This document shows positions 1 through 64,000 of a DNA stretch of 64,000 bases, in pieces. The DNA is taken from contig CAZFKS010000007.1 in the NCBI GenBank assembly GCA_964519725.1, positions 1,221 to 65,220 of the forward strand, read 5' to 3'. The notes under the pieces are model-generated. The model made no database searches. It was given only the letters and a program-made list of their open reading frames with translations, and had not been told where the DNA came from. Within the stretch, counting starts at the first letter, position 1; each line of letters begins with the position of its first letter. The translations under genes were made by a program, and so were the position numbers. Source of the stretch: an uncultured Gammaproteobacteria bacterium (GTDB taxonomy: Bacteria; Patescibacteriota; Patescibacteriia; Magasanikbacterales; UBA922).

Positions 1-2807
1 ATGTTTGAGCCGTTCAAAGCCACTTCAACGACATAGTTATCTTCAATACTTGAATTATCAGACCACCCAATTGTTGCTCCTGTAGCCGAAACCGAACTAG
101 CTACAACACTAGTTGGTTCATTTGGCGCATCAAGTAAAGTAAACGTGGCGGTCGAAGTTGAATATGAACCAGCCCCGCCTTGAGCATCAAAATATCTAAT
201 TCGCCAATAGTAGATTGTTTGCGAATTTTCATCGGTATCATCGTTTAATGACAAATTTCTAGTTGGGGCAGTACCAAAATAACCGTATTTCAAATCCTGA
301 CAGCGCGCACCAATTGCGCAACTAGTAATACTTGTACCACTTGATCCAGAATCCCAGTGTGAAATTGTAGTAAAGGCCGAACTGGTGCTAACTTGAATAT
401 GGGCCCGGGTGGCAGTATCGCCGGTCTCGACATCACTAAAAATTGCTGAAAATGAAGGTGTGGTTGTATTTAAGAATGTTGGGTTAGTAGATCCAGATTG
501 AGCAGTACTGCTACTGGCAAATAAGGTGTAAGGAATTCCTGGTGCAATTGTGGCTGAACCAACCGAACCACGTTCACCCGCCGAAGCTGGAGAAGCATTA
601 CCAGCGGCGCCAGCAGTTGAAGTAACATTTCCTGAAAAAGTGCTATTTGCAGTTACTACCAAAATCCGGCCACCACCACCGCCACCACCACCTTCACACG
701 AAACCCCCGAACCGCCACGCCCACCGTTAGCCGTAATTGTTCCTGAACCTGCCAAAGTTGTGGCTTCAATTTTAATACCGCCACCCGCACCAGCACCACC
801 AGCTGAACCACCTGAATAGCAGGAAGCGCTACCAGCTCCCCCGTTAGCACTCACTGTACCATTAATTGTAACCGTAGTTGCAACCAACTTAATTACACCA
901 CCACCAGCCCCACCAGTATCAGTTGCACCAAGACCACCACCACCGCCAGAACCAGCTTCATATTCTGGGGTACTCGTTGTACCATAAACCGCACCACCTC
1001 TACCCGCTGGATTACGGTCTCCATCATAACTTTCACCAAAACCACCAGCACCACCATAAGCACCACCACCTCCCCAAAAAGTTCCAGTTGCACCACCGCC
1101 AGGCCCAAAACCATCGTACGCATATACACCTGCCGATCCGGTAAAATCACCATTACCACCAGCATACCCTCGTGCATTTCCGTGAATAGTACCCCCACTA
1201 TTCACAGTAATTGTTGTGGCCGAAATATTTAAACTATTATCAATCGTTGCCCGGTTAGCCTTATGTGTTAAAGTACCACTTACATTTAAAGTGGATAATG
1301 ACCAGACACTACTAGTAGTTAGACTATCAATTTCAACATACCCGTTCGCACCAATAGTTAGGTCAGTTACATTACTAATTTGAGAGATTGAAGTATATAA
1401 TTGATTTTTACCAGTAACCGTGAGTGAACTTGGTGTGCTAAAAGTTCCATTTACATCCAGAGTGGTGCTGACTGATGTATTTCCCAAGCTAGATGAGGTC
1501 ATGGTGAGGACTGTACTCGAAGTGATAATTAACTTGGCATAATTACTAAGCCACAAATTGGCAATGTTTAAACTAGATGAGGTAAAGGTACTATTGAAGT
1601 CAGTTGAAGACCCATTATTAACATACAGGTCACCATAAGTGGCTGAACTTAATTTTTTATATAAAGTTCCAGCGCCGCCATCAAGCGCGTTGTTTATATT
1701 GCCAAGCCCACCTGCCCCACCATTATATACAAAAGTACCCGAATAAGTATCTGTGTCTTGCCCAGTAATTGCAATTCGACCACCGCCGCCGCCACCAGCA
1801 CCGTCAAACGCACTGCCGTAGCCACTACCTCCGGCCGCACCAATTGCACCGCTACCAGTAAATGTGCCGCCACTGATAAAGTTAATCCAGACCGAACCAC
1901 CAGATCCACCACCACCATAACGTCCACCAGTTGAACCACCATCCCCTGCTGTAGAAGTAACCATCCCGGAAATAGTCGCTGTACCACCACCGGTGATTGA
2001 AAGTTTGATTGTTCCACCCCCTACGCCACCACAACTAAAATGCGCGTATCCACCACTTGAACCATGTTCAAATGGCGCCGTAAGGTCACCATATACATAT
2101 TGGTTTCCTAAATCTAGGTTATTATTTTGTCCACCCAAACCACCATGCGACGCACCAGTTGAATTTGAGGTTGTCCCTGCCTTACCATATCCTGGCCCAA
2201 AACCATTAGCAAATGAACCACAGCTCCCCTTGCTAAAACCCTTGGCCGTTGCGTCAATCTTTCCGCCACTTTGAATATCAACATTAGCCACTGTAAAGAC
2301 AAAACCTTTATCTTGAGTGTTAACATCAGTTGTGTTTATGGTGTGGGTAGCTGTACCGCCATTTTTAACCGTCAAAGTACCGGATAGTGTTTGATTAACA
2401 AAATTGTTTTGTTGAAGAGTACCTTTTGTACTCACAGTCAGAGAACCCGCTGTTCCCAAATTACCAGTGAGAACTAAAGTAGTTGTATAAGTAGCATCCC
2501 CACCTATATCCAAAGAATTAAAGTTAGCTGTTTGTCCTGATGACAAAGTGATTGTTAAACTAGCCGTGCTGGACGTAATTGTCACATCGTCCGCACTGGT
2601 TGGCACTGTTCCGCCGCTCCAGTTTGCACCAGTTTCCCAAGTACCAGTAGCACCACCGACCCAAGTTACACTTGCGCCCTTAGCTTTGGGAATGTAATTG
2701 CTATTAAAACTAAAAAATAATGGTCCAAAAACCAAGTAAAAAACAGTAACAAAGACTGTGACTGCAGACAGGTAAGAAAAGTAGTATTTTCTAGCCTTAA
2801 ATAACAT
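1..2807 (-). CDS. Large glycine-rich secreted or surface protein (putative parallel beta-helix adhesin-like). Partial: the C-terminus runs off the left window edge.
   Basis: Manual minus-strand translation from ATG at 2807..2805 gives MLFKARKYYFSYLSAVTVFVTVFYLVFGPLFF (N-terminal TM/signal), then more than 900 codons with no in-frame stop through to position 1. The sequence is rich in GGxGG and TGxxT repeats (…GGVGGGTIKLSITGGGTATISGMVTSTAGDGGSTGGRYGGGGSGGSVWINF…). The ORF track omits it because it is unterminated in-window. The His-rich and Pro-rich ORFs listed on both strands here are antisense or off-frame artefacts of the Gly codon repeats. Confidence 0.55.
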   Translation of the reverse strand, partial: MLFKARKYYFSYLSAVTVFVTVFYLVFGPLFFSFNSNYIPKAKGASVTWVGGATGTWETGANWSGGTVPTSADDVTITSSTASLTITLSSGQTANFNSLDIGGDATYTTTLVLTGNLGTAGSLTVSTKGTLQQNNFVNQTLSGTLTVKNGGTATHTINTTDVNTQDKGFVFTVANVDIQSGGKIDATAKGFSKGSCGSFANGFGPGYGKAGTTSNSTGASHGGLGGQNNNLDLGNQYVYGDLTAPFEHGSSGGYAHFSCGGVGGGTIKLSITGGGTATISGMVTSTAGDGGSTGGRYGGGGSGGSVWINFISGGTFTGSGAIGAAGGSGYGSAFDGAGGGGGGRIAITGQDTDTYSGTFVYNGGAGGLGNINNALDGGAGTLYKKLSSATYGDLYVNNGSSTDFNSTFTSSSLNIANLWLSNYAKLIITSSTVLTMTSSSLGNTSVSTTLDVNGTFSTPSSLTVTGKNQLYTSISQISNVTDLTIGANGYVEIDSLTTSSVWSLSTLNVSGTLTHKANRATIDNSLNISATTITVNSGGTIHGNARGYAGGNGDFTGSAGVYAYDGFGPGGGATGTFWGGGGAYGGAGGFGESYDGDRNPAGRGGAVYGTTSTPEYEAGSGGGGGLGATDTGGAGGGVIKLVATTVTINGTVSANGGAGSASCYSGGSAGGAGAGGGIKIEATTLAGSGTITANGGRGGSGVSCEGGGGGGGGRILVVTANSTFSGNVTSTAGAAGNASPASAGERGSVGSATIAPGIPYTLFASSSTAQSGSTNPTFLNTTTPSFSAIFSDVETGDTATRAHIQVSTSSAFTTISHWDSGSSGTSITSCAIGARCQDLKYGYFGTAPTRNLSLNDDTDENSQTIYYWRIRYFDAQGGAGSYSTSTATFTLLDAPNEPTSVVASSVSATGATIGWSDNSSIEDNYVVEVALNGSN

Positions 2808-2865
2808 AGAAAGACCCGATGAGGGCTTGTACAATTATATCAAATTACAATCTCACTGACGATAT

Positions 2866-2895
2866 AAAAAAGAGCCTTTGTTTAGGCTCTTTTTA
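2866..2895 (-). terminator. Intrinsic terminator hairpin downstream of the 1160-aa surface protein gene.
   Basis: AAAAAAGAGCC-tttgttt-AGGCTCTTTTT. It is a GC stem flanked by A and T runs, so it is U-rich on either strand. Confidence 0.6.
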
Positions 2896-2911
2896 AATGG
2901 GTGTGGACAAA

Positions 2912-5900
2912 TTATTTGTTCAAAGCTTCCCAAGTCATTGGACCAACGTTTCCAGTCTGAGAAATGCCTTTGGCTTTTTGGAAACTTTTTACGGCTGCTC
3001 CAGTAGTTGGGCCAAAGTAGCCATTTGGTGTCACATTTTTAGGGAAGAAACCAAGACTTTGCAATTTCTGCTGCACCCAAGTGACTTCTGCGCCAGAATT
3101 ACCTGGATATAAATTCTTTTTAGCAGGCACTGTCACTGGCGCGGCTGATTTTGATTCACTAATTACTCCACCAAAAATTACTTGCCAGGTCGCTGTGTCA
3201 ACAATACCATCAACTTTTAGTCCTTTGGCTTTTTCAAATGCTTTGACTGAGGCTTCAGTCGTTGGGCCAAAGATACTATTAGCCGCAATATTTTTTGGGA
3301 AATAACCTTGCTTTTGCAATTCTACTTGGAGTTGTTTGACATCAGCTCCACTAACATTTCGCTTCAAAGTTCGGCTAAGACTTGGAACACTTGGCTGCGC
3401 CGGAGTCACTGGTGTGGTTGGTGTTGTTGGCTCTTCGATGGTCGGGGCACTGTTGTTTGCCAAGGTAATAGTGTCTGATACTGAAACCATACCGCCTTGA
3501 GCACTACGCAAACGAGCGTACACAGTTTTTTGGCCGTTTCCACTGGAAAGCATCCAAACCATTGGTGAACTGTATGACACAAAGGCCGCTCCAGCAAAGT
3601 TTGGGTCATTAGACAAAGCTACTTGCGCAATATTACTACCATTAAACATTACTTTTACAGTCCGAGAATTAGTTTCATAAGCCCCAGCTTGGATCGTAAA
3701 CGCATTTTTTAACTCATTTTCATCAGTTAAATTTTTAATAACTACTTTGGCTTTGCCTTGTACCAAACCGCCATAAGTCGCACGGACATCAGCAATTTGA
3801 TCATTATTAGTATCAACGTCTTTTGGTACGTTCACTGTTAAAGCCACGGTAATTGGCTCAGACTGAATTCGCAAATTCATGGTTTTTTCTGTCGCACTCA
3901 AATAGGTAAAGGTGTGCGTACTTGCACCCAATGTTCTAGTTACTGGTACATTGGCTGCCAAACTTATTTCAGCTTGTTGTGAAGCAGAAACAGGTGCTGG
4001 CGCAGTTGGTACAGCCGGTGGGCTAGCCGCTGGTGCTGCCCCACCACTATCACCACTGTTTCCTCCTCCGCCACCAGATGAAGCGGCACTGGTAGCAACA
4101 GCAGTTGAATTAGACGAATAACTACTGTAGGAATCATTATCTTGCAAGAATTGGGCCCGAACTTTGAACTGATACTCAGTACTCGCACTCAGCCCAGTGA
4201 CAGTGTAGGTTGTTTGAGTCGTTGTTGCCACAACTGCGCCAGTGGTTACATTATAAAGTTGATACTTAGTTCCTGAACCATTATCTGAAGTCCAACTAAC
4301 AATTAAGCTACTCGCCCCGTTATTGGTCGCAGAAATTGCGGTTGGTGCACTGGCATCAGTGTAGGTTGAAGTTGCCGCCGAATAACTACTGGTATTACTG
4401 TAGGTATCCTGCGCTTTAACTTGGAATAAATATTGAGTATTAGGTACCAAATTAACATACGCTGTTGTGGTTGCACTGGTACTAGTGGCTGAAGCGGTCA
4501 ATGCCGTACTGCTGGCAAAATACAAAGTTGGCGTTCCGGTTGAAGCTGTCCAAAGCAATGACAAACTCGTTGTTTCCACCGAAGCAAATGTTAGTTCTGA
4601 CGGTAATCCAGGCGCTTGGTTATCCACAGTAAACGCCGTGGTTAATTGGTAACTTCCCACTGATATTCCGTCGTCAGCTAAAAATCTAAGTTTAACATTA
4701 CTTGTACTCGAAGCTGCCAAAATGACTGAGGTATCCCAAGTAAATGAAATCTGTTGATCACCGTCAGTGGTTGTGATTCCTAAAATTCTGCCTGTCGCGG
4801 TCGATAAAGAACCACTTTCACCACTGGCACTCGCAATGGTGCTTGAGGTCCAAGTTGATCCTCCATCTAACGAATAATCAACATATAAAGTGGCCGAGTC
4901 GCGATTAGAATCAGCGACCGTTGTAGTCACAGTGATAATACCACTCGCATTGCGCGCCTGAGTTATTCCTGGTTCCACAGTTAAACTAGCTGGACTATTG
5001 TAATTTGCAATTCGCATTGAACTAGTGGCAAATCTAATTCTATATCCAGAAGTGTAGGCAACGGCTAAGGTTTGACTGGAAGTTACATACGTTAAGCCAA
5101 TTCCTGACTTTAGGTTTATATACTCACCATTTACATCATCCGTTATAAACGATGTACTGGTATTTATTTTTGCATATGCCACTGAGCTGGTAGCTACATA
5201 CATTGCTACGGTTTTACCTGAAGCTGGAGCAACAATTGAACTAGCTCTCATTTGGAAATTACTACTACCGGCAGTAGTAGTTGCTGTCAAAGGCACGGTA
5301 TTAGCTAGTGTTGTAGTGGTCCAACTACCATTAGCGCTCAATTGACCATAAACGACACGCATACTAACTCCGGCGATTCCGCTACCCATCTGCGAAAAAT
5401 CATAACTTGTAGCTTGGTAATACAAAACCTGTAGTAGATTATCTGGATCAAGAGCACTGGTATTAAGATTACATTCAAAACACGCAACATCAGTTGAAAA
5501 GACTGACTGTACTGTGCTAATTGTGGTTGATGCCCAGGTAAGACCTAAGTCTGTGGAAGACGCGTAACTGATTTGATACCCCATGGCAGTAGAGGTAGCG
5601 GTAGCATAGATAGCATGAATTACATTTGTGCCATTAGCCTTACTAATACTGAGACCAATCGGAACAATGAGCGGGTCATTGGTATTAACATCTTGGTAGA
5701 AACTGACTGGCACTACTGTCTTAGCCGAAGAAAGAACCCCACCAGTGATGGTTGAGGTCACCACATATAACCCATTAGTGCGGTTAGTTGCCAAGACAGC
5801 GTACATATCGGTTGACGTAGCACTTGCTAAAGCGCTCTCTGACCGAGAAGATACATTGGAATTTAAAGCTAGGGTTGATGTCCAGCTTCCACCCCCATTT

Positions 5901-6394
5901 TGGGTGGTTGCCAAATAAACTTTACGATTATTTGCGCTCCCTTCTGTAAAACTAACTAAATAGGTTTGGTTATAGGTATCAAAAATAAAACCACCCAAAA
6001 CCATCCCACCATCAAAACGAGCAGTTGTGGTTACTGTTCTGGTAGGACTCCAGGTTATACCGTCGGTTGAGGTCGTAAAGTAGATTCCGCAATATCCATT
6101 ACCACTACTTGAGACACCACAAGAAGAAGTCGGTGAAGCAGTTGAAATACTTGAACTACTAAAAAGCATTGCGTACTCACTACGAGACGGAACATATAAC
6201 AATTTAACTTGGGTGTCGCCTGGCACCCGACTTTTAGCCGTCACTGCAGAACTATAGCTTAATTGGGCCGCTTCAGTTTCATCAGCATTTCCAAACCAAT
6301 TTGGAAACCACAAACTCCACACTGCTACTGAAAAAAGGAGACTCAAAATAAAATAAAGTGGAAAATTAAGTCTTATTTTTTCACGGAAACTCAT
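2912..6394 (-). CDS. Very large secreted cell-surface protein (1160 aa). It has BNR/Asp-box (sialidase-like) repeats, two fibronectin-III-like domains, and two C-terminal peptidoglycan-binding (PG_binding_1-like) domains.
   Basis: The N-terminal hydrophobic signal/TM is MSFREKIRLNFPLYFILSLLFSVAVWSLW. SxDxGxTW-type motifs include STDGITWSP, NGGGSWTST, SLDGGSTWTSS and TDLGLTWAS. FN3-like segments are (…LSLLWTAS…YLFQVKAQD and …LIVSWTS…YQFKVRAQ). There is a GGGGGNSGDSGG linker. Two C-terminal repeats (…GYFPKNIAANSIFGPTTEASVKAFEKAKGLKVDGIVDTATWQVI and …GFFPKNVTPNGYFGPTTGAAVKSFQKAKGISQTGNVGPMTWEAL) match the PG-binding-domain consensus. Confidence 0.8.
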   Translation of the reverse strand: MSFREKIRLNFPLYFILSLLFSVAVWSLWFPNWFGNADETEAAQLSYSSAVTAKSRVPGDTQVKLLYVPSRSEYAMLFSSSSISTASPTSSCGVSSSGNGYCGIYFTTSTDGITWSPTRTVTTTARFDGGMVLGGFIFDTYNQTYLVSFTEGSANNRKVYLATTQNGGGSWTSTLALNSNVSSRSESALASATSTDMYAVLATNRTNGLYVVTSTITGGVLSSAKTVVPVSFYQDVNTNDPLIVPIGLSISKANGTNVIHAIYATATSTAMGYQISYASSTDLGLTWASTTISTVQSVFSTDVACFECNLNTSALDPDNLLQVLYYQATSYDFSQMGSGIAGVSMRVVYGQLSANGSWTTTTLANTVPLTATTTAGSSNFQMRASSIVAPASGKTVAMYVATSSVAYAKINTSTSFITDDVNGEYINLKSGIGLTYVTSSQTLAVAYTSGYRIRFATSSMRIANYNSPASLTVEPGITQARNASGIITVTTTVADSNRDSATLYVDYSLDGGSTWTSSTIASASGESGSLSTATGRILGITTTDGDQQISFTWDTSVILAASSTSNVKLRFLADDGISVGSYQLTTAFTVDNQAPGLPSELTFASVETTSLSLLWTASTGTPTLYFASSTALTASATSTSATTTAYVNLVPNTQYLFQVKAQDTYSNTSSYSAATSTYTDASAPTAISATNNGASSLIVSWTSDNGSGTKYQLYNVTTGAVVATTTQTTYTVTGLSASTEYQFKVRAQFLQDNDSYSSYSSNSTAVATSAASSGGGGGNSGDSGGAAPAASPPAVPTAPAPVSASQQAEISLAANVPVTRTLGASTHTFTYLSATEKTMNLRIQSEPITVALTVNVPKDVDTNNDQIADVRATYGGLVQGKAKVVIKNLTDENELKNAFTIQAGAYETNSRTVKVMFNGSNIAQVALSNDPNFAGAAFVSYSSPMVWMLSSGNGQKTVYARLRSAQGGMVSVSDTITLANNSAPTIEEPTTPTTPVTPAQPSVPSLSRTLKRNVSGADVKQLQVELQKQGYFPKNIAANSIFGPTTEASVKAFEKAKGLKVDGIVDTATWQVIFGGVISESKSAAPVTVPAKKNLYPGNSGAEVTWVQQKLQSLGFFPKNVTPNGYFGPTTGAAVKSFQKAKGISQTGNVGPMTWEALNK

Positions 6395-6456
6395 ATACTA
6401 AAATAAATGGCAGTTAAAGTTAGGCCACCTAAGTATACAATATTTTTGTACAAACC

Positions 6457-6484
6457 AAAAGGCCCGCTGTTCGCGAGGCCTTCA
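6457..6484 (-). terminator. Intrinsic terminator after tsf.
   Basis: AAAAGGCCCGC-tgtt-CGCGAGGCCTT. On the minus strand the hairpin is followed by UUUUGGUUU. Confidence 0.55.
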
Positions 6485-6511
6485 AACTGTGGACAATTTT
6501 TTGCTCAAAAC

Positions 6512-7162
6512 TTATTTACTGAGTTCATGGCCAACTTCAGCTGCAAAATCAGTCACCGGCTTCTCAATTCCTTCACCCAGTTCAAAGCGAACAAAGCGAC
6601 GAATTGAAATTTTTTCACCAATCTCACCTACTTTACTTGTTAAGAGTTGCTCAATCGTTTTTTCTTCGTCTTTGATAAAGGTTTGTTCTAAGAGACAAAT
6701 TTCACTGTAGAACTTACCCATTTTACCTTCCAGAATTTTTTCTACCATTTCCGCTGGCTTGCCTTCAGCTACTAATTGGTCGCGGTACACGGCTTTTTCG
6801 CGTTCCAAAACTTCTGGCGAAACTTCAGTGCGACTGAGATATTTTGGCGCCGCTGCCGCGATATGCATGGCAATGTCAGTCGCCAAAGCGCGAAAACCAT
6901 CAGTACGAGCCACAAAATCAGTTTCGCAGTTAAGTTCTAAGAGTACGCCAATCCGGCCAGCCCCGTGGATATAACTAGTTACCACCCCTTCGGCTGCCAC
7001 CTTATCAGCGCGTTTAGCCGCTTTAGTAGCACCCTTTTTGCGGAGTACATCAACCGCGGCCTCAAAATCACCGTTAGTTTCTTCTAAAGCTTTTTTACAA
7101 TCAAGCATGCCTGCTCCGGTTTGGGCCCGAAGTTTGGCAACATCAGCTGCAGTGATCGCCAT
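6512..7162 (-). CDS. tsf: Elongation factor Ts (short form, 216 aa).
   Basis: The N-terminus MAITAADVAKLRAQTGAGMLDCKKALEETNGDFEAAVDVLRKKG is the canonical EF-Ts UBA-like N-domain. It sits immediately downstream of rpsB, the conserved rpsB-tsf order. Confidence 0.9.
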   Translation of the reverse strand: MAITAADVAKLRAQTGAGMLDCKKALEETNGDFEAAVDVLRKKGATKAAKRADKVAAEGVVTSYIHGAGRIGVLLELNCETDFVARTDGFRALATDIAMHIAAAAPKYLSRTEVSPEVLEREKAVYRDQLVAEGKPAEMVEKILEGKMGKFYSEICLLEQTFIKDEEKTIEQLLTSKVGEIGEKISIRRFVRFELGEGIEKPVTDFAAEVGHELSK

Positions 7163-7198
7163 ATAACAAAAAATTAATTGTAAATAATTGGACGAGGA

Positions 7199-7882
7199 TT
7201 AGGCGTTTTTACCAGCCTTGATTGTGTCACGAACTAGGTCAATCATCATGGTCAAAGATTTAACCGCATCATCATTAGCTGGAATTGGATAGGTCACTTT
7301 GTCTGGGTTAGCGTTAGTGTCGCAAATACCGATGATTGGTACATTCATTTTATTGGCCTCAACCACAGCGGTTTTTTCACGTTGTACAGAAGGGATAAAG
7401 AGAGCGTCTGGCATGCGTTCCAAAGTCGCGAGGCCAGCCAAGTAAGTGTCCATTTTTTCTAATTCCTTAGCAATTTCAAGTTGTTCTTTTTTAGTATAAT
7501 TGCCCAGCTCACCCTTAGCTTGCTTTTCTTTCAGAGTGTTGTATTTTTTGATGAGCTTTTTGATTTCCGCAAAGTTGGTAAGTAAACCGCCTAACCAGCG
7601 TTCGGTTAAGTATGGCATACCACAAGCAATCGCTGCTTGTTTTACCAGCTCACGGGCTTGTGGCTTGGTGGTCACAAACACGATTTGCTTACCTTCAGCC
7701 GCCATTTGTTTAATGGCTGGAAGAATAGCGTTTAACTGTTCCTCGGTTTTTTCGAGGTTAATAATGTGAATCTGATTGCGTTCACCAAAGATGAATTGCT
7801 TCATTTTTGGGTGCCAACGAGACACATGGTGACCAAAGTGGACACCTGACTGGAGCATGTCCAGTACTGATGGGGTTTTCAT
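7199..7882 (-). CDS. rpsB: 30S ribosomal protein S2.
   Basis: MKTPSVLDMLQSGVHFGHHVSRWHPKMKQFIFGERN… is the S2 signature. A GGAGG RBS sits upstream on the minus strand. Confidence 0.95.
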   Translation of the reverse strand: MKTPSVLDMLQSGVHFGHHVSRWHPKMKQFIFGERNQIHIINLEKTEEQLNAILPAIKQMAAEGKQIVFVTTKPQARELVKQAAIACGMPYLTERWLGGLLTNFAEIKKLIKKYNTLKEKQAKGELGNYTKKEQLEIAKELEKMDTYLAGLATLERMPDALFIPSVQREKTAVVEANKMNVPIIGICDTNANPDKVTYPIPANDDAVKSLTMMIDLVRDTIKAGKNA

Positions 7883-8054
7883 ATTTCCTTTTAACCTCCT
7901 GCTGTTTGCCTTGGGGATGGCCCAAAGAGGAAATTGGTCAGCAGTGAGAGATAAATAATGGGCCTAGTCTAACCTAAAGCTCTTTTTTTGTCAAGTTAGC
8001 CAAAAATTGGAACTTCACCAGATTTTGTGCTAAAATTGAAAAAATCTTTTATAT

Positions 8055-9848
8055 ATGAAGCTGACCGAACAATACGTTCCCAAAGACGTCCAAGATTTGA
8101 GTCAAATAGACAGCCCAGAAGCAACGGTCGAGTCACCGTCACCCAATATGGCTGAAATCGGCCAGCCCTCGTCTAGCTCAGACAACCCCCAGAAACTGCG
8201 CTCCCAACTAGACGAACTTGATCGGCAACTAAACTCAAGCATTTTTGCCAAAAAGGATAATCTTCCACACCTTGAGGCGTTATATAGTCGAACCAAGGCA
8301 AGACGTGATGCTATTGCCGAACAAATAACTGAAATCGAAGAAAAACCTCGACGCGAGGCCGAAGCTGCTGAATTGGCCAGAAAACAAGAAATTGTAAAAA
8401 ACATCCGCGAAAAAACCAAACAAAAAATTGATTTCTTTACCAAACTCAGAAATACCCCCGAACCTTCACCTTACCAATCGTCAGAGGACCGTGATTTTAT
8501 TGAAGCCGAATTGGCTAAAATCGATCAAATCATACCAATCATGACTGAAGCGATTGTTGATCATCGTTCAGCTCGCAGCAACTTAGCACAAGAAATGGAA
8601 GCAAAAATCCGCAATTATGAAAAAATTCGTCATGCGTACTACGAAGATTTAATTGCCCTTGAAGAAAAAGAACGGGACAGTGAAATTAATCAGGAAATCA
8701 CTGATCTAATTAAACAAAGCCAATTACCAGCTGAGCTTGAAAACTTTGTCAGTACAGAAGAAGTAATCACTGAACTCATCAATCGTGGCTATCGGCCCCA
8801 GACTAAAAAAACGTCCCTCTCTGAAAACCTTCTGGCCATCGTTCGTGGCCAAATAGAGGCCAGCAAACAAACTCTCCTACTTAAATTTTCCGAAGTTAAA
8901 TTCGATTCAAACGGTGAGCCGCTCCTTGGTTTGTGGGGGCGTATTACAGGCAAGATCAAAACTATTAAGAATACGGCAGAATACCAAAAATTCAAACTCT
9001 TATTGGATTTTGGTAATTTTTTAACAACCAAACCACAACCCATTGAGACTGCGTCACCCAAACAACGGACTAGCAAAAAACAACAGTCACTCTCAAAACT
9101 TAGACCAATTTTAGCCTCTGGCGTAGCAGCCATAACTGCATCCAGTAATGTAGAAGAAAAAACAGACTACACACCAACTTTCGAACCAGCCGCCTCAACT
9201 ATCACTACCAACAAGAATCAAACCACTGAATCAGTTCAAGCTATTGACTCAACCCCAACCATAGTGGTTGAACCACGGACAGCCGAACCTGAAAAATCCA
9301 TGGCTTCAGCCGCCCTTGAACCAGAAGCAAACATCGTGACTAAAACTAATCCTAGTCCACGCACTCGTTCAGAAAAAACCATTCTAACTGAGGCAAAATT
9401 TACCAATCCCACCTCAAAGCGCACTGAACAGTTAATGGCTGACGCCTTTTCACCAGCCAAGAGCGTGGTTTCTGAGTCAGACAGTGAGGCCGAAGATACT
9501 GATCTAGTTGATAATACTGAAGTAAAACCACAAAAAGAGTCTAAAAAAGTATCTAAACATAAACAAACCGCCGCTGAAATTGTAGCTAGTTTAGGTCTTA
9601 ACTCAATTCCCGCCGAAATGCGCGTAGAGACAAAAGCAGTAACTGGGTTATCTGCCCCTGAATTAAACCAACTTACCAGACGTCTTCAAAAATTAGGCTT
9701 TAGTTCACCCGACCAATCTCGCATTATCAGCACTACTGCTAAACTGATTAAGGACCTATCCCCAGACAGTCGGGCCAAAAAACTGGCCTCAATTCAGCAA
9801 ATGGATTACCAGAAGCTAAGGAAGTTATTTAGAAATAGCCTATTATAG
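8055..9848 (+). CDS. Hypothetical protein. N-terminal coiled-coil region, C-terminal Ser/Thr/Pro/Lys-rich low-complexity region.
   Basis: 597-aa ORF with no recognisable catalytic motifs. It is charged and heptad-like (…RDAIAEQITEIEEKPRREAEAAELARKQEIVKNIREK…) and ends in a long S/T/P-rich tail. Confidence 0.45.
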   Translation: MKLTEQYVPKDVQDLSQIDSPEATVESPSPNMAEIGQPSSSSDNPQKLRSQLDELDRQLNSSIFAKKDNLPHLEALYSRTKARRDAIAEQITEIEEKPRREAEAAELARKQEIVKNIREKTKQKIDFFTKLRNTPEPSPYQSSEDRDFIEAELAKIDQIIPIMTEAIVDHRSARSNLAQEMEAKIRNYEKIRHAYYEDLIALEEKERDSEINQEITDLIKQSQLPAELENFVSTEEVITELINRGYRPQTKKTSLSENLLAIVRGQIEASKQTLLLKFSEVKFDSNGEPLLGLWGRITGKIKTIKNTAEYQKFKLLLDFGNFLTTKPQPIETASPKQRTSKKQQSLSKLRPILASGVAAITASSNVEEKTDYTPTFEPAASTITTNKNQTTESVQAIDSTPTIVVEPRTAEPEKSMASAALEPEANIVTKTNPSPRTRSEKTILTEAKFTNPTSKRTEQLMADAFSPAKSVVSESDSEAEDTDLVDNTEVKPQKESKKVSKHKQTAAEIVASLGLNSIPAEMRVETKAVTGLSAPELNQLTRRLQKLGFSSPDQSRIISTTAKLIKDLSPDSRAKKLASIQQMDYQKLRKLFRNSLL

Positions 9849-9852
9849 CCTC

Positions 9853-9882
9853 TTGACAAGAACCGGGCGTCTATGGTACACT
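9853..9882 (+). promoter_or_regulatory. Sigma70-like promoter for rpmE.
   Basis: TTGACA (9853-9858), an 18-nt spacer, then TACACT (9877-9882). The -35 sits in the motif TCTTGACAAGAACC, which recurs at other promoters in the window. Confidence 0.5.
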
Positions 9883-9904
9883 CCTCGCACTAAAATAAGT
9901 CTTT

Positions 9905-10207
9905 ATGAAGCCAAAGATTCACCCAAATTATTCTTCAAATGTAACCGTTACCTGCTCTTGTGGTAATACTTTTGTGACTGGTTCAACCAAGGACATGCTC
10001 CGGGTTGAAATCTGCGGCGCTTGCCACCCATTTTACACTGGCCAAGAACGTTTGATCGACACTGCTCGTCGGGTTGAGAAATTCCAAGACAAAATGGCTA
10101 AAATTGAAGCTGCTGGTGGTATTAAAGCCAAAAAAGTTAAAGACGCTGTCCGCAAGGCTAAGAAAGCTGAAGCTGCTAAGACAAAAAAGGCTGAAGACGC
10201 TAAATAG
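9905..10207 (+). CDS. rpmE: 50S ribosomal protein L31 (Zn-ribbon type) with a Lys/Ala-rich C-terminal extension.
   Basis: [60 protein letters not shown] is the L31 consensus, with CxC…CxxC. The roughly 30-aa [17 protein letters not shown] tail is an extension. Confidence 0.9.
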
Positions 10208-10220
10208 TTTTGAACATTTA

Positions 10221-10248
10221 AAAAGCAGGTATTTATGCCTGTTTTTTA
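10221..10248 (+). terminator. Weak intrinsic terminator after rpmE.
   Basis: AAAAGCAGG-tatttat-GCCTGTTTTTTATTTT. Confidence 0.4.
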
Positions 10249-10268
10249 TTTTAGTGTAAAATACCTGT

Positions 10269-11333
10269 ATGATCCAAAAATATTTAGACCTCAAACAAAA
10301 ATTTATTGATCTCGAAACTGCCTTGCAAGATCCAGGCGTAATTAGTGTTCAAGAAAAATTAAAAAAAGTTTCGGCTGAATACGCGGAAATTAAACCAATC
10401 CACGAACAAGTAATTCGTTTAGAAAAAATTGAAAGTGAGTTGGCTGCGGCTGAAGAATTAGCCAAAGGAACAGATGAAATGGCCGAGCTAGCGCGCGCTG
10501 AGGCCAGTGAATTAAGTGCGGAAAAGATCGCGCTTGAAGCCAGTTTGCAAGAACAAACCCGGCCCACTGATCCAATGGATAAAAAAGATGTAATTATTGA
10601 AATTCGCGCTGGTGCTGGCGGTGATGAAGCCGCACTGTTTGCTGGTGAACTGATGCGTTTGTACATGAAGTACGCCGAGACGCAAGGTTGGAGTACTGGT
10701 TTAATTGATGAAAGTCAAAATGAACTCGGTGGTTACAAAGAAGTAATTTTTTCCGTCAAAGGTCACAATGTGTACAAAGCCCTCAAGTATGAAATGGGTG
10801 TTCACCGCGTCCAGCGCGTGCCTGAAACAGAAAAAGCGGGACGTATTCACACTTCAACCGTGAGTGTAGCCGTGCTACCAGAAATTGAAGAGACCGAACT
10901 CGTTATTGACCCCAAAGATTTACGGATTGACACCTTTATGGCTGGCGGCAAAGGTGGTCAGAGTGTTAACACTACCTATTCAGCCATTCGCATTGTGCAC
11001 ATTCCCACTGGCACAGTGGTGCAGTGTCAGGACGAACGCTCACAACAACAAAATCGGCTCAAAGCCATGGAAGTTTTGCGCGCACGTTTGTACGAAACTC
11101 AGCAGGCTGAGCAAAAAGCCAAACTTGATGCCGCCCGCAAAAGTCAAATTGGGACTGGTGACCGCAGTGAAAAAATCCGCACCTACAACTTCCCCCAAGA
11201 CCGCATTACTGATCACCGCATTCACGAGAGTTGGAACAGCATCCCAAATATTTTAAACGGAGATTTAGAACCAATTATTACCGCCCTCCGCACTGCTGAT
11301 TACGCTGAGCGCGACGCGGCACCAATTGTCTAA
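10269..11333 (+). CDS. prfA: Peptide chain release factor 1.
   Basis: GGQ motif in [24 protein letters not shown], and RF1-type …[11 protein letters not shown]…. Confidence 0.95.
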
Positions 11334-12138
11334 TATGGACACCCGGGACAAACAATTACTCCTGGCTCACGCGACTCACCGGTCGCGTGAATTTTTGTTA
11401 GCTCACCCAGAATTTAAACCAACTTTTTGGCAAAACTTAAAATATCAGCGGCTACTAAAGAAGCGCGCTAATGGCATTCCCCTGGCTTATCTTCTGGGCA
11501 AACAAGCATTTTTTAGTTTAGATTTTATTGTTAATAAACACACTTTAATTCCGCGCCCGGAAACTGAAATTTTAGTGGAAAAAGTTTTATCAGAATTGAA
11601 AAATAATCAGACCAAAATCTTAATTGATGTTGGCACTGGTACTGGTTGCATTCCAATTAGTATTGCGAAAAATTCGCCGGTTCCACTACACATTTTTGCC
11701 TTGGATATTTCGGCCAAAGCTTTGTCAGTCGCCAAACAAAACGCTAATAAACACAGCGTTAAAATTACTTTTTTAAAAAGTAATTTACTCGAGAATTTGC
11801 CAGCTGAAATTTGGCACGAACAAAATATTTTTATCACGGCCAATTTACCGTATTTAAGTGCTGATGAATTTAAAACTGAACCAACTATTCAAAGCGAACC
11901 AAAGATCGCCTTAGTGGCCGCAAAAAATGGTGACGGACTAATGATCAATTTACTTGAACAAATTCACGCTCAGTTGTTACCTGAGCATACTGTCCAAATT
12001 TTTCTAGAAATGAATCCACCGCAAATTCCACGCGTGCTGACAGCCGCAACTAAATTATTTGCCCTCGAATCAATTGTTATTCCTGACCTGTCTGGCCTTA
12101 ATCGCGTCCTCTGTTTGAAACTTTTAGGCAAACAATAA
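11326..12138 (+). CDS. prmC: Release-factor glutamine N5-methyltransferase (HemK/PrmC family).
   Basis: It overlaps prfA by 8 nt (the conserved prfA-prmC pair). The SAM-binding motif is [16 protein letters not shown]. The substrate motif is a variant, ITANLPYL (NPPY-like). Confidence 0.8.
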
Positions 12139-12499
12139 TTATCACAAAAAATAGCGCCCCGACACAGTCATTGACCAAATCCGCGACTGTGTCCGCAATA
12201 CTTGGCTGGGTAATAAACCCAGTTATTTTTTGAAAATAAAATTCATACACTTCCCAGGCAATTCCAACCACCGCCGTGGTTCCAATTACCAGCCAACCAT
12301 ACAACCAATTTGGCTTAACTGAAATTTTTTCACTTTTAAAAAAACGATGTGCACTCCAAGCTGTTACCAAACCACCGAACATGTGCATAAAAATATCAAA
12401 CCACCACCATTCGTAAAAACCTAATGGTACATTAACCAAGTTATCATAAATAAACACCACTAACATTGGCAGAGCCGCCCAGACTATCCGTTTAATCAT
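12098..12499 (-). CDS. Small hydrophobic membrane protein, hypothetical.
   Basis: 133 aa, Trp/Phe-rich, with several predicted TM helices. Its end overlaps the prmC end. Confidence 0.4.
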   Translation of the reverse strand: MIKRIVWAALPMLVVFIYDNLVNVPLGFYEWWWFDIFMHMFGGLVTAWSAHRFFKSEKISVKPNWLYGWLVIGTTAVVGIAWEVYEFYFQKITGFITQPSIADTVADLVNDCVGALFFVIIIVCLKVSNRGRD

Positions 12500-13595
12500 A
12501 GCGTTGCAGTTTTACATTACTCAGTTTAGGCACCACTTCTACCCAGATTTTTCCAGGTTTAAATAAAATTTCATGATCGTTTTGATCATAAAAATTAGTC
12601 GGTTCATACACACCACTTTTACTCCAGTGCCCATCAAATTTTTGACCATTCATTATGACTATGGCTGGACCGCTACCGACTGTCTTCATCTCTAGTCGAC
12701 CCACATCGTCCAAAACTTTGGACGAAACCTCCATAATCGCAATTGTATCAGCAAAAATTTTCCCAGTTTCGGTTTCGTGCGGACCATCGCCCTGCCAACG
12801 CTCATACTGCAGTAAGTCCGGTTTAAATTTCCAACCAGTTACAAAATCTGGACGCAAGTACGGAATTTCAATTGCGGCCACGCAATTAGTCGCACAAATT
12901 GGAGTGGAAGTCGCAAAATCCCAACCCACAAATTTATTTTCAATTTCTGAACCAATTACTTTTTGCCAACGTTCAGTGTTAGTGTAAGTATTGTGCGGTG
13001 CTAACCGGTTCCCTGCTCGCCAAAAAGTACTGCCCATGGTCATTTCATTCGCATCCCAAACATCGCGCTGGGCAATTAATTGCAAGGCATCTGGTGAGCC
13101 GCCCACATGCATATAGAGTGGATTATCATATTCTGCCAGCCAATCCAAATAATTGGGCCGACTGCTGCGGACTGGTCCAACTTTTACCACCTCACGATTG
13201 TACGGAAAAATAGCCATAAACCGGGTGTAATTACCCTCCACCATGGCTTCATACACTACATCAGCCTCGGCTAAGCCTGCTTGTGGCCGGGCCGCAGGGT
13301 GATTTTCAATCATGATCGCGACCAAAGCCGGCGTCTTGTCAGCCGCACTAGTTACACACACCCCATTTAATTTGGCCCTAAATTCACAGTCGACCGGAGA
13401 AACTACTTGGTCAGCCTGTTTATCTTTTTGGTACAAAATTTTAGAACTACTAAACGCAACCGCAATAATTCCCACGAGTCCAACCAAAATAATAATTCCA
13501 AGTAGTCTAATTTCTTTTTTCTCACCAATAAACAAAGCTTTAATTTGTTTACCGATTGGTAATTGCACTTTGGCTTTGCGATTTGTGGATTTCAT
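12492..13595 (-). CDS. Hypothetical membrane-anchored extracytoplasmic protein (possibly DUF3048-like).
   Basis: Basic N-terminus plus a single TM (LLGIIILVGLVGIIAVAF), then a roughly 300-aa soluble domain. No catalytic motif recognised. Confidence 0.45.
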   Translation of the reverse strand: MKSTNRKAKVQLPIGKQIKALFIGEKKEIRLLGIIILVGLVGIIAVAFSSSKILYQKDKQADQVVSPVDCEFRAKLNGVCVTSAADKTPALVAIMIENHPAARPQAGLAEADVVYEAMVEGNYTRFMAIFPYNREVVKVGPVRSSRPNYLDWLAEYDNPLYMHVGGSPDALQLIAQRDVWDANEMTMGSTFWRAGNRLAPHNTYTNTERWQKVIGSEIENKFVGWDFATSTPICATNCVAAIEIPYLRPDFVTGWKFKPDLLQYERWQGDGPHETETGKIFADTIAIMEVSSKVLDDVGRLEMKTVGSGPAIVIMNGQKFDGHWSKSGVYEPTNFYDQNDHEILFKPGKIWVEVVPKLSNVKLQRYD

Positions 13596-13622
13596 AAGCC
13601 TTAATTATAGCAAATTTTAAAT

Positions 13623-13652
13623 AAAAAAACTCCCCGGTTGGGGAGTTTTTAA
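13623..13652 (-). terminator. Bidirectional intrinsic terminator downstream of rplY.
   Basis: AAAAAACTCCCCGGTTGGGGAGTTTTTAAA. A perfect 7-bp GC-rich stem with flanking A and T runs. Confidence 0.65.
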
Positions 13653-13662
13653 ATTCTTGAAA

Positions 13663-14319
13663 TTATTCAGCAGCTGGTTCAGCAGCCTCTTCTTTACCTT
13701 TCTTTTCCACTTCAATGGCTGACAAATCAGCTGGAGCAGAACTTTCTTCCATGGCTTTAAGTTCTTCTTCAGTAAGTGGCGGAGTCACAGTCACAATTAC
13801 GCGTTCTGGATCTTCATCAATCGTAATACCAGTTGGAACTTTCAAATCTTTAATGCGAATTGAGTCTTCAAAAGTTTTGAGAACAGACAAATCAACTTCA
13901 ATTCCACCGACCAAATCTTTTGGCAAACAAGTTACGTCAACCTCAGTCAAACCTTTTGACAAAGTACCAGCCAAACTCTTCACAGCGTCAGATTCACCAA
14001 TAAAGACAAGCTCAATGGTGGTTGACATTTCTTTGTTCATGTTGATTTGGCGGAAGTCAACGTGAGTCGCAGTTCCTTTCATTGGGTCAAATTGTACGTC
14101 TTGGATCAAAACTTTTACTACCGGTTCACCAGCTACAGTGAGGTCGATCAGACTTGAACCAGACTCATTGTAAACCTTGGTAAAAGCAGACAAACCAACT
14201 GAAAGAGTGGTTGTTTCTTTACGATCACCACCGTACACCACAGCTGGAACTTCACCAGCCGCGCGAACTTCAAGAGCAGTTTCACTAGCGCGTTTTTTAG
14301 CGGAAAGACTGAATGACAT
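13663..14319 (-). CDS. rplY: 50S ribosomal protein L25 (general stress protein Ctc form) with an acidic C-terminal tail.
   Basis: MSFSLSAKKRASETALEVRAAGEVPAVVYGGDRKETTTLSV is the L25/Ctc N-domain. The roughly 218-aa length is the Ctc long form. Confidence 0.85.
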   Translation of the reverse strand: MSFSLSAKKRASETALEVRAAGEVPAVVYGGDRKETTTLSVGLSAFTKVYNESGSSLIDLTVAGEPVVKVLIQDVQFDPMKGTATHVDFRQINMNKEMSTTIELVFIGESDAVKSLAGTLSKGLTEVDVTCLPKDLVGGIEVDLSVLKTFEDSIRIKDLKVPTGITIDEDPERVIVTVTPPLTEEELKAMEESSAPADLSAIEVEKKGKEEAAEPAAE

Positions 14320-14328
14320 AACAATTAT

Positions 14329-14670
14329 TTAAAGCAAATTTTGATAAAACAAATGTGATACTAGGCTGCGACTATCAGTGGTCAGTAAATGGTGGGCCGC
14401 AAACAAAGTTTTTTCGGAAACTGGCGCTGCATCTTTAAAATGTTCAGCATCAGCTCCATTCAAATCCGTTGATAAACCCAGGAACCCAATGCCATGATTA
14501 GTTTTTCCTAAAAAAACAATCGTAGCGTGGTGACATTCAGAGCACGTAGCGTGAGCCACGGTCGCGGTTTTAGTCCGCTCAATCAACTTGATTTGCTTGT
14601 TAGTAAAGGCTCTGCCGCAGAGCCGGCAGGCTTTTACTTTGTCCAGTATTTGAGTAAAGACTGGCTTCAT
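14329..14670 (-). CDS. Hypothetical small zinc-ribbon-like protein.
   Basis: 113 aa with CRLCGR…CSECHH (CxxC…CxxC). It fills the gap between rplY and ftsW with a 10-nt spacer. Confidence 0.35.
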   Translation of the reverse strand: MKPVFTQILDKVKACRLCGRAFTNKQIKLIERTKTATVAHATCSECHHATIVFLGKTNHGIGFLGLSTDLNGADAEHFKDAAPVSEKTLFAAHHLLTTDSRSLVSHLFYQNLL

Positions 14671-14705
14671 AAGTGTCAGGAATATAGCAAAACTTACTAA
14701 TTAAG

Positions 14706-15803
14706 TCAAGAGCCACGGCGTTCACGAGCCACACTTTCCGCAACCCCAATTAAGATAAAATTACTGATCAGCGAGGTTCCCCCGTAGCTAACAAAGGGTA
14801 AAGTCACCCCTGTGACCGGGAGGAGGGCCAGCGCCGCCCCAGCATTAACCGTGAGTTGAACAGAGAGTAAAATGGCAATTCCAGCGGCCGTATAGGCTCC
14901 AAAATCAGTTCTTGAATACCGGGCAATTCGGATTAACCGGCTAAAAATCACCGCATAAAGGCCCAAGGCCAGGCAGAGACCAACAAAACCAAGCTCTTCC
15001 CCCACTACCGCTAGTATAAAGTCTGTTTGCGCTTCTGGCAAAAAGTGCAGCTGGCTTTGTGACCCAGACCCTAGGCCTCGGCCAAAAAATTGCCCAGAGC
15101 CAATCGCAATAATCGACTGATTCACATTATAACCAGCCCCCAGCGGGTCACGTTCAGGGTTGGCAAAAGTCAAAATACGTTCTTTTTGGTAATCTTTAAA
15201 CAAAAATACCCAACTAAACATCAACCCAATAATTGCGGTTCCAGCCAAAATCATGATGGTTTTAGGTCTAAGTCCAGCCACCAAAATGAGTCCTAGCCAC
15301 ACTGACATCATCACGGCCGCTGACCCAAAATCAGGCTGGAGTAAAACTGGCAGGACCAATAAACCAGACATTACTGCTGTGGCCCACAAAAAATTCGTGC
15401 GCGCAAATTGCCGCCCTGCCCGCTCAATCCGCCAGGCTAAAAATAAAATCAAGGCAACTTTGGCTAATTCAACTGGCTGAAACGAAAACCCAAACCACCG
15501 GTACCAACCCCGCGTACCACGAATGGTGACTCCTAAAAACAAAACTCCAACGAGCAAAGCAACGGAAAAGAAAAATAATAATCGAGCGCCCTTTTCATAT
15601 CGATTCACATGAATATTTGCCGCCACTAACGCTACACCGATTCCCAGGAGCAAGGAAATTGCTTGGGTCGAAAAAAACTGCCGCGCTTCTCCCCGCGACA
15701 GATCAATACTATAAATTGAAGCTAGGCCAATACCTGACAAAGCCACTGCGGCAACTAAGAGTGGCCAATCAAGCTGCCTAAATAGGTCAAGCAGCCGACG
15801 CAT
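14706..15803 (-). CDS. ftsW: SEDS-family peptidoglycan polymerase/flippase (FtsW/RodA/SpoVE).
   Basis: MRRLLDLFRQLDWPLLVAAVALSGIGLASIYS…, 365 aa, about 10 TM, with the SEDS motifs …RIARYSRTDFGAYTAAGI… and GGTSL. Confidence 0.88.
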   Translation of the reverse strand: MRRLLDLFRQLDWPLLVAAVALSGIGLASIYSIDLSRGEARQFFSTQAISLLLGIGVALVAANIHVNRYEKGARLLFFFSVALLVGVLFLGVTIRGTRGWYRWFGFSFQPVELAKVALILFLAWRIERAGRQFARTNFLWATAVMSGLLVLPVLLQPDFGSAAVMMSVWLGLILVAGLRPKTIMILAGTAIIGLMFSWVFLFKDYQKERILTFANPERDPLGAGYNVNQSIIAIGSGQFFGRGLGSGSQSQLHFLPEAQTDFILAVVGEELGFVGLCLALGLYAVIFSRLIRIARYSRTDFGAYTAAGIAILLSVQLTVNAGAALALLPVTGVTLPFVSYGGTSLISNFILIGVAESVARERRGS

Positions 15804-15805
15804 AA

Positions 15806-16738
15806 TTATTTTTTAAATGGCAAGTACAAAGTACTGTCAAATAAGTTGAGGTTAGGGTAAACCTCGACTGCGTCTAGGTCAAGGGTCTCAACCAAAGAGT
15901 GAAGTTCAATGGAATTACTTGATTCTGGGGCAAAATTATCAACGACAAATTGTTTTACCCCCACCACCACATCACCTTTTCTCAGCACAGCCGTAAATGG
16001 CACTTGCCAATACCCAAACGCTGTTTCATTTTTCAAATTAAATTTAGTTTGACTAACACTTAAGCCCAAACTTGGATTAGCCGGCGAAAACACCACGTCT
16101 TCGGCACCAAAAGTTAACCGATCAGCCACAAACCCAGCTGGATCAGGGTAGGTGTGATTATCTAAACGATACCAATCAACTTTTTTTACATTTAACCGCG
16201 CCCCAGCCGGGGCTTCACCCTCTACCCCGCTTAAGACCAAAGCCTGGCGCCACTTTGGCCATAACCACGCGTCTTTAACCTCTGTTTCTGTTTCTCCGAT
16301 CACAAAATTATAATACACGTGCGCGACCCAGCGGTCATTTACATTATCAGCAAACGCCAAAAAATCGGTTTTTCCTGGTGAACTTGGAAACACCTGCACG
16401 GGTTCAATATTTAAAGGTGTGGCCGCGACTTCAGTTTTAGAATTTTTGACTGACACGCCCAGCCGGGTTAAATTCGCCCGCTGCGCTTCATCTAAACGAT
16501 AGCCGTAAAAAGTATATTCAATAATTTTATACAAACTAAAACTACCAAAAATCACACACACCACAATCAAAAATCCAGTGAAAATTTGGAGCAGTAAAAT
16601 TTTATGTTTAATTAACCACTCTGAAAAACGCAAATCGCGGTTAGTAAATTCACCAGTTGGGTCAGTGTACCGATCCAAGGCGTGCGGATCAGTTTGTGGC
16701 TTATCAGTTGGCAAAGGTTTGAACATAAATATGCTCAA
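15806..16738 (-). CDS. Hypothetical bitopic membrane protein. Possibly an FtsQ/DivIB-like division protein, by position after ftsW.
   Basis: Short cytoplasmic N-terminus, one TM (ILLLQIFTGFLIVVCVIFGSFSLY), then a roughly 230-aa external domain. The FtsQ-like suggestion is inference from topology and context only. Confidence 0.35.
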   Translation of the reverse strand: MSIFMFKPLPTDKPQTDPHALDRYTDPTGEFTNRDLRFSEWLIKHKILLLQIFTGFLIVVCVIFGSFSLYKIIEYTFYGYRLDEAQRANLTRLGVSVKNSKTEVAATPLNIEPVQVFPSSPGKTDFLAFADNVNDRWVAHVYYNFVIGETETEVKDAWLWPKWRQALVLSGVEGEAPAGARLNVKKVDWYRLDNHTYPDPAGFVADRLTFGAEDVVFSPANPSLGLSVSQTKFNLKNETAFGYWQVPFTAVLRKGDVVVGVKQFVVDNFAPESSNSIELHSLVETLDLDAVEVYPNLNLFDSTLYLPFKK

Positions 16739-16801
16739 TTATACCAAACCTCAGCTACCTTGCCCAGCCTTTGCTTTTATGATACGCTTAGTCTGTTCTA
16801 A

Positions 16802-18874
<2,073 letters not shown>

Positions 18875-18893
18875 GGCTAATTTATCCACTTTT

Positions 18894-18923
18894 GAGAGGG
18901 TTGACAAAACCCTCTCTTTTTAT
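18894..18923 (+). terminator. Intrinsic terminator after gyrB.
   Basis: GAGAGGG-ttgacaaaa-CCCTCTCTTTTTATT. Confidence 0.6.
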
Positions 18924-18929
18924 TATACT
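18901..18929 (+). promoter_or_regulatory. Consensus sigma70 promoter for secE-nusG-rplK, embedded in the gyrB terminator.
   Basis: TTGACA (18901-18906), a 17-nt spacer, then TATACT (18924-18929). Confidence 0.55.
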
Positions 18930-18978
18930 GCTCCTGTAAATCGGCCCAAGGCCGTTTTTAGTTACCTGATTCTCTTTT

Positions 18979-19158
18979 ATGAAATTGGTTCAATATTTTA
19001 AAGACGCTTACGCTGAACTTCAAAAGGTCCAGTGGCTCACCAAAAAACAAACCATCAACTACACCATTGCAGTTTTTGCCATGAGTGTTGGTGTTGCCTT
19101 TTTCTTTGCCTTACTAGACCGTGGCCTGAGCATTGGTCTTGATCAACTTATCAAATAA
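18979..19158 (+). CDS. secE: Preprotein translocase subunit SecE (59 aa). Absent from the ORF track because it is under 60 aa.
   Basis: Manual translation gives MKLVQYFKDAYAELQKVQWLTKKQTINYTIAVFAMSVGVAFFFALLDRGLSIGLDQLIK*. It has the conserved amphipathic N-terminus and single TM of minimal SecE, and sits directly upstream of nusG in the universal secE-nusG arrangement. Confidence 0.75.
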   Translation: MKLVQYFKDAYAELQKVQWLTKKQTINYTIAVFAMSVGVAFFFALLDRGLSIGLDQLIK

Positions 19159-19165
19159 GCCTGTT

Positions 19166-19711
19166 ATGAGTAAGCAAACCCTCAATCTCGGCATGCGCTG
19201 GTACGTAATCCACACTTACAGTGGTTACGAAGAAAATGTTAAACAAAATTTGGAACAACGTATTGGTTCCTTTGACATGCAAGACAAAATTGCTGAGGTT
19301 TTAATTCCAAAAGAAAAGAAAATTAAAATTAAAGGCGGCAAGCGCAATGTGATTGAGGAAAAAATCTTCCCAGGTTATGTTTTGGTAAAAATGATTGTGA
19401 CTGATGACTCTTGGTACGTTGTCCGCAACACACCAAATGTAACTGGTTTTATTGGTTCTGGTACAATCCCAACCCCAATTGATGAAAAAGAAATGGTGTC
19501 ACTCATGAGTCGCATGACCGTGGACGAACCAACTCACAAAATTGATGTGGCGGTTAATGACCCAGTTAAAATTGTGGATGGTCCGTTCAAAAACTTTGAA
19601 GGTAAAGTTAATGCAGTAGATGCCTCACGCGGCAAAATTAAAGTTTTGGTTAACATGTTTGGTCGCGAAACTCCAGTTGAACTTGATGCTTTGCAAGTTA
19701 AAAAGATTTAA
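19166..19711 (+). CDS. nusG: Transcription termination/antitermination factor NusG.
   Basis: MSKQTLNLGMRWYVIHTYSGYEENVKQNLEQR… is the NGN domain. The C-terminal KOW is …DPVKIVDGPFKNFEGKVNAV…. The ORF-track start at 19133 is an upstream in-frame extension overlapping secE. The ATG at 19166 is more likely. Confidence 0.9.
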   Translation: MSKQTLNLGMRWYVIHTYSGYEENVKQNLEQRIGSFDMQDKIAEVLIPKEKKIKIKGGKRNVIEEKIFPGYVLVKMIVTDDSWYVVRNTPNVTGFIGSGTIPTPIDEKEMVSLMSRMTVDEPTHKIDVAVNDPVKIVDGPFKNFEGKVNAVDASRGKIKVLVNMFGRETPVELDALQVKKI

Positions 19712-19793
19712 TTTCTATTTAAGGACTTCAGTGTGCTGGCTCTTGAAAAAACAGGGCGCTTCTCAGCACTGACGAGTCCTTAAACAATTATTT

Positions 19794-20219
19794 ATGGCAA
19801 AAAAATTAAACGCTCAAATTAAACTCCAAATCGTGGGCGGCGCTGCTAACCCAGCTCCACCAGTTGGTCCAGCGCTTGGTCAACACGGTGTCAACATTCA
19901 GGGTTTTTGTAAAGAATTCAATGATAAAACCCAAGACCGCAAAGGTGAAGTAGTGCCAGTAGTGATCAATGTTTACGAAGACCGCAGTTTCTCTTTCATC
20001 ATGAAAGTGGCTCCAGCCGGAGAACTGATCAAAAAAGCCATTGGTCTCAAGAGTGGTTCAAAAATGCCACACAAAGATAAGGTTGGTAAGCTTACCAAAA
20101 AGCAACTCCGCGAAATCGCTGAGAAAAAAATGCCTGACCTTAACTGCCACAGTATTGAAGCCGCGATGAACACTATCGCTGGTACTGCCCGTCAAATGGG
20201 TGTGACTGTTGAAGAATAA
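19794..20219 (+). CDS. rplK: 50S ribosomal protein L11.
   Basis: [43 protein letters not shown]. Confidence 0.95.
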
Positions 20220-20232
20220 TTTTCAAAACTTA

Positions 20233-20264
20233 AACCCGCCCGATTTGATCGCGGCGGGTTTTTT
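20233..20264 (+). terminator. Strong intrinsic terminator immediately after rplK.
   Basis: AAACCCGCC-cgatttgatcgc-GGCGGGTTTTTT. Confidence 0.65.
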
Positions 20265-20272
20265 GTTATAAT
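20245..20272 (+). promoter_or_regulatory. Promoter for the 2-hydroxyacid dehydrogenase gene, overlapping the rplK terminator.
   Basis: TTGATC, a 16-17-nt spacer, then TATAAT (20267-20272), preceded by TGT (extended -10-like). Confidence 0.45.
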
Positions 20273-20281
20273 GCGGGCCAT

Positions 20282-21301
20282 ATGAAAACCAAAAAACCAC
20301 GTTGCCAATTTTTTCTCAGCCTCTCCCCTGACCTAGTTACCATTGTAAAAAAAGGAGTAAAAAATTTACCAAATAAAATTTCCAATAAAGTTTTAAGTCT
20401 GGACCAATTAGATCCTCAAACTGAGATTCTAGGTTTATTTACTGACTCAAAAGTTACCAAAGAAGTTCTCAAAAAACTGCCAAATTTAAAAGCGATAATT
20501 ACTTTTTCCACTGGCTTTGATCACATTGATTTTACTGAAGTAAAAAAACGCGGCATTGTGGTTTGTAACGTACCAAGCTATGGTGACTACACCGTCGCTC
20601 AGCACACTTTGACTTTAATTTTGGCGTTGTCAAAAAAATTATTTGAGTCGGTCAAACGTGTCAAAGAAGGTCATTATGATTACCATGGCATGCGCGGATT
20701 TGATTTGCGCGGCAAAACAATTGGCATTATTGGGACCGGAAAAATTGGTAAAGCAGTAGTAAAAATGCTCGCTGGTTTTGAAATGAATATTCAAGCCTAT
20801 GATCCATATCCAGATAAAGAATTTGCCAAAGTCAATCATTTTAAATACGTACCACTGAACACTTTGCTCAAAACTTCAGACATTGTTTCTTTACACGTAC
20901 CACTACTTAAAAATACCAAGCATTTATTGAACAAAACTAATTTAAAAATTATTAAGCCTGGCGCCTTTGTCATCAATACTTCACGCGGTGGTTTAGTTGA
21001 TGGCGAAGCGCTGTACAATGCGCTCCAAAGCGGACGCGTGGCTGGAGCTGGCCTGGATGTTTTGGAGGACGAGGAAATTATGCGCGACCCAGTGTTACTC
21101 TTTAGTGAAAAATGTGAGGAGTGCACAATCCGCACTAGTCTGATCAATAATCTTTTGATCGATCATCCTCGGACAATCGTCACTCCGCACAATGCCTTCA
21201 ATACTACCGAAGCTATTTTGCGGATCATTAATACCTCACTAGAAAACTTGGATAACTTTGTCAAAGGTAAACCGACCAATATTGTTGCACCAAAGCCATA
21301 G
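20282..21301 (+). CDS. D-isomer-specific 2-hydroxyacid dehydrogenase family protein (D-lactate or phosphoglycerate dehydrogenase-like).
   Basis: Rossmann motif GIIGTGKIGKAVVKML and the catalytic region …VSLHVPLLKNTKHLLN…NTSRGGLVD…VAGAGLDVLEDE… are typical of the family. It is inserted between rplK and rplA. Confidence 0.85.
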   Translation: MKTKKPRCQFFLSLSPDLVTIVKKGVKNLPNKISNKVLSLDQLDPQTEILGLFTDSKVTKEVLKKLPNLKAIITFSTGFDHIDFTEVKKRGIVVCNVPSYGDYTVAQHTLTLILALSKKLFESVKRVKEGHYDYHGMRGFDLRGKTIGIIGTGKIGKAVVKMLAGFEMNIQAYDPYPDKEFAKVNHFKYVPLNTLLKTSDIVSLHVPLLKNTKHLLNKTNLKIIKPGAFVINTSRGGLVDGEALYNALQSGRVAGAGLDVLEDEEIMRDPVLLFSEKCEECTIRTSLINNLLIDHPRTIVTPHNAFNTTEAILRIINTSLENLDNFVKGKPTNIVAPKP

Positions 21302-21310
21302 ATACTACTC

Positions 21311-21340
21311 TTGACAAAAACCCCTCTTTTGGCTAAACTA
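21311..21340 (+). promoter_or_regulatory. Sigma70-like promoter for rplA.
   Basis: TCTTGACAAAAACC: TTGACA (21311-21316), an 18-nt spacer, then TAAACT (21335-21340). The roughly 60-nt leader that follows may hold the L1 autoregulatory site (not verified). Confidence 0.5.
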
Positions 21341-21403
21341 GGCCCATTATTCAGGTGGGACTTCTGACCCTTCAGGAGGCTATAACCACCCCATACAACC
21401 CAT

Positions 21404-22093
21404 ATGGCAAAAGGAAAACGCATGACGGCCCTCAAGGCCCTGGTCAATAAGACCAAAACCTACTCTGTCGAAGAGGCAATTGCCCTCGTCAAACAGACTA
21501 GTACCGTGAAATTCACTGCTTCAGTGGAAGTTCACGCTAAACTTGGGATTGACCCAAGTAAAAGTGACCAACAAATCCGGTCAACTGTGAGTCTCCCTCA
21601 CGGCACTGGTAAAGCCAAGAAAATTGCGGCTTTTGTTGGCCCAAACAATGAAAAAGCGGCTCAGGAAGCTGGCGCTGATTTCATTTACGGTGAAGAAGAT
21701 ATCAAAAAAATCAAAGACGGCCTACTTAAAGTTGAGTTCGACATTGCCGTGGCCACCCCAGAAATGATGCCTAAAATGGCGGTAGCCGCTAAAGTTCTTG
21801 GTCCAAAAGGTCTCATGCCTAACCCAAAAACTGACACGGTTAACCCAGATGTTAAGAAAATGGTGTCTGAACTTAAAAAAGGTAAAGCGGCTTTCAAAAA
21901 TGATGATGGCGCTAACATTCACCAGATCATTGGTAATGTTGGTTTCACTGATGACCAGCTCAAAGAAAACTTCAATGCTCTTCTCGACGCGATCAAACGC
22001 GTTAAACCAAACAGTTCAAAAGGTACTTACATCAAGTCTTTGTACTTGACCAGTGCCATGGGCCCAAGTGTTAAAGTGCAAATCGAAGCTTAA
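21404..22093 (+). CDS. rplA: 50S ribosomal protein L1.
   Basis: MAKGKRMTALKALVNKTKTYSVEEAIALVK…VSLPHGTGK…. Confidence 0.95.
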   Translation: MAKGKRMTALKALVNKTKTYSVEEAIALVKQTSTVKFTASVEVHAKLGIDPSKSDQQIRSTVSLPHGTGKAKKIAAFVGPNNEKAAQEAGADFIYGEEDIKKIKDGLLKVEFDIAVATPEMMPKMAVAAKVLGPKGLMPNPKTDTVNPDVKKMVSELKKGKAAFKNDDGANIHQIIGNVGFTDDQLKENFNALLDAIKRVKPNSSKGTYIKSLYLTSAMGPSVKVQIEA

Positions 22094-22103
22094 TGAACAA
22101 ATA

Positions 22104-22133
22104 AAAAACTCCTCGGCAACGGGGAGTTTTTTA
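22104..22133. terminator. Bidirectional intrinsic terminator between the convergent rplA and GT39 genes.
   Basis: AAAAAACTCCTCG-gcaa-CGGGGAGTTTTTTATT. Confidence 0.65.
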
Positions 22134-23591
22134 TTACAAATTTTCGCGACAAAGTGGTGATGAGGTTGCCGTAGTTAATAAAATATAATCATTTGACTGG
22201 ACTAAGCTGCAACCAGAAAATGATTCGTATTTTTGTAAATTTGGTAGTGTACTGGTTGTCACCCACCAATACTCATATTTATTTGGATCAGCTAAATAAT
22301 ATTCAGCTGATTTTTGGTCCACACTAATAATATTCCAATTCTGTACCAGGTGCGTGTGCCAATAAAACGCCGGCAATACTCGGCCCAGAGTCCAATTTTT
22401 AACACCATAAGTAATGACTGGTGCGTCGGCGGGAATAATGGTTTGATTTTGGTTAATAATAATTTCTTCTTGGCGGTCACTGTACGCAAAATACCAAAAC
22501 ATTTTAATTAATTTGTGCGTGTTAAACAGTAATAATCCAACCGCAAGTAAGGCTAAGCCAAAAGCAGTCAATTTTTTCTTAGTAAAAATAATTTGCGCAC
22601 TCACCCCAAAGGCCATAAATAAGGCTGGCAAGGCTGGCACTAAATACCAACTTAATTTAGTACTAATTAAGTGCGGCGGAATTAAAGTTACTAATAACCA
22701 TAAACTTAACCATTTTTCTTTTTTGCAAAAAACCAAACTACTACTGACCACAAGCAGCAGCGCATACCAAATTGCTAATTGTTCAACTGTAAAATTCCAG
22801 TAAAAATTTAAGCCGCCAGTGTGCCCGTCTACGGCTCCACGGACGCGCGTGAAAAATTGTTCTTGCCAATAAATCCGGACATAATCATCTGGTTTAAATT
22901 GGTACTGCAGCGCGTGCCAAGCGAGCCACGGAATAAAAGCGAGTAAAATTCCAACACTAAAATTAATTAACCACTGTCTATTTTTAGTTTGTAAAAAATT
23001 AATTATTTCTAGGGCAATTAAAAAACCCAAAAACGGTAGGGCCCAAACCCCGCGGGTCAGTAAAAACAAACCAAATACAGTGAGCACAGGCCAGATCTTT
23101 TTTGGCCAATATAAATAAGCCGCCGGAATACCAATGGAAAATAAAATCGTAAATGCTTCCAGGTCAGCCGTGCCCAGAGTGTGACGGAGCCACAAAATTG
23201 GCGCGGTCCAAAATATTAATGAGGTCGCGACTGCAATTGTTCGGTTTACACGCGTACGCAGAAGCCAATAAAATATTGCCGCCGCAAGAGCAGTCGCCAG
23301 TAAACCCGGTAACCGCAAGGCCCACACTTCTAAACCAAATAATTTTGTGGAAATAGCCATGAGCCAAAACCCAAGCGGCTCTTTATCAAACCACGGTGCA
23401 CCCTGCAGGAACAAATGAAGCCAATGCCCGCCTTTGACAATTTCCCCAACTACATTGGCGTACAAACCCTCGTCCCAATCAGTCAATGGTCGTATATACA
23501 CAAATATACTGGCCAGTGCGCCCACCCCAACACCCAAAATTCCCGCCAAATATTGATCAATTTTGTCCCATTTTTCTTTCATATTAGCCAA
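22134..23591 (-). CDS. Polytopic membrane glycosyltransferase, GT39/ArnT/PMT-like (dolichyl-phosphate-mannose protein mannosyltransferase family).
   Basis: 485 aa with about 11 TM. The N-terminal loop has the family-typical …RPLTDWDEGLYANVVGEIVKGGHWLHLFLQGAPWFDKEPLGFWLMAIS… (DE/aromatic motif after TM1). Confidence 0.8.
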   Translation of the reverse strand: MANMKEKWDKIDQYLAGILGVGVGALASIFVYIRPLTDWDEGLYANVVGEIVKGGHWLHLFLQGAPWFDKEPLGFWLMAISTKLFGLEVWALRLPGLLATALAAAIFYWLLRTRVNRTIAVATSLIFWTAPILWLRHTLGTADLEAFTILFSIGIPAAYLYWPKKIWPVLTVFGLFLLTRGVWALPFLGFLIALEIINFLQTKNRQWLINFSVGILLAFIPWLAWHALQYQFKPDDYVRIYWQEQFFTRVRGAVDGHTGGLNFYWNFTVEQLAIWYALLLVVSSSLVFCKKEKWLSLWLLVTLIPPHLISTKLSWYLVPALPALFMAFGVSAQIIFTKKKLTAFGLALLAVGLLLFNTHKLIKMFWYFAYSDRQEEIIINQNQTIIPADAPVITYGVKNWTLGRVLPAFYWHTHLVQNWNIISVDQKSAEYYLADPNKYEYWWVTTSTLPNLQKYESFSGCSLVQSNDYILLTTATSSPLCRENL

Positions 23592-23675
23592 TTATGCGAT
23601 AACAGCCGCCCCAGGTCAACCGCACCCAATTGCGCATTTTCCCAAAGTTGTTATCATGGAGGTAACCAAAATTAT

Positions 23676-24770
23676 ATGTCTTTAAAAGAAATTGTTGACC
23701 AAAAAATGCCCTCACTTACTGAATGGCTAGAAAAAGTGGGCCATACCGAAACAGATTCGTTCCGACTTGAGGACAATGCTAAACGCGACCGCTTGGAAAT
23801 TTTGCATAAACGGACTGGCCTTCGCTATGATCGGCCTGATCGCCTGCTTGCGACTGATATTACGAATAATTCCCCAGCTTTTCAGGCTATTTTTAATGAA
23901 AAAGCCGATAATTTGTGTGCAATTCGCTTGGTACCAATTGACCCAGCCCTACCAAAACTCCGGGTTCGTGGCAAATCTTTGCGCGAAAATTTAATTTGGT
24001 TCCATGAACAAGTGATTGATCCGACCCAGTATAAAGTTGAGGTCATCCCTCACCCGACAGAAAGTTTGGCGGCTGGAACTTTTTTGGTGACTGACAAAGG
24101 TGTACTTGGAGAAATTACCCTGGGCTGGCACTGGGAACTCACCCAGGGCTTTTACGACCGTCCACCAGTGACTTTTTTCTATGATTACCAGTCCTGGCAA
24201 TTATCGGAATCAAACCAGGCTGTCTTTGCCACTATTCAGGAGGCAATTAAAGCTCTCCGCATCACTGATCCTAGTTTGCAAGCCACTCTGTCCGAAGAAG
24301 TTGGGGCCGAATTTACGAACCGCGGCTATCTCAAGGGATATTTTGAATTTGCCGTGCCTGATCCACACTATCAGGTGGAATTTATTGATTATAATCGCCT
24401 TTTGTACAAACTTTTGGCGGCCGAAGTTGCCCCAGCTCTACCTCAAGCCAGTGATGAAGTATTAAAAGGCACTATTGCCAGTCGCGGCCAAGCCGTCGGT
24501 CAGGTGCGCTGGGTTGATAATCCAACTGAAGCCGAATTTAATGTGGGCGAGATTCTGGCCTGCTCCATGACCACGGTGGATTTTGTTCCGCTCATGCAAA
24601 AAGCCGCCGGAATTATCACTGAACAAGGCACAATTTTGTCCCACGCAGCCATTGTTAGTCGCGAGCTTAAAAAGCCTTGTTTAGTTGGGGTAAAAACCGC
24701 CCGCCAAAAATTACCAAGTGGCACTAAAATCGAACTAAACGCTAATTTGGGGACCATTAAAATTCTCTAA
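23676..24770 (+). CDS. Protein with a C-terminal PEP-utilising-enzyme mobile (phosphohistidine) domain and an uncharacterised N-terminal domain.
   Basis: The C-terminus …GQVRWVDNPTEAEFNVGEILACSMTTVDFVPLMQKAAGIITEQGTILSHAAIVSRELKKPCLVGV… matches the PEP-synthase/PPDK swivel domain, including the conserved His. The likely start is the ATG at 23676, preceded by GGAGG. The ORF-track start at 23415 would overlap the divergent GT39 gene. Confidence 0.6.
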   Translation: MSLKEIVDQKMPSLTEWLEKVGHTETDSFRLEDNAKRDRLEILHKRTGLRYDRPDRLLATDITNNSPAFQAIFNEKADNLCAIRLVPIDPALPKLRVRGKSLRENLIWFHEQVIDPTQYKVEVIPHPTESLAAGTFLVTDKGVLGEITLGWHWELTQGFYDRPPVTFFYDYQSWQLSESNQAVFATIQEAIKALRITDPSLQATLSEEVGAEFTNRGYLKGYFEFAVPDPHYQVEFIDYNRLLYKLLAAEVAPALPQASDEVLKGTIASRGQAVGQVRWVDNPTEAEFNVGEILACSMTTVDFVPLMQKAAGIITEQGTILSHAAIVSRELKKPCLVGVKTARQKLPSGTKIELNANLGTIKIL

Positions 24771-24791
24771 TTTTAGCCCAAAAATATTGGC

Positions 24792-24820
24792 TTGGCAGAC
24801 CTCCCTGGCTTTGTTACAAT
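24792..24820 (+). promoter_or_regulatory. Near-consensus sigma70 promoter for the dTMP-synthesis operon.
   Basis: TTGGCA (24792-24797), a 17-nt spacer, then TACAAT (24815-24820). Confidence 0.55.
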
Positions 24821-24844
24821 GCCTCCAAAATAACTACCAAAAAT

Positions 24845-25333
24845 ATGGAAGAAGCTTTCAAACGACCAAGTTGGGATGAATATTTTATGGAAATTACCCG
24901 GGCCGTGGCCAAGCGCGCCACCTGTGACCGAGGCCGCTCTGGTTGTGTAATTGCGCGCGACCGCCAAATTTTGGTAACTGGTTATGTTGGTTCAGCCGCT
25001 GGCCTGCCACACTGCGATGAAGTTGGCCACCAAATGAAAGTCATCACTCATGAAGACGGTCACCAAAGCCAACACTGTGTTCGCACTACTCACGCTGAAC
25101 AAAATGCGATTACGCAAGCCGCTAAACTTGGTGTAAATATCAATGATACTGTTTTATATTGCAAAATGACCCCGTGCGCGGTTTGCGCGCGCATGATTAT
25201 TAATGTTGGGATCAAACGCGTGGTCTGCGAAAAACGCTATCACGCTGGGGCAGAAAGTGAAAAAATGTTTCGCACCGTTGGCATTGCCCTAGAATATTTT
25301 GACGAAGGCGTTGAACAATATGCCAACCAATAA
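24845..25333 (+). CDS. dCMP deaminase (ComEB/CMP-dCMP deaminase zinc-binding family).
   Basis: HAEQNAI…PCAVCARMI are the zinc-binding H(A)E…PCxxC motifs. 162 aa. Confidence 0.9.
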   Translation: MEEAFKRPSWDEYFMEITRAVAKRATCDRGRSGCVIARDRQILVTGYVGSAAGLPHCDEVGHQMKVITHEDGHQSQHCVRTTHAEQNAITQAAKLGVNINDTVLYCKMTPCAVCARMIINVGIKRVVCEKRYHAGAESEKMFRTVGIALEYFDEGVEQYANQ

Positions 25334-25883
25334 AATTGTTCTTGGCATTGTTGGTGAAATGGGCGTTGGCAAGAGCACCATCACTGACTACATCAAACAA
25401 AAACACAAGGCGGTTTCTTTCCGCTTTTCTGACATGTTAACTGATATTGCACACCGGTTGTATTTGGAACCAAGCCGCCCAAATTTGCAAATGATTTCAT
25501 CAATGTTGCGGCAGACTATCAGCCAGGACATTATGTCCAAAGTAATTTACAAAGATGCAGAAAATGCCACGGCTGATTTAATTATTATTGAAGGCATTCG
25601 CCGGCCCAGTGACATTACCTACCTCAGAGAATTGTCCAATTTTTATTTGATTGGCATGAATGCTGACGAACGCGTACGCTATGAACGTGTGTGTTTACGT
25701 AGTGAAAAACCGGATGATCAAACCAAAACTTGGGAAGAATTCCAGCAAGATGGTTTAGCTGAAGCCGAACAAGAAATTAAAAATATCAAAGCTGAAGCGC
25801 GTGTTCAAATTGATAATAATGGCACAGAAGCGGAGTTGTTTGCGCAGGTGGATAAGATTCTAACTGACGTTGGTATTACCTAA
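25320..25883 (+). CDS. P-loop NTPase, putative (deoxy)nucleoside or nucleotide kinase.
   Basis: Walker A GIVGEMGVGKST right at the N-terminus, and a lid-like EGIRRPSD. About 188 aa. It is embedded in the thymidylate operon and overlaps the deaminase stop by 14 nt. Substrate is unknown. Confidence 0.55.
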   Translation: MPTNKIVLGIVGEMGVGKSTITDYIKQKHKAVSFRFSDMLTDIAHRLYLEPSRPNLQMISSMLRQTISQDIMSKVIYKDAENATADLIIIEGIRRPSDITYLRELSNFYLIGMNADERVRYERVCLRSEKPDDQTKTWEEFQQDGLAEAEQEIKNIKAEARVQIDNNGTEAELFAQVDKILTDVGIT

Positions 25884-25884
25884 T

Positions 25885-26316
25885 ATGAAAGTTAAAATTA
25901 AATTGATTGATAACACCTTGCCATTACCTGCCTATCAAACACCTGGAGCCGTGGCGTTTGATTTATACAGTCGAATTGATTTGGAAATTCCAGCTAAAAC
26001 TATTGCTAAAATTCCCACCAATTTAATTGTCCAAACTCCACCCGGATATCTCCTCAGCATCGTGACTCGTTCCAGTACGGCCAGCAAAAAAGGATTGTCC
26101 TTGCTCCAAGGCTACGGAATTATTGACCAAGATTATTGTGGTCCAACCGATGAAATTTTATATCAAGTGTATAATTTTACTGACAATTCAGTTACAGTTG
26201 AACGCGGCGAACGTGTGGGTCAAGCCTCCTTCTTGCGCGTGGACCAGGCTGAGTGGGAGGAAGTTCCAGAAATGACTGGTCCTAACCGCGGTGGCTTTGG
26301 AACTACAGGAAAATAA
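25885..26316 (+). CDS. dut: dUTP diphosphatase.
   Basis: MKVKIKLIDNTLPLPAYQTPGAVAFDLYS…, with C-terminal …RGGFGTTGK. Confidence 0.9.
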   Translation: MKVKIKLIDNTLPLPAYQTPGAVAFDLYSRIDLEIPAKTIAKIPTNLIVQTPPGYLLSIVTRSSTASKKGLSLLQGYGIIDQDYCGPTDEILYQVYNFTDNSVTVERGERVGQASFLRVDQAEWEEVPEMTGPNRGGFGTTGK

Positions 26317-26323
26317 TACCAAT

Positions 26324-27196
26324 ATGAAAGCTTACTTAGACATTGTTAAAAAAATTATTGAACACGGTGAAGTCAAAGCTGACCGCACTGGTACTGGCAC
26401 AATTGCCATTGCCGGCGCGATTTTTGAACATGACATGGCCAAAGGTTTCCCTCTCCTCACTACCAAAAAAATGCCGTTCAAAGTCATTGCTAGTGAACTG
26501 GAATTTTTTATCAAAGGCATTACTGACAAAGAATGGTTGCGGGAGCGAAATAATCATATTTGGGACGAGTGGGCCCGGCCAAGTAAAGCGCCCTACGGCC
26601 ACACGGCGCACGCCAAAGAACAGATGTTCAAAGAACGCGATCTCGGCCCAGTCTATGGTTTTCAGTGGCGACACTTTGGGGCTGAGTATAAAAATCATGA
26701 CACTGATTACACTGGCCAAGGCGTTGATCAATTTAAAAATTTAGTGGATGGACTTAAAAAAGATCCAACTAGTCGGCGCTTAATTGTAAATTCTTGGAAC
26801 GCAGCGATGCTGGGTGACATGGGTTTACCACCCTGCCATTATTCTTTTCAAGTCACGGTGATTAATGGCCGGCTTAATTTGCTTTGGAACCAACGCTCAG
26901 TTGACACCATGCTTGGTTTGCCATTTAACATTGCTAGTTACGCTTTACTCTTGCACTTGCTGGCCAAAGAAACTGGACTTAAAGAAGGTAAGTTAGTTGG
27001 TTTTTTGGCTGATGTGCATATTTACCGCAATCATTTGGAAGGCGTCAAAGAACAAATTACCCGCGATCCAAATTTACACAAGTTACCACGTTTAGAAACT
27101 GAAAATTTCACTTCGATTTTTAATTGGAATTACGAAGATACGCGTGTGGTTGGTTACGAAAGTTACCCAAAAATTAGTTTTCAAATTGCTGTTTAA
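26324..27196 (+). CDS. thyA: Thymidylate synthase (ThyA).
   Basis: …DRTGTGTIAIAGAIFEHDMAKGFPLLTTKKMPFKVIASELEFFIKG… and PPCHYSFQVTV (the catalytic Cys region). Confidence 0.95.
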   Translation: MKAYLDIVKKIIEHGEVKADRTGTGTIAIAGAIFEHDMAKGFPLLTTKKMPFKVIASELEFFIKGITDKEWLRERNNHIWDEWARPSKAPYGHTAHAKEQMFKERDLGPVYGFQWRHFGAEYKNHDTDYTGQGVDQFKNLVDGLKKDPTSRRLIVNSWNAAMLGDMGLPPCHYSFQVTVINGRLNLLWNQRSVDTMLGLPFNIASYALLLHLLAKETGLKEGKLVGFLADVHIYRNHLEGVKEQITRDPNLHKLPRLETENFTSIFNWNYEDTRVVGYESYPKISFQIAV

Positions 27197-27197
27197 T

Positions 27198-27668
27198 GTG
27201 TCTTTATCTTTAGTCGCTGGAATAGCTAGTAATAATTGCATTGGAGTGGGTGGCCACCTGCCTTGGCATATCCCTGAAGACCTTAAACATTTTCGTGAGG
27301 TCACGACTGGAAAAACAGTGTTAATGGGCCGCAAAACTTGGGAATCACTCCCCGAAAAATTTCGACCACTACCAAATCGTTTGAATATTGTGATTACTCG
27401 CCAAACTGATTATGTAGTTCCAGAAAAAGTGGAAGTGTTCGCAACCATTGAAGCCGCGATTGCCGCTCACCCAAATGAAGAAATCATGGTCATTGGTGGC
27501 GCAGAAATTTACCGACAAACAATTGATTTAGCTGACACACTGTACATGACTTTGGTTGACCAAGCGATTGACGGCGATGCCTATTTCCCGACCATTGACC
27601 CAAACGTGTGGCATGAAACTACACGCATCGATCACGCTGGTTTTTCCTTTGTGACTTATCAAAAATAA
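27198..27668 (+). CDS. folA: Dihydrofolate reductase. A GTG start overlaps the thyA stop.
   Basis: (V)SLSLVAGIASNNCIGVGGHLPWHIPEDLKHFREVTTGKTVLMGRKTWESLP is the canonical DHFR N-terminus. The in-frame GTG is at 27198. The ATG at 27196 is out of frame. Confidence 0.85.
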   Translation: MSLSLVAGIASNNCIGVGGHLPWHIPEDLKHFREVTTGKTVLMGRKTWESLPEKFRPLPNRLNIVITRQTDYVVPEKVEVFATIEAAIAAHPNEEIMVIGGAEIYRQTIDLADTLYMTLVDQAIDGDAYFPTIDPNVWHETTRIDHAGFSFVTYQK

Positions 27669-27669
27669 T

Positions 27670-28347
27670 ATGCCCGGATTTTTTATTTCCATTGAAGGAA
27701 CAGACGGTTCAGGTAAAGGCACGCAAACTGAATTATTAGTTAACCGTTTAAAAGCTGAAGGCAAACCAGTGGAAGTAATTAGTTTTCCGCAGTACGGCGA
27801 GTCTAGCGCGGCCTTGGTAGAAGATTATTTACACGGAAAATTTGGCACAGCTGAAGAAGTTGGCCCATACCGTGGCTCAATTTTTTACGCCATTGATCGT
27901 TACGCGGCTTCACAAAAAATTCGCGCTTGGCTAGCCGAAGGAAAAATTGTTTTATCTAATCGTTACGTTGGCTCAAACATGGGCCACCAAGGTGGTAAAA
28001 TTAATAACGCAGTGGCCCAGGACCGTTATTTTGCTTGGGTGTATGATTTGGAGTATAATATCTTTGCAATTCCCAAACCGGATTTAAGCTTACTCTTGCA
28101 TGTCCCAGCTGAAGTAGCGCAACAACTAGTGGACAAAAAAGATGATCGCGCGTATTTGCACGGCAAAAAGCGCGACATTCACGAAGATGATTTGAACCAC
28201 TTAAAAGCCGCCGAAATTACGTATCAGCGCGTGGCTCACAAATTTCCAGAGTACACTGTGATTGAGTGCGCACCAAATAATAAACTCAAATCAGTCACGG
28301 AAATTCACGAATTAATTTGGTCTTTCTTAAGTAACAAACTGTCTTAA
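27670..28347 (+). CDS. tmk: Thymidylate kinase.
   Basis: MPGFFISIEGTDGSGKGTQ, plus the DRY-like region. Confidence 0.92.
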   Translation: MPGFFISIEGTDGSGKGTQTELLVNRLKAEGKPVEVISFPQYGESSAALVEDYLHGKFGTAEEVGPYRGSIFYAIDRYAASQKIRAWLAEGKIVLSNRYVGSNMGHQGGKINNAVAQDRYFAWVYDLEYNIFAIPKPDLSLLLHVPAEVAQQLVDKKDDRAYLHGKKRDIHEDDLNHLKAAEITYQRVAHKFPEYTVIECAPNNKLKSVTEIHELIWSFLSNKLS

Positions 28348-28348
28348 T

Positions 28349-29086
28349 ATGCTCATTACGGCCACTCACTTAATTCAAAACACTTTACAACTTTACACTC
28401 GTAATTTAGGCGCGATTGTTAAATACTTAGGTGCCATGTTTGTCGTGTGGGGACTCTTGGCCCTTAATGCCATTGCTGGTTTTTCTTTTTTCCCACGTGT
28501 GCTTGGTACGGCTGGCGCAATCGTTGGCGTAGTTATTCAATTTACAATTTTGGGTTTATTTTTCCTGGTTACCATTGCTTTTAATCGCACTTTACAACGC
28601 GTTGTGCGTGAAGAACCAGTGAATACTATTTGGACAGAAATTAAAGCCGCTAAAAAAGTTTTTCTACCAGCCATTGCCGTTAGTTTTCTCCTTACTTTAA
28701 TTGTCATGCTGGGCATGATTTTATTTATCATTCCAGGGATTGTATTTGCGCTTTGGTACTATTTTGCCAGTTACGCGGCCATGCTTGATAACCAAAAAAC
28801 TTTCGCCGCCCTTAAATTTAGCAAAAGTTTAGTCGCTGGTCGATTTGGGGCAGTGCTCTGGCGGCTATGCGCGCCAATTACTTTGTACGTAGTCTTTTTT
28901 AGTGTAGTCACTTGGTTAATTGTGACTCCAGGCCAATATTTCCTGGCTTCCACTGGCCAAATGAGTGGGTACTGGATTTCAATTAGTTTGGGAATTCTCT
29001 TTTACTTCTTACTTTTCCCAGTCATTACCCTGACCCCAATTCTCCTGTACGAGCACTTAAAAAGCACTCAAGGCCAAGTTGAATAA
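28349..29086 (+). CDS. Hypothetical polytopic membrane protein, the last gene of the thymidylate operon.
   Basis: 245 aa with 5-6 hydrophobic helices. A terminator follows. Confidence 0.5.
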   Translation: MLITATHLIQNTLQLYTRNLGAIVKYLGAMFVVWGLLALNAIAGFSFFPRVLGTAGAIVGVVIQFTILGLFFLVTIAFNRTLQRVVREEPVNTIWTEIKAAKKVFLPAIAVSFLLTLIVMLGMILFIIPGIVFALWYYFASYAAMLDNQKTFAALKFSKSLVAGRFGAVLWRLCAPITLYVVFFSVVTWLIVTPGQYFLASTGQMSGYWISISLGILFYFLLFPVITLTPILLYEHLKSTQGQVE

Positions 29087-29088
29087 CC

Positions 29089-29118
29089 AAAAAACACCCT
29101 TGCCGAGGGTGTTTTTAG
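29089..29118 (+). terminator. Intrinsic terminator after the thymidylate operon.
   Basis: AAAAAACACCCT-tgccg-AGGGTGTTTTTAG. Confidence 0.6.
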
Positions 29119-29138
29119 TATGGTAGGATTAGCTCACT

Positions 29139-30674
29139 ATGGAACTAACTCCAATCATTGGCCTCGAAGTCCACGTTGAATTGGCTACCCAGTCAAAAAT
29201 GTTTTGTGCGTGCCCAAATAATAGCGAAGGCATTCCCGCCAACACTAATATTTGCCCAGTGTGTTTGGCTCACCCTGGCACTTTGCCAGTCCCAAACCAA
29301 ACTGCACTTGGTTGGGCCGTTTTAATTGGTAAAGCCCTTGGCTGCACCATTCGCGACCTGTCCAAATTTGACCGCAAGCACTATTTTTACCCAGACCTAC
29401 CAAAGGGTTACCAAATTTCCCAATTTGACGAGCCAATTGCTGAGCACGGCTCAATTACTTTGAACTTTCCGCTTGAAACTAATGTGCGTGATGTGGCCAC
29501 GATTGGGATTCGTCGCGCCCACATGGAAGAAGACACTGCCAAGTCACTCCATGATGCCTCTCAGGCCTCATTAGTTGACTTTAATCGCGCCGGAGCCCCA
29601 TTAGTTGAAATAGTTACTGACCCAGACTTCAAAAGCGCGCTAGAGGCCAAAACCTACGCTCAGGAACTGCAGCGAATTTTGCGTTATTTGGGCGTTAGTC
29701 AGGCTGATATGGAAAAAGGCCAAATGCGCGTGGAGGCCAATGTTTCAGTCCAGGCGCCTGGATCATTTGAAATTGTAAATGGTGAAGTGAAACCACTTAA
29801 TGGTTTTACTTTGAATAACAAAGTTGAGGTAAAAAATATTAATTCATTTAAGGCTGTTGAAAAAGCAATTTTATTTGAAATTGATCGCCAAACCAAATTG
29901 GTTGAGGCGGGCGAAAGTTGGGTTCAAGAAACTCGGGGTTGGGATGAAAATAAAAATGCGACTGTAGCGCAACGGAGTAAAGAAAATGCGGCTGATTACC
30001 GTTATTTCCCAGAACCAGATATTCCACCGTTTCACCCAGCCAAATATGCCGAGGGTTTGCGCTTACCAGAATTACCCATTGCCAAACGTGCCCGTTTACG
30101 CGAAGAATTAAATTTTTCATACTCTGATGCCGAAATTTTAACTGACAATCCCCTGCTCGCTAATTTTGCTGAGCAAGTAGTTAGTGAAAACGAAGCTTGG
30201 CTTGAGGCAATCGAAGATAAACCCCAAAAAGAAGAGCAAAATGTTCGACTCTGCAAACTAACTGGCGGTTGGATTACTGGAAAATTACTTGGTCTACTGA
30301 ATAGCGCCAATAAAACCATTAAGGATTTTAAAATCAGTCCAGAAAATTTTGCTGAACTCCTCATTCTCATGCACACTGGTAAATTAAATTCAACCAATGG
30401 CGCCAAAATCTTAGAACAAATGGTTGCGAGTGAAGTCGATCTTGATCCAACTCACATCATGGAAGAAAAAGGGTATGGCCAGGTTAGTGATGAGGGTGCA
30501 CTTAGTACTGTGGTCGCGGAAGTAATTAAAAATTACCCAGCCCAAGTGCAGCAATATAAAGACGGCAAAGTCACCATCTTACAATTCTTAAAAGGCATGG
30601 TCATGAAAGCCACCGAAGGCAGTGCTGACCCAGCCGTAGCTGAAAAATTATTACTCGAAGAGTTACAAAAGTAA
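29139..30674 (+). CDS. gatB: Asp-tRNA(Asn)/Glu-tRNA(Gln) amidotransferase subunit B.
   Basis: MELTPIIGLEVHVELATQSKMFCACPN…. Confidence 0.95.
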   Translation: MELTPIIGLEVHVELATQSKMFCACPNNSEGIPANTNICPVCLAHPGTLPVPNQTALGWAVLIGKALGCTIRDLSKFDRKHYFYPDLPKGYQISQFDEPIAEHGSITLNFPLETNVRDVATIGIRRAHMEEDTAKSLHDASQASLVDFNRAGAPLVEIVTDPDFKSALEAKTYAQELQRILRYLGVSQADMEKGQMRVEANVSVQAPGSFEIVNGEVKPLNGFTLNNKVEVKNINSFKAVEKAILFEIDRQTKLVEAGESWVQETRGWDENKNATVAQRSKENAADYRYFPEPDIPPFHPAKYAEGLRLPELPIAKRARLREELNFSYSDAEILTDNPLLANFAEQVVSENEAWLEAIEDKPQKEEQNVRLCKLTGGWITGKLLGLLNSANKTIKDFKISPENFAELLILMHTGKLNSTNGAKILEQMVASEVDLDPTHIMEEKGYGQVSDEGALSTVVAEVIKNYPAQVQQYKDGKVTILQFLKGMVMKATEGSADPAVAEKLLLEELQK

Positions 30675-31454
30675 TTAGGTGGCGCGCGCAATTCCGTTTT
30701 CCTCTTCATTATCATTAACCGCTGCCATTTCCTCATTAGTGTTAGCGGCTTTTTGATTTAAGGCCTGATTCAGTGACGCAGCAGCGCCAGCTTGTCGGGC
30801 GTTCATATTTAAATTTTGACCTGGTGCTGACGGCACAATTTCTTGGTGGTGCACCCCACTCAAATGATTAATTGAAGTAGTGGCTCCAGCTCGTTCATCA
30901 GCTCGAAATTTCTGAGTCGCACTAACTTCACGATTTTGTTTTTCCAATTTTTGGCGTTCAATTTCATCACGAATTTTTTGCATCCGATCATGCGTATCAT
31001 GGCGGTGCTCAGCCGCCTCACGGTCATGAGCCAAATTATGTTCTTCATTTTCATTGGCCACATTTGCGCGCAAAGTGTGAGCTGGTTTTTTTGGCTCAAC
31101 TGGTGCCATAGTTTCAGCCGCATGCTCATAGGCAGTCAGAGCGTTTTTATGATTTCTCTTAAATTCAGTACTGAGCATTCCCTGTTCATACATTTCATCA
31201 GTAAACACTTTTTTCTGTTTTGCACTTTCTAGTCCTAAATCCTTAACCCCAGCCGCGGCTCGAATTGAAACTTTGCGGGCTAATTTTTCACTCATTTTTC
31301 CTGATTCAGTGAGACCTGCCCGCATGGCTTTGATAAATTTATTATTCGACATCAGCCGACTACCACTACTCATAATACTGCGCAGCGGTTTAGACACGCG
31401 CGCACCCAAATTAATACTTCCCAGTTGTGGATTTTTTGGATCAAAGACCGCCAT
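30675..31454 (-). CDS. Hypothetical charged, low-complexity protein.
   Basis: 259 aa, rich in E/K/R/H/N, with no TM and no recognisable motif. Confidence 0.35.
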   Translation of the reverse strand: MAVFDPKNPQLGSINLGARVSKPLRSIMSSGSRLMSNNKFIKAMRAGLTESGKMSEKLARKVSIRAAAGVKDLGLESAKQKKVFTDEMYEQGMLSTEFKRNHKNALTAYEHAAETMAPVEPKKPAHTLRANVANENEEHNLAHDREAAEHRHDTHDRMQKIRDEIERQKLEKQNREVSATQKFRADERAGATTSINHLSGVHHQEIVPSAPGQNLNMNARQAGAAASLNQALNQKAANTNEEMAAVNDNEEENGIARAT

Positions 31455-31455
31455 A

Positions 31456-32388
31456 TTAGTTAGCTAAAAATTCAGTCATCAAGGCCTTAGCTTCGTCGTA
31501 AGTTTTAACCCACTTAATATTTTTGTCACGCTTAAACCAAGTCAATTGACGTTTGGCATAGTGCCAGGTATCAGTTTTTAACTGCTCAATCGCTTCTTTT
31601 AAACTAATTTTGCCCTCTAAATACGGCTTAAACTGGCGATAACCAATTCCATTCATGCTGGTTAAATTCCAGGCGTACTTTTGTTTGAGTAGACCTTCAA
31701 TTTCTTGAATCAAACCATCAGTCACCATTTTTTCTGAACGTTCATTAATTCTAGCATGTAGTAAATCACGATCAACTTCAATGCCAATTTGCAAAATGTC
31801 AAACATAGCCTCACCTTTTTTCTTTTGGGCCAAAAAACTTTCGCCGGTCATAATGCAAACCTCAAGTGCGCGAATGAGCCGACGTTTATTGTGTTTATCA
31901 ATCACCGCCGCTGTGTCTTTGTCCATCTTTTCTAGTAGTTCAAATAATTCTGCGCAAGTTTTTTCTTCTAAACTTTTGCGCAATTTTGGGTTAGCCTCAA
32001 CAGGCGGAATAATAAAATTATCCACGAGCGTAGAAATATAGAGACCGGTTCCACCCACAACCATCGGTAGACGATCATTTTTATGAGCGGTTTTGATGTG
32101 CTTAATGGCCTCATCACGAAATTCAGCGGCGGAAAAAGTTTTGCCTGGGTTCAAAAAATCCACCAAATGATGGCGGATTCCGTTGACAAAGTACGATCTT
32201 CCGAGCCCATCCCAGCGCCATTCACCCACGGCTTTGGCCGTGCCAATGGTCATTTTTTGGTAAATTTGCCGCGAGTCAGCTGAGATAATGTCAGCGTTAA
32301 AAGCCTGGGCCAGCTCTAGGCCCCAGGCAGTTTTACCACTGGCAGTTGGGCCCAATAGTACTACTAGTTTAGGTAAATTTTGAGTCAT
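31456..32388 (-). CDS. miaA: tRNA dimethylallyltransferase.
   Basis: MTQNLPKLVVLLGPTASGKTAWGLELAQAFNADIISADSRQIYQKMTIGTAK. Confidence 0.92.
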   Translation of the reverse strand: MTQNLPKLVVLLGPTASGKTAWGLELAQAFNADIISADSRQIYQKMTIGTAKAVGEWRWDGLGRSYFVNGIRHHLVDFLNPGKTFSAAEFRDEAIKHIKTAHKNDRLPMVVGGTGLYISTLVDNFIIPPVEANPKLRKSLEEKTCAELFELLEKMDKDTAAVIDKHNKRRLIRALEVCIMTGESFLAQKKKGEAMFDILQIGIEVDRDLLHARINERSEKMVTDGLIQEIEGLLKQKYAWNLTSMNGIGYRQFKPYLEGKISLKEAIEQLKTDTWHYAKRQLTWFKRDKNIKWVKTYDEAKALMTEFLAN

Positions 32389-32421
32389 GCGATTATCTAA
32401 TGTCAGTACTGTAGCCTAACA

Positions 32422-33720
32422 ATGCCTTTTAGGCAAGACGGGGGGCCATCCACCAAAGTGATTGTATTTAAAAGTATTTTTGATTATCATAAATTTATTA
32501 TGAAAGAAGATTTAAATTTCAGACCCGCCGAGGCTACCCAATTTCAGGCACCTAGTTCAGAGGAATTACATCACGAAGAAGCAAGTGAGATTGAACAACC
32601 ACGCACTAAACAACAAAGGCGGAAAAAAGATACCCCTGAATTAACTTCTACCGAACCAGTCCTTGAACCAAAGAAGACTCTAGATTCAATTGACCCCGAG
32701 ATTGTTATTGACCCAGCCATTGAAGCTGAATTCAACAGTCTTGAGTTTGTTGACCACGAATGCAGCCGTAAATTAAATTACGCCAATGAAATTTACACCA
32801 ATTTAAATCATAAAATTGCTGTATTACAATCTGACCTTACCCGCGTAGACGCGATTCAAGACCCGAGTACCCGCGATTTGCTTCACGCCCATCTTCAACA
32901 AAGAATCGCCCAAGAACAAACCCAGCTTGTTAATGCCCATGAAATCATCCAGTTACTCAACCTCGGCGATGCACTAGCTCAAGAAAAGGACTCTAAAAAA
33001 ATAGTAGAAATTAAGAAGACAATTTCCAATAAACCTTTACCACTTAACCTACGGGATATAACTGCTTCTTCTCAAGAATATAGTCCTCCCTACACACGGG
33101 CCGACCTAGCCCACAATCCTGACCAAGTGACTGAGATTGTCTCTCGATTACCTAAAAAACTATCCGAAGAGGAAAAAGAGCAGAAAAAAACTGACCTCAA
33201 AGCCGAAAAATCCTACAAACTTGAAACTAAACGTTATATTGTCAAACAAGATTTAGAACGCAATAAGAAAACACTCAACGAGTGGTATAAATCACGAGTT
33301 TCATCACCTCTAGAGAATATTGCAGATTGGACTGAAAAAAAATTGCAACTAATGTCTCTTATTCATGACCAAATTGATGACTTAAAGAGAATCGACGCTG
33401 AACTGACGGCGATTAGTCAGGGTAAAACCACACTTGCACCACTAAAAGAAATATTTCCTCCTTTGGACAGTGAGGCAAATTCTGACAACGGAGGCAGTAA
33501 AGCTATCCCTAAGACTCCGGAAACCCAAGTTGCCCCTTCTGAACCACAGAGTAACATTCAAATTAATCAGCCACGTCTTCAGTTTGACATTGCCCAGCTT
33601 CCAACCATGGGGTATGAGTCTAATGAGTCCCCCGTCCCTCAAATAACAGCCTCAGCCTCTGGGCCCAATCTTGCCCCAAAATCTCGGTGGAAAAAAATTT
33701 TAGAAGTTTTTCACTTTTAA
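32422..33720 (+). CDS. Hypothetical coiled-coil, low-complexity protein.
   Basis: 432 aa, acidic and heptad-like. The true start may be the internal ATG at about 32500 (MKEDLNF…). Confidence 0.4.
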   Translation: MPFRQDGGPSTKVIVFKSIFDYHKFIMKEDLNFRPAEATQFQAPSSEELHHEEASEIEQPRTKQQRRKKDTPELTSTEPVLEPKKTLDSIDPEIVIDPAIEAEFNSLEFVDHECSRKLNYANEIYTNLNHKIAVLQSDLTRVDAIQDPSTRDLLHAHLQQRIAQEQTQLVNAHEIIQLLNLGDALAQEKDSKKIVEIKKTISNKPLPLNLRDITASSQEYSPPYTRADLAHNPDQVTEIVSRLPKKLSEEEKEQKKTDLKAEKSYKLETKRYIVKQDLERNKKTLNEWYKSRVSSPLENIADWTEKKLQLMSLIHDQIDDLKRIDAELTAISQGKTTLAPLKEIFPPLDSEANSDNGGSKAIPKTPETQVAPSEPQSNIQINQPRLQFDIAQLPTMGYESNESPVPQITASASGPNLAPKSRWKKILEVFHF

Positions 33721-33728
33721 TTTACATT

Positions 33729-35474
33729 TTAAAGCTCGATCTGATTTGAGCGAGTTTTAATTTTTTGAATTAGTTTTTCCACAAACTCAATTTGTTCTAC
33801 AGTTATCGGATCTTCATTACCACGCACGCGCACACTAAGAGGTTCGCCAGCAATTTCACGGTCACCAACTACTACAATGTACGGCACTTTTTGCGCCGCG
33901 GCGTTGCGAACTTTTTTACCTACGGTTTCATTTGCCCCGTCTACTTCCACTCGAATCCCAGCCTCTTGCCACTTGGCCGCCATAGCCTCGGCTCCCGCCC
34001 CATGTTTTTCCCCAGACACTGGGGCGAGTACGACTTGCACTGGGGCGAGCCAAGTTGGAAACGCCCCCGCCGTGTGTTCAATGTACACACTCATAAACCG
34101 TTCCAAAGAACCAAGCAAAGCTTTATGAATCATGACTGGACGTTGTTTGGTACCATCCTCAGCCGTGTATTCCAGTTCAAACCGTTCTGGTTGCACAAAA
34201 TCGAGCTGTTCAGTGGCCAATTGCCACTCGCGCCCAATCGCATCAGTCGCCATAATATCAATTTTCGGACCGTAAAAAGCTGCCTCACCCAAGCCAATGA
34301 AATAATCTAGACCAAGTTCTTTGGCCACATTTTCAATCGTTGTTTGGGCTTTTTCCCAGAGCGCTGGATCACCTAAATATTTATCTGATTCATCACGGAA
34401 ACTTAACCGGGCGCGCCACTTGAGACCAAATACATCGTACATGGTTTTGATCATGGTCATGATCGCCTTGAATTCACTTTCAATTTGATCAATGCGACAA
34501 AAAACATGCGCGTCGTCCTGGGTCGCGGCGCGTACGCGTGACAAACCATGCAGTTCACCAGCCTTTTCATCACGGTATACCACAGTGTTTTCCATATACC
34601 GAATTGGTAGGTCACGGTAAGACCGACCGCGGCTGGCAAAAATTTGGGTGTGGTGCGGACAGTTCATTGGTTTCATCATGAACTCACTATCACTTTCCAC
34701 ACTACTAACATTAAACCGTTCTGGGTATTTATCATAGTGTCCAGAGCGCTTGTACAAATCCACTTTGGTAATGTGCGGAATCGCTACGCGCTGATAACCA
34801 GCCGCTTTTTGCAGTTCCTGACTAAATGCACCCAGTTCATCGCGCATAATGGTGCCACGCGGTGTAAACAGTGGCAGTCCAGGTCCAACTAAATCAGAAA
34901 AAACAAACAAATCTAGTTCTTGACCGAGTTTGCGGTGATCGCGTTTTTTCGCTTCTTCAATTTGAGTTAAATACGCCTCCAATTCTTCTTTGGTCGCAAA
35001 AGCTGTACCGTAAATACGAACCAACATTTTATTTTTAATGTCCCCGCGCCAATACGCACCAGCGACTGACAAAAGTTTAAAATTTTTCAATTCTTTACTT
35101 GGATTTTCCGCGTGTCCACCGCGGCACAGGTCAGTAAATCCACCACAAGTATAAAAAGTCAATTGTGCACCTTCACCAGCAAATTCATTAATTAATTCCT
35201 GCTTATATTCGTTATTTTTAAAATATTCCAGCGCTTCAACCTTAGAAACTTCTTTGCGTTCAAAACTAGTCCAATTTTTCACTAGTTCGCGCATTTTGTT
35301 TTCAATGGCAGTGAGTTCATGATCAGTGATTTTGAGCTCATCAAAATCATAGTAAAAACCAGTCTCAATTGAGGGGCCAATAGTCCGCTTAGCCTCTGGG
35401 TATAGTTGTTCCACGGCTGCGGCCAATAAATGTGCGGCTGAGTGCCGCAATGCGGCTAGTTGTTCTTTTTCCAT
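33729..35474 (-). CDS. thrS: Threonyl-tRNA synthetase lacking the N-terminal TGS (N1) domain.
   Basis: …HRKLGQELDLFVFSDLVGPGLPLFTPRG… (class II motifs) and editing-domain residues (HSAAHLL…DLCRGGH) are present. The protein begins at MEKEQLAALRHSAAHLL, which aligns with the N2 domain of canonical ThrRS. The ORF-track start at 35549 would run through the leader hairpins. Confidence 0.93.
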   Translation of the reverse strand: MEKEQLAALRHSAAHLLAAAVEQLYPEAKRTIGPSIETGFYYDFDELKITDHELTAIENKMRELVKNWTSFERKEVSKVEALEYFKNNEYKQELINEFAGEGAQLTFYTCGGFTDLCRGGHAENPSKELKNFKLLSVAGAYWRGDIKNKMLVRIYGTAFATKEELEAYLTQIEEAKKRDHRKLGQELDLFVFSDLVGPGLPLFTPRGTIMRDELGAFSQELQKAAGYQRVAIPHITKVDLYKRSGHYDKYPERFNVSSVESDSEFMMKPMNCPHHTQIFASRGRSYRDLPIRYMENTVVYRDEKAGELHGLSRVRAATQDDAHVFCRIDQIESEFKAIMTMIKTMYDVFGLKWRARLSFRDESDKYLGDPALWEKAQTTIENVAKELGLDYFIGLGEAAFYGPKIDIMATDAIGREWQLATEQLDFVQPERFELEYTAEDGTKQRPVMIHKALLGSLERFMSVYIEHTAGAFPTWLAPVQVVLAPVSGEKHGAGAEAMAAKWQEAGIRVEVDGANETVGKKVRNAAAQKVPYIVVVGDREIAGEPLSVRVRGNEDPITVEQIEFVEKLIQKIKTRSNQIEL

Positions 35475-35610
35475 ATATAAATAAAAAGCCCCCGACGCCA
35501 TTTTCCCTAAGGATTTGGCGCCGGGGTCATGAGTACATGACGGTTCCACCCGTGCTTTTGCTTAAATAAATTTGTATGCACTCCAGGGTTGGTAGGCCTG
35601 TCAAACGTGC
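35475..35610 (-). promoter_or_regulatory. Candidate T-box leader (Thr specifier) controlling thrS, with mutually exclusive antiterminator and terminator.
   Basis: Read on the minus strand: a specifier hairpin CAGG-CCUACCAAC-CCUGG presents ACC followed by A. The T-box core GGGUGGAACCG is an 11/11 match to GGGUGGNACCG. There is a 7-nt bulge UGGAACC with the A2 hairpin GUCAUG-uacu-CAUGAC. Terminator GACCCCGGCGCC…GGCGUCGGGGGC is followed by UUUUUAUUU and then the thrS AUG. Confidence 0.6.
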
Positions 35611-35615
35611 AGTAA

Positions 35616-35644
35616 CACTTTAACGTACCCGAAACTTTCTGTCA
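35616..35644 (-). promoter_or_regulatory. Sigma70-like promoter for the thrS leader.
   Basis: Minus-strand TTGACA (35644-35639), a 17-nt spacer, then TAAAGT (35621-35616). Confidence 0.45.
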
Positions 35645-35646
35645 AA

Positions 35647-37104
35647 TTAGAGCCCAAAATTCATTGGGTACCCAGTCACTGGATAGGTATTTGACTGATT
35701 GTAGGCGCTGGTATTTTCACTCTTACCAGTTGGGGTGTAGTGGTAAAAAACCCCACCACCGCTCCAGAACATCACTTTTGGATCACTTGAGGCCAGTGGG
35801 CCTTTGTTCCCGGCAATTTGGGCGATCAAACTAACTTGACCAGAACTTTTACCAGCTAAAGCATGGGTAGTATCAGCTACGAGCATGAAATACTTAGTTT
35901 GGCCAGCTGGAATAACTAAATTATCCATGGCTCCAGCCACATCATTTTTTTGGTCAAAAGTTAAGTATACAGTTTCAATTCCACAAGTCCCGACCCCTGG
36001 AATGTTAACTGTCCCAGCAGCTGGCGCACCAGGCATTGGTGAAACTAAACAACTAGTTGTTGTGGCAATTGGACTAGCCCCAACCGGAATATTATTTTGG
36101 CTATCAGCTGGATACAATTTAAAGCCAGAAACATATCCTGTACTGCTAGTACCAGTACTTACCATTCCGTTAGCTTTAACATTTAAGAGTAATTTTGAAA
36201 TGCGTAAATCTTTTTCACCAACCGCGCTAATCGCGATTGGGAAAATTTTGCTCTCAGTATTAACTGGTTTTGGATACACTGACCAACTACTCCAACTGGA
36301 ATAAATCATTGGTACACTGTTGTGGTAAAGATTTGGGGCTGTGAGAGCACCAATGGCATAGGCTGGCGCCCGGAAACTAAAGTCTGTAAATTTAAGCTGA
36401 TTACCAGTAATTCCACTGACCGCTTGCCAAGTATTTGCAACTTGCAAATTTACCCCAAAGCGAATAATTGAATTTTCTTTCATTACACCTGATCCAGTTA
36501 CTACCCCACGAAGCACCAGGGTTTGCATTTGATTTAGAGGAACGGTGAAGTTATTGAGATTAAAATCCACATAACCATTGGTCATTTCAGCCGTCCCAAG
36601 CTGGATACCATTTCCGGTTGAGAGCCGAAGTTTAGTAAATTCAGCGGCGGTGGTCCGCACTGTGTAATCTGGATTAATTGCGGAAAAACGCACTTTTGTA
36701 AGTTTGATAGGTTCGTTTTGTGCGACTATATCCCACTTTCCAAGCACTTCTGACATAGTTGAACTAGCTTCAGTACTTGGAGTTGGTACAATAATTCTCG
36801 AAACCGTTTCACTGTCAGTTTTAGCTTGCACCAAGAGGCGGGCAGTTGAGGATGCAACACTTGGTGTGCTGGTGGTGGCGGCTAAATTATAATTTCCAGC
36901 CGCAAATGTATTCATGACCAGACTAGCAATCCCGATTACGGTCAAAGCGGCCACCATTTTGAGATCAAAAATAGTGTGCTTATGCACGATTTGTTCAGCT
37001 TTAGCTTCCACCAAATCTTCTAACGCGGCAGAGCTGAGCTCAATTTTTCTGGCGCGCGGTTTGCGCACGGCTTTGGACTTAGGCTTGCTAGAGCGGACAG
37101 GCAT
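35647..37104 (-). CDS. Hypothetical membrane-anchored extracellular protein (pilus or surface associated by context).
   Basis: Basic cytoplasmic N-terminus, one TM (MVAALTVIGIASLVMNTFAAG), then a roughly 410-aa Ser/Thr/Gly/Asn-rich ectodomain. Immediately downstream of the PilB block. Confidence 0.5.
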   Translation of the reverse strand: MPVRSSKPKSKAVRKPRARKIELSSAALEDLVEAKAEQIVHKHTIFDLKMVAALTVIGIASLVMNTFAAGNYNLAATTSTPSVASSTARLLVQAKTDSETVSRIIVPTPSTEASSTMSEVLGKWDIVAQNEPIKLTKVRFSAINPDYTVRTTAAEFTKLRLSTGNGIQLGTAEMTNGYVDFNLNNFTVPLNQMQTLVLRGVVTGSGVMKENSIIRFGVNLQVANTWQAVSGITGNQLKFTDFSFRAPAYAIGALTAPNLYHNSVPMIYSSWSSWSVYPKPVNTESKIFPIAISAVGEKDLRISKLLLNVKANGMVSTGTSSTGYVSGFKLYPADSQNNIPVGASPIATTTSCLVSPMPGAPAAGTVNIPGVGTCGIETVYLTFDQKNDVAGAMDNLVIPAGQTKYFMLVADTTHALAGKSSGQVSLIAQIAGNKGPLASSDPKVMFWSGGGVFYHYTPTGKSENTSAYNQSNTYPVTGYPMNFGL

Positions 37105-37113
37105 ATATAAAAA

Positions 37114-38274
37114 TTATTCTGATTGCTTAATGGTAATATCAACGCGATCAGCCACTTGCGGCACAGTTTTATTCCAGAGTGGTTTAAATTTCATTTCCAC
37201 ACTTTCTACATGGTCGAGCGACATGACGTATTTTCTTACATCCTCCTCTGATTTACCAAAAAATACCTGTTCATTTAGCTTAGGACTGTTCGGATCGAGA
37301 TTTACAGTCCCAGTTTGAGTGACGCGTAAAGTTAAAATATTTTTTGCCCCATCAAAACTGTCAAAAGTAACGCTTGGTTCTGACGCGGCTGATTGGAGAA
37401 CATCATTATTATCAACAATTTTTCGGTTTAACATGGCGGTGGCTGAGCGGCTCAAATCTTCTGGTTTATAGGCGGCCAAAACCACCGTCGCCTTGCCTGA
37501 AATTGAAAAGGTACTCGCCAAATCCCCTGCTTTAGCTGAAGCCGTTGGTGTGGATTGGACCACAAAACCATTAGCAGCCTGACCTGGGAATTTTGCTTGG
37601 GCTAATTGTTTGGCTTTTTCTTTGAGCGCTTCATTAAAGGCTGTGGTCGCACTCGATAAATCATCAACCGTTACAATTCCAACCTGGCGCTCGCCAACGG
37701 CTGAGAGCGCAGTTGAACTTTTAGCATATACTTCTTTTTGACGATCAGCTGGTAAGCCTGGAATAGTGAACTGAGTTGGACTACTAATGTTGTTGGCGGC
37801 TTCTTTTTTATCAGCGTACACTTCTACACTAATTGAACCTTTGGCTGGAACAGTGACACCTTTGGCCAGGCGGTACAGCACTCCGTTTGGAGCGAGCAAA
37901 CGCGTGGTTGCAACGAGTGGTTGTTCACTGACAGAGTCATTAATGAGCATAACACTACCTCCGTTACCGGCGCCACTAGCAGTGGTTGTAGTTGTACGTG
38001 GTGTAAATGATTGTTCAAACGTAATGACTGTACTACTCACTGACCCAGGAATCGCGCCATCAGCGGCTGTGCCAACTTCCACTGGAAATGATACGTCCAC
38101 TGGTTCAGATTTTGTTAAAATCGTAATACTAGCGCGTTTAGCTGACATGAACGCAATTAGAGCCAATAAACCCAAGGTCAAAACCAAAAAAGTAATGGCC
38201 ACAGCTTTATAAAAACGAACTGGTTGTCCGTAATTGCCTCCCATTGGTCCAGTTGTACGCGTTGTATGTACCAT
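37114..38274 (-). CDS. Hypothetical bitopic protein (possibly pilus-assembly associated).
   Basis: N-terminal TM (AVAITFLVLTLGLLALIAFMSA), then a roughly 340-aa periplasmic or extracellular domain. 10 nt separate it from pilB. Confidence 0.45.
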   Translation of the reverse strand: MVHTTRTTGPMGGNYGQPVRFYKAVAITFLVLTLGLLALIAFMSAKRASITILTKSEPVDVSFPVEVGTAADGAIPGSVSSTVITFEQSFTPRTTTTTASGAGNGGSVMLINDSVSEQPLVATTRLLAPNGVLYRLAKGVTVPAKGSISVEVYADKKEAANNISSPTQFTIPGLPADRQKEVYAKSSTALSAVGERQVGIVTVDDLSSATTAFNEALKEKAKQLAQAKFPGQAANGFVVQSTPTASAKAGDLASTFSISGKATVVLAAYKPEDLSRSATAMLNRKIVDNNDVLQSAASEPSVTFDSFDGAKNILTLRVTQTGTVNLDPNSPKLNEQVFFGKSEEDVRKYVMSLDHVESVEMKFKPLWNKTVPQVADRVDITIKQSE

Positions 38275-38280
38275 AAAAAA

Positions 38281-40014
38281 TTATTCGGTTACCCGGAAAA
38301 CTTCTTCCGGTGTGGTAATTCCATCTAAGGCCTTTAGTATACCATCTTCAGCCATAGAAATCATCCCATCAGCGCGGATAACTTCGGCCACTTCCACTTC
38401 TGAGGCAATTCCCGCACTAAGAAGCTTCTCAACTTGTGGCGTGACCGTGAAAATTTCAAAAATAGAAATGCGGCCTTTATAACCCAGTTTATTACAAGCA
38501 TCACAACCAACCGCTTTGTAAAATTCTGGCTGCGGATATTTAGCCCGGTCAGTTTCTGGTAAATGCGCAATAATCTCAGTAATTTTTTTCTGCTCTACTT
38601 CTGGAAATTCAGCTAGAGTAATTTTAGTGCGGCACGCAGTACATACTTTACGCACCAAGCGCTGACCAATTACGCAGTTCAAGGCTGGAGCGAGCAAAAA
38701 AGGCTTCACACCCATGGCCAAAAACCGTGGAATCGCGCCCGCCGCACTGTTGGTATGGATCGTTGAAAGTAGTAAGTGCCCAGTCAGCGCCGCTTGCACC
38801 GCTGTATCAGCGGTTTCTAAGTCGCGGATTTCACCGACCATCACCACATCAGGGTCCTGACGCAAAATTGACCGTAAACCTTTGGCAAAAGTGTAGTCTT
38901 TGGTGTGATCAATCTGACTTTGGTTTACACCTGGAATGCGGTATTCGACTGGATCTTCCAGGGTAATAATTTTCACCCCTGGTTTATTAAGCATGGTTAA
39001 AATCGCGTACAAAGTGGTGGACTTACCAGACCCGGTCGGACCAGTAATCATGATCATGCCATTTGGCCGGGTAATTTCATTTTTCAAAATTTCTAAGCCA
39101 CGACCCCGCACACCCAAATCATCGAGCGTAATATGTTGACCCGTTTGGCGCAAAAGACGCATTACCACACTTTCGCCATAAAGCGTTGGAATGGTGGAAA
39201 CACGCACATCAACATCGTAGGCTTTTAATTTAATGGTAAAACGGCCGTCTTGTGGCGACTCAGTGATGTTAATTTTCAAAGATGATGTTAATTTAACCCG
39301 AGAAAGTAATTGTTTAGCAGCTTCTTTTGGCAAAACTGCGGCATCATGCAAAACACCATCCAGCCGAAAGCGCACTACTAACCGCGCCGCTTCATTTTCA
39401 ATGTGTACATCTGATGCATCCAATTTCAAAGCCGCCCCCAAAATTGCAACCACCGTGTCACTGGTTGATTGTTTATCAAGTAAAGCTTGGAATGAAGAAA
39501 AATCAGTCACGTCACCCTGAATTGCCCCTAAGGCAGTCTCGGTAATTTCCACATCTTTGCTGACTGGTTTTACATTTGGCAGCCGTGCATACATTTCCAA
39601 AACCTGATTAAAACTAGCTTCAGAAATAACATATATTTTACCCTCAGCGTGATTGCGCTCTTCAATAGCGGTCAAAAGTTCAGCCACCGCCGGATTGGTT
39701 GGATCAACTGCACCTAAGCGCACCTCATCTGGAGTAGCAAAAAAACAAACGGCTTTGAGTCCCTCAGCAATATCACGTGGCACCTGACGCAAGGCTTCCT
39801 GACTGACAGGGAAATGTTCCAACGCCAGATATGGATAACCTAGCTCACCAGCTAACCGTTGCGCTTCGGTTTCAAAACCCTGCTGTTTGATTTGCGCCAT
39901 TTTGTGCGAAAATTTCACTTGTGGATCATCAAGCTCTGGGGGTTTTGTCCCAGCTACAGGTTCTTTTTTTAATAAATCATTAATACTACCAAAACCCATA
40001 CTAATCGCGCCCAA
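38281..40014 (-). CDS. pilB: Type IV pilus assembly / type II secretion ATPase (PilB/GspE family).
   Basis: Walker A GPTGSGKSTTLYAIL, an Asp box, His box, and Walker B …VMVGEIRD…. C-terminal tetracysteine CTAC…CDAC. N-terminal GSPII_E_N-like domain. Confidence 0.92.
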   Translation of the reverse strand: MGAISMGFGSINDLLKKEPVAGTKPPELDDPQVKFSHKMAQIKQQGFETEAQRLAGELGYPYLALEHFPVSQEALRQVPRDIAEGLKAVCFFATPDEVRLGAVDPTNPAVAELLTAIEERNHAEGKIYVISEASFNQVLEMYARLPNVKPVSKDVEITETALGAIQGDVTDFSSFQALLDKQSTSDTVVAILGAALKLDASDVHIENEAARLVVRFRLDGVLHDAAVLPKEAAKQLLSRVKLTSSLKINITESPQDGRFTIKLKAYDVDVRVSTIPTLYGESVVMRLLRQTGQHITLDDLGVRGRGLEILKNEITRPNGMIMITGPTGSGKSTTLYAILTMLNKPGVKIITLEDPVEYRIPGVNQSQIDHTKDYTFAKGLRSILRQDPDVVMVGEIRDLETADTAVQAALTGHLLLSTIHTNSAAGAIPRFLAMGVKPFLLAPALNCVIGQRLVRKVCTACRTKITLAEFPEVEQKKITEIIAHLPETDRAKYPQPEFYKAVGCDACNKLGYKGRISIFEIFTVTPQVEKLLSAGIASEVEVAEVIRADGMISMAEDGILKALDGITTPEEVFRVTE

Positions 40015-41008
40015 ACATTCGCAAAATACTGCTGGTCATGCGGCCGTGGTGCATTTTACTAAATAAATAAGCCCAAACTGAAGTGGAAAACACCGCAAAA
40101 ATTGCACCGGCGGCCAAGCTAACCGCTAAAAATAAGGCATAACTCAGCGCGCCCACGGCCTGACCCAATTGACTTACTGGTAGCCACATGGCCAGGTATT
40201 TAATAATAATATTTGGCAAAAAGAAAACATAAAGCAAGGCAAATAGGCCAAAGAACATTAAAACAATATTAATGAGGAGGGTGATCACGCCAGTCTCAAG
40301 TGAAACCAATGGGTGCCGAAGGAAAAGACGCAAACCCTGATTAAAACTCATGGCAAATGAATATTCTTCCACCACCACATAACCAATGGCGTACATGGTA
40401 ATAATGGAAAAAATAATTCCCAAAATTAAAGCACCAGCAAAACTAAGCCAGAGCCAAACACTTTGGCCAGCGGCTAAAAATAAGGCTAATTCAGCCAAAG
40501 CAAAGGCTGACACCCAAACAAATAATTTCCGGAGGGCATTTAAACCTAAAACGCGCCAAAAATGGCGCACCCCTGCGTGCCAAGCCGCGCTTTCACTAGG
40601 AAAACGCACTGTATGTTTGGCATATTTAGCTCCTACGTAGACTAGCGCGCCCTGACTTACTGTTGCCACTACAAGTAGCGCAATTCCCAGGCCAAGTAAA
40701 ATAATTAATAACCACACTGCCCACACCCAACGCGCACTACTATCAGCAAAAAGCTGTTGTAACTGGAACCAAGTGTTGCTACTAAACACACCTTGACTAG
40801 CCCTGACCACGTCTGAAGTCGTGTTTGAACGCACCGCCCAGATCTTGGTTAGGATTTCCAAAAAACCAAATTGTCCAAGCATGAGGGCAAATAAACCAAA
40901 TGGCCACAAGTTTTTGTGGTGCCACGCTAATTTCCAGCTTGTGCGTAGTGCACTACCGTACGTTGGTTCAGACATAGAAGAAAAGATTATGCTAAGAGTA
41001 TAGCACAA
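40001..41008 (-). CDS. Hypothetical polytopic membrane protein upstream of pilB.
   Basis: About 8 TM, with no PilC motifs recognised. It overlaps the pilB start by 14 nt. The likely start is the internal MSEPTYG (about 40975). Confidence 0.45.
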   Translation of the reverse strand: MCYTLSIIFSSMSEPTYGSALRTSWKLAWHHKNLWPFGLFALMLGQFGFLEILTKIWAVRSNTTSDVVRASQGVFSSNTWFQLQQLFADSSARWVWAVWLLIILLGLGIALLVVATVSQGALVYVGAKYAKHTVRFPSESAAWHAGVRHFWRVLGLNALRKLFVWVSAFALAELALFLAAGQSVWLWLSFAGALILGIIFSIITMYAIGYVVVEEYSFAMSFNQGLRLFLRHPLVSLETGVITLLINIVLMFFGLFALLYVFFLPNIIIKYLAMWLPVSQLGQAVGALSYALFLAVSLAAGAIFAVFSTSVWAYLFSKMHHGRMTSSILRMFGRD

Positions 41009-41009
41009 C

Positions 41010-41040
41010 TTTTTACAATTAAAAAACCATCCTAATTAGG
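41010..41040 (-). terminator. Intrinsic terminator after ftsH.
   Basis: AAAAAACCATCCTAATTAGGATGGTTTTTTAA. A perfect palindromic hairpin. Confidence 0.65.
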
Positions 41041-41053
41041 ATGGTTTTTTAAT

Positions 41054-42928
41054 TTAGTCTCGGATGTCTACGGCGGCACCGGCATCATCAGCTTTTTTCA
41101 CTGCCCCGCCCATGAGTGCAGTGAATTCTTCTTGTTCTACTGTTTCTTTTTCGAGAAGTGTTTTTACCAAAGCATCGAGCTGAGTGCGGTGTACAGTCAA
41201 CACTTCCAGCGCGCGCTCTTTGGCCTCTTCTAACACCTGGCTAATTTCTGAATCAATTAATTCCGCAGTTTTTTCACTGTAATTTTTCTTGCTGTGAATT
41301 TCTTCAGCCAAGAAAATTAAACCTTCATTATCACCATACTGTCGCGGACCAAGCTTCTCACTCATACCATATTGCATAATCATGGCGGTTACAGTTTGAG
41401 TGGCTTTTTTCAAATCGCTTGATGGACCAGTAGTCAAATGATCATTGCCATAAATCATGCGTTCCGCTACATAACCACCCAGCATCATGGCAATATCATC
41501 TTTGAACTTGGCCAGAGTCCGGTAGTGCACATCACTAACTGGCATGCTGAGCGTGTAACCACCAGCCATGCCCCGACCAATAATTGATACTTTACGCACT
41601 GGGTCAGTATGTTCTAAAAAGTGTCCGACCAAAGCGTGCCCACCTTCGTGGTAGGCGGTCATTTCCTTGTCTTTTTTAGTCATGACGCGAGAGCGTTTTT
41701 CTGGTCCCAAGAGAACTTTTTCAATGGTTTTTAAAATATCAATTTCAGCAATTTCTTTGCGGTTATCCCGTACTACGGCGATCGCGGCTTCATTCAAAAG
41801 ATTATCTAGGTCAGCCCCAGAAAAACCTGGCGTACGTTCCGCCACTTTGCGGAGTGACACTCCCGCCGCAATTGGTTTATTGACCGCGTGAACTTTCAAA
41901 ATTTCTTCACGATCATTAATGTCTGGCATGTCAATCACCACTCGGCGGTCAAAGCGACCCGGTCGGAGTAAGGCTGGGTCCAAAACATCAGGACGATTAG
42001 TGGCCGCCATAATAATCACACCCAGGTTTGGCTCAAACCCATCCATTTCAACCAAGATTTGGTTAAGAGTTTGTTCGCGTTCATCATGTGAACCACCGAG
42101 ACCAGCCCCGCGCTTGCGACCAACGGCATCAATTTCATCAATAAATACAATCGCTGGCGCAGCTTTTTGCGCTTTTTGAAATAGATCACGTACACGACTA
42201 GCACCAACCCCTACAAACATTTCCACAAATTCTGAACCACTCATGTGGAAAAATGGTACATTAGCTTCACCCGCCACTGCTTTAGCGAGCAAGGTTTTAC
42301 CTGTACCTGGCGAACCCATCAAGAGTACGCCCTTTGGAATTTTTGCGCCCACGGCCGCAAACTTTTGTGGGTCACGTAAAAAATCCACGATTTCCGTTAA
42401 TTCAGCTTTGGCTTCTTTGGCCCCAGCTACGTCTTTGAAAGTTTTTTTATTTTTATCATCTGGTTTGGCTTCACGCGCACTACTTTGACCAAACATCATG
42501 GCTTTATTATTGGCACCCTGCACTTGTCGACTCATAAAATACACGAGCACGACCAGCAAAATAAACGGCAACAAATATGGCACAATTACTGCGGCCCAAT
42601 ATTTAAAACCAGTCTGATCTTTAACTTGAATTTCAACTTTCTGAAGTTTACCTTGATCAACCCCCAAATTACTCATCAGTTCAGAAAAAGATTGTGACGC
42701 TTCTTTTTTGACTGATAATTTTTTCGCGTTTGCATCTTTTAATTCTACGGAAATAATATCACCCGCCACCTCTACTTTTTTCACTTGTTCATTATTAATT
42801 TCAGTAACCAAACGATTCACCCCAACCACTTCTGGTTTTTCACTAACCAGGTTGGTAAAGCTAAGGGTAGCGGCAATTACAAAGAGCGCAACGACAATAA
42901 TGGCAAAATTTTTGAGTAAATTTTTCAT
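41054..42928 (-). CDS. ftsH: ATP-dependent zinc metalloprotease FtsH.
   Basis: [28 protein letters not shown] (Walker A), the SRH, and HEGGHAL (the HEXXH zinc site). Confidence 0.97.
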
Positions 42929-42931
42929 AAT

Positions 42932-42970
42932 AAAAAATAGCGTATAGTTATAGTACTATACGCTATTTTG
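42932..42970 (-). terminator. Intrinsic terminator after rpsA.
   Basis: AAAAAATAGCGTATAG-ttatagta-CTATACGCTATTTTG. Confidence 0.55.
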
Positions 42971-42985
42971 CTAGTAAAATCAAGC

Positions 42986-44155
42986 TTAAGCTGCGGCTTC
43001 GTCTGAGGTTTCGGTTTCTTCTTTAGCTTCCTTACCTTCAGGTTTTTTGCGGGTCCGCTTGGCCCCGGCCACGCCTTCGAGTTTAAGACCAAGACGGTGT
43101 TCTGATGGTTCCATTGAAATAATCTCAAATTTCTTCATTTCACCCAGTGGGAATGATTCGAGAAATTTCTTTGGGTCAGACACTGGTTTGTCTGAAAGGT
43201 CAGAAATGTGAGCCAAACCATGGATTTGGTCATCAAGTTTTACCATGAGACCAAATGGTTCAGCTTTGTGTACTTCACCTTCAACCACTTGACCAACTTT
43301 ATAGCGGTCTTTAACTGACTTCCATGGGTCATCAATCAAGCGCTTCAGTGACAAGTAGATTTTTGACTTGTTAAGATCAATAATTTGGGCCTTAACCTCA
43401 TCGCCAACTTTGAGCACGTCTTTAGGGTGATCAATCCGTTGCCACACAATTTCGGAAATATGGATCAAACCTTCCAAAGCATCACCAAATTTCATGAACG
43501 CACCAAATGGTGTGAGGGCACTAATTGTACCAGACACAGAGTCACCAACTTTGTATGAGTCGAGAATTGATTTTTGTTCACTTTCCCACAAAGTTTTTTC
43601 TGACAAAATCAATTTGTCTTCACCTGGGCTAAGATCAAATACTTGGACTTTTAATTCTTGACCAATAAATTGGCGGAGGTGATCCAAAATTCGATTCTTA
43701 TCACCGCCTGGGACGCGTGGGTAGTGGTCAGGATTAAGTTGTGATACTGGCAAGAAACCAGACACGCCTTCCACTGAGAGCATCAAACCACCTTTGTTTG
43801 CAGACACAACTTTAGCAGTGGTTGTTGCCCCACTCTTTTTAAGTTCAGCCATGTTATCCCAGACTTTCTGGTGACCAGCAATCCGGAATGAAAGTTCAAT
43901 TTCACCGTTTTCATTTTCACCACCAACAACCGTAGCTTCAACTTCATCGCCAACTTTAACATCAGCGAATTGTTTTGATTCACTAAATAATTCATCGCCG
44001 CGTACCACACCAACCATGAGGCCATTAAGGTCGATTCTGATTTCACCGCGGTCAATTGAGATAACTTTACCTTTAACCAATTCATCCATGGCTGGAACTT
44101 TGCCAAAGTAATCTTTAAGCAAATCGCCAAAGGCTGATTTTTTTTCTTCTGCCAT
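42986..44155 (-). CDS. rpsA: 30S ribosomal protein S1, short 4-domain form (389 aa).
   Basis: MAEEKKSAFGDLLKDYFGKVPAMDELVKGKVISIDRGEIRIDL… and repeated S1 motifs. The 5' UTR has a hairpin UUCCCC-aguu-GGGGAA and no strong SD, as is typical for rpsA. Confidence 0.9.
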   Translation of the reverse strand: MAEEKKSAFGDLLKDYFGKVPAMDELVKGKVISIDRGEIRIDLNGLMVGVVRGDELFSESKQFADVKVGDEVEATVVGGENENGEIELSFRIAGHQKVWDNMAELKKSGATTTAKVVSANKGGLMLSVEGVSGFLPVSQLNPDHYPRVPGGDKNRILDHLRQFIGQELKVQVFDLSPGEDKLILSEKTLWESEQKSILDSYKVGDSVSGTISALTPFGAFMKFGDALEGLIHISEIVWQRIDHPKDVLKVGDEVKAQIIDLNKSKIYLSLKRLIDDPWKSVKDRYKVGQVVEGEVHKAEPFGLMVKLDDQIHGLAHISDLSDKPVSDPKKFLESFPLGEMKKFEIISMEPSEHRLGLKLEGVAGAKRTRKKPEGKEAKEETETSDEAAA

Positions 44156-44331
44156 ATTTTCTTGTTTTAACCTAGCCTGAGCTAAGTTTCCCCAGTTGGG
44201 GAAAAATTAATAAAGTGGGCTTAATATAGCAGAAATTTTTTGATTTGGCAAGAGGGTTAACCACAGCGGTTTTCCTTGTCTAAACCCCAGTGACCTGATA
44301 AAATGGGGCTACTACTAAATTAATACCAAAT

Positions 44332-44952
44332 ATGCATATTTCCTGGCTCGGAGGCACAGCCATTAAGCTGGTAGCTAAGCCGTTTGATGAAGAAGTGGTG
44401 GTCGTAATTGACCCTTATAAGCCAGAATCTGGCTCTGCCCCACGCAGTGTGACCCCAGCCGTGGCGATTTTGACCCAAGGCCCAGAAAAAGAAGCCATTA
44501 CCCTCTCAGGTGAGCCATTTATCCTCTCTACCCCAGGCGAATGTGACATTAAAGGGGTGTTAATTACCGCCGTAACTGGCAGTGAACCAGGCAGTACTAT
44601 GGTCCGACTAGATGCTGAAGGGCTTAGTTTAGCCCATTTAGGCCGGGCCACTAAGTCTTTAAACCAAAAGCAACGCGAGGTTTTATCTGATGTTGATGTT
44701 TTATTTGTTCCTGTAGGCGGGGTTGATGGGTATGATGCTGAAGCAGCCATGAAGGCGGTGAATGACCTGGAGCCACGGATTGTGATCCCAATTGCCTTCC
44801 AAAGTGATAATGACCCAAAAGCCGCACCTTACACCACTTTTTGCAAGGCCATGGGCACGGTTTTAAAAGGTGAACCAGAAACCAAAGTGATTATTAAGAA
44901 AAAAGATTTGCCGACCGAAGATACCAGTGTCATTGTTCTAGCCAAGGAATAA
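44332..44952 (+). CDS. Hypothetical protein, possibly a degenerate metallo-beta-lactamase-fold (UPF0173-like) protein.
   Basis: MHISWLGGTAIKLV… resembles the MKITWLGHSAF start of MBL-fold hydrolases but lacks the HxHxDH motif. Confidence 0.35.
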   Translation: MHISWLGGTAIKLVAKPFDEEVVVVIDPYKPESGSAPRSVTPAVAILTQGPEKEAITLSGEPFILSTPGECDIKGVLITAVTGSEPGSTMVRLDAEGLSLAHLGRATKSLNQKQREVLSDVDVLFVPVGGVDGYDAEAAMKAVNDLEPRIVIPIAFQSDNDPKAAPYTTFCKAMGTVLKGEPETKVIIKKKDLPTEDTSVIVLAKE

Positions 44953-44967
44953 GTTTTTTGCCTGTCT

Positions 44968-45498
44968 ATGCCCAAAAAACGCCACCGCGAGTCACCGTTT
45001 AATCCAGAACTCGTGGCCGCAATTACCAAAGAATTGCCGGCGTTTTTGGCTAAAGAGGGATATTTGAAAGAGTCAACTGAAGAAAAAGTTGCTGAGGCAC
45101 CAGTCGTGCGCGAGGTTGAAACTGTTCGTGCCCCAGAATCAAGTCGAACTTTGGCCCCACTTGTTCACTCGCCAGTTCCCCGGGGCAATACCAAAATGAT
45201 GTGGTATGCTGTGGGAATTTTCGCCGTCGCAATTGTGGCCATTTGGGGCTTTAATTTAAAATCAATTATCACGAATGTTTGGAGTGAACGCGATGGTCAG
45301 GAATTAATTACTCAAGGCCAGGACGATTTTAAATCCATTCTTGAAACTATTAAGGAAAATGATAAGATAGCCAAGGAAAAAGTAGCCGCTTCGCAAGCAG
45401 CCACCGCCGCGGCCATGACCACTACTACCAGAGCTTCAACTGATTCAGCCGCCCTGGACGCCTTGGTTGAAGCTATCAAAGCCAAGCAAAATAATTAA
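44968..45498 (+). CDS. Hypothetical single-TM protein.
   Basis: TM MMWYAVGIFAVAIVAIWGF. Otherwise charged. Confidence 0.4.
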   Translation: MPKKRHRESPFNPELVAAITKELPAFLAKEGYLKESTEEKVAEAPVVREVETVRAPESSRTLAPLVHSPVPRGNTKMMWYAVGIFAVAIVAIWGFNLKSIITNVWSERDGQELITQGQDDFKSILETIKENDKIAKEKVAASQAATAAAMTTTTRASTDSAALDALVEAIKAKQNN

Positions 45499-45500
45499 TT

Positions 45501-48017
45501 ATGAAAAAAATTGAACAAGAAAAATTAATTCCCGAAACGATTGGACGAGTCGAACCAATTAATTTGGTTGATGAAATGCGCACTTCGTATTTGGATTACG
45601 CCATGAGTGTAATTGTGTCGCGCGCGTTGCCTGATGTGCGCGATGGTTTAAAGCCAGTCCACCGCCGTATTTTGTACGCCATGTGGAATATCGGTCTTAA
45701 ACACACTTCAAAATTCCGCAAATCTGCGCACGTGGTTGGTGAAGTAATGGCTAAATACCATCCTCACGGTGACAGTGCAATTTATGATTCGCTCGTCCGC
45801 ATGGCGCAAGATTTTAACATGCGTCACCAATTGGTATACGGGCAAGGAAACTTTGGTTCCATGGATGGTGATAGTGCTGCGGCCATGCGTTATACCGAAG
45901 CTAAACTCTACGCCATTGCCGAAGAATTACTTTTGGATATTGAAAAAAACACGGTTGATTTTTCGCCTACTTACGATGGTTCACACAAAGAACCACGCGT
46001 CCTACCAAGTAAATTACCAAACTTACTGTTGAATGGCAGCATGGGGATTGCGGTTGGTATGGCCACCAATATTCCACCGCACAATTTGGGTGAACTTTGT
46101 GATGCGATTGATTTCTTAATTGAAAATCCAAAGTGTACTGTCGAAGATTTAATGCAATTTGTCCCTGGCCCAGATTTTCCAACTGGCGGGATTATTTATA
46201 ATAAACAAGACATTGCCGCGGCATACGCTACTGGCCGTGGTGGCGTGGTGATTCGCGCTAAAACTGAAATTCAAGAAGGTAAAAATGATCAGTACAAAAT
46301 TGTGGTGACTGAAGTTCCTTACCAAGTTAACAAAGCCGCTCTCCTTGAAAAAATTGCTGAGCTCGTGCAGGAAAAGAAAATTGAAGGTATTAAAGATTTA
46401 CGCGACGAGTCCAATAAAGAAGGTGTGCGTATTGTAATTGAACTAAAACGTGATTCATATCCAAAGAAAGTGTTGAACCGGCTTTTCCAGATGACTGATT
46501 TGCAAACTACGTTCCACCTCAACATGCTCGCCTTGGTGGACGGAATTGAACCACGGGTTTTGAACCTCAAGACAATTTTGGAAGAGTACATTAAGCACCG
46601 CCAAGTAGTGATCCGCCGGCGCACTGAATTTGATTTAAATAAAGCCGAAGAGCGTGCTCACATTTTAGAAGGTTTGAAAAAGGCCCTGGATAAAATTGAT
46701 TTAATTATCAATACCATTCGCGCGTCCAAAGATAAAGACGAAGCCAAAGCCAATTTGATGAAAAAATTTGATTTTTCTGAACGTCAAACTGTGGCGATTT
46801 TGGAAATGCGCCTGCAACAATTAGCTAACCTTGAACGTAAAAAGATTGAAGATGAATTAGCCGAAAAAATGGCACTTATCAAAGAATTACAAAGTATTTT
46901 GGCCAGTGAGAAAAAAGTTTTGGCCATTGTGAAAGCTGATGTAGCAGGCATTAAAAAAGATCACGCCAACGAACGCCGCACGCAAATTGTGGCTCATGGC
47001 GTGAAAGAATTTAGTATTGAAGACTTGGTACCAAATGAGCCAACTATTATCATGGCCACCAAAGACGGTTATATCAAGCGCATGCCAGTGGATACGTTCC
47101 GCACCCAGAGTCGCGGTGGCAAGGGCGTGATTGGTCTCACTACCAAAGAAGAAGACGTGATTGAGCACTTAATTTCCACCAACACGCACGACAACATGCT
47201 TTTCTTCACCAACCGTGGCCGCGTATTCCAACTCCGCGCTTACGATATTCCGGTCGCGTCACGCACTGCCAAAGGTCAAGCACTCGTGAACTTCTTGCAA
47301 CTGGCGCCAAATGAAAATGTGTCTTCAATTTTGTCCATGGCTGACATGAGTAAGTACAAATACTTAGTCATGGTCACTAACAAAGGTACAATCAAAAAAT
47401 CAAGCTTGGATGATTTCAAAAATGTGCGCCGCTCTGGTTTGATTGCCCTTAAATTGCATCTTGACGACATGCTCGAATGGGTTCGCCCATCCGGTGGTAG
47501 TGATGACATTGTGATTGCCACGGCCCAGGGCCAAGCCATTCGCTTCAAAGAAGCTGATATCCGCGCCATGGGCCGCACCGCTGCTGGTGTACGTGGTATG
47601 CGTCTAAAATCTAGTGATGCCGTGATTGGTATGGATGTAGTGTCACCTGATTTGGTGAAGAAAAAAGTTTTGGAACTTTTGGTAATTTCTGAAAATGGTT
47701 TAGGCAAGCGCACCGAAATTAGTGAGTATAAAGTGCAAGGCCGCGGTGGTTCTGGGATTAAGACCATGAATGTCACTGACAAAACCGGTAAATTGATCAA
47801 TGCCCGCATTATCAACAATGCCGAGGACCAAGATTTACTCCTCATTTCCATGAAAGGCCAAGTGGTTCGTACTCCGCTCAAAACCATTTCTTCACTCGGC
47901 CGCGCCACTCAAGGCGTGCGTGTGATGCGTTTCAAAGCTGAGGGTGATAAAGTGGTGAACATTACCCTACTTGAAAGCGGCGCTGAATTAGAGGGTGAAG
48001 CTGAAGAAGAAGTTTAA
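45501..48017 (+). CDS. gyrA: DNA gyrase subunit A.
   Basis: …LPDVRDGLKPVHRRILYAMW…, the active-site region …AAAMRYTEAKL…, the C-terminal beta-pinwheel repeats, and an acidic tail. Confidence 0.97.
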   Translation: MKKIEQEKLIPETIGRVEPINLVDEMRTSYLDYAMSVIVSRALPDVRDGLKPVHRRILYAMWNIGLKHTSKFRKSAHVVGEVMAKYHPHGDSAIYDSLVRMAQDFNMRHQLVYGQGNFGSMDGDSAAAMRYTEAKLYAIAEELLLDIEKNTVDFSPTYDGSHKEPRVLPSKLPNLLLNGSMGIAVGMATNIPPHNLGELCDAIDFLIENPKCTVEDLMQFVPGPDFPTGGIIYNKQDIAAAYATGRGGVVIRAKTEIQEGKNDQYKIVVTEVPYQVNKAALLEKIAELVQEKKIEGIKDLRDESNKEGVRIVIELKRDSYPKKVLNRLFQMTDLQTTFHLNMLALVDGIEPRVLNLKTILEEYIKHRQVVIRRRTEFDLNKAEERAHILEGLKKALDKIDLIINTIRASKDKDEAKANLMKKFDFSERQTVAILEMRLQQLANLERKKIEDELAEKMALIKELQSILASEKKVLAIVKADVAGIKKDHANERRTQIVAHGVKEFSIEDLVPNEPTIIMATKDGYIKRMPVDTFRTQSRGGKGVIGLTTKEEDVIEHLISTNTHDNMLFFTNRGRVFQLRAYDIPVASRTAKGQALVNFLQLAPNENVSSILSMADMSKYKYLVMVTNKGTIKKSSLDDFKNVRRSGLIALKLHLDDMLEWVRPSGGSDDIVIATAQGQAIRFKEADIRAMGRTAAGVRGMRLKSSDAVIGMDVVSPDLVKKKVLELLVISENGLGKRTEISEYKVQGRGGSGIKTMNVTDKTGKLINARIINNAEDQDLLLISMKGQVVRTPLKTISSLGRATQGVRVMRFKAEGDKVVNITLLESGAELEGEAEEEV

Positions 48018-48025
48018 AGCTAAAA

Positions 48026-48057
48026 ATAAAAAGCCCCGTCACAACGGGGCTTTTTTA
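48026..48057. terminator. Bidirectional terminator between the convergent gyrA and ruvA.
   Basis: AAAAAGCCCCGT-caca-ACGGGGCTTTTTTAA. Confidence 0.65.
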
Positions 48058-48058
48058 A

Positions 48059-48640
48059 TTAACGACTAAGTAGTTTCAAAGCTTCACGGAGTAGACCTTC
48101 ACTATTTTTTCCAGCCGGATCCAAACTTTGCACTGCGTCCCGCGCTTCGGCTTGCGAATAACCCATGGCCACTAAACCCTCAATTACCTCAGCCAGCGGG
48201 CCAGATGGTGAGCCAGCAATGGTTTCACTTGAGCCACGCACGGTAAATTTATTTTTTAATTCTACCACCAACCGCTCAGCGGTTTTTTTACCCAGCCCCT
48301 GCACACCAGTTAAATACGCAATATCCCCACGCGCGATCGCTCCCTGCAGTTGATCTACCGCCCCAGCATTCAAAATATTCAGCGCACTTTTTGGGCCAAT
48401 TCCCGAAACCGTTAACAGCAATTTAAAAAAGTCCCGGGCCGCAGTGGTTCTAAAACCAAATAATTCCTGCGCACTATCCGAGACTTTTAAATAGGTAAAT
48501 AATTTCACTGACGTGCCAATCGCAAGTTCACCAGCTTCGGCCGCAGTTAAATTTACTTCATACCCAACCCCACCAGACGTTTCTAGTAAAATGCCCGTTG
48601 CCAATTTTTCTAGGATCACGCCCGAGAGGTAGCCAATCAT
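48059..48640 (-). CDS. ruvA: Holliday junction branch-migration complex subunit RuvA.
   Basis: MIGYLSGVILEKLATGILLETSGGVGYEVNL…, plus HhH motifs. Confidence 0.9.
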   Translation of the reverse strand: MIGYLSGVILEKLATGILLETSGGVGYEVNLTAAEAGELAIGTSVKLFTYLKVSDSAQELFGFRTTAARDFFKLLLTVSGIGPKSALNILNAGAVDQLQGAIARGDIAYLTGVQGLGKKTAERLVVELKNKFTVRGSSETIAGSPSGPLAEVIEGLVAMGYSQAEARDAVQSLDPAGKNSEGLLREALKLLSR

Positions 48641-48641
48641 A

Positions 48642-49643
48642 TTATTTCTTTTTCTTCTTGGCTGGTTTAACTTTTGGCGCTGGTTTACTTTTCTTGACCC
48701 GACTAACCCGAATTAAGCCGCCGCACGGTACAATCTCAATTCCACGTTTTTCGTATTCATCAAGGAGCAGGTTCATGCCCAGCGAGTCAGAGGACATGTG
48801 ACCAGCCATGATAACACTCAGCTGATTTTCGGTGGCCTTAGTGATCACTTCGCGATGCATGTGCATGCCAACTACAGTGCTAATTCCAAACCGAGAAATT
48901 TCTTGGTAAAGCTTGCTGGCTGGGGTGGTGCCGCCAGTCATTTCAAGGAGCATTTTACCTACCCGGTGATTTGGCCGACCAGAAACAATTTTTGGTCCAG
49001 AGCCCATACTTTGGGCATATTGATACTCAGGCAATTCTAACAGTGCTTCAATAATTTCCCCCAGAGTTTGAGGTTTAACCTTTTGCAAATAATCACCCAA
49101 AAATTTGTGCACCAAATTATCGGTAAAAGTATGGGTATTAATAAAGTTAATATCGAGCAAACGAGCAATATCAATGGTCTGATTGTGATTCATGTGATGC
49201 ACGCCCTTTTCTACTTCTGACCAACGTTCTTCAGAAATTTTTTCAGCTAGGTGCACTGGAATCCCACAGGCTTCGTAAATATCTGTGTTCATGCCCATGA
49301 CATCGTGCAAATAGGTAAGTCCTTTGCCTTCTGGGTGGTGAGCAATAACCAGGTCAATTTTTTTGCCACGCTGATTAAGCTCATTAGCTAACAAAATTTC
49401 GCCCGGGTTAATATCAATCCCAGCCAAAATTCGTTTTACTTCAGCCCCATTATCCACGTGAATAAAACTATCCAAGTATGGATTAGTTAGTTTTTCTTTT
49501 TCAAAATATTTTTTAGTAAGGTCAGACAATTTATCGTATTCCTTACGAATATTGGCTAAATACTTTTTTACCGCAGCTTCACCACGAGGATCAGCAGCCA
49601 TGGCCATTTTAATACCGACTTCAAAAATTTGTTTGATATTCAT
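48642..49643 (-). CDS. Nif3-family dinuclear metal-centre protein (YqfO/YbgI-like) with a Lys-rich tail.
   Basis: …IDLVIAHHPEG… and …VIMAGHMSSDSLGMN… match the conserved His clusters of NIF3. The C-terminus is KKSKPAPKVKPAKKKKK. Confidence 0.75.
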   Translation of the reverse strand: MNIKQIFEVGIKMAMAADPRGEAAVKKYLANIRKEYDKLSDLTKKYFEKEKLTNPYLDSFIHVDNGAEVKRILAGIDINPGEILLANELNQRGKKIDLVIAHHPEGKGLTYLHDVMGMNTDIYEACGIPVHLAEKISEERWSEVEKGVHHMNHNQTIDIARLLDINFINTHTFTDNLVHKFLGDYLQKVKPQTLGEIIEALLELPEYQYAQSMGSGPKIVSGRPNHRVGKMLLEMTGGTTPASKLYQEISRFGISTVVGMHMHREVITKATENQLSVIMAGHMSSDSLGMNLLLDEYEKRGIEIVPCGGLIRVSRVKKSKPAPKVKPAKKKKK

Positions 49644-49670
49644 ATGCTCGTTAATTACGCTGTAAATTGA

Positions 49671-51053
49671 CTAGGCTTTTGGTAAGATTTTTTTCAAGTG
49701 ATTTAATTCACTGGTAAAAATCTTAAGAATTTTTTTATCGTATTTAGCTGGTAAATTTAACCACGGACGAATGCTGGTAAAATGCTTGTAAAAAGTGCTC
49801 CACGGTGGCATTTTACTCATCTTTTCTTTACGAAACCGTTCCACATACTTTGAAGTATTACCTTTTTTAGCCAAAGCGTAGAAGCAGAAATCTAATTCAT
49901 AGGATGATCCAGATTTGTGATCTTTACCAAAGTAATTTTCAAATAAACCAGGTTCATTTAACAAATCTTTTTTATATCCAATGGTGGCTGGATCCAGCCC
50001 AACTACCCGGGCAAACAAATACATCCGGGCACACTTGTAACACTTATGGCACCACTGTGAATCCTTTAATAACGGGGCTTCGGCAGTACAAGAAAATTGA
50101 TATTGACCAAATTTTGGATAACGTAAGTGAAGAAGATCAAAAATATTTAATTGATCAATTGGTTCTAAGCTAGCTTTCACTTCACATTGTCCATGAGTGA
50201 GCAAGCGAATCATGGCATCCTGCTCCAAAGTGTAGAAACTGGTTTGGTCATAACAGATATACACTTTCCAGCCATTGTTTAAGTGAGATTCATTACTTAG
50301 ATATTCACTCCCAAAGAAAATATAATCAGCGTTGTAGGCGTAAACAAAAGGTAAAACCTGCAACGCAATTAAGGTTGTTTGTGAACCCCAGCCCACTTCT
50401 GTACCACGTTTTTTACTAAACGCAGCGTCATATCTAAATAAACCTGGGCCATTTTTTACAAAGTAAGTATCAACTTTAAATTTTTTGCCAAATTCTTCAA
50501 GTTTTTTACGCTTGTAAGTTTCCTCATAAGCCATTGATGGCTCCTGCGAATAAACCAAAATTGGTTTAATTCCTAATTCCAAACACATGGCCACAGTGGT
50601 CAAACTTTCTTTACCAAATGAAAATGGAACTACGGCAATTGGTTGTTTCTTTTTGATTTTTGATTTAGGGAATTCTTTGGGAAAAGCTGGTGTCCCTGGT
50701 TTAAAATCAAATTCCAAATTATAAAATTGTTTCAAATAAGACAGGAGCGGTGCATCATCCCACTCTTCAGACTTGGTCATGTCCATCATTTGGTTTCTAA
50801 ACAGAAAACTCTCTACCAATGGAAATTGAGTGTTGTATTTAATTCGATCATAACCAAGGGTCAATGGCAAAAAGTGAGTATCCCCAAACGTTAAGTTGTC
50901 TAACAGCATTTGTTTAGCCTCAGCCGGTACTTTTTTCCAAATTTCAATGGGGTATTCAACCAAAAAATCACGGTTTTTAACCGTAATTGCAATTCCATTC
51001 TTAGTCAGCCGACCATTGACTGAAAGAACTTTTTCCGCACTGGCTTTTGGCAT
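49671..51053 (-). CDS. Adenine-nucleotide alpha-hydrolase (PP-loop) superfamily protein, PAPS-reductase/CysH-like.
   Basis: A central PP-loop-like motif PIAVVPFSFGKESLTTVA (compare SGGxDS, or the SFG variant in E. coli CysH). C-terminal Cys cluster …CHKCYKCARM…. A roughly 140-aa N-terminal extension of unknown fold. No database search was possible. Confidence 0.45.
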   Translation of the reverse strand: MPKASAEKVLSVNGRLTKNGIAITVKNRDFLVEYPIEIWKKVPAEAKQMLLDNLTFGDTHFLPLTLGYDRIKYNTQFPLVESFLFRNQMMDMTKSEEWDDAPLLSYLKQFYNLEFDFKPGTPAFPKEFPKSKIKKKQPIAVVPFSFGKESLTTVAMCLELGIKPILVYSQEPSMAYEETYKRKKLEEFGKKFKVDTYFVKNGPGLFRYDAAFSKKRGTEVGWGSQTTLIALQVLPFVYAYNADYIFFGSEYLSNESHLNNGWKVYICYDQTSFYTLEQDAMIRLLTHGQCEVKASLEPIDQLNIFDLLHLRYPKFGQYQFSCTAEAPLLKDSQWCHKCYKCARMYLFARVVGLDPATIGYKKDLLNEPGLFENYFGKDHKSGSSYELDFCFYALAKKGNTSKYVERFRKEKMSKMPPWSTFYKHFTSIRPWLNLPAKYDKKILKIFTSELNHLKKILPKA

Positions 51054-51055
51054 AC

Positions 51056-52633
51056 TTATTCCGTAATTTGAATACTAGGTTTAATTTTCTTACTAATTCC
51101 AGTAAATTCCGCTACCTCTTCGGCGGTAATCCGTGAGAGCTCAGGTTGACGCTCAATCTCCGGGTACATTACAGGATAAAATTCGGTAAGTAAAGGATAA
51201 AATGCCTCGGCCAAAGTGATGTCTTTTGACACCTCAATAATGGTTTTCCAAGTGTCTTTTTCACCATACAAAATAAGATCCAAACCAGCTGCTAAAGTCA
51301 TTTCACCCTTTGGACCACGAAGGAAAGTGATACTTGGGCCATCTACAAATTCTTTAGTTCGAACATCCTGGCAAACCGCCACACTTTCCAGATCATTTTT
51401 TTCAGTTTGCATCTTAATGTATGCCTCTTTGAGCAAGGTAAGATAATTCACCTGGTTCGCACCACCTAAACATTTGAGTCCATAGTAAAAAGCTAACACC
51501 AAGAAAATCAGCATCATACTTGGCATAATTGTCTTGTCTTCCAGTGCCTTAGCAATTGCTTCGGGAGTCAAATCAACCGTAATTGCTCCATCATCAGAAA
51601 CTAATTTATTCCCTTGTTTCCAAAGGTGGAAACGATCATGCTTACCTGGTAACATTCCCCAAAATAAATATGTTCCCCAACCTTCTTGGCGAGAAAAAGC
51701 TCCCATGATTCCTTCAAAATATTTGTTAATTAATTCTTCTGAAGAAGGGTCAAACAAAATTTTAGAAATGGTTGTGTCTTTAAATAAGTGGTAGCGCAGG
51801 AGTAATTTAGTTACTAAAGTTTCTTGTTCAATATAAATCAAATCTGGGCGCGATAAATCACTCGGTGAAAAAAATTTTTTCCAAAGCTGGTGATTAGTTA
51901 CAGTAATTTGATCAGCGTAATTACTGAGAGCGTAAATTTCTGGTTTATCATAAATATCAGATAAAATCTGATTCAAACCAGTAGCTACCGTTTCTGTTAC
52001 CAAGCCGTTTTTAATTTTTTCTGCAATTACTTTACGTAATTTTTCTACATCATCCTGACGATAGGGCCGAAAATTATAGACTGCGGCTGAGTGGCAATTG
52101 CTTGGCAAAAACGATAAACGCTGCATTTCTACACCTTTCGGTGTCACTGAATTGAATAGTAATCCGCGAGGAAAAGAAGAGTTGTTGAGTGAAACATTGG
52201 CACATGACAAAATAATTACATTTTTCAAAATTTCGTCATGACGTTCAGCGTATGATGATGCAATAATTAAATCCGCATTCAAGAAAAATGGGTGACACAC
52301 GGGACCATGGTGATCAGACGTAGAAACAAAAAAATATTTTTCCAATTGGGCCACCGCTGACTCAGCCACTTCTGGTCCCAGCAGTCTTACCACTTCTTCC
52401 TTAAAAACTCCCAAAAAATCCGCCCGCCGGGTAATGGCCGGGGTTGGGTTAGCATCAGTGTAGTCCTGAGAATAATTGTACAAACTTTTTTGCCCGTGCT
52501 TTTCAATAATATCTTTCAAAACTGGGCGCTTAGACAGCACAGCATTTTTTAATTTTTCAAAATTGACTGCTAAATCTGAATCACTTACCGGTGCTGAAAC
52601 AACTCCCTCTTTTTCTTTTACCGCTGTGTCCAT
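51056..52633 (-). CDS. Hypothetical 525-aa protein of unknown function, apparently co-transcribed with the PP-loop protein (2-nt spacer).
   Basis: Long clean ORF with no recognisable motif. It has a conserved-looking …STSDHHGPVCHPFF… segment and one internal hydrophobic helix (IMPSMMLIFLVLAFYYGL). Confidence 0.5.
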   Translation of the reverse strand: MDTAVKEKEGVVSAPVSDSDLAVNFEKLKNAVLSKRPVLKDIIEKHGQKSLYNYSQDYTDANPTPAITRRADFLGVFKEEVVRLLGPEVAESAVAQLEKYFFVSTSDHHGPVCHPFFLNADLIIASSYAERHDEILKNVIILSCANVSLNNSSFPRGLLFNSVTPKGVEMQRLSFLPSNCHSAAVYNFRPYRQDDVEKLRKVIAEKIKNGLVTETVATGLNQILSDIYDKPEIYALSNYADQITVTNHQLWKKFFSPSDLSRPDLIYIEQETLVTKLLLRYHLFKDTTISKILFDPSSEELINKYFEGIMGAFSRQEGWGTYLFWGMLPGKHDRFHLWKQGNKLVSDDGAITVDLTPEAIAKALEDKTIMPSMMLIFLVLAFYYGLKCLGGANQVNYLTLLKEAYIKMQTEKNDLESVAVCQDVRTKEFVDGPSITFLRGPKGEMTLAAGLDLILYGEKDTWKTIIEVSKDITLAEAFYPLLTEFYPVMYPEIERQPELSRITAEEVAEFTGISKKIKPSIQITE

Positions 52634-52697
52634 AGAAATGATTAGGCGGACAAGTTTTATTTTAAATAAATAACCTCAGGATTATATCGATTTTAAA

Positions 52698-52728
52698 GCA
52701 ATTTGTCAATAACTAAAATTGACAATTG
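52698..52728. promoter_or_regulatory. Palindromic operator-like site in the divergent intergenic region between the 525-aa/PP-loop operon and the ATP-grasp gene.
   Basis: CAATTTGTCAAT-aactaaa-ATTGACAATTG. Half-sites of 10-11 bp match 10/11 and are spaced by 7 bp. The site overlaps a TTGACA hexamer. Confidence 0.35.
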
Positions 52729-54029
52729 GAGGGACGGCTGTTACGGTAAATTATATGCCAAACCCTGACCTCTCTGGGAGAACGATTTGTGTAGTTGGCA
52801 CTAGTACTCCCAATAAACAATTTGTCTTTGAAACGCTTAAAAAACTAGATCTGACTGTTATCGTTATTGAAAAAGAAAAAAATTGGGCTACCCCATTTGT
52901 GGATCACTGGATTATTGCTGACACCAGCGACCACCTTAAAACAATCAAGGCTTTTGCGGCGTTTACAAAGGAACACCCCCGCACTAAAATTAACGGAATT
53001 GTAAATTTCTGGGAAGAGGAAGTTGTCCTAACTTCTAAATTAATTGAAAAATTTGGCTTTCCTGGTACCCCCTACCCAATTGTGGAACATATCCGGAATA
53101 AACTGGCTTTCCGCAAATTTTGCAGTGAAAACAATTTACCTGTGCCCAAACACCATCGCATTCGATCCACAAAAGACCTAGACTTGGTCAAAGAAAACTT
53201 TACTTTTCCCGTGGTAATTAAACCCGCTTTTGGCGCAGGTAGTGCCTATGTCACCAAGGTTAGCCGACGGGCCAGTTTAAAGCCTACCATTGACCGGATT
53301 CGCAAAAAAATTAGCCCTGAAGTAGAAAGTACTCTTAGCGAGGGATTAGATATTTTTGTTGAGGAATTTATTGATGGGGCTGAGGTTGATATTGATATGC
53401 TAGTACAGAATGGTAAGGTCAAATTCTGTTCTGTGTCAGATAACTATGATAAAAAATTTGGTAATTCCTTTTTGGACAAAGGTCAGGCTTTACCATCTAA
53501 ACTTTCCAAAAGACGCCAAGATGTTTTGGCCACTATGGCTGAAGTCACTGTAGAAAAATTAGGAATTACTGACGCCTGCGTCCATTACGAAGCTAAAATT
53601 GGTAAAAAAGGACCAATTCCACTGGAAATTAATTTACGACTAGGTGGCGGTTGTGTGCACCGATCACTCATGCTGGCCTGGGGTGTTGATTTTGTTGAGT
53701 ACAGCACACGGATTGCACTGGGTGAATATTTTTCTCCAATTCCTAAACCCAAAAAACCATTACGTGGTTCTGTGTCACTCAACTTACAACCACCCTATTC
53801 TGGAACAGTTACTAATATTAAGATTGACCCAATGTTCTATAAAAAATCTTATTTTGAAGAATTGCACTTAGCCAAAAAAGTGGGCGACTCGATCTCTTGC
53901 CCACCTCATGGTTTTGAATGTCTAGGTTGGTTTACAGTAAGTGGTTCAGATTTAAAACAAGCTGAACATAACGCCCGAGAAGCACGTAAATTAATTACTT
54001 ACGAAATAAAACGTAGTGGAAATAATTAA
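52719..54029 (+). CDS. ATP-grasp fold ligase (L-amino-acid-ligase or carboxylate-amine ligase-like).
   Basis: …FPVVIKPAFGAGSAYVTKV…, …FVEEFIDGAEVDIDMLVQNG…, and …EINLRLGGG… are typical ATP-grasp motifs. The ORF-track start is a TTG. The ATG at 52755 (MPNPDLSGRTICVVGTS…) is an alternative. The start is uncertain. Confidence 0.72.
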   Translation: MTIGGTAVTVNYMPNPDLSGRTICVVGTSTPNKQFVFETLKKLDLTVIVIEKEKNWATPFVDHWIIADTSDHLKTIKAFAAFTKEHPRTKINGIVNFWEEEVVLTSKLIEKFGFPGTPYPIVEHIRNKLAFRKFCSENNLPVPKHHRIRSTKDLDLVKENFTFPVVIKPAFGAGSAYVTKVSRRASLKPTIDRIRKKISPEVESTLSEGLDIFVEEFIDGAEVDIDMLVQNGKVKFCSVSDNYDKKFGNSFLDKGQALPSKLSKRRQDVLATMAEVTVEKLGITDACVHYEAKIGKKGPIPLEINLRLGGGCVHRSLMLAWGVDFVEYSTRIALGEYFSPIPKPKKPLRGSVSLNLQPPYSGTVTNIKIDPMFYKKSYFEELHLAKKVGDSISCPPHGFECLGWFTVSGSDLKQAEHNAREARKLITYEIKRSGNN

Positions 54030-56926
54030 ACTTTGTGAATTGCTACCGTTACAGTAATATCAGAAACTTCTTTGGTTTCGCCGCTAACTCCAACCTCTAA
54101 ATTATTAGCCAAAACCGCTGTTAAAATTTCTTCCTTAAATTCAGTCAGGGCGTGATTAAGTTTTTCACTTTCAGTAGTAAATTCAATTTTGATTCGATCT
54201 TGAATAGTTAGGCCAGCATCTTTGCGCATTTGATTGATAGTCCGAATAAATTCTCGAGCCAGACCTTCTTTTTCTAAGACTTCGGTAATTTCCGTGTTAA
54301 GTGAAACAGTTAGCGCGCCATCAGTTTTAACCACGGCGTAGCGATTGTCACCAACACTGACTTTTTTGACATTCAATTCATCAGCTATGATCAAGGTCAT
54401 TTCTTCGGATAAAACCGTACCCCTCACATCAAATTCACCCAGAACCTGACGAACTTTTACTCCAGCTTCAGAGCGGAGTGAGAGACCCATTTCCACAATC
54501 TTACGCACGGTTTGCATTTGTTCTAGAACCGATTCATTAACTGATTTTTTATTTACTTCTGGCCACATCTCCAGGTGCACACTTTTTTTACTACCACTCA
54601 CTTCTTGCCACACTTTTTCGGCCACAAACGGCGTAAATGGTGCCATAACTTTACTGAGGGTTGCGAGTACCTCACGGAGCGTTGTGAGTGCAGCCAGTTT
54701 ATCTTTTTCATCACTACCTTTAAAACGATCGCGTGACCGGCGCACGTACCAAGTCGACAATTCATCAATAAATTCCGCGACTGGACGTGAGGCTTCAGAC
54801 AAATTATACGCTTCCATTTCGCGCGTTACATCAGCAATTAAATTCTGTAGTTTAGCAAGAATCCACTCATCAAGAATATTTGTCGATTTTACTTCAGTCA
54901 CTTTTTCAGTCGCAAATAATTTGTAGAATTCTACAACGTTCCAGAGTGTATTCACTACTTTTCCGTACGCTTCGCGTACCCCATCTTCGCTAAAGTTTAA
55001 ACTTTCGGCATGCATGACTGGTGAGGTAATTAAATAATACCGCAGTGCATCAGCCCCGTATTTTTCTAGGAGCACATTCGGATCTGGATAATTTTGCAAT
55101 TTTTTACTCATCTTTTTTCCATCTTCAGCGAGTACAATTCCGTTCACAATTACATTTTTGAAAGCTGGTTTGGCAAAAATTGAAGTGGATAGAACATGTA
55201 AGTAATAGAACCAGGCGCGAGTTTGATCTTGCCCCTCAGCAATAAATTCCGCTGGGAAGCTATCCTCAAATTTCTTCTTGTTTTCAAATGGATAATGCAT
55301 TTGCGCGTATGGCATTGAGCCCGAATCAAACCAAGTATCGAGCACATCAGGTACGCGTTTCATAGTTCCACCGCACTTACATGGCACAGTTACCAAATCA
55401 ACCACATGTTTATGTAGGTCTTCAATCTTTTGTCCACTCGCCTCTTCTAAATCTGCAGCAGAGCCAAATACGCGCATTTCCGCACACTTTTCACACTTCC
55501 AAATTGGCATCACACTGGCCCAAAAACGCTGACGAGAAATTGACCAATCGCGCGCACCAGCCAGCCATTGGCCAAATCGGCCTTCTTTAATATGGTCTGG
55601 CGACCAATTGATTTTTTCCGCTTGTTTCAATGCTTCGTCTTTGACCGCTGTCACTTTTACAAACCAAGATGAAGTTGCGTAATTCAAAAGTGGAGTATCA
55701 CAGCGCCAGCAGTGTGGGTACGAGTGGGTGAGATTTTCTTTGGCAAAGAAGTAATTATTTTCTTGTAAATATTTAAGTACAGCAATGTCAGCACCAAGAC
55801 GAACTTTATCATCATCAGATTTTGGTTTGACTTCCAAGCCAGCAAACACCAAAACTTCTGGTTTAAATCGACCATCCATGCCAACATGTTGCACAAATGG
55901 AAGTCCAACTTTTTTACCCAGTTCCCAGTCATCAGCCCCAAAGGCCGGTGCCTCGTGCGCAACCCCCGTACCACTGTCATCAGTCACAAAATCAGCAGCG
56001 TAAATTTTCCAACCATTTTCCCGATTGTTCAATTTTTCATCTTTTGCGTAATAGTCAAAAATTGGTTCGTACGAAAGACCAACTAAATCTTCACCAGCCA
56101 TTTCTTTTTCTACTGAAAATTCTTTATTGGCAAAAACTTTTTCCACCAAAGCTTTGGCAACAATAAAATAGTTTTCTTCAGATTTTACCAAAGCATAATT
56201 TACTTTTGGACCAACTGCGAGCGCGACATTTCCTGGCAATGTCCAAGGAGTAGTAGTCCAGGCTACAACGTACACATTTTCCACTCCAAATTTTTCCGCA
56301 GCATTTTTCAACTTAAATTTTACGTACACCGAAATATCTTTGACATCTTTATAGCCTTCGCTCACTTCTTGTTGTGAAAGCGTCGTTTCACAGCGCGGGC
56401 AAATGTGCATGGCGCGATAGTCCTGATAAATCAAACCCTTGTCCCACAATTGCTTGAACACCCACCACACTGATTCCATGTAATCACGACTCATGGTTAC
56501 GTACGCATGTTCCATATCAACCCAGCGACCGAGCCGGCGCACAGTTTTTTTCCAATCTTCTACATATCCCAACACTTTGCTGCGGCAACGTTCGTTAAAT
56601 TCGGCCACCCCCATGGCTTCAATTTCTTTTTTAGTTTTTGTACCCAATTCTTTTTCAACAATGTTTTCAATTGGGAGTCCATGACAATCCCAACCCCAGA
56701 CCCGTTCAACTTTAAATCCGCGCATAGTGAAGTAGCGCGGCACAGCGTCTTTCATGAGTGAAGCCACAATGTGACCATAGTGTGGGAGACCAGTCGCAAA
56801 CGGCGGACCATCGTAAAATACATATGGCTTATTATCTGGCCGCTCATTTACTGACCGCTCAAAAACCTGATTGGCTTCCCAATATTTTAAAACTTCTTCT
56901 TCGTGCTGGCTGGCTGAATATGGCAT
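54026..56926 (-). CDS. ileS: Isoleucyl-tRNA synthetase (type 2 or eukaryote-like form).
   Basis: …YDGPPFATGLPHYGHIV… (HIGH region) and …KKMSKKLQNYPDP… (KMSKS). 966 aa. Confidence 0.97.
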   Translation of the reverse strand: MPYSASQHEEEVLKYWEANQVFERSVNERPDNKPYVFYDGPPFATGLPHYGHIVASLMKDAVPRYFTMRGFKVERVWGWDCHGLPIENIVEKELGTKTKKEIEAMGVAEFNERCRSKVLGYVEDWKKTVRRLGRWVDMEHAYVTMSRDYMESVWWVFKQLWDKGLIYQDYRAMHICPRCETTLSQQEVSEGYKDVKDISVYVKFKLKNAAEKFGVENVYVVAWTTTPWTLPGNVALAVGPKVNYALVKSEENYFIVAKALVEKVFANKEFSVEKEMAGEDLVGLSYEPIFDYYAKDEKLNNRENGWKIYAADFVTDDSGTGVAHEAPAFGADDWELGKKVGLPFVQHVGMDGRFKPEVLVFAGLEVKPKSDDDKVRLGADIAVLKYLQENNYFFAKENLTHSYPHCWRCDTPLLNYATSSWFVKVTAVKDEALKQAEKINWSPDHIKEGRFGQWLAGARDWSISRQRFWASVMPIWKCEKCAEMRVFGSAADLEEASGQKIEDLHKHVVDLVTVPCKCGGTMKRVPDVLDTWFDSGSMPYAQMHYPFENKKKFEDSFPAEFIAEGQDQTRAWFYYLHVLSTSIFAKPAFKNVIVNGIVLAEDGKKMSKKLQNYPDPNVLLEKYGADALRYYLITSPVMHAESLNFSEDGVREAYGKVVNTLWNVVEFYKLFATEKVTEVKSTNILDEWILAKLQNLIADVTREMEAYNLSEASRPVAEFIDELSTWYVRRSRDRFKGSDEKDKLAALTTLREVLATLSKVMAPFTPFVAEKVWQEVSGSKKSVHLEMWPEVNKKSVNESVLEQMQTVRKIVEMGLSLRSEAGVKVRQVLGEFDVRGTVLSEEMTLIIADELNVKKVSVGDNRYAVVKTDGALTVSLNTEITEVLEKEGLAREFIRTINQMRKDAGLTIQDRIKIEFTTESEKLNHALTEFKEEILTAVLANNLEVGVSGETKEVSDITVTVAIHKV

Positions 56927-57129
56927 AAAAAATAAAAACCACTCTTAGGTGTTGAGATCCCATCGCGTTTGCGAGGGAGGTACCATCTCAACTTTGCCAA
57001 GTGGCCTTAATTACAGCGTTACGGGCTTATCCGAGAGGGTCTACTTCCCTGGCTAGGGAATCTTCCTCTAGCGCTCCCCGGTCGAACCGGGGATTCCTGC
57101 TGATGACAGGTCTGGCGCTTTTATATGTT
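56927..57129 (-). promoter_or_regulatory. Candidate T-box leader (Ile specifier) upstream of ileS.
   Basis: Read on the minus strand: a specifier hairpin CCUG-UCAUCAG-CAGG presents AUC followed by A (plus strand 57096-57110). A GC hairpin CCCCGG-UUCGA-CCGGGG and an enclosing short helix form a 3-way junction. The antiterminator is helix A1 GUUGAGA/UCUCAAC, the 7-nt bulge UGGUACC (plus strand 56979-56985, with N'=U matching the A73 discriminator), and helix A2 CCCUCGC-aaac-GCGAuGGG. I found no clean downstream terminator, so regulation may be translational (a CCUCC anti-SD-like tract in A2). Confidence 0.5.
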
Positions 57130-57135
57130 AGTTCT

Positions 57136-57164
57136 AATGTAATTAAATTTAAAAAAAATGTCAA
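57136..57164 (-). promoter_or_regulatory. Consensus-like sigma70 promoter for the ileS leader.
   Basis: Minus-strand TTGACA (57164-57159), a 17-nt spacer, then TACATT (57141-57136). Confidence 0.45.
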
Positions 57165-57231
57165 ACTTTGCCTAAAATATTGAAAAATCAGGTTTTTCTG
57201 GCATCTTGTAGCTAGAAGGGGGATGAGAAAA

Positions 57232-57262
57232 TTAAAAAACTCCTTCCCAGGAGTTTTTTGTC
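57232..57262 (-). terminator. Bidirectional intrinsic terminator. Most plausibly it ends the minus-strand GC-rich RNA upstream of the ileS promoter.
   Basis: AAAAAACTCCTTCCCAGGAGTTTTTTGT. A 6-bp stem, 4-nt loop, and flanking A and T runs. Confidence 0.55.
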
Positions 57263-57269
57263 TAATTCC

Positions 57270-57575
57270 ATATAAATAAAAAAGGTTTGCCGACTGGAGG
57301 GAGTCGGCTTAAGGCAGGCGCTTCAAAATACGGGTCGCGAACAGACCCGTTGCACAGAAGCGACAGTCACAGGTGGGAGTTTTGTGACGAAAAAGCGGTT
57401 GCGTTTCAGTCACCACCGCGGCCAGTGGGTCTGGAGACTCACCAGCTGCGTGCAGAATGTCGTCCACGAAAAAGAATCGAACCGGGTGACGGACCGTGTC
57501 TGGAAGTTCCAGATCATAGAGCAAAAGACCAGCCAGACGGTGGACTTGCTCATTGTTATTTGTCTTCACTTTCCC
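57270..57575 (-). ncRNA. Unclassified structured RNA candidate: a GC-rich, hairpin-dense noncoding island of roughly 300 nt. Strand is inferred as minus from terminator placement.
   Basis: Local GC is about 55% against about 40% in the flanks. At least 8 stable hairpins, for example GCCGACU-ggaggg-AGUCGGC, ACGGGU-cgcgaacag-ACCCGU, GCGGU…ACCGC, UCUGG-aaguu-CCAGA and UCUUCA…UGAAGA. The ORFs listed here (57287..57604 on the plus strand, 57309..57569 on the minus strand) have no protein-like composition. By eye I could not match RNase P, tmRNA or SRP consensus motifs. Confidence 0.35.
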
Positions 57576-57742
57576 TCCTGAAGAGAGTGCCTATCATTAT
57601 TTAACCAATAAAATTGGCTTATTTCAAGATATTTTTCCCGAAAAAGTGCATGAACTTGTGCGCAAAGTTGTGCAAAAACTGTGGACGCGTCCAAGATTGT
57701 CCACCCTATGGCCCCATGCTATAATAAAATCAATAAAACCAT

Positions 57743-58198
57743 ATGTACTCTGGCCCTCTATTTATTGCGTCTGACCATGGCGGCTACCAACTTAAAAAAC
57801 GCCTAGTTCGGTACGTTGAAAATGAATTAAATTTAAAAATCAAAGACCTTGGTCCGGCTGAATTTGTTGACGATGATGATTATCCAGATTATGTCTTTCC
57901 GCTTACCAAAGAAGTTCTACACCAAGAGGGACGCGGCATTTTAATTTGCAGAAACGGCATTGGTGTTTGTGTGGCCGCCAACAAAGTCCCAGGTATTCGT
58001 GCTGGCATTGGTTACAACACTGCAGTTGCGGAGAGTATGATGAAAGATGATAACACCAATGTACTATGCTTGGCGGCCACCACTCTTAGTGATGAGTACG
58101 CGATGGCCATTTTAAAACACTGGCTCGAAACTGAATTTAGTAACGAAGAGCGGCACAATCGTCGGCTCGCCAAAGTTGCGGCTGAAACTGGTTTATAA
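57743..58198 (+). CDS. rpiB: Ribose-5-phosphate isomerase B (RpiB/LacAB family).
   Basis: MYSGPLFIASDHGGYQLKKRL… and …ICRNGIGVCVAANK…. Confidence 0.92.
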   Translation: MYSGPLFIASDHGGYQLKKRLVRYVENELNLKIKDLGPAEFVDDDDYPDYVFPLTKEVLHQEGRGILICRNGIGVCVAANKVPGIRAGIGYNTAVAESMMKDDNTNVLCLAATTLSDEYAMAILKHWLETEFSNEERHNRRLAKVAAETGL

Positions 58199-58199
58199 T

Positions 58200-58832
58200 A
58201 TGAAAATTATTCCGTCTATTTTTACGACCACGGAAAATCAATTTCGTGAACAAATTACTTCAGTTGGCGCTAGTGCCCCCTGCGTGCACATTGATGTGAC
58301 TGATTCGGAATTTGTACCGACTCAAACTTTTGCTGACCCAAAAGTTACTGTTGAAATTTTACAAACTGATTGCGAACTTCACCTCATGGTTACTGACCCA
58401 CTTAAAGTTTTACCAAAATGGGCTGAGGTTAAAAATGTAAAACGCATCCTGTTTCATTACGAAGCTGAAACCGAAGTAAATACCATGATTGAAGCAATTC
58501 ACGCGCAAGGTTGGGTCGCCGGTTTAGTTTTAAATCCTCATACGCCATGGAGAGTAATTGAACCCTTTGCCGAAAAATTAGACGCAGTCATGTTCATGGG
58601 TGTAGTGCCTGGCGCTCAGGGCCAATCATTAATCCCTGCGGTTTTAGAAAAAGCCAAAGAGTTTAAAACCAAATATCCGCGCCTGTTTACCGAGTGGGAC
58701 GGCGCCGTGACCGAAGAAACAATTAAACAAATTCAAGCCACTGGAATTGATGTGGTTTGTCCGGGTCACGCTGTCTTTGGTTCAGGCGACCCAGTGCAAA
58801 ATATTAAAAAATTACAACAAATTATTAAATAA
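58200..58832 (+). CDS. rpe: Ribulose-phosphate 3-epimerase.
   Basis: MKIIPSIFTT…VHIDVTDSEFVPTQTF…ELHLMV…EWDGAV…. The start is the internal ATG at 58200. Confidence 0.88.
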   Translation: MKIIPSIFTTTENQFREQITSVGASAPCVHIDVTDSEFVPTQTFADPKVTVEILQTDCELHLMVTDPLKVLPKWAEVKNVKRILFHYEAETEVNTMIEAIHAQGWVAGLVLNPHTPWRVIEPFAEKLDAVMFMGVVPGAQGQSLIPAVLEKAKEFKTKYPRLFTEWDGAVTEETIKQIQATGIDVVCPGHAVFGSGDPVQNIKKLQQIIK

Positions 58833-58833
58833 T

Positions 58834-59781
58834 ATGTACGACTTGGTTATTATTGGTGCCGCCGCAGCTGGTTGCACAGCCGCTGTTTACGCTGCCCGCC
58901 GCAATTTAAATTTTATTATTATCACCAAAGATATTGGCGGTGAAGTGGCTCTATCTGGTGAAGTAGAAAACTGGCCTGGCCAAATTCACACGACTGGTAT
59001 TCAACTAGCGCAAGATTTTCACAAACACGCGGCCTCATATAATACTAATATTAAAAATGGGTTAATGGTAACTGCCATCAAACCTGCCGGTGGTGTGCAC
59101 GAAATTGAAACAGTTGACGGTGCTGGTAAAACTGAAACTTTCACTGCCAAAGCGGTAATTATTGGTAGTGGCATTCACCCTCGCACCTTAGGTATGCCCG
59201 GTGAAGATGAACTCCGCGGCAAAGGTGTTACCTACTGCACCGTTTGCGACGGCCCACTCTACAAAAAACGCACCACTATCACGGTTGGTTCTGGTAACTC
59301 AGCGCTTGAGTCTGCGCTCATGATGGCTGGTATTGCGAGCCAAGTTTATTTGCTTTCCAAATATCCAGATACCAAAGAAACTAATGGTGGTTTTCCAAAG
59401 GGTGAAAATATTTTAATTGATAAAATTAAAAAAACTCCTAACGTAAAAATTATTTACAGTGCGACCACCACTAAAATTTTAGGCACTGATTTTGTCACTG
59501 GCCTAGAATACACTGACGCCAGTGGGGTCGCCCAAACTCTCACCGCTGATGGCGTTATGGTTCACATTGGCATGATTCCAAACACTGACTTTGCCAAAAA
59601 TGTTGAACAAAACGCAGTCAAAGAAATTATTGTTTCGCAAAAATGTGAAACTTCAGTACCAGGAATTTTTGCGGCTGGTGATGTCACTAATATTCCTTAC
59701 AAACAAATCTCAATTGCCGCTGGCCAAGGTGCAGTCGCAGCGCTTGCGGCCATTGAATACATTAACCGTTTTGTTGAATGA
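58834..59781 (+). CDS. trxB: Thioredoxin reductase (NADPH, low-Mr type).
   Basis: [25 protein letters not shown] (FAD), the redox-active CTVCDG, and GSGNSALE (NADPH). The ORF-track start at 58747 overlaps rpe. The ATG at 58834 is preferred. Confidence 0.9.
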
Positions 59782-61379
59782 AAGCCTGGCTTTTAAAGAA
59801 TAAATTTCTCGCTACACTCTTAATTTTACTGGTTGGGCAATTTTTCTTTATCTCACCACTCGGCGAATTTCCTCTCAACGATGATTGGGTACACGCGGAA
59901 ATGGTGCAACATTGGTCTGACACTGGCTTGTTTCGACTCAACCCCTACGTTGGCCCACTTCTCTACACCCAATTAATTTACGGCACAGCGCTAAGTAAAA
60001 TTTTTGGATTCTCCTTTACCTTACTTCGTTTTTCTAGTTTGGCGCTCATGGGCGGCCTCGTGATTGGTTTATTTCTCTGGCTCAAAAAACAAACCAATAA
60101 TGAACCACTTGCTTTTTTTAGTGCCTTGCTAATTTGGCTAAACCCAATTGCTTACAGTCTATCATTCACCTTCATGACCGACGTGCCAGCACTCGCGGTT
60201 TTATTTTTTTCAATTGCGGCTTTTTACACTGGCGCCAGCAAACAGAAAACTACTTACTTCTGGCTCGGTGGTTTACTCGCAGCCGCAGGCTTTTTCATTC
60301 GCCAAACCACCATTTTAATTTTACCTGCCGCTGGCGTACTCTGGTTAATACAAAAACCGATTCGAAAATTAAAATTCCTATTACCAATTGTAATCCCCGG
60401 CTTAACTGCGGTAGCGATTTATTACTGGCTTGGCCAACATAATTTAATTGGTGAAGGCACTAGTTATCATGAGATTGAAAACAAAACTGAATTGCTTAAA
60501 CACGCACTCTGGTGGGGTGTTTACACCATGCTCTACCTGGGTTTATTTTTACTTCCACTTTCAATTTCGCTTTTCAAAAAAGTAAAAACTTGGTGGTATC
60601 TAAATTTTGGCGCGCTTGGCACAACTTTTTCCCTCTGGCTCTGGCTGCGTCGTCACGAATCGTTCCCCTATGTTGGGAACACTATTAATCACTTTGGTCT
60701 TGGTCCATACACTGATGTTTTAAGTGGTACATTTGTTCCATTATTTCCAAGCGCTGTCTGGATAACAACCTCACTCCTGGCTGGTTTTGGGGCTGGTTTA
60801 CTCACGTTTATTATTGGCCAGTGGCTCATTACTAAAAAAACTTACCAGAGTAAACATTTTTTCATTTTATTTTTTGCTCTAATTTTTACTGCCCCAATTT
60901 TATACGTCACTAGTTTTGACCGTTATTTTCTACCACTCACTTTGGCCGGAATTATCATGCTTAATTTAGAATTTAAAAATAATAAACCACATTGGCTCAG
61001 CTGGTCACTTCTCTTAATCATGGCTGGTTACACTTTGACCCAAACTCAATTTTATTTAAATTGGAACCGCGTTCGCGCCGAATTAGTTACGAGCGCCTTT
61101 ACTGATCATGGCGCCAAAATCGACACCCTTGATTCTGGTTACGAATGGACTGGTTACTATGATTATTGGCTCGCCACCCAGGAACCAAAAAACTACCGCT
61201 GGCCAGCTGGTAGTCCGTGGTGGGTCAAAAATTTAATGATTAATATTAATCGCGACCAAGTGATCACTGCTTCGCCGCTACCCAATTATCACACTGTGGA
61301 AACACGCACAGTGTGGGGTCTAAATCCCAATCACACTCTATACTTGCAGCAGAAAAATGACGTGTCTGACCAAAAGTGA
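59778..61379 (+). CDS. Second GT39/ArnT/PMT-like polytopic membrane glycosyltransferase.
   Basis: 533 aa with about 12 TM. The first loop has …FFISPLGEFPLNDDWVHAEMVQHW…, DD/aromatic-type as in the PMT and ArnT families. Confidence 0.75.
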   Translation: MKAWLLKNKFLATLLILLVGQFFFISPLGEFPLNDDWVHAEMVQHWSDTGLFRLNPYVGPLLYTQLIYGTALSKIFGFSFTLLRFSSLALMGGLVIGLFLWLKKQTNNEPLAFFSALLIWLNPIAYSLSFTFMTDVPALAVLFFSIAAFYTGASKQKTTYFWLGGLLAAAGFFIRQTTILILPAAGVLWLIQKPIRKLKFLLPIVIPGLTAVAIYYWLGQHNLIGEGTSYHEIENKTELLKHALWWGVYTMLYLGLFLLPLSISLFKKVKTWWYLNFGALGTTFSLWLWLRRHESFPYVGNTINHFGLGPYTDVLSGTFVPLFPSAVWITTSLLAGFGAGLLTFIIGQWLITKKTYQSKHFFILFFALIFTAPILYVTSFDRYFLPLTLAGIIMLNLEFKNNKPHWLSWSLLLIMAGYTLTQTQFYLNWNRVRAELVTSAFTDHGAKIDTLDSGYEWTGYYDYWLATQEPKNYRWPAGSPWWVKNLMININRDQVITASPLPNYHTVETRTVWGLNPNHTLYLQQKNDVSDQK

Positions 61380-61403
61380 TACAATTTCTTTATAACCTCT
61401 TGT

Positions 61404-61715
61404 ATGCTTTTAGAAACTTGGTTCCCTTATATTCCAACTTCATCAGTCCCAGAAACACTGGTCTATGTGGTCGGCGCGCTTGGGGCTGTTCTCCTGATTT
61501 ACGCGATTTTTTTGGACGTGGAAACGCGCCAAGATTTGGTCATGCTAATTGGCGCGACCGCCTTACTCGTTTACGCTCTATTCTTGCGCAACTTAATTTT
61601 CTCTGTGGCCATGGCTGGTGTTGCCCTAGCCTCAATCTTCGAATTTGTGGAAATTTATACTGGTCTCCACAAACATAGTCCTAAAGATTTTGAACGGGTA
61701 AAAAAATTAAAATAA
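61404..61715 (+). CDS. Small hypothetical membrane protein.
   Basis: 103 aa with 2-3 TM. Preferred over the overlapping frame 61376..61678, which has non-protein-like composition. Confidence 0.4.
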   Translation: MLLETWFPYIPTSSVPETLVYVVGALGAVLLIYAIFLDVETRQDLVMLIGATALLVYALFLRNLIFSVAMAGVALASIFEFVEIYTGLHKHSPKDFERVKKLK

Positions 61716-61716
61716 T

Positions 61717-62646
61717 ATGGCCTCGGTTTTAACTATTGGCGACGCAACCCTTGATACTTTTCTCAATATTCACGATGCCACGGTTCAGTGCGATTTGCAG
61801 AAAAAAAATTGTCAGCTTTGTTTTTCTTACGCGGAAAAAATTCCCATTCACGAGTCTATTCAAAGTGCGGGCGGCAATGCGATTAATGTTGCGGTTGGAC
61901 TCAGTAAATTAGGGGTTAAAACAGCCGTGGCTTCAGAAATTGGCCAGGATAATAATGGTAATTTAATTGTGGAGGCCCTCAAAAAAACCAAGGTTAGTGA
62001 CCGCGAAATTAAGCGTGATAAAAAAACTTCAACCCGCTATTCAGTAATCTTAAATTTCAAAGGTGAACGCACTATTCTGGGCTTTCATCCACCACACACC
62101 TATAAACCACTGAATTTAAAAAATAACTACGACTGGATTTACTACTCTTCGCTTGGTCCAAGTTTTGAAACCATTCAAGTTAGTTTGAAAAAATATTTAG
62201 CGAAACACAAAAAAGCTACTTTGGTCATGAATCCAGGCTCATACCAATTAAAGGAAAAATTGCCTGAGGTAAAAAAAATATTACCACTCACTAATGTTTT
62301 AATTGTTAACCGCGAAGAAGCCGAAACATTAGTTGGTAAAACCAAAGATACAGAGCAACTCGCCAAAAAATTACTAAACACCGGTCCCCAAATAGTGGCC
62401 ATTACTGACGGCGCGCGCGGTGCTTACGCTGCGACCACGCATGGTTTTTATTTTGCCCCTCCCCTTCCAATCAAACCAATTTCTACCACTGGCGCTGGCG
62501 ATGCGTTTTCGAGTGGCTTCCTAGCCGCTTTGGTTAAAGGTAAAGATTTAAAAAATGCCCTACACTGGGGCATCAAAAATTCTTCAAGCGTAATCCAACA
62601 TTTTGGCGCTCAAACCGGCCTTCTCTCTGTCAAAGACCTCAAATAA
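61717..62646 (+). CDS. PfkB-family carbohydrate or nucleoside kinase (ribokinase or adenosine-kinase-like).
   Basis: GGNAINVAVGLSKLG (the GG motif) and C-terminal TGAGDAFSSGF (the anion hole). Confidence 0.85.
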   Translation: MASVLTIGDATLDTFLNIHDATVQCDLQKKNCQLCFSYAEKIPIHESIQSAGGNAINVAVGLSKLGVKTAVASEIGQDNNGNLIVEALKKTKVSDREIKRDKKTSTRYSVILNFKGERTILGFHPPHTYKPLNLKNNYDWIYYSSLGPSFETIQVSLKKYLAKHKKATLVMNPGSYQLKEKLPEVKKILPLTNVLIVNREEAETLVGKTKDTEQLAKKLLNTGPQIVAITDGARGAYAATTHGFYFAPPLPIKPISTTGAGDAFSSGFLAALVKGKDLKNALHWGIKNSSSVIQHFGAQTGLLSVKDLK

Positions 62647-63339
62647 TTACAGCAAGTGGAGCATACTGCGTGCGACCAGTTCTTTTTTGCGTCCCACAAA
62701 ATGATCATGCGCACTGCACACGGCTTCAAAGTCGAGGGCCGGGCCAAGTGACGCAATCCCTAATTCAAGATCACGCACATGCTGCCTAATTTCCCGCGCC
62801 AACCCCAAATTTTCTTCCTGCTCAGCTAGTTTTTTCAGGCGGGTAAGTTCGCCCTCAATGGTGGCATAACGTTCAGTGTAATATGCAATCCGCTTTTCAT
62901 ACAATTTACGGTCAGCTAAAAGAGCGGCCTGTCGAGCAAAAGCCCGAATGTCACACATAATATCTACCAATAGTTCATGTAGTTCAGTTCGCTCTTCAAC
63001 CGTAAACGCTTTGGCACCCTCGCCACTATACAAAGCTGTCCAGCTGCCACTTTTGCGATATTTTTCGTACGCTGCCCTCAAACTATAGGAAGCCTTGCGA
63101 GTAAGCAAAGTTTCACCCATTTTTTTCAAATACGTTTGAACTAACTCTTCAAACGCCTGCGTGTAGGGCCACAATTCTTTGGCGTACTTAATAATTACAT
63201 CTTCAACCTCGGTCACAGTTTGCGGTGTACGCGCCAGCCGTTCTAATTCATGCTCCAAATTAGCCTTAGTTGGTTCAGGCACTAGCGGTGGCAAATTAAA
63301 ATACAGTCGTTCAAGAAAATGCGCGGTAAATTCTGACAT
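62647..63339 (-). CDS. Hypothetical soluble alpha-helical protein.
   Basis: 230 aa with no motif recognised. Confidence 0.4.
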   Translation of the reverse strand: MSEFTAHFLERLYFNLPPLVPEPTKANLEHELERLARTPQTVTEVEDVIIKYAKELWPYTQAFEELVQTYLKKMGETLLTRKASYSLRAAYEKYRKSGSWTALYSGEGAKAFTVEERTELHELLVDIMCDIRAFARQAALLADRKLYEKRIAYYTERYATIEGELTRLKKLAEQEENLGLAREIRQHVRDLELGIASLGPALDFEAVCSAHDHFVGRKKELVARSMLHLL

Positions 63340-63358
63340 ACGTGGTCATTATACCACA

Positions 63359-63829
63359 TTATTTGCGCAGTGACTCACCAATTACATACATGGCAATCCC
63401 CGCGGCCACACTCACATTTAAACTTTCTTTTTTACCATACATTGGAATATGCACCACCTCATCAGCCAGCGCTAAAATTTTCCGGTCCACACCATCTACT
63501 TCATTCCCAACCACTAAAGCAAGTGGTCCACAAAATTTAACTGTACCCAAATCCACACTTTGTTCGTTTTTCTCCAAGGCCACAATTCGTACACCAGCGG
63601 CTTTTAATTTTTTCACTAGCCGCACAGTATCTTTGACCTGCTTCCAGGGCATCCATTTTTCCGCGCCAAGTGAAACTTTATCAATCTGTGGTTTTGGTGG
63701 CGTCGCTGTATAACCCGTCAAATATAAAAAATCCACACCACACGCATCGGCTGTCCTAAATAAAGCCCCAACATTATGACAGGACCGAATATCTGGCAAC
63801 ACTAAACTAAACTGAGGTACGGTCTTCAT
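63359..63829 (-). CDS. trmL: SpoU/TrmH-family tRNA/rRNA 2'-O-methyltransferase, TrmL-sized at 156 aa.
   Basis: …CHNVGALFRTADACGV… and …VGNEVDGVD…IPMYGKKESLNVSVAAGIAMY are the SPOUT knot motifs. Confidence 0.75.
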   Translation of the reverse strand: MKTVPQFSLVLPDIRSCHNVGALFRTADACGVDFLYLTGYTATPPKPQIDKVSLGAEKWMPWKQVKDTVRLVKKLKAAGVRIVALEKNEQSVDLGTVKFCGPLALVVGNEVDGVDRKILALADEVVHIPMYGKKESLNVSVAAGIAMYVIGESLRK

Positions 63830-63831
63830 AC

Positions 63832-64000
63832 CCCTGGTAAATCCCCAGCTTGGTCAAGCAAAGTGAGTAGTCCTGGATTTTTAGCGTGCAAATATCCAAA
63901 AACTTTTTGGTACCGAGCCCGATCCCGATCACTTTTTAAATTTTCAATTAGTAACCGCAAAGCAATCATTGTATCTTCATCAACTTCTAGCCCATCATCA
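63832..64000 (-). CDS. 3' end of a minus-strand gene whose start lies beyond the right window edge. Function unknown.
   Basis: There is an open minus-strand frame across 63832-64000 (…MIALRLLIENLKSDRDRARYQKVFGYLHAKNPGLLTLLDQAGDLPG*) that stops just upstream of trmL. Confidence 0.3.

Follow-up and report, generated by a model that had tools for sequence, protein, structure and literature searches.

Enzymes of the family of QueC, the 7-cyano-7-deazaguanine synthase, are recognised by an SGGxDS loop, a C(x)8CxxCxxC zinc motif and the motifs YxQxHxxE, VPxRN and YPDC, and they use ATP to amidate a substrate, to form a nitrile or to ligate the substrate to an amine (PMC13329287). According to recent work, the QueC scaffold has been repurposed several times. 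Besides BL00235 and BacD/YwfE, the L-amino acid ligases of the ATP-grasp superfamily include TabS and RizA. An ATP-grasp ligase is combined with a PP-loop amidotransferase or synthetase in the pathways of dapdiamide (DdaF and DdaH) and tabtoxin (TabS and TblS, with the LysA-like TabA), where the ATP-grasp enzyme makes the peptide bond and the PP-loop enzyme adenylates a carboxylate to yield an amide or a lactam. The tabtoxin pathway also includes enzymes resembling those of the DAP pathway.

The locus described here lies in a 64-kb window (the whole stretch of DNA that was analysed) from a reduced-genome Patescibacteria/CPR bacterium, whose closest relatives are Magasanikbacteria MAGs. The ORF listing of the window contains exactly the three reading frames delimited by an earlier, sequence-only reading of this DNA: 49671..51053 (minus strand, 460 aa), 51056..52633 (minus strand, 525 aa) and 52719..54029 (plus strand, 436 aa). 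They are hereafter called A, B and C, and since each has many full-length homologues they are genes and not chance ORFs. The same reading had placed them among housekeeping genes in a reduced genome, which agrees with the host and with the flanking genes for IleRS, a NIF3-like protein, RuvA and GyrA. Searches against Rfam gave no match in the window or in eight related loci, save tRNAs elsewhere. The genes and features of the locus are as follows.

49671..51053, minus strand: gene A, 460 aa, uncharacterised family
50031..50090, minus strand: Cys cluster C322-x12-C335-x2-C338-x2-C341 of A, putative Zn site
50604..50621, minus strand: variant PP-loop S-F-G-K-E-S, residues 145-150 of A
51056..52633, minus strand: gene B, 525 aa, co-directional with A and 2 nt upstream of it
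52301..52315, minus strand: motif D-H-H-G-P, residues 107-111 of B
52681..52709, minus strand: predicted sigma-70-type promoter TTGACA-17-TATAAT, 12/12 match, facing B and A
52703..52725, no strand assigned: inverted repeat TTGTCAAT-N7-ATTGACAA between B and C, two diverging TTGACA boxes
52755..54029, plus strand: gene C, 424 aa from ATG 52755 (longest ORF from TTG 52719)
53211..53243, plus strand: ATP-grasp signature VVIKPAFGAGS of C, intact
53361..53384, plus strand: ATP-grasp signature EEFIDGAE of C, intact
53625..53648, plus strand: ATP-grasp signature EINLRLGG of C, intact

Protein A belongs to a family of 84 clusters. It is composed of an N-terminal family-specific domain (residues 1-130), a QueC-like PP-loop ATPase core (approximately 139-345) and a C-terminal helical domain. 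Its structure model is confident and has the fold of QueC: QueC and Cap9 are the top matches, followed by other PP-loop enzymes that form adenylates, namely ThiI, LarE, YcfA, TilS, TtuA, nitrile synthetase and the NAD/GMP synthetases. The PP-loop, which reads S/T-F-G-K-E-S across the family, sits between strand 139-143 and helix 148-159 of the secondary structure; in 43 family sequences, F144, G147, K148, E149 and S150 never vary and F146 hardly ever does. The assignment of A to the PP-loop/AANH superfamily, made earlier from the SFGKES motif, is borne out. Because a Phe replaces the canonical Gly of the loop and a Glu replaces the Asp, we only infer that A uses ATP. The C-terminal Cys cluster, also noticed from the sequence, comprises four residues (322, 335, 338 and 341), all invariant among the 43 members, and it is probably a Zn site, by analogy with the C(x)8CxxCxxC motif of QueC.

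A shares with QueC, Cap9 and QatC (PF06508) the PP-loop after the first strand, a YxQ element after the second and a C-terminal four-Cys cluster ending in CxxCxxC. It nevertheless differs from QueC in many respects. The loop is S-F-G-K-E-S instead of SGGxDS, and the first Cys spacing is x12 instead of x8, a spacing that differs in QatC too (x19) (PMC13329287). Of YxQxHxxE, A keeps only Y-x-Q followed by E-P...E (VYSQEPSMAYEE), lacking the H and E of the motif, and the family consensus contains no equivalent of VPxRN or YPDC. A is also twice as long, with its additional N- and C-terminal domains, and its partner is an amino-acid ligase and not QueD/QueE, a TGT-like protein, a CD-NTase or QatB. 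When A and the 43 family members were compared with Pfam, PF06508 included, no QueC match was obtained at E<=1; NCBIfam and PADLOC, searched with A singly and with the 43 members, gave nothing usable, and sequence and profile searches of the PDB with A gave chance-level matches only, QueC not among them. Alignment of the A family with QueC by hhalign was not significant (probability 0.33%), although it set the A loop on the SGGQDS of QueC. The sole recurrent weak match was DUF6395, in the C-terminal domain of six A members (best E 0.0011), and a literature search found no paper mentioning this domain. The PAPS reductase/CysD/DndC family (PF01507), which had been thought closest in kind to A, has in common with it the PP-loop alpha/beta ATPase superfamily, but the Cys cluster of A is of the QueC type, PF01507 went unmatched in the A family (one of the 43 members at E 0.08) and QueC and Cap9 are the top folds; this kinship was consequently not upheld.

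The third protein, C, is readily placed. For Pfam it scores 76.4 bits against ATP-grasp_4 (PF13535; cut-off 27, 2.4e-21), 43.2 bits against PF02655 and, over residues 357-430, 34.2 bits against LAL_C2 (PF18603; cut-off 29.4, 3e-8). Its best sequence matches in the PDB are the BL00235 L-amino acid ligase (3vot, 1e-23), 4wd3 (2e-11) and BacD. Judged by sequence, C is an ATP-grasp of the L-amino-acid-ligase type, in line with the amide-forming ATP-grasp proposed at the outset: it has the ATP-grasp_4 core and LAL_C2 of BL00235 and BacD/YwfE, with the nucleotide- and Mg-binding stretches intact. The reading frame and strand first given for C stand, but its true start is probably not TTG 52719 but ATG 52755 (424 aa), because orthologue alignments open at residues 15-18 and the gene as called publicly has 424 aa. 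C differs from the known L-amino acid ligases in being only distantly similar to any characterised member, and in that most of its relatives are fused to a Ddl-like second ATP-grasp, after which A follows. To our knowledge, no characterised L-amino acid ligase has a Ddl-like fusion followed by a QueC-like protein. Over its full length C is 41-48% identical to the N-terminal halves of these ATP-grasp fusions of approximately 800 aa, and from its sequence it is classed as the orthologue of the N-terminal (LAL) half of the fusion preceding A in most relatives.

The pairing of A with C was counted for 44 A genes in 41 Patescibacteria loci from many candidate phyla. In 30 of the 44, A lies directly downstream of a C-type ATP-grasp gene on the same strand, with a median gap of 3.5 nt and frequently a 4-nt overlap; another 10 bring the A genes with a C orthologue at most three genes away to 40/44. 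Independent public gene calls with Pfam labels give the same arrangement. A and C are thus a conserved pair across related lineages, as had been supposed from the window. In the window itself, C is inverted relative to A and the Ddl-like half has been lost. Fuller clusters in relatives add the fused Ddl-like domain (186.7 bits), a dipeptide-epimerase-like gene resembling L-Ala-D/L-Glu epimerase (189.9 bits), a LysA-like decarboxylase gene (144.9 bits) and a second ATP-grasp; MR_MLE, Orn/DAP/Arg decarboxylase and GNAT Acetyltransf_6 domains are also found, and all family scores of these accessory genes are under the curated cut-offs. One cluster gene (c4, approximately 365 aa) had no match in Pfam, NCBIfam or the PDB. 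By tblastn, the 64-kb window contains A and C only, the remainder of the extended cluster being absent. In the two closest relatives an ATP-grasp gene is missing from the locus, which suggests that A may work without an adjacent C, and distant A-like proteins exist without any ATP-grasp. Literature searches found no paper in which QueC-like proteins and ATP-grasp are combined, and no relevant one on dipeptide epimerase and ATP-grasp in Patescibacteria.

Protein B had been described as lacking any recognisable motif. This is correct at the sequence level: B and 47 family members gave no BshC model at E<=1 and nothing usable from Pfam and NCBIfam, PADLOC gave no match for B, and sequence and profile searches of the PDB yielded chance-level matches only. 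Curated families therefore cover neither A nor B, as anticipated. The fold of B, in contrast, is recognisable. Its matches are BshC, the cysteine-adding enzyme of bacillithiol synthesis, and class I LysRS, and like the BshC structure it has a Rossmann core carrying CP insertions; on the model, B has a BshC/class-I aminoacyl-tRNA-synthetase-like fold, and it does not resemble DndD, DndE, DpdA or DpdB, for which a check had been proposed. B is also close to BshC in length (525 versus 540 aa), but it differs from BshC, MshC and the class I synthetases in that the TM-score is only 0.41 and there is no sequence-level match to BshC or synthetase models. In the D-H-H-G-P motif, D107, H108, G110 and P111 are invariant; the loop that carries it connects Rossmann strand 1 (102-104) to the next helix (115-126), a position that would correspond to the HIGH motif of class I synthetases. 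No clear KMSKS counterpart was identified in B, nor a synthetase match in Pfam. The activity of BshC has never been reconstituted (PMC4360819), so the analogy yields little mechanistic detail.

The B family is large in Patescibacteria (>326 clusters), and its surroundings vary. No neighbour proved to be conserved, and the best cluster of neighbours was present in 7 of 55 loci; C forms a singleton cluster among the neighbours, and those clustered from 56 B loci included neither the glycosyltransferase BshA nor the deacetylase BshB of the bacillithiol pathway. DapF-type racemase genes nevertheless directly adjoin B in four loci (L064, L113, L121 and L124), a class IV aminotransferase gene adjoins it in three and ATP-grasp genes of other families in seven, and in P0102 B is fused to a DapF/histidine-racemase-like domain. 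These recurrent neighbours counter the idea that B is a random neighbour without thematic relation. B probably ligates amino acids at the expense of ATP, in a role of its own; its theme, amino-acid or D-amino-acid ligation, is in common with A/C, of which it is not an obligate partner. B may nevertheless be functionally linked to A/C, since here it would be co-transcribed with A (2-nt gap, shared predicted promoter) and elsewhere it often adjoins ATP-grasp genes.

The neighbourhood across related genomes does not bear out a conserved trio. B adjoins A in three genomes only, namely the window and its two closest relatives (L007 and the P0002 contig, with A 72-76% identical), whereas 54 of the 56 B loci examined have no A or C orthologue nearby. 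As a unit the three genes are not conserved; B is a separate enzyme that stands beside A/C in this lineage only. The 2-nt interval from the B stop to the A start, noted earlier, is real, but the co-directional string runs on past A and B into the genes for the NIF3-like protein and RuvA, leaving intervals of 27 and 1 nt, so that tight spacing here also joins unrelated genes. The intergenic region between B and C (85-120 nt) contains the palindrome that had been taken for an operator-like site. The inverted repeat exists, but it equals two diverging -35 boxes, with a TTGACA in each arm, and the operator reading was rejected; back-to-back promoters explain the palindrome at least as well. The TTGACA of the minus-strand arm belongs to a 12/12 sigma-70 consensus (52709..52681), which as a consensus match is unique within 49400..54300 and predicts a promoter. 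The chance occurrence of an inverted repeat of 8 bp is only mildly improbable where the DNA is AT-rich.

Amino-acid or peptide ligation combined with amidation is the most likely role of the locus, and of the roles listed in the sequence-only reading the evidence favours that in small-peptide or cell-envelope ligation. We see about an even chance that the locus consists of a fixed module of C and A, beside which an independent B has moved in, with an amidated small peptide as the probable product. As a member of its family, C would activate the carboxylate of one amino acid as an acyl-phosphate and join it to the amino group of another, so that a dipeptide-type amide results. The fold and genomic coupling of A are what suggest its step: by analogy with QueC and Cap9, it would adenylate a carboxylate with ATP, and a nitrogen nucleophile would resolve the acyl-AMP to give an amide, as expected from the likeness to QueC, Cap9 and QatC (PMC13329287). 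The nucleophile would most likely be ammonia, giving a carboxamide or possibly a nitrile, or else an amine, and the carboxylate would most likely come from the substrate or product of C. We know of no amidation or ligation of an amino acid or peptide by a QueC fold, which has so far been tied to deazapurine chemistry. The logic proposed for C and A is that of the dapdiamide and tabtoxin pathways; however, the PP-loop enzymes of those pathways are of the asparagine-synthetase type and not QueC-like, their genes form secondary-metabolite clusters of Proteobacteria, and the sole sign of homology is the weak DdaF family score of C (E 1.8e-6, far under the cut-off). In the fuller clusters the A/C pair would act with the Ddl-like ligase, the dipeptide-epimerase-like enzyme, the LysA-like PLP decarboxylase and the second ATP-grasp; these partners suggest that the product is most likely a small, possibly D-residue-containing, amidated peptide, which could be a building block of the cell-wall-peptide type or a peptide metabolite. 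A tentative extension supposes that Patescibacteria have a pathway separate from the Mur ligases in which a short peptide with D residues is assembled, epimerised and amidated, to serve as a stem-peptide building block of the cell wall or as a new peptide metabolite. In such a pathway A would perform ATP-dependent carboxylate amidation or ligation on an amino acid or peptide, and B would be a second new type of ligase, BshC-like and acting on D-amino acids in the same organisms.

The other explanations differ in the partners or substrates that they give to A. B, A and C could all belong to one pathway, in which three carboxylate-activating ligases make one peptide-like product and B supplies or attaches an amino acid, which might be of the D form. 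In favour of this, the genes B and A, separated by 2 nt, would share one predicted promoter of perfect consensus that diverges from C, all three folds are of ATP-dependent ligase types, and the genes recurring beside B, for ATP-grasp enzymes (7 loci), class IV aminotransferases (3 loci) and DapF-type racemases (4-5 loci, with one further case of fusion), repeat the theme of the A/C cluster. We still consider a single pathway rather unlikely, because only three genomes, closely related to one another, have B next to A, the ATP-grasp genes beside B elsewhere are of families other than C, the B family far exceeds that of A (>326 versus 84 clusters) and the string continues into the NIF3-like and RuvA genes. 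A conjugating ligase of the Cap9/QatC kind, which would join a carboxylate made by the ATP-grasp to an N-terminal amine of a peptide or protein in a RiPP-like or protein modification, is improbable. It would account for the short ORF, encoding the conserved motif [DE][DE]Q?P.?P, that precedes the ATP-grasp/A operon in 8 of the 22 long-leader relatives. However, a terminator hairpin follows this ORF and conservation is limited to a motif of 5-6 residues, features more in keeping with the leader peptide of an attenuator than with a substrate; no such ORF lies in the short B/C intergenic region of the window, the LAL_C2 domain of C is typical of free-amino-acid ligases, and there are no defence-system partner genes.

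We regard as highly improbable the nucleic-acid modification or anti-phage defence module, similar to Dnd, Dpd or 7-deazaguanine systems, that the sequence-only reading had also offered. The PAPS-reductase/CysD family has the PP-loop motif S-x-G-K-[DE]-S, which the loop of A resembles; the QueC fold is employed in Dpd, CBASS IV and Qat systems, and the GC content of the three genes (36-40%) is slightly below the 42.8% of the window. Against this, PADLOC had no match for A, B or C, the locus is flanked by housekeeping genes with no nuclease, helicase, TGT-like or DndA/D/E gene nearby and no Dpd partner, A is devoid of the deazaguanine-binding motifs of QueC, and the partner that stays with A throughout Patescibacteria is an amino-acid ligase. 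The faintest prospect is that A is a tRNA-modification enzyme like TilS, ThiI or TtuA, functionally tied to the neighbouring isoleucyl-tRNA synthetase. IleRS does adjoin the module in eight loci, but this adjacency is restricted to one clade, with variable orientation, and was rejected as functional; moreover, QueC and Cap9 clearly outscore the tRNA enzymes as fold matches of A, Pfam detects no known RNA-binding domain (THUMP, PUA or similar), and the constant partner of A is an ATP-grasp ligase.

The A and B families have no Pfam or NCBIfam model, and consequently their members are annotated 'hypothetical' everywhere. With the role in peptide ligation and amidation favoured here, A would carry the QueC scaffold to non-deazapurine substrates. 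B is a large uncharacterised relative of BshC, whose own mechanism remains unsolved, and the fusion of B to an amino-acid racemase offers a concrete way of finding out what is ligated by this fold. In Patescibacteria, with their very small genomes and scarce biosynthetic pathways, the retention of a multi-ligase module across many lineages suggests that it is probably important to these episymbionts for building or modifying the envelope or for making a key metabolite.

The ORF listing returns the same coordinates as a sequence-only reading that had proposed a divergent three-gene modification or ligation system:

49671..51053, minus strand, gene A, PP-loop protein of 460 aa
51056..52633, minus strand, gene B, protein of 525 aa
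52719..54029, plus strand, gene C, ATP-grasp ligase, 436 aa as the longest ORF

Homology searches recovered numerous full-length homologues of each, and all three are therefore genuine genes. ATG 52755 is the most likely start codon of C, giving 424 aa, since orthologue alignments begin at residues 15–18 and the public gene call is 424 aa long. The GC contents of the genes (36.4%, 38.5% and 39.8%) are somewhat below that of the window (42.8%). The spacing between B and A measures 2 nt, as claimed; alone it is weak evidence for a functional link, because the same co-directional string continues past A into NIF3-like and RuvA genes (gaps of 27 and 1 nt). The palindromic site between B and C is present as an inverted repeat (52703..52725, TTGTCAAT-N7-ATTGACAA), but the two arms correspond to TTGACA boxes that diverge from each other, and the reading of the repeat as an operator was set aside for back-to-back promoters. 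The minus-strand box belongs to a perfect consensus promoter, TTGACA-17-TATAAT, directed at B and A. The nearest relatives are Magasanikbacteria MAGs and every related locus comes from Patescibacteria/CPR lineages, so the suggested reduced-genome context stands.

Positions 56927-57125 (minus strand) form the 5' leader of ileS (54026..56926), conserved in alignment with four related loci (L008, L009, L013 and L049). Its core, AGTAGA..CGGGTAAGCCCGT..GCTGT..GRTGGTACCG, recalls the UGGUACC element of T-boxes, and a terminator-like hairpin with a T-run lies downstream of it. Even at E<=10, Rfam's T-box model gave no match to this leader, which is possibly a patescibacterial riboswitch of atypical T-box-like form. 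Between ileS and rpiB, a GC-rich, unannotated stretch (57287-57604) holds overlapping ORFs of 105 aa (plus strand) and 86 aa (minus strand) and gave no Rfam, tRNA or tmRNA match; relatives carry other, unrelated small genes at this position. A search of the full 64 kb (1-64000) found no tRNA or tmRNA genes and no Rfam family at the gathering threshold.

Protein A carries the SFGKES loop (residues 145-150) and C-terminal Cys cluster (Cys 322, 335, 338 and 341) noticed earlier, all invariant in 43 family members. Searches of A against Pfam, NCBIfam, PADLOC and PDB (by sequence and by profile) returned nothing. The AlphaFold model built from 43 homologues is confident (pLDDT 93.3, pTM 0.92), and on this model the core (approximately residues 139-345) is taken as QueC-like. 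The superfamily had thus been correctly named, but not the nearest relatives, given as PAPS reductase and DndC. The N-terminal domain ahead of the core is family-specific; the C-terminal domain behind it is helical and, in a few members, scores weakly against DUF6395. The hallmarks of QueC are SGGxDS, YxQxHxxE, VPxRN, YPDC and C(x)8CxxCxxC (PMC13329287). In the 43 A sequences compared, SGGxDS is replaced by S/T-F-G-K-E-S, YxQxHxxE by Y-x-Q-E-P and the cysteine motif by C-x12-C-x2-C-x2-C, and VPxRN and YPDC are both absent; an hhalign comparison with QueC falls short of significance (probability 0.3%), yet it aligns the two P-loops with each other. Consequently, A uses the QueC scaffold yet falls outside PF06508, and it is predicted not to bind deazaguanine in the QueC manner.

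A profile of the A family found 1135 relatives at E<=0.001 among 1.84 billion representative proteins, including 167 at E<=1e-30, and most share the ~450-aa architecture. The wider family extends beyond the ligase-coupled setting, since L133 (4886-7347) and L132 (459-1853) encode remote A-like proteins (profile E ~1e-40) with no accompanying ATP-grasp. One of the two genes overlaps a PhyH-type dioxygenase gene at the latter's stop codon; an 85-aa ORF comes before the other, whose contig also has EutA and ALS small-subunit genes.

The identification of C as an ATP-grasp ligase is borne out by Pfam matches to ATP-grasp_4 (76 bits) and, over its cut-off, to LAL_C2, the L-amino-acid-ligase C-terminal domain (34 bits). 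The best PDB sequence matches are the L-amino acid ligases BL00235 (1e-23), 4wd3 and BacD, and the ATP-grasp stretches VVIKPAFGAGS, EEFIDGAE and EINLRLGG are intact. No NCBIfam equivalog reached its cut-off.

A and C form a fixed pair across Patescibacteria. We called, clustered and classified the ORFs around 44 A genes (41-44 loci, species-representative genomes). A C-type ATP-grasp lies directly upstream of A on the same strand in 30 cases (median gap 3.5 nt, several 4-nt overlaps) and within three genes in 10 more; the remaining four A genes lack such a neighbour, and one of them sits at the end of its contig. The layout recurs in independent public gene calls that carry precomputed Pfam labels. 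In most lineages the partner is an ~800-aa fusion, whose LAL-type N-terminal half is 41-48% identical to C over the full length of C and whose C-terminal half resembles Ddl (Dala_Dala_lig_C 122 bits; NF002378 186.7 bits, under its cut-off of 243). Further genes often join the pair:

Additional genes of the extended A/C cluster
LysA-like PLP decarboxylase: 21 loci
enolase-superfamily protein, closest to L-Ala-D/L-Glu epimerase: 20 loci
~365-aa protein of unassigned family: 12 loci
second ATP-grasp, ~430 aa: frequent
Acetyltransf_6-type GNAT and SET-domain protein: sometimes

None of these additional genes was found in the 64-kb window, whose clade, like L008-L010, has only the minimal pair. The order in L008-L010, all on one strand, is IleRS, ATP-grasp, A, NIF3-like, RuvA; relative to it, C is inverted and B inserted in the window. 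One Magasanikbacteria lineage (L001, L002 and L049) has an enlarged cluster with peptidases: downstream of A lie a 309-aa protein that scores weakly as radical SAM (9384-10313 in L001/L002) and, beyond it, a second complete double ATP-grasp of ~760-795 aa, a SET-domain protein and peptidases of the M17 and U32 families.

The domain and fold assignments, invariant motifs and genomic coupling are established here. From family chemistry, C would form first an acyl-phosphate and then a peptide bond, and A would generate an acyl-adenylate on a carboxylate of C's substrate or product. This adenylate could be resolved by ammonia or an amine, on the model of QueC, whose substrate CDG becomes ADG and then preQ0, and of Cap9, where a protein amine is the nucleophile. 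Judging by cluster content, the product would be a short peptide, open to epimerisation, Ddl-like/ATP-grasp extension and decarboxylation.

Of the 22 relatives whose leader ahead of the ATP-grasp/A operon reaches 120 nt or more, 8 have an ORF of 15-37 aa there that shares an acidic-proline motif, [DE][DE]Q?P.?P (DDPDP, EEPDP, EEPEP, DDQPP, EDQPP and others), a pattern defined only after inspection of the data. Third-codon positions vary synonymously, which points to conservation of the peptide itself. Behind the ORF stands a terminator-like hairpin with a T-run; in L008 the ORF spans ~8547-8651 and the hairpin 8648-8679, with equivalents in L009, L010, L015, L018, L020, L021 and L049. Neither element matched an Rfam family.

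Such an ORF would suit a role of A as a Cap9/QatC-type peptide- or protein-conjugating enzyme, but it is missing from the window and, trailed by a terminator, looks like a proline-stalling attenuator leader peptide and less like a substrate; we regard conjugation as unlikely. The defence or nucleic-acid-modification role raised earlier is very improbable: PADLOC was blank, partner genes and deazaguanine-binding motifs are missing, and the flanks are housekeeping genes. That A modifies tRNA is scarcely credible, as the fold scores of tRNA enzymes fall below those of QueC and Cap9, Pfam finds no known RNA-binding domain, and adjacency to IleRS is limited to one clade.

The family of protein B is strongly conserved (mean column identity 55%) and has long invariant stretches, including STADHHGP, NNSSFPRGL and YYGLKCLGG..QVNYLT; the matches listed comprise more than 326 clusters, all from Patescibacteria. 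Pfam, NCBIfam and profile searches gave no annotation. In Foldseek, its confident model (pLDDT 90.3) has BshC as sole significant match (E 3.4e-7, TM 0.41), followed by LysRS-I. The invariant DHHGP falls in the loop after the first Rossmann strand, ahead of the next helix, and by position would be the counterpart of the class I synthetase HIGH motif. The presumed role of BshC is the addition of cysteine to GlcN-malate, an activity never reconstituted (PMC4360819). Five loci (L059, L067, L082, L093 and L095) carry a shorter paralogue (416-477 aa) in tandem directly downstream of full-length B, which may reflect a hetero-oligomer or recent duplication; the window has a single copy.

The neighbourhoods of B only partly support a three-gene system: A and C are coupled, but B adjoins A only in the window, L007 (A 72% identical) and the contig of the homologue P0002 (A 76%). 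In the latter two, B fills the slot between IleRS and A, with no ATP-grasp there. In a set of 56 B loci, each 5 kb or longer and most taken from a metagenome scan, A and C lie near B only in the window and L007, and no neighbouring family exceeds seven loci. A ~255-aa DapF-superfamily racemase (PDB 6l4l/6jis, 4e-13; histidine racemase 9cr6, 7e-11) is the immediate neighbour of B in four loci, downstream or overlapping in L064, L113 and L121 and upstream in L124. In P0102 (846 aa; one 6.1-kb metagenomic contig) a DapF/histidine-racemase-like domain is fused to the C terminus of B; this may be a gene-calling or assembly artefact of a single contig, and the association is supported by the separate adjacent genes in L064, L113 and L121. 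The precomputed PF26317 label on P0102 was not reproduced by hmmscan. Other neighbours are a class IV aminotransferase downstream (L079, L089, L095), two ATP-grasp families other than C's abutting B (seven loci) and a convergent PBP2-type transpeptidase (five loci). In about a quarter of B loci an amino-acid racemase, aminotransferase or ATP-grasp lies within two genes. From these coherent, recurrent neighbours we take B to be an independent, probably amino-acid-activating ligase that relocates within an amino-acid, probably D-amino-acid, ligation neighbourhood, possibly related to the envelope. The shared ligation theme would fit a functional link between B and C in the window, but the close spacing counts for little in a string running into NIF3-like and RuvA; such a link is doubtful, though conceivable, and is not required.

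The folds and reaction types at this locus are already known. No curated model exists for the A or B family, and a literature search found no description of a QueC-like/ATP-grasp pair. What is new is the A family and its constant pairing with an amino-acid ligase across Patescibacteria, together with the BshC-like family of B and its fusion to a racemase.

Follow-up and report, generated by a model that had tools for sequence, protein, structure and literature searches.

The window, i.e. the whole stretch of 64,000 nucleotides that was analysed, contains an ileS gene on its minus strand, and between positions 57400 and 56700 this strand carries, in this order, two terminator-like hairpins (57308-57289 and 57259-57234) in which the upstream transcription unit ends, a promoter, a leader of ~200 nt and the ileS ATG. 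The TTGAC(A) and TAnnAT elements of the promoter are aligned at equal distance in the ileS leaders of relatives, which bears out the promoter proposed in a preliminary description of this region; judged from its position, transcription of the leader would start at ~57129. All helices which that description had placed at 56927-57164 on the minus strand were also recovered, and the leader fold has an energy of -74.7 kcal/mol (z = -3.75 compared to shuffled sequences). The start codon of ileS (AUG at 56926) directly adjoins a U-tract. The features of the locus are listed below, from 5' to 3'.

57164-57136, minus strand: sigma-70-type promoter TTGACA-N17-TACATT, 10/12 matches
57070..57119, minus strand: Stem I, a three-way junction with base helix AGCGC/GCGCU (57119-57115 / 57074-57070)
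57096..57110, minus strand: specifier hairpin CCUG-UCAUCAG-CAGG, with Ile codon AUC (57104-57102) and following purine A (57101)
57076..57092, minus strand: extra hairpin CCCCGG-UUCGA-CCGGGG, a lineage-variable insertion which makes Stem I a three-way junction
57034..57069, minus strand: Stem II, with lower helix AGAGG/CCUCU, S-turn-type internal loop and upper hairpin
57064-57061 / 57044-57040, minus strand: S-turn-type internal loop of Stem II, AAGA / GUAGA
57015..57033, minus strand: Stem IIA/B pseudoknot, with IIA CGG/CCG, loop AGC pairing with a downstream GCU, and F-box-like CCCGUAA
56993..57008, minus strand: RAG purines AAG (57008-57006), Stem III GCC-ACUU-GGC (57005-56996) and AAA (56995-56993)
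57007-56999, minus strand: terminator 5' strand AGGCCACUU, in the RAG/Stem III segment, pairing with GAGUGGUUU
56951..56992, minus strand: discriminator core, with A1 GUUGAGA/UCUCAAC, bulge UGGUACC (56985-56979) and A2 UCCCUCGC-AAAC-GCGAUGGGA
56944-56936, minus strand: terminator 3' strand GAGUGGUUU, running into the U-tract
56938-56927, minus strand: U-tract UUUUUAUUUUUU, directly after a 9-10 bp helix
54026..56926, minus strand: ileS, the gene predicted to be regulated, 966 aa (TIGR00392, E 7e-280)

Conservation and covariation of the leader

Relatives were retrieved by IleRS protein from species-representative genomes, giving 80 loci with 84% to 53% identity, almost all of which are labelled as Patescibacteria, Parcubacteria, or Falkow-, Magasanik- or Moranbacteria, so that the window probably derives from an ultrasmall bacterium of the CPR type. 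Some third-party MAG records carry the label "Gammaproteobacteria", which was considered unreliable. The sequence TGGTACC is found 50-170 nt upstream of ileS in 26/80 relatives, and a covariance model (R1) identified 34 leaders, consisting of that in the window and those of 33 of the 80 ileS loci, with 12 lying outside the training set and scores between 40 and 131 bits; the window leader scores 122.5 bits at 56951-57122, and this is the sole R1 match in the window. At eight loci the leader is located ahead of a small gene upstream of ileS. The 5' half of the family plan consists of the promoter, AAAGCG..., a short hairpin with loop NNAUCAN, GAAGAAA...AGUAGA and CCGGGUAAGCCCGUAA, and is followed in the 3' half by AAUUAAG, an optional hairpin, A1-UGGUACC-A2, and finally a hairpin with a U-run.

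Covariation was assessed in two alignments. In a structure-blind MAFFT alignment of 22 leaders, tested against the structure derived from the window, 84.3% of the cells are paired versus 32-46% with the 3' partners slid by 1-3 columns, and 30/37 pairs are compensatory when counted per sequence rather than per evolutionary event, with 0/500 shuffles reaching the observed value. The alignment of all 34 leaders, which leans towards the structure because it was fitted to model R1, has 86.6% of its cells paired and compensatory changes in 31/34 pairs, again counted per sequence and not per evolutionary event; for both alignments together the paired cells amount to 84-87%, compared with 28-46% in the slid controls. 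In an independent prediction by RNAalifold, the specifier hairpin, Stem II in both its parts, IIA, A1, and A2 with the 7-nt bulge appear again, and 22/25 of the predicted pairs are compensatory. The covariation of the leader in relatives, which the preliminary description had proposed as a check, is therefore supported, with a comparable leader in 33/80 related loci.

The base helix of Stem I, which encloses the specifier hairpin and the extra hairpin, is paired in 100% of the cells with 22 sequences and in 98.5% with 34 sequences, with compensatory changes. The stem of the specifier hairpin covaries in both alignments and in the RNAalifold prediction, and the AUC codon in its loop is invariant in the 22-sequence alignment and can be read in 34/34 leaders, so that an isoleucine codon followed by purine A precedes ileS, as had been claimed for the 7-nt loop UCAUCAG. 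Stem I ends at this specifier loop, and the long Stem I with the distal IDTM platform for the tRNA elbow is absent. The hairpin CCCCGG-UUCGA-CCGGGG (57092-57076) and the short enclosing helix, here AGCGC/GCGCU, had also been described correctly. A hairpin at this position, after the specifier hairpin and before the base helix closes with its 3' strand, is present in ~15/34 members, with sequences and loops that are unrelated between members (UUCGA, CUUG, CUUU, GAUUA and others). Members without the extra hairpin have a recognisable K-turn (GAUGA/GGAGC or UUUGA/GA(U)GC) and a shorter base helix; at the K-turn position the window has AGA / GAAU plus the third helix, and the three-way junction may provide the bend otherwise made by the K-turn.

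With regard to the downstream domains, the lower helix of Stem II is 99% paired with compensatory changes in 5/5 pairs, and GAAGAAA...AGUAGA is near-invariant in the 22-sequence alignment. IIA is invariant and the IIB pairs covary (AGC/GCU, GGG/CCC, CGGAA/UUCCG, CGGA/UCCG), and the leader thus combines the apical-loop specifier, the S-turn of Stem II and the IIA/B pseudoknot of the ultrashort-Stem-I ileS T-boxes. Stem III is flanked by conserved purines (AAG-GCCACUUGGC-AAA), with A115, A116 and G117 at least 90% conserved in the 22-sequence alignment; it has only 3 bp in the window (-4.0 kcal/mol alone), and several relatives are without Stem III. Conserved purines around Stem III have been described as 5'-RRRxG-Stem III-AA-3' or RAG (PMC7583486, PMC11297988), and binding of the tRNA 3' end cannot do without the purines of Stem III/RAG (PMC7583486 section 5.2; PMC11297988).

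In the discriminator core, the bulge UGGUACC is invariant, and A1 and A2 covary in both alignments and in the RNAalifold prediction, upholding the A1, 7-nt bulge and A2 of the preliminary description. Generally, tRNA-Ile has discriminator A73 and anticodon GAU; an ARAGORN search of the window and 60 loci gave no tRNA-Ile gene in which A73 could be checked. Compared with the 14-nt T-box sequence AGGGUGGNACCGCG, the window sequence GAGAUGGUACCUCC matches at 9/14 positions, including 7/7 in the bulge, and Moranbacteria-type relatives match at 12/14 (AAGGUGGUACCACG). The A2 pair beside the bulge is U-A in the window in place of a G.U wobble, and across the 34-sequence alignment this pair is AU in 13, GC in 10, UA in 6 and GU in 2 members. 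A G.U wobble at this A2 base senses the aminoacyl group sterically (PMC7583486).

The T-box model RF00230 has no match in the window at its gathering score, nor at E <= 1 over 64 kb, has no match to the leader at E <= 10 when 501 nt or 196 nt were searched, and has no match at the gathering score in 18 relatives; the Infernal search suggested earlier was thus negative for the window itself. Rfam misses the window leader because it has diverged, with a three-way junction, 9/14 matches to the T-box sequence and U-A instead of G.U, and since RF00230 is negative here, T-box membership rests on the covariation of the family and on the match of one relative, L046. This R1-family leader aligns to the full RF00230 model with 61.2 bits (E 2.4e-13, gathering score 93), and the matched parts include the K-turn GCGAUGA/GGAGC, Stem II, CGG...CCGUAA (IIA/B and F-box), Stem III and AAGGUGGUACCACG, with 76 model positions of the distal Stem I reduced to 6. 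This alignment with its collapsed distal Stem I argues for the leader family being a T-box lineage in which the distal Stem I was lost and the specifier is carried by the apical loop. Judged on these sequence features, the leader is a genuine but unusual T-box riboswitch of ileS, and the earlier claim of a T-box-type ileS leader is supported by the family covariation and the sub-threshold RF00230 match of L046. It would be the second T-box in the window, as was also proposed, with the thrS leader at ~35478-35622 likewise looking like a T-box. Weak Rfam matches to Phe_leader, sau-53 and P15 were discarded as terminator or hairpin look-alikes.

Terminator and expression platform

The preliminary description had reported no obvious intrinsic terminator, but the U-tract UUUUUAUUUUUU directly follows the 9-10 bp helix formed by AGGCCACUU and GAGUGGUUU. 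This long-range helix, GGCCACUU (just 5' of A1) paired with AAGAGUGGUU, encloses the whole A1/A2 hairpin, is present in >98% of the predicted ensemble with pair probabilities of 0.99, and is the only helix abutting the U-tract. The terminator state of the window has an energy of -29.9 kcal/mol, compared to -23.4 kcal/mol for the state in which Stem III is formed and the 3' strand is unpaired. In 34/34 family members the leader ends in a hairpin and at least five consecutive U's after it, and the U-run stays with this hairpin at distances to the AUG which vary from 0 to 99 nt.

Terminators were classified by thermodynamic folding of the discriminator-to-U-run segment of each leader, with the U-tract placed by hand in six relatives. 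With L030 and L061 ambiguous in class, 21/34 leaders have a local terminator of which the 5' strand overlaps the A1 3' strand, as in the classical design, and this overlap is long in leaders of the Moranbacteria type and no more than 2-3 nt in others. In 12/34 leaders (the window, L001, L005, L006, L018, L031, L035, L041, L045, L049, L071 and L076) the terminator is of an enclosing type, where the strand ahead of the U-run has its partner upstream of A1, in the RAG/Stem III or linker segment, and the terminator hairpin thus contains A1-bulge-A2. The enclosing complementarity is maintained through at least five different sequences (CCAC/GUGG, CCAAU/AUUGG, CACC/GGUG, GCUAC/GUAGC, GUGAUA/UAUCAC), and cognate strands pair with a mean of -10.8 kcal/mol versus -6.35 kcal/mol for non-cognate strands.

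From these data, we consider it highly probable that the leader is an isoleucine-specific T-box which controls ileS by premature transcription termination. Counting against this reading are the negative RF00230 searches, the absence of an IDTM, the U-A pair in place of G.U, and the Stem III of only 3 bp. In the class I T-boxes the 3' half of the antiterminator also serves as the terminator 5' strand, whereas in the window A1 and A2 persist in the terminator fold; being compatible with the terminator, they do not follow the classical strand-exchange logic.

It is unlikely that switching is nevertheless canonical, with tRNA stabilising A1/A2 against another terminator pairing and the enclosing helix serving as a clamp or being an incidental extension. 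While such switching fits the local terminators of the 21 relatives, among them L002 with 70% IleRS identity, the only local partner of the strand before the U-tract in the window, as found by folding of sub-segments for a local classical terminator, is a 3-bp helix of -1.7 kcal/mol; moreover, it is the long-range helix alone that abuts the U-tract, and the long-range complementarity has been kept in 12 members with different sequences.

A translational T-box, in which uncharged tRNA-Ile would free a sequestered SD without termination as in Actinobacteria, is very unlikely. Descriptions of the combination of apical-loop specifier, Stem II and IIA/B have to date concerned actinobacterial ileS T-boxes with translational control (PMC7583486 sections 3 and 6.2; PMC12990946; PMC7778990), the AUG of the window directly follows the switching helix, and the 3' strand contains AAGAGUGG, which bears a faint resemblance to an SD. 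Against this stand the hairpin with at least five U's in every member and the U-run that remains fixed to this hairpin irrespective of the position of the AUG. In addition, 42/49 window ORFs of at least 150 aa, including ileS, lack an SD-like motif within the 25 nt preceding the start codon, and the few SD-like matches are mostly at implausible spacing, while the SD-like AAGGA of relatives L031, L068, L049 and L018 is unpaired and lies downstream of the terminator and U-run. SD sequestration, as suggested in the preliminary description, was thus rejected on the 49-ORF upstream scan and the U-tract-to-AUG distances: the genome hardly uses SDs, the expression platform is a hairpin with a U-tract rather than the SD-sequestering helix of class II, and the CCUCC tract taken as a sign of SD control is made up of just the bulge's ACC and the A2 5' strand.

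The E. coli thrS operator is reportedly a tRNA mimic which binds the synthetase protein and displays an anticodon, and it is similar to the window leader in being a structured 5' leader of a synthetase gene with a 7-nt anticodon-like loop. However, the window displays a codon, has a bulge predicted to bind the tRNA 3' end, and has a tRNA-like shape that is not conserved. An operator of this type, by which IleRS would regulate its own expression through the three-way junction, is extremely improbable, since the acceptor-like helix enclosing two hairpins with a 7-nt and a UUCGA loop is countered by the 7-nt loop carrying codon AUC and not anticodon GAU, by the second hairpin being missing from roughly half of the members, and by the conservation of Stem II, IIA/B and UGGUACC being left unexplained. 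ARAGORN made no tRNA-like call for the junction in the window and 60 loci, and relatives do not conserve the second hairpin's loop; the "tRNA-like" junction of the preliminary description did not hold up, and tRNA mimicry was rejected with the 7-nt loop being a codon and the second hairpin a variable insertion.

Proposed switch and relation to known T-boxes

Returning to the probable T-box control of ileS by termination, the leaders contain conserved covarying domains, a terminator and long-range complementarity; tRNA binding, sensing of the tRNA charge, and competition between a latch and the terminator are predicted. Once transcription has begun, predicted at ~57129, the anticodon GAU of tRNA-Ile would pair with AUC in the 7-nt apical loop, where the codon is displayed in an anticodon-like manner, and the Stem II S-turn would support this AUC/GAU pairing. 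With uncharged tRNA, the 3'-ACCA end would pair with UGGU in the A1/A2 bulge, and the RAG/Stem III purines would then latch onto the ACCA/UGGU duplex. Because the RAG/Stem III segment is the terminator 5' strand in the window, latching would withhold AGGCCACUU, including A116-G117 and the Stem III 5' strand, from GAGUGGUUU, resulting in read-through into ileS. If the tRNA is charged or absent, the long-range helix would close over the intact A1/A2 to form one long hairpin before UUUUUAUUUUUU, and once closed would lead to termination at 56938-56927. The usual logic, with uncharged tRNA as the ON signal, would hence be kept, and the competition would take place at the Stem III latch instead of at A1/A2.

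We tentatively suggest, as a possibility to be taken seriously, that this represents a distinct T-box design, in which decoding by an apical loop without an IDTM takes place co-transcriptionally, the decision is made by competition of the tRNA 3'-end duplex and the pre-U-tract strand for the RAG/Stem III latch with A1-bulge-A2 unchanged, the three-way junction replaces the K-turn, and the G.U wall is dispensable. Among the class-defining features, the window leader lacks an IDTM, a G.U wall, a sufficient RF00230 score and the classical terminator overlap for class I, and SD sequestration for class II.

The closest known systems by described architecture are the actinobacterial ultrashort Stem I ileS T-boxes of M. 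smegmatis, M. tuberculosis (PDB 6UFG) and N. farcinica (PDB 6UFM), as presented in PMC7583486 and PMC7778990 (citing Sherwood et al. 2015). They share with the window leader the ileS target, AUC plus purine, a short Stem I without elbow platform, the Stem II S-turn, IIA/B with three loop-linker pairs, RAG/Stem III and the UGGU bulge. While the actinobacterial leaders control translation by SD sequestration and have a plain K-turn at the base of Stem I, the window has an intrinsic terminator in a genome hardly using SDs and a three-way junction, and also differs in using the RAG/Stem III segment as the 5' strand of its terminator and in belonging to the phylum Patescibacteria/CPR.

The canonical RF00230 T-boxes (B. 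subtilis tyrS, glyQS) have the 7-nt UGGNACC bulge and a tRNA-dependent choice between read-through and intrinsic termination, for which the tRNA dependence is only predicted in the window, and their K-turn, Stem II, IIA/B and Stem III can be aligned with those of the window's relatives. The window lacks the long Stem I, AG bulge, distal loop and IDTM of the canonical T-boxes, presents its specifier in a terminal loop whereas theirs is in an internal loop, and differs from them in its 9/14 T-box sequence and U-A pair, in a terminator that does not use the antiterminator 3' half, and in an RF00230 score below every threshold tried.

What would be new is that an ultrashort Stem I occurs together with an intrinsic terminator whose design is non-canonical. 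In the literature searched we found no report of T-boxes in CPR/Patescibacteria, which is not proof that none has been published. The elbow-binding distal Stem I with IDTM is regarded as a general requirement of transcriptional T-boxes for fast tRNA capture (PMC7583486 section 6.2), and an ultrashort decoding module joined to an intrinsic terminator challenges this elbow-platform rule. There is also an annotation blind spot, as RF00230 misses these leaders and the class II model of TBDB was searched only in Actinobacteria (PMC7778990). One third of the family members make use of the Stem III latch in their terminator, and the family offers a set of natural variants with or without Stem III, with a K-turn or a three-way junction, and with or without G.U, from which the separate contributions of Stem III, the K-turn and the G.U wall could be learned. 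For the reduced and largely amino-acid-auxotrophic Patescibacteria, this would mean that tRNA charging is monitored directly at ileS, and apparently also at thrS.

A T-box-like leader upstream of thrS

The window contains a second T-box-like leader, located upstream of thrS and even more minimal than the ileS leader:

35478-35622, minus strand, T-box-like leader upstream of thrS
33729-35474, minus strand, thrS, threonyl-tRNA synthetase (TIGR00418, E 1e-201)
35548-35542, minus strand, UGGAACC of the thrS leader
minus strand, thrS leader promoter, TTGACA-N17-TAAAGT

A K-turn-like element is formed by GCACGUUUGA opposite GGAGUGC, and the Thr codon ACC followed by A is displayed in the apical loop CCUACCAAC, while neither Stem II nor Stem IIA/B is present in this leader. 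It ends in a terminator of the classical type, with CCCCGGCGCC pairing GGCGUCGGGGG, followed by UUUUUAUUU. The Rfam T-box model RF00230 gave no more than 10.7 bits (E 2). Among metagenomic relatives, TGGAACC was found upstream of thrS in 24/76, and the majority of the TGGAACC-bearing relatives that were read have ACC within a short hairpin loop.

IleRS type and Stem III in the ileS leader family

The window IleRS (54026-56926) is a eukaryote-like type 2 enzyme; it scored high, 730-747 bits, against the mupirocin-resistant MupA/MupB models, though under the cut-offs of those models. The same type of IleRS is found in the Actinobacteria, which are the other group whose ileS T-boxes have the specifier in an apical loop. 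Many of the third-party-annotated MAG records that hold the closest IleRS relatives (e.g. the related ileS loci L001-L004, L006 and L008) bear the title 'uncultured Gammaproteobacteria' or 'Bdellovibrionales', but their ileS genes and leaders cluster with Patescibacteria records, and hence they are probably mislabelled.

The Stem III hairpin is wholly missing in several members of the leader family (L003, L004, L017, L019, L038 and L052), in all of which the leader lies immediately 5' of the ileS match and the conserved AAUUAAG is joined to A1 by an A/U-rich linker of 6-9 nt. This contrasts with the glyQS T-boxes, for which Stem III was reported to be indispensable (PMC7583486).

Translation starts and genes around the Ile leaders

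Genes in the window almost never carry an SD motif, which was absent in the 25 nt before the start for 42/49 ORFs of at least 150 aa. In several genes a TATAAT-like box ends about 9-17 nt upstream of the ATG, a spacing which suggests that their mRNAs are leaderless or have a very short leader. Examples of SD-less or TATAAT-like-box starts are:

20282, plus strand, start
57743, plus strand, start
63339, minus strand, start

Just upstream of the ileS promoter lies a pair of hairpins, which would insulate the ileS leader from the upstream transcription unit:

57308-57289 and 57259-57234, minus strand, terminator-like hairpins, one directly after the other, with U-runs

In eight of the related loci (L018, L039, L040, L045, L060, L061, L063 and L070) the Ile leader is separated from ileS by small ORFs of 121-245 aa, unrelated to one another and numbering one or two per locus, and in such loci a small operon under control of the Ile leader would follow.
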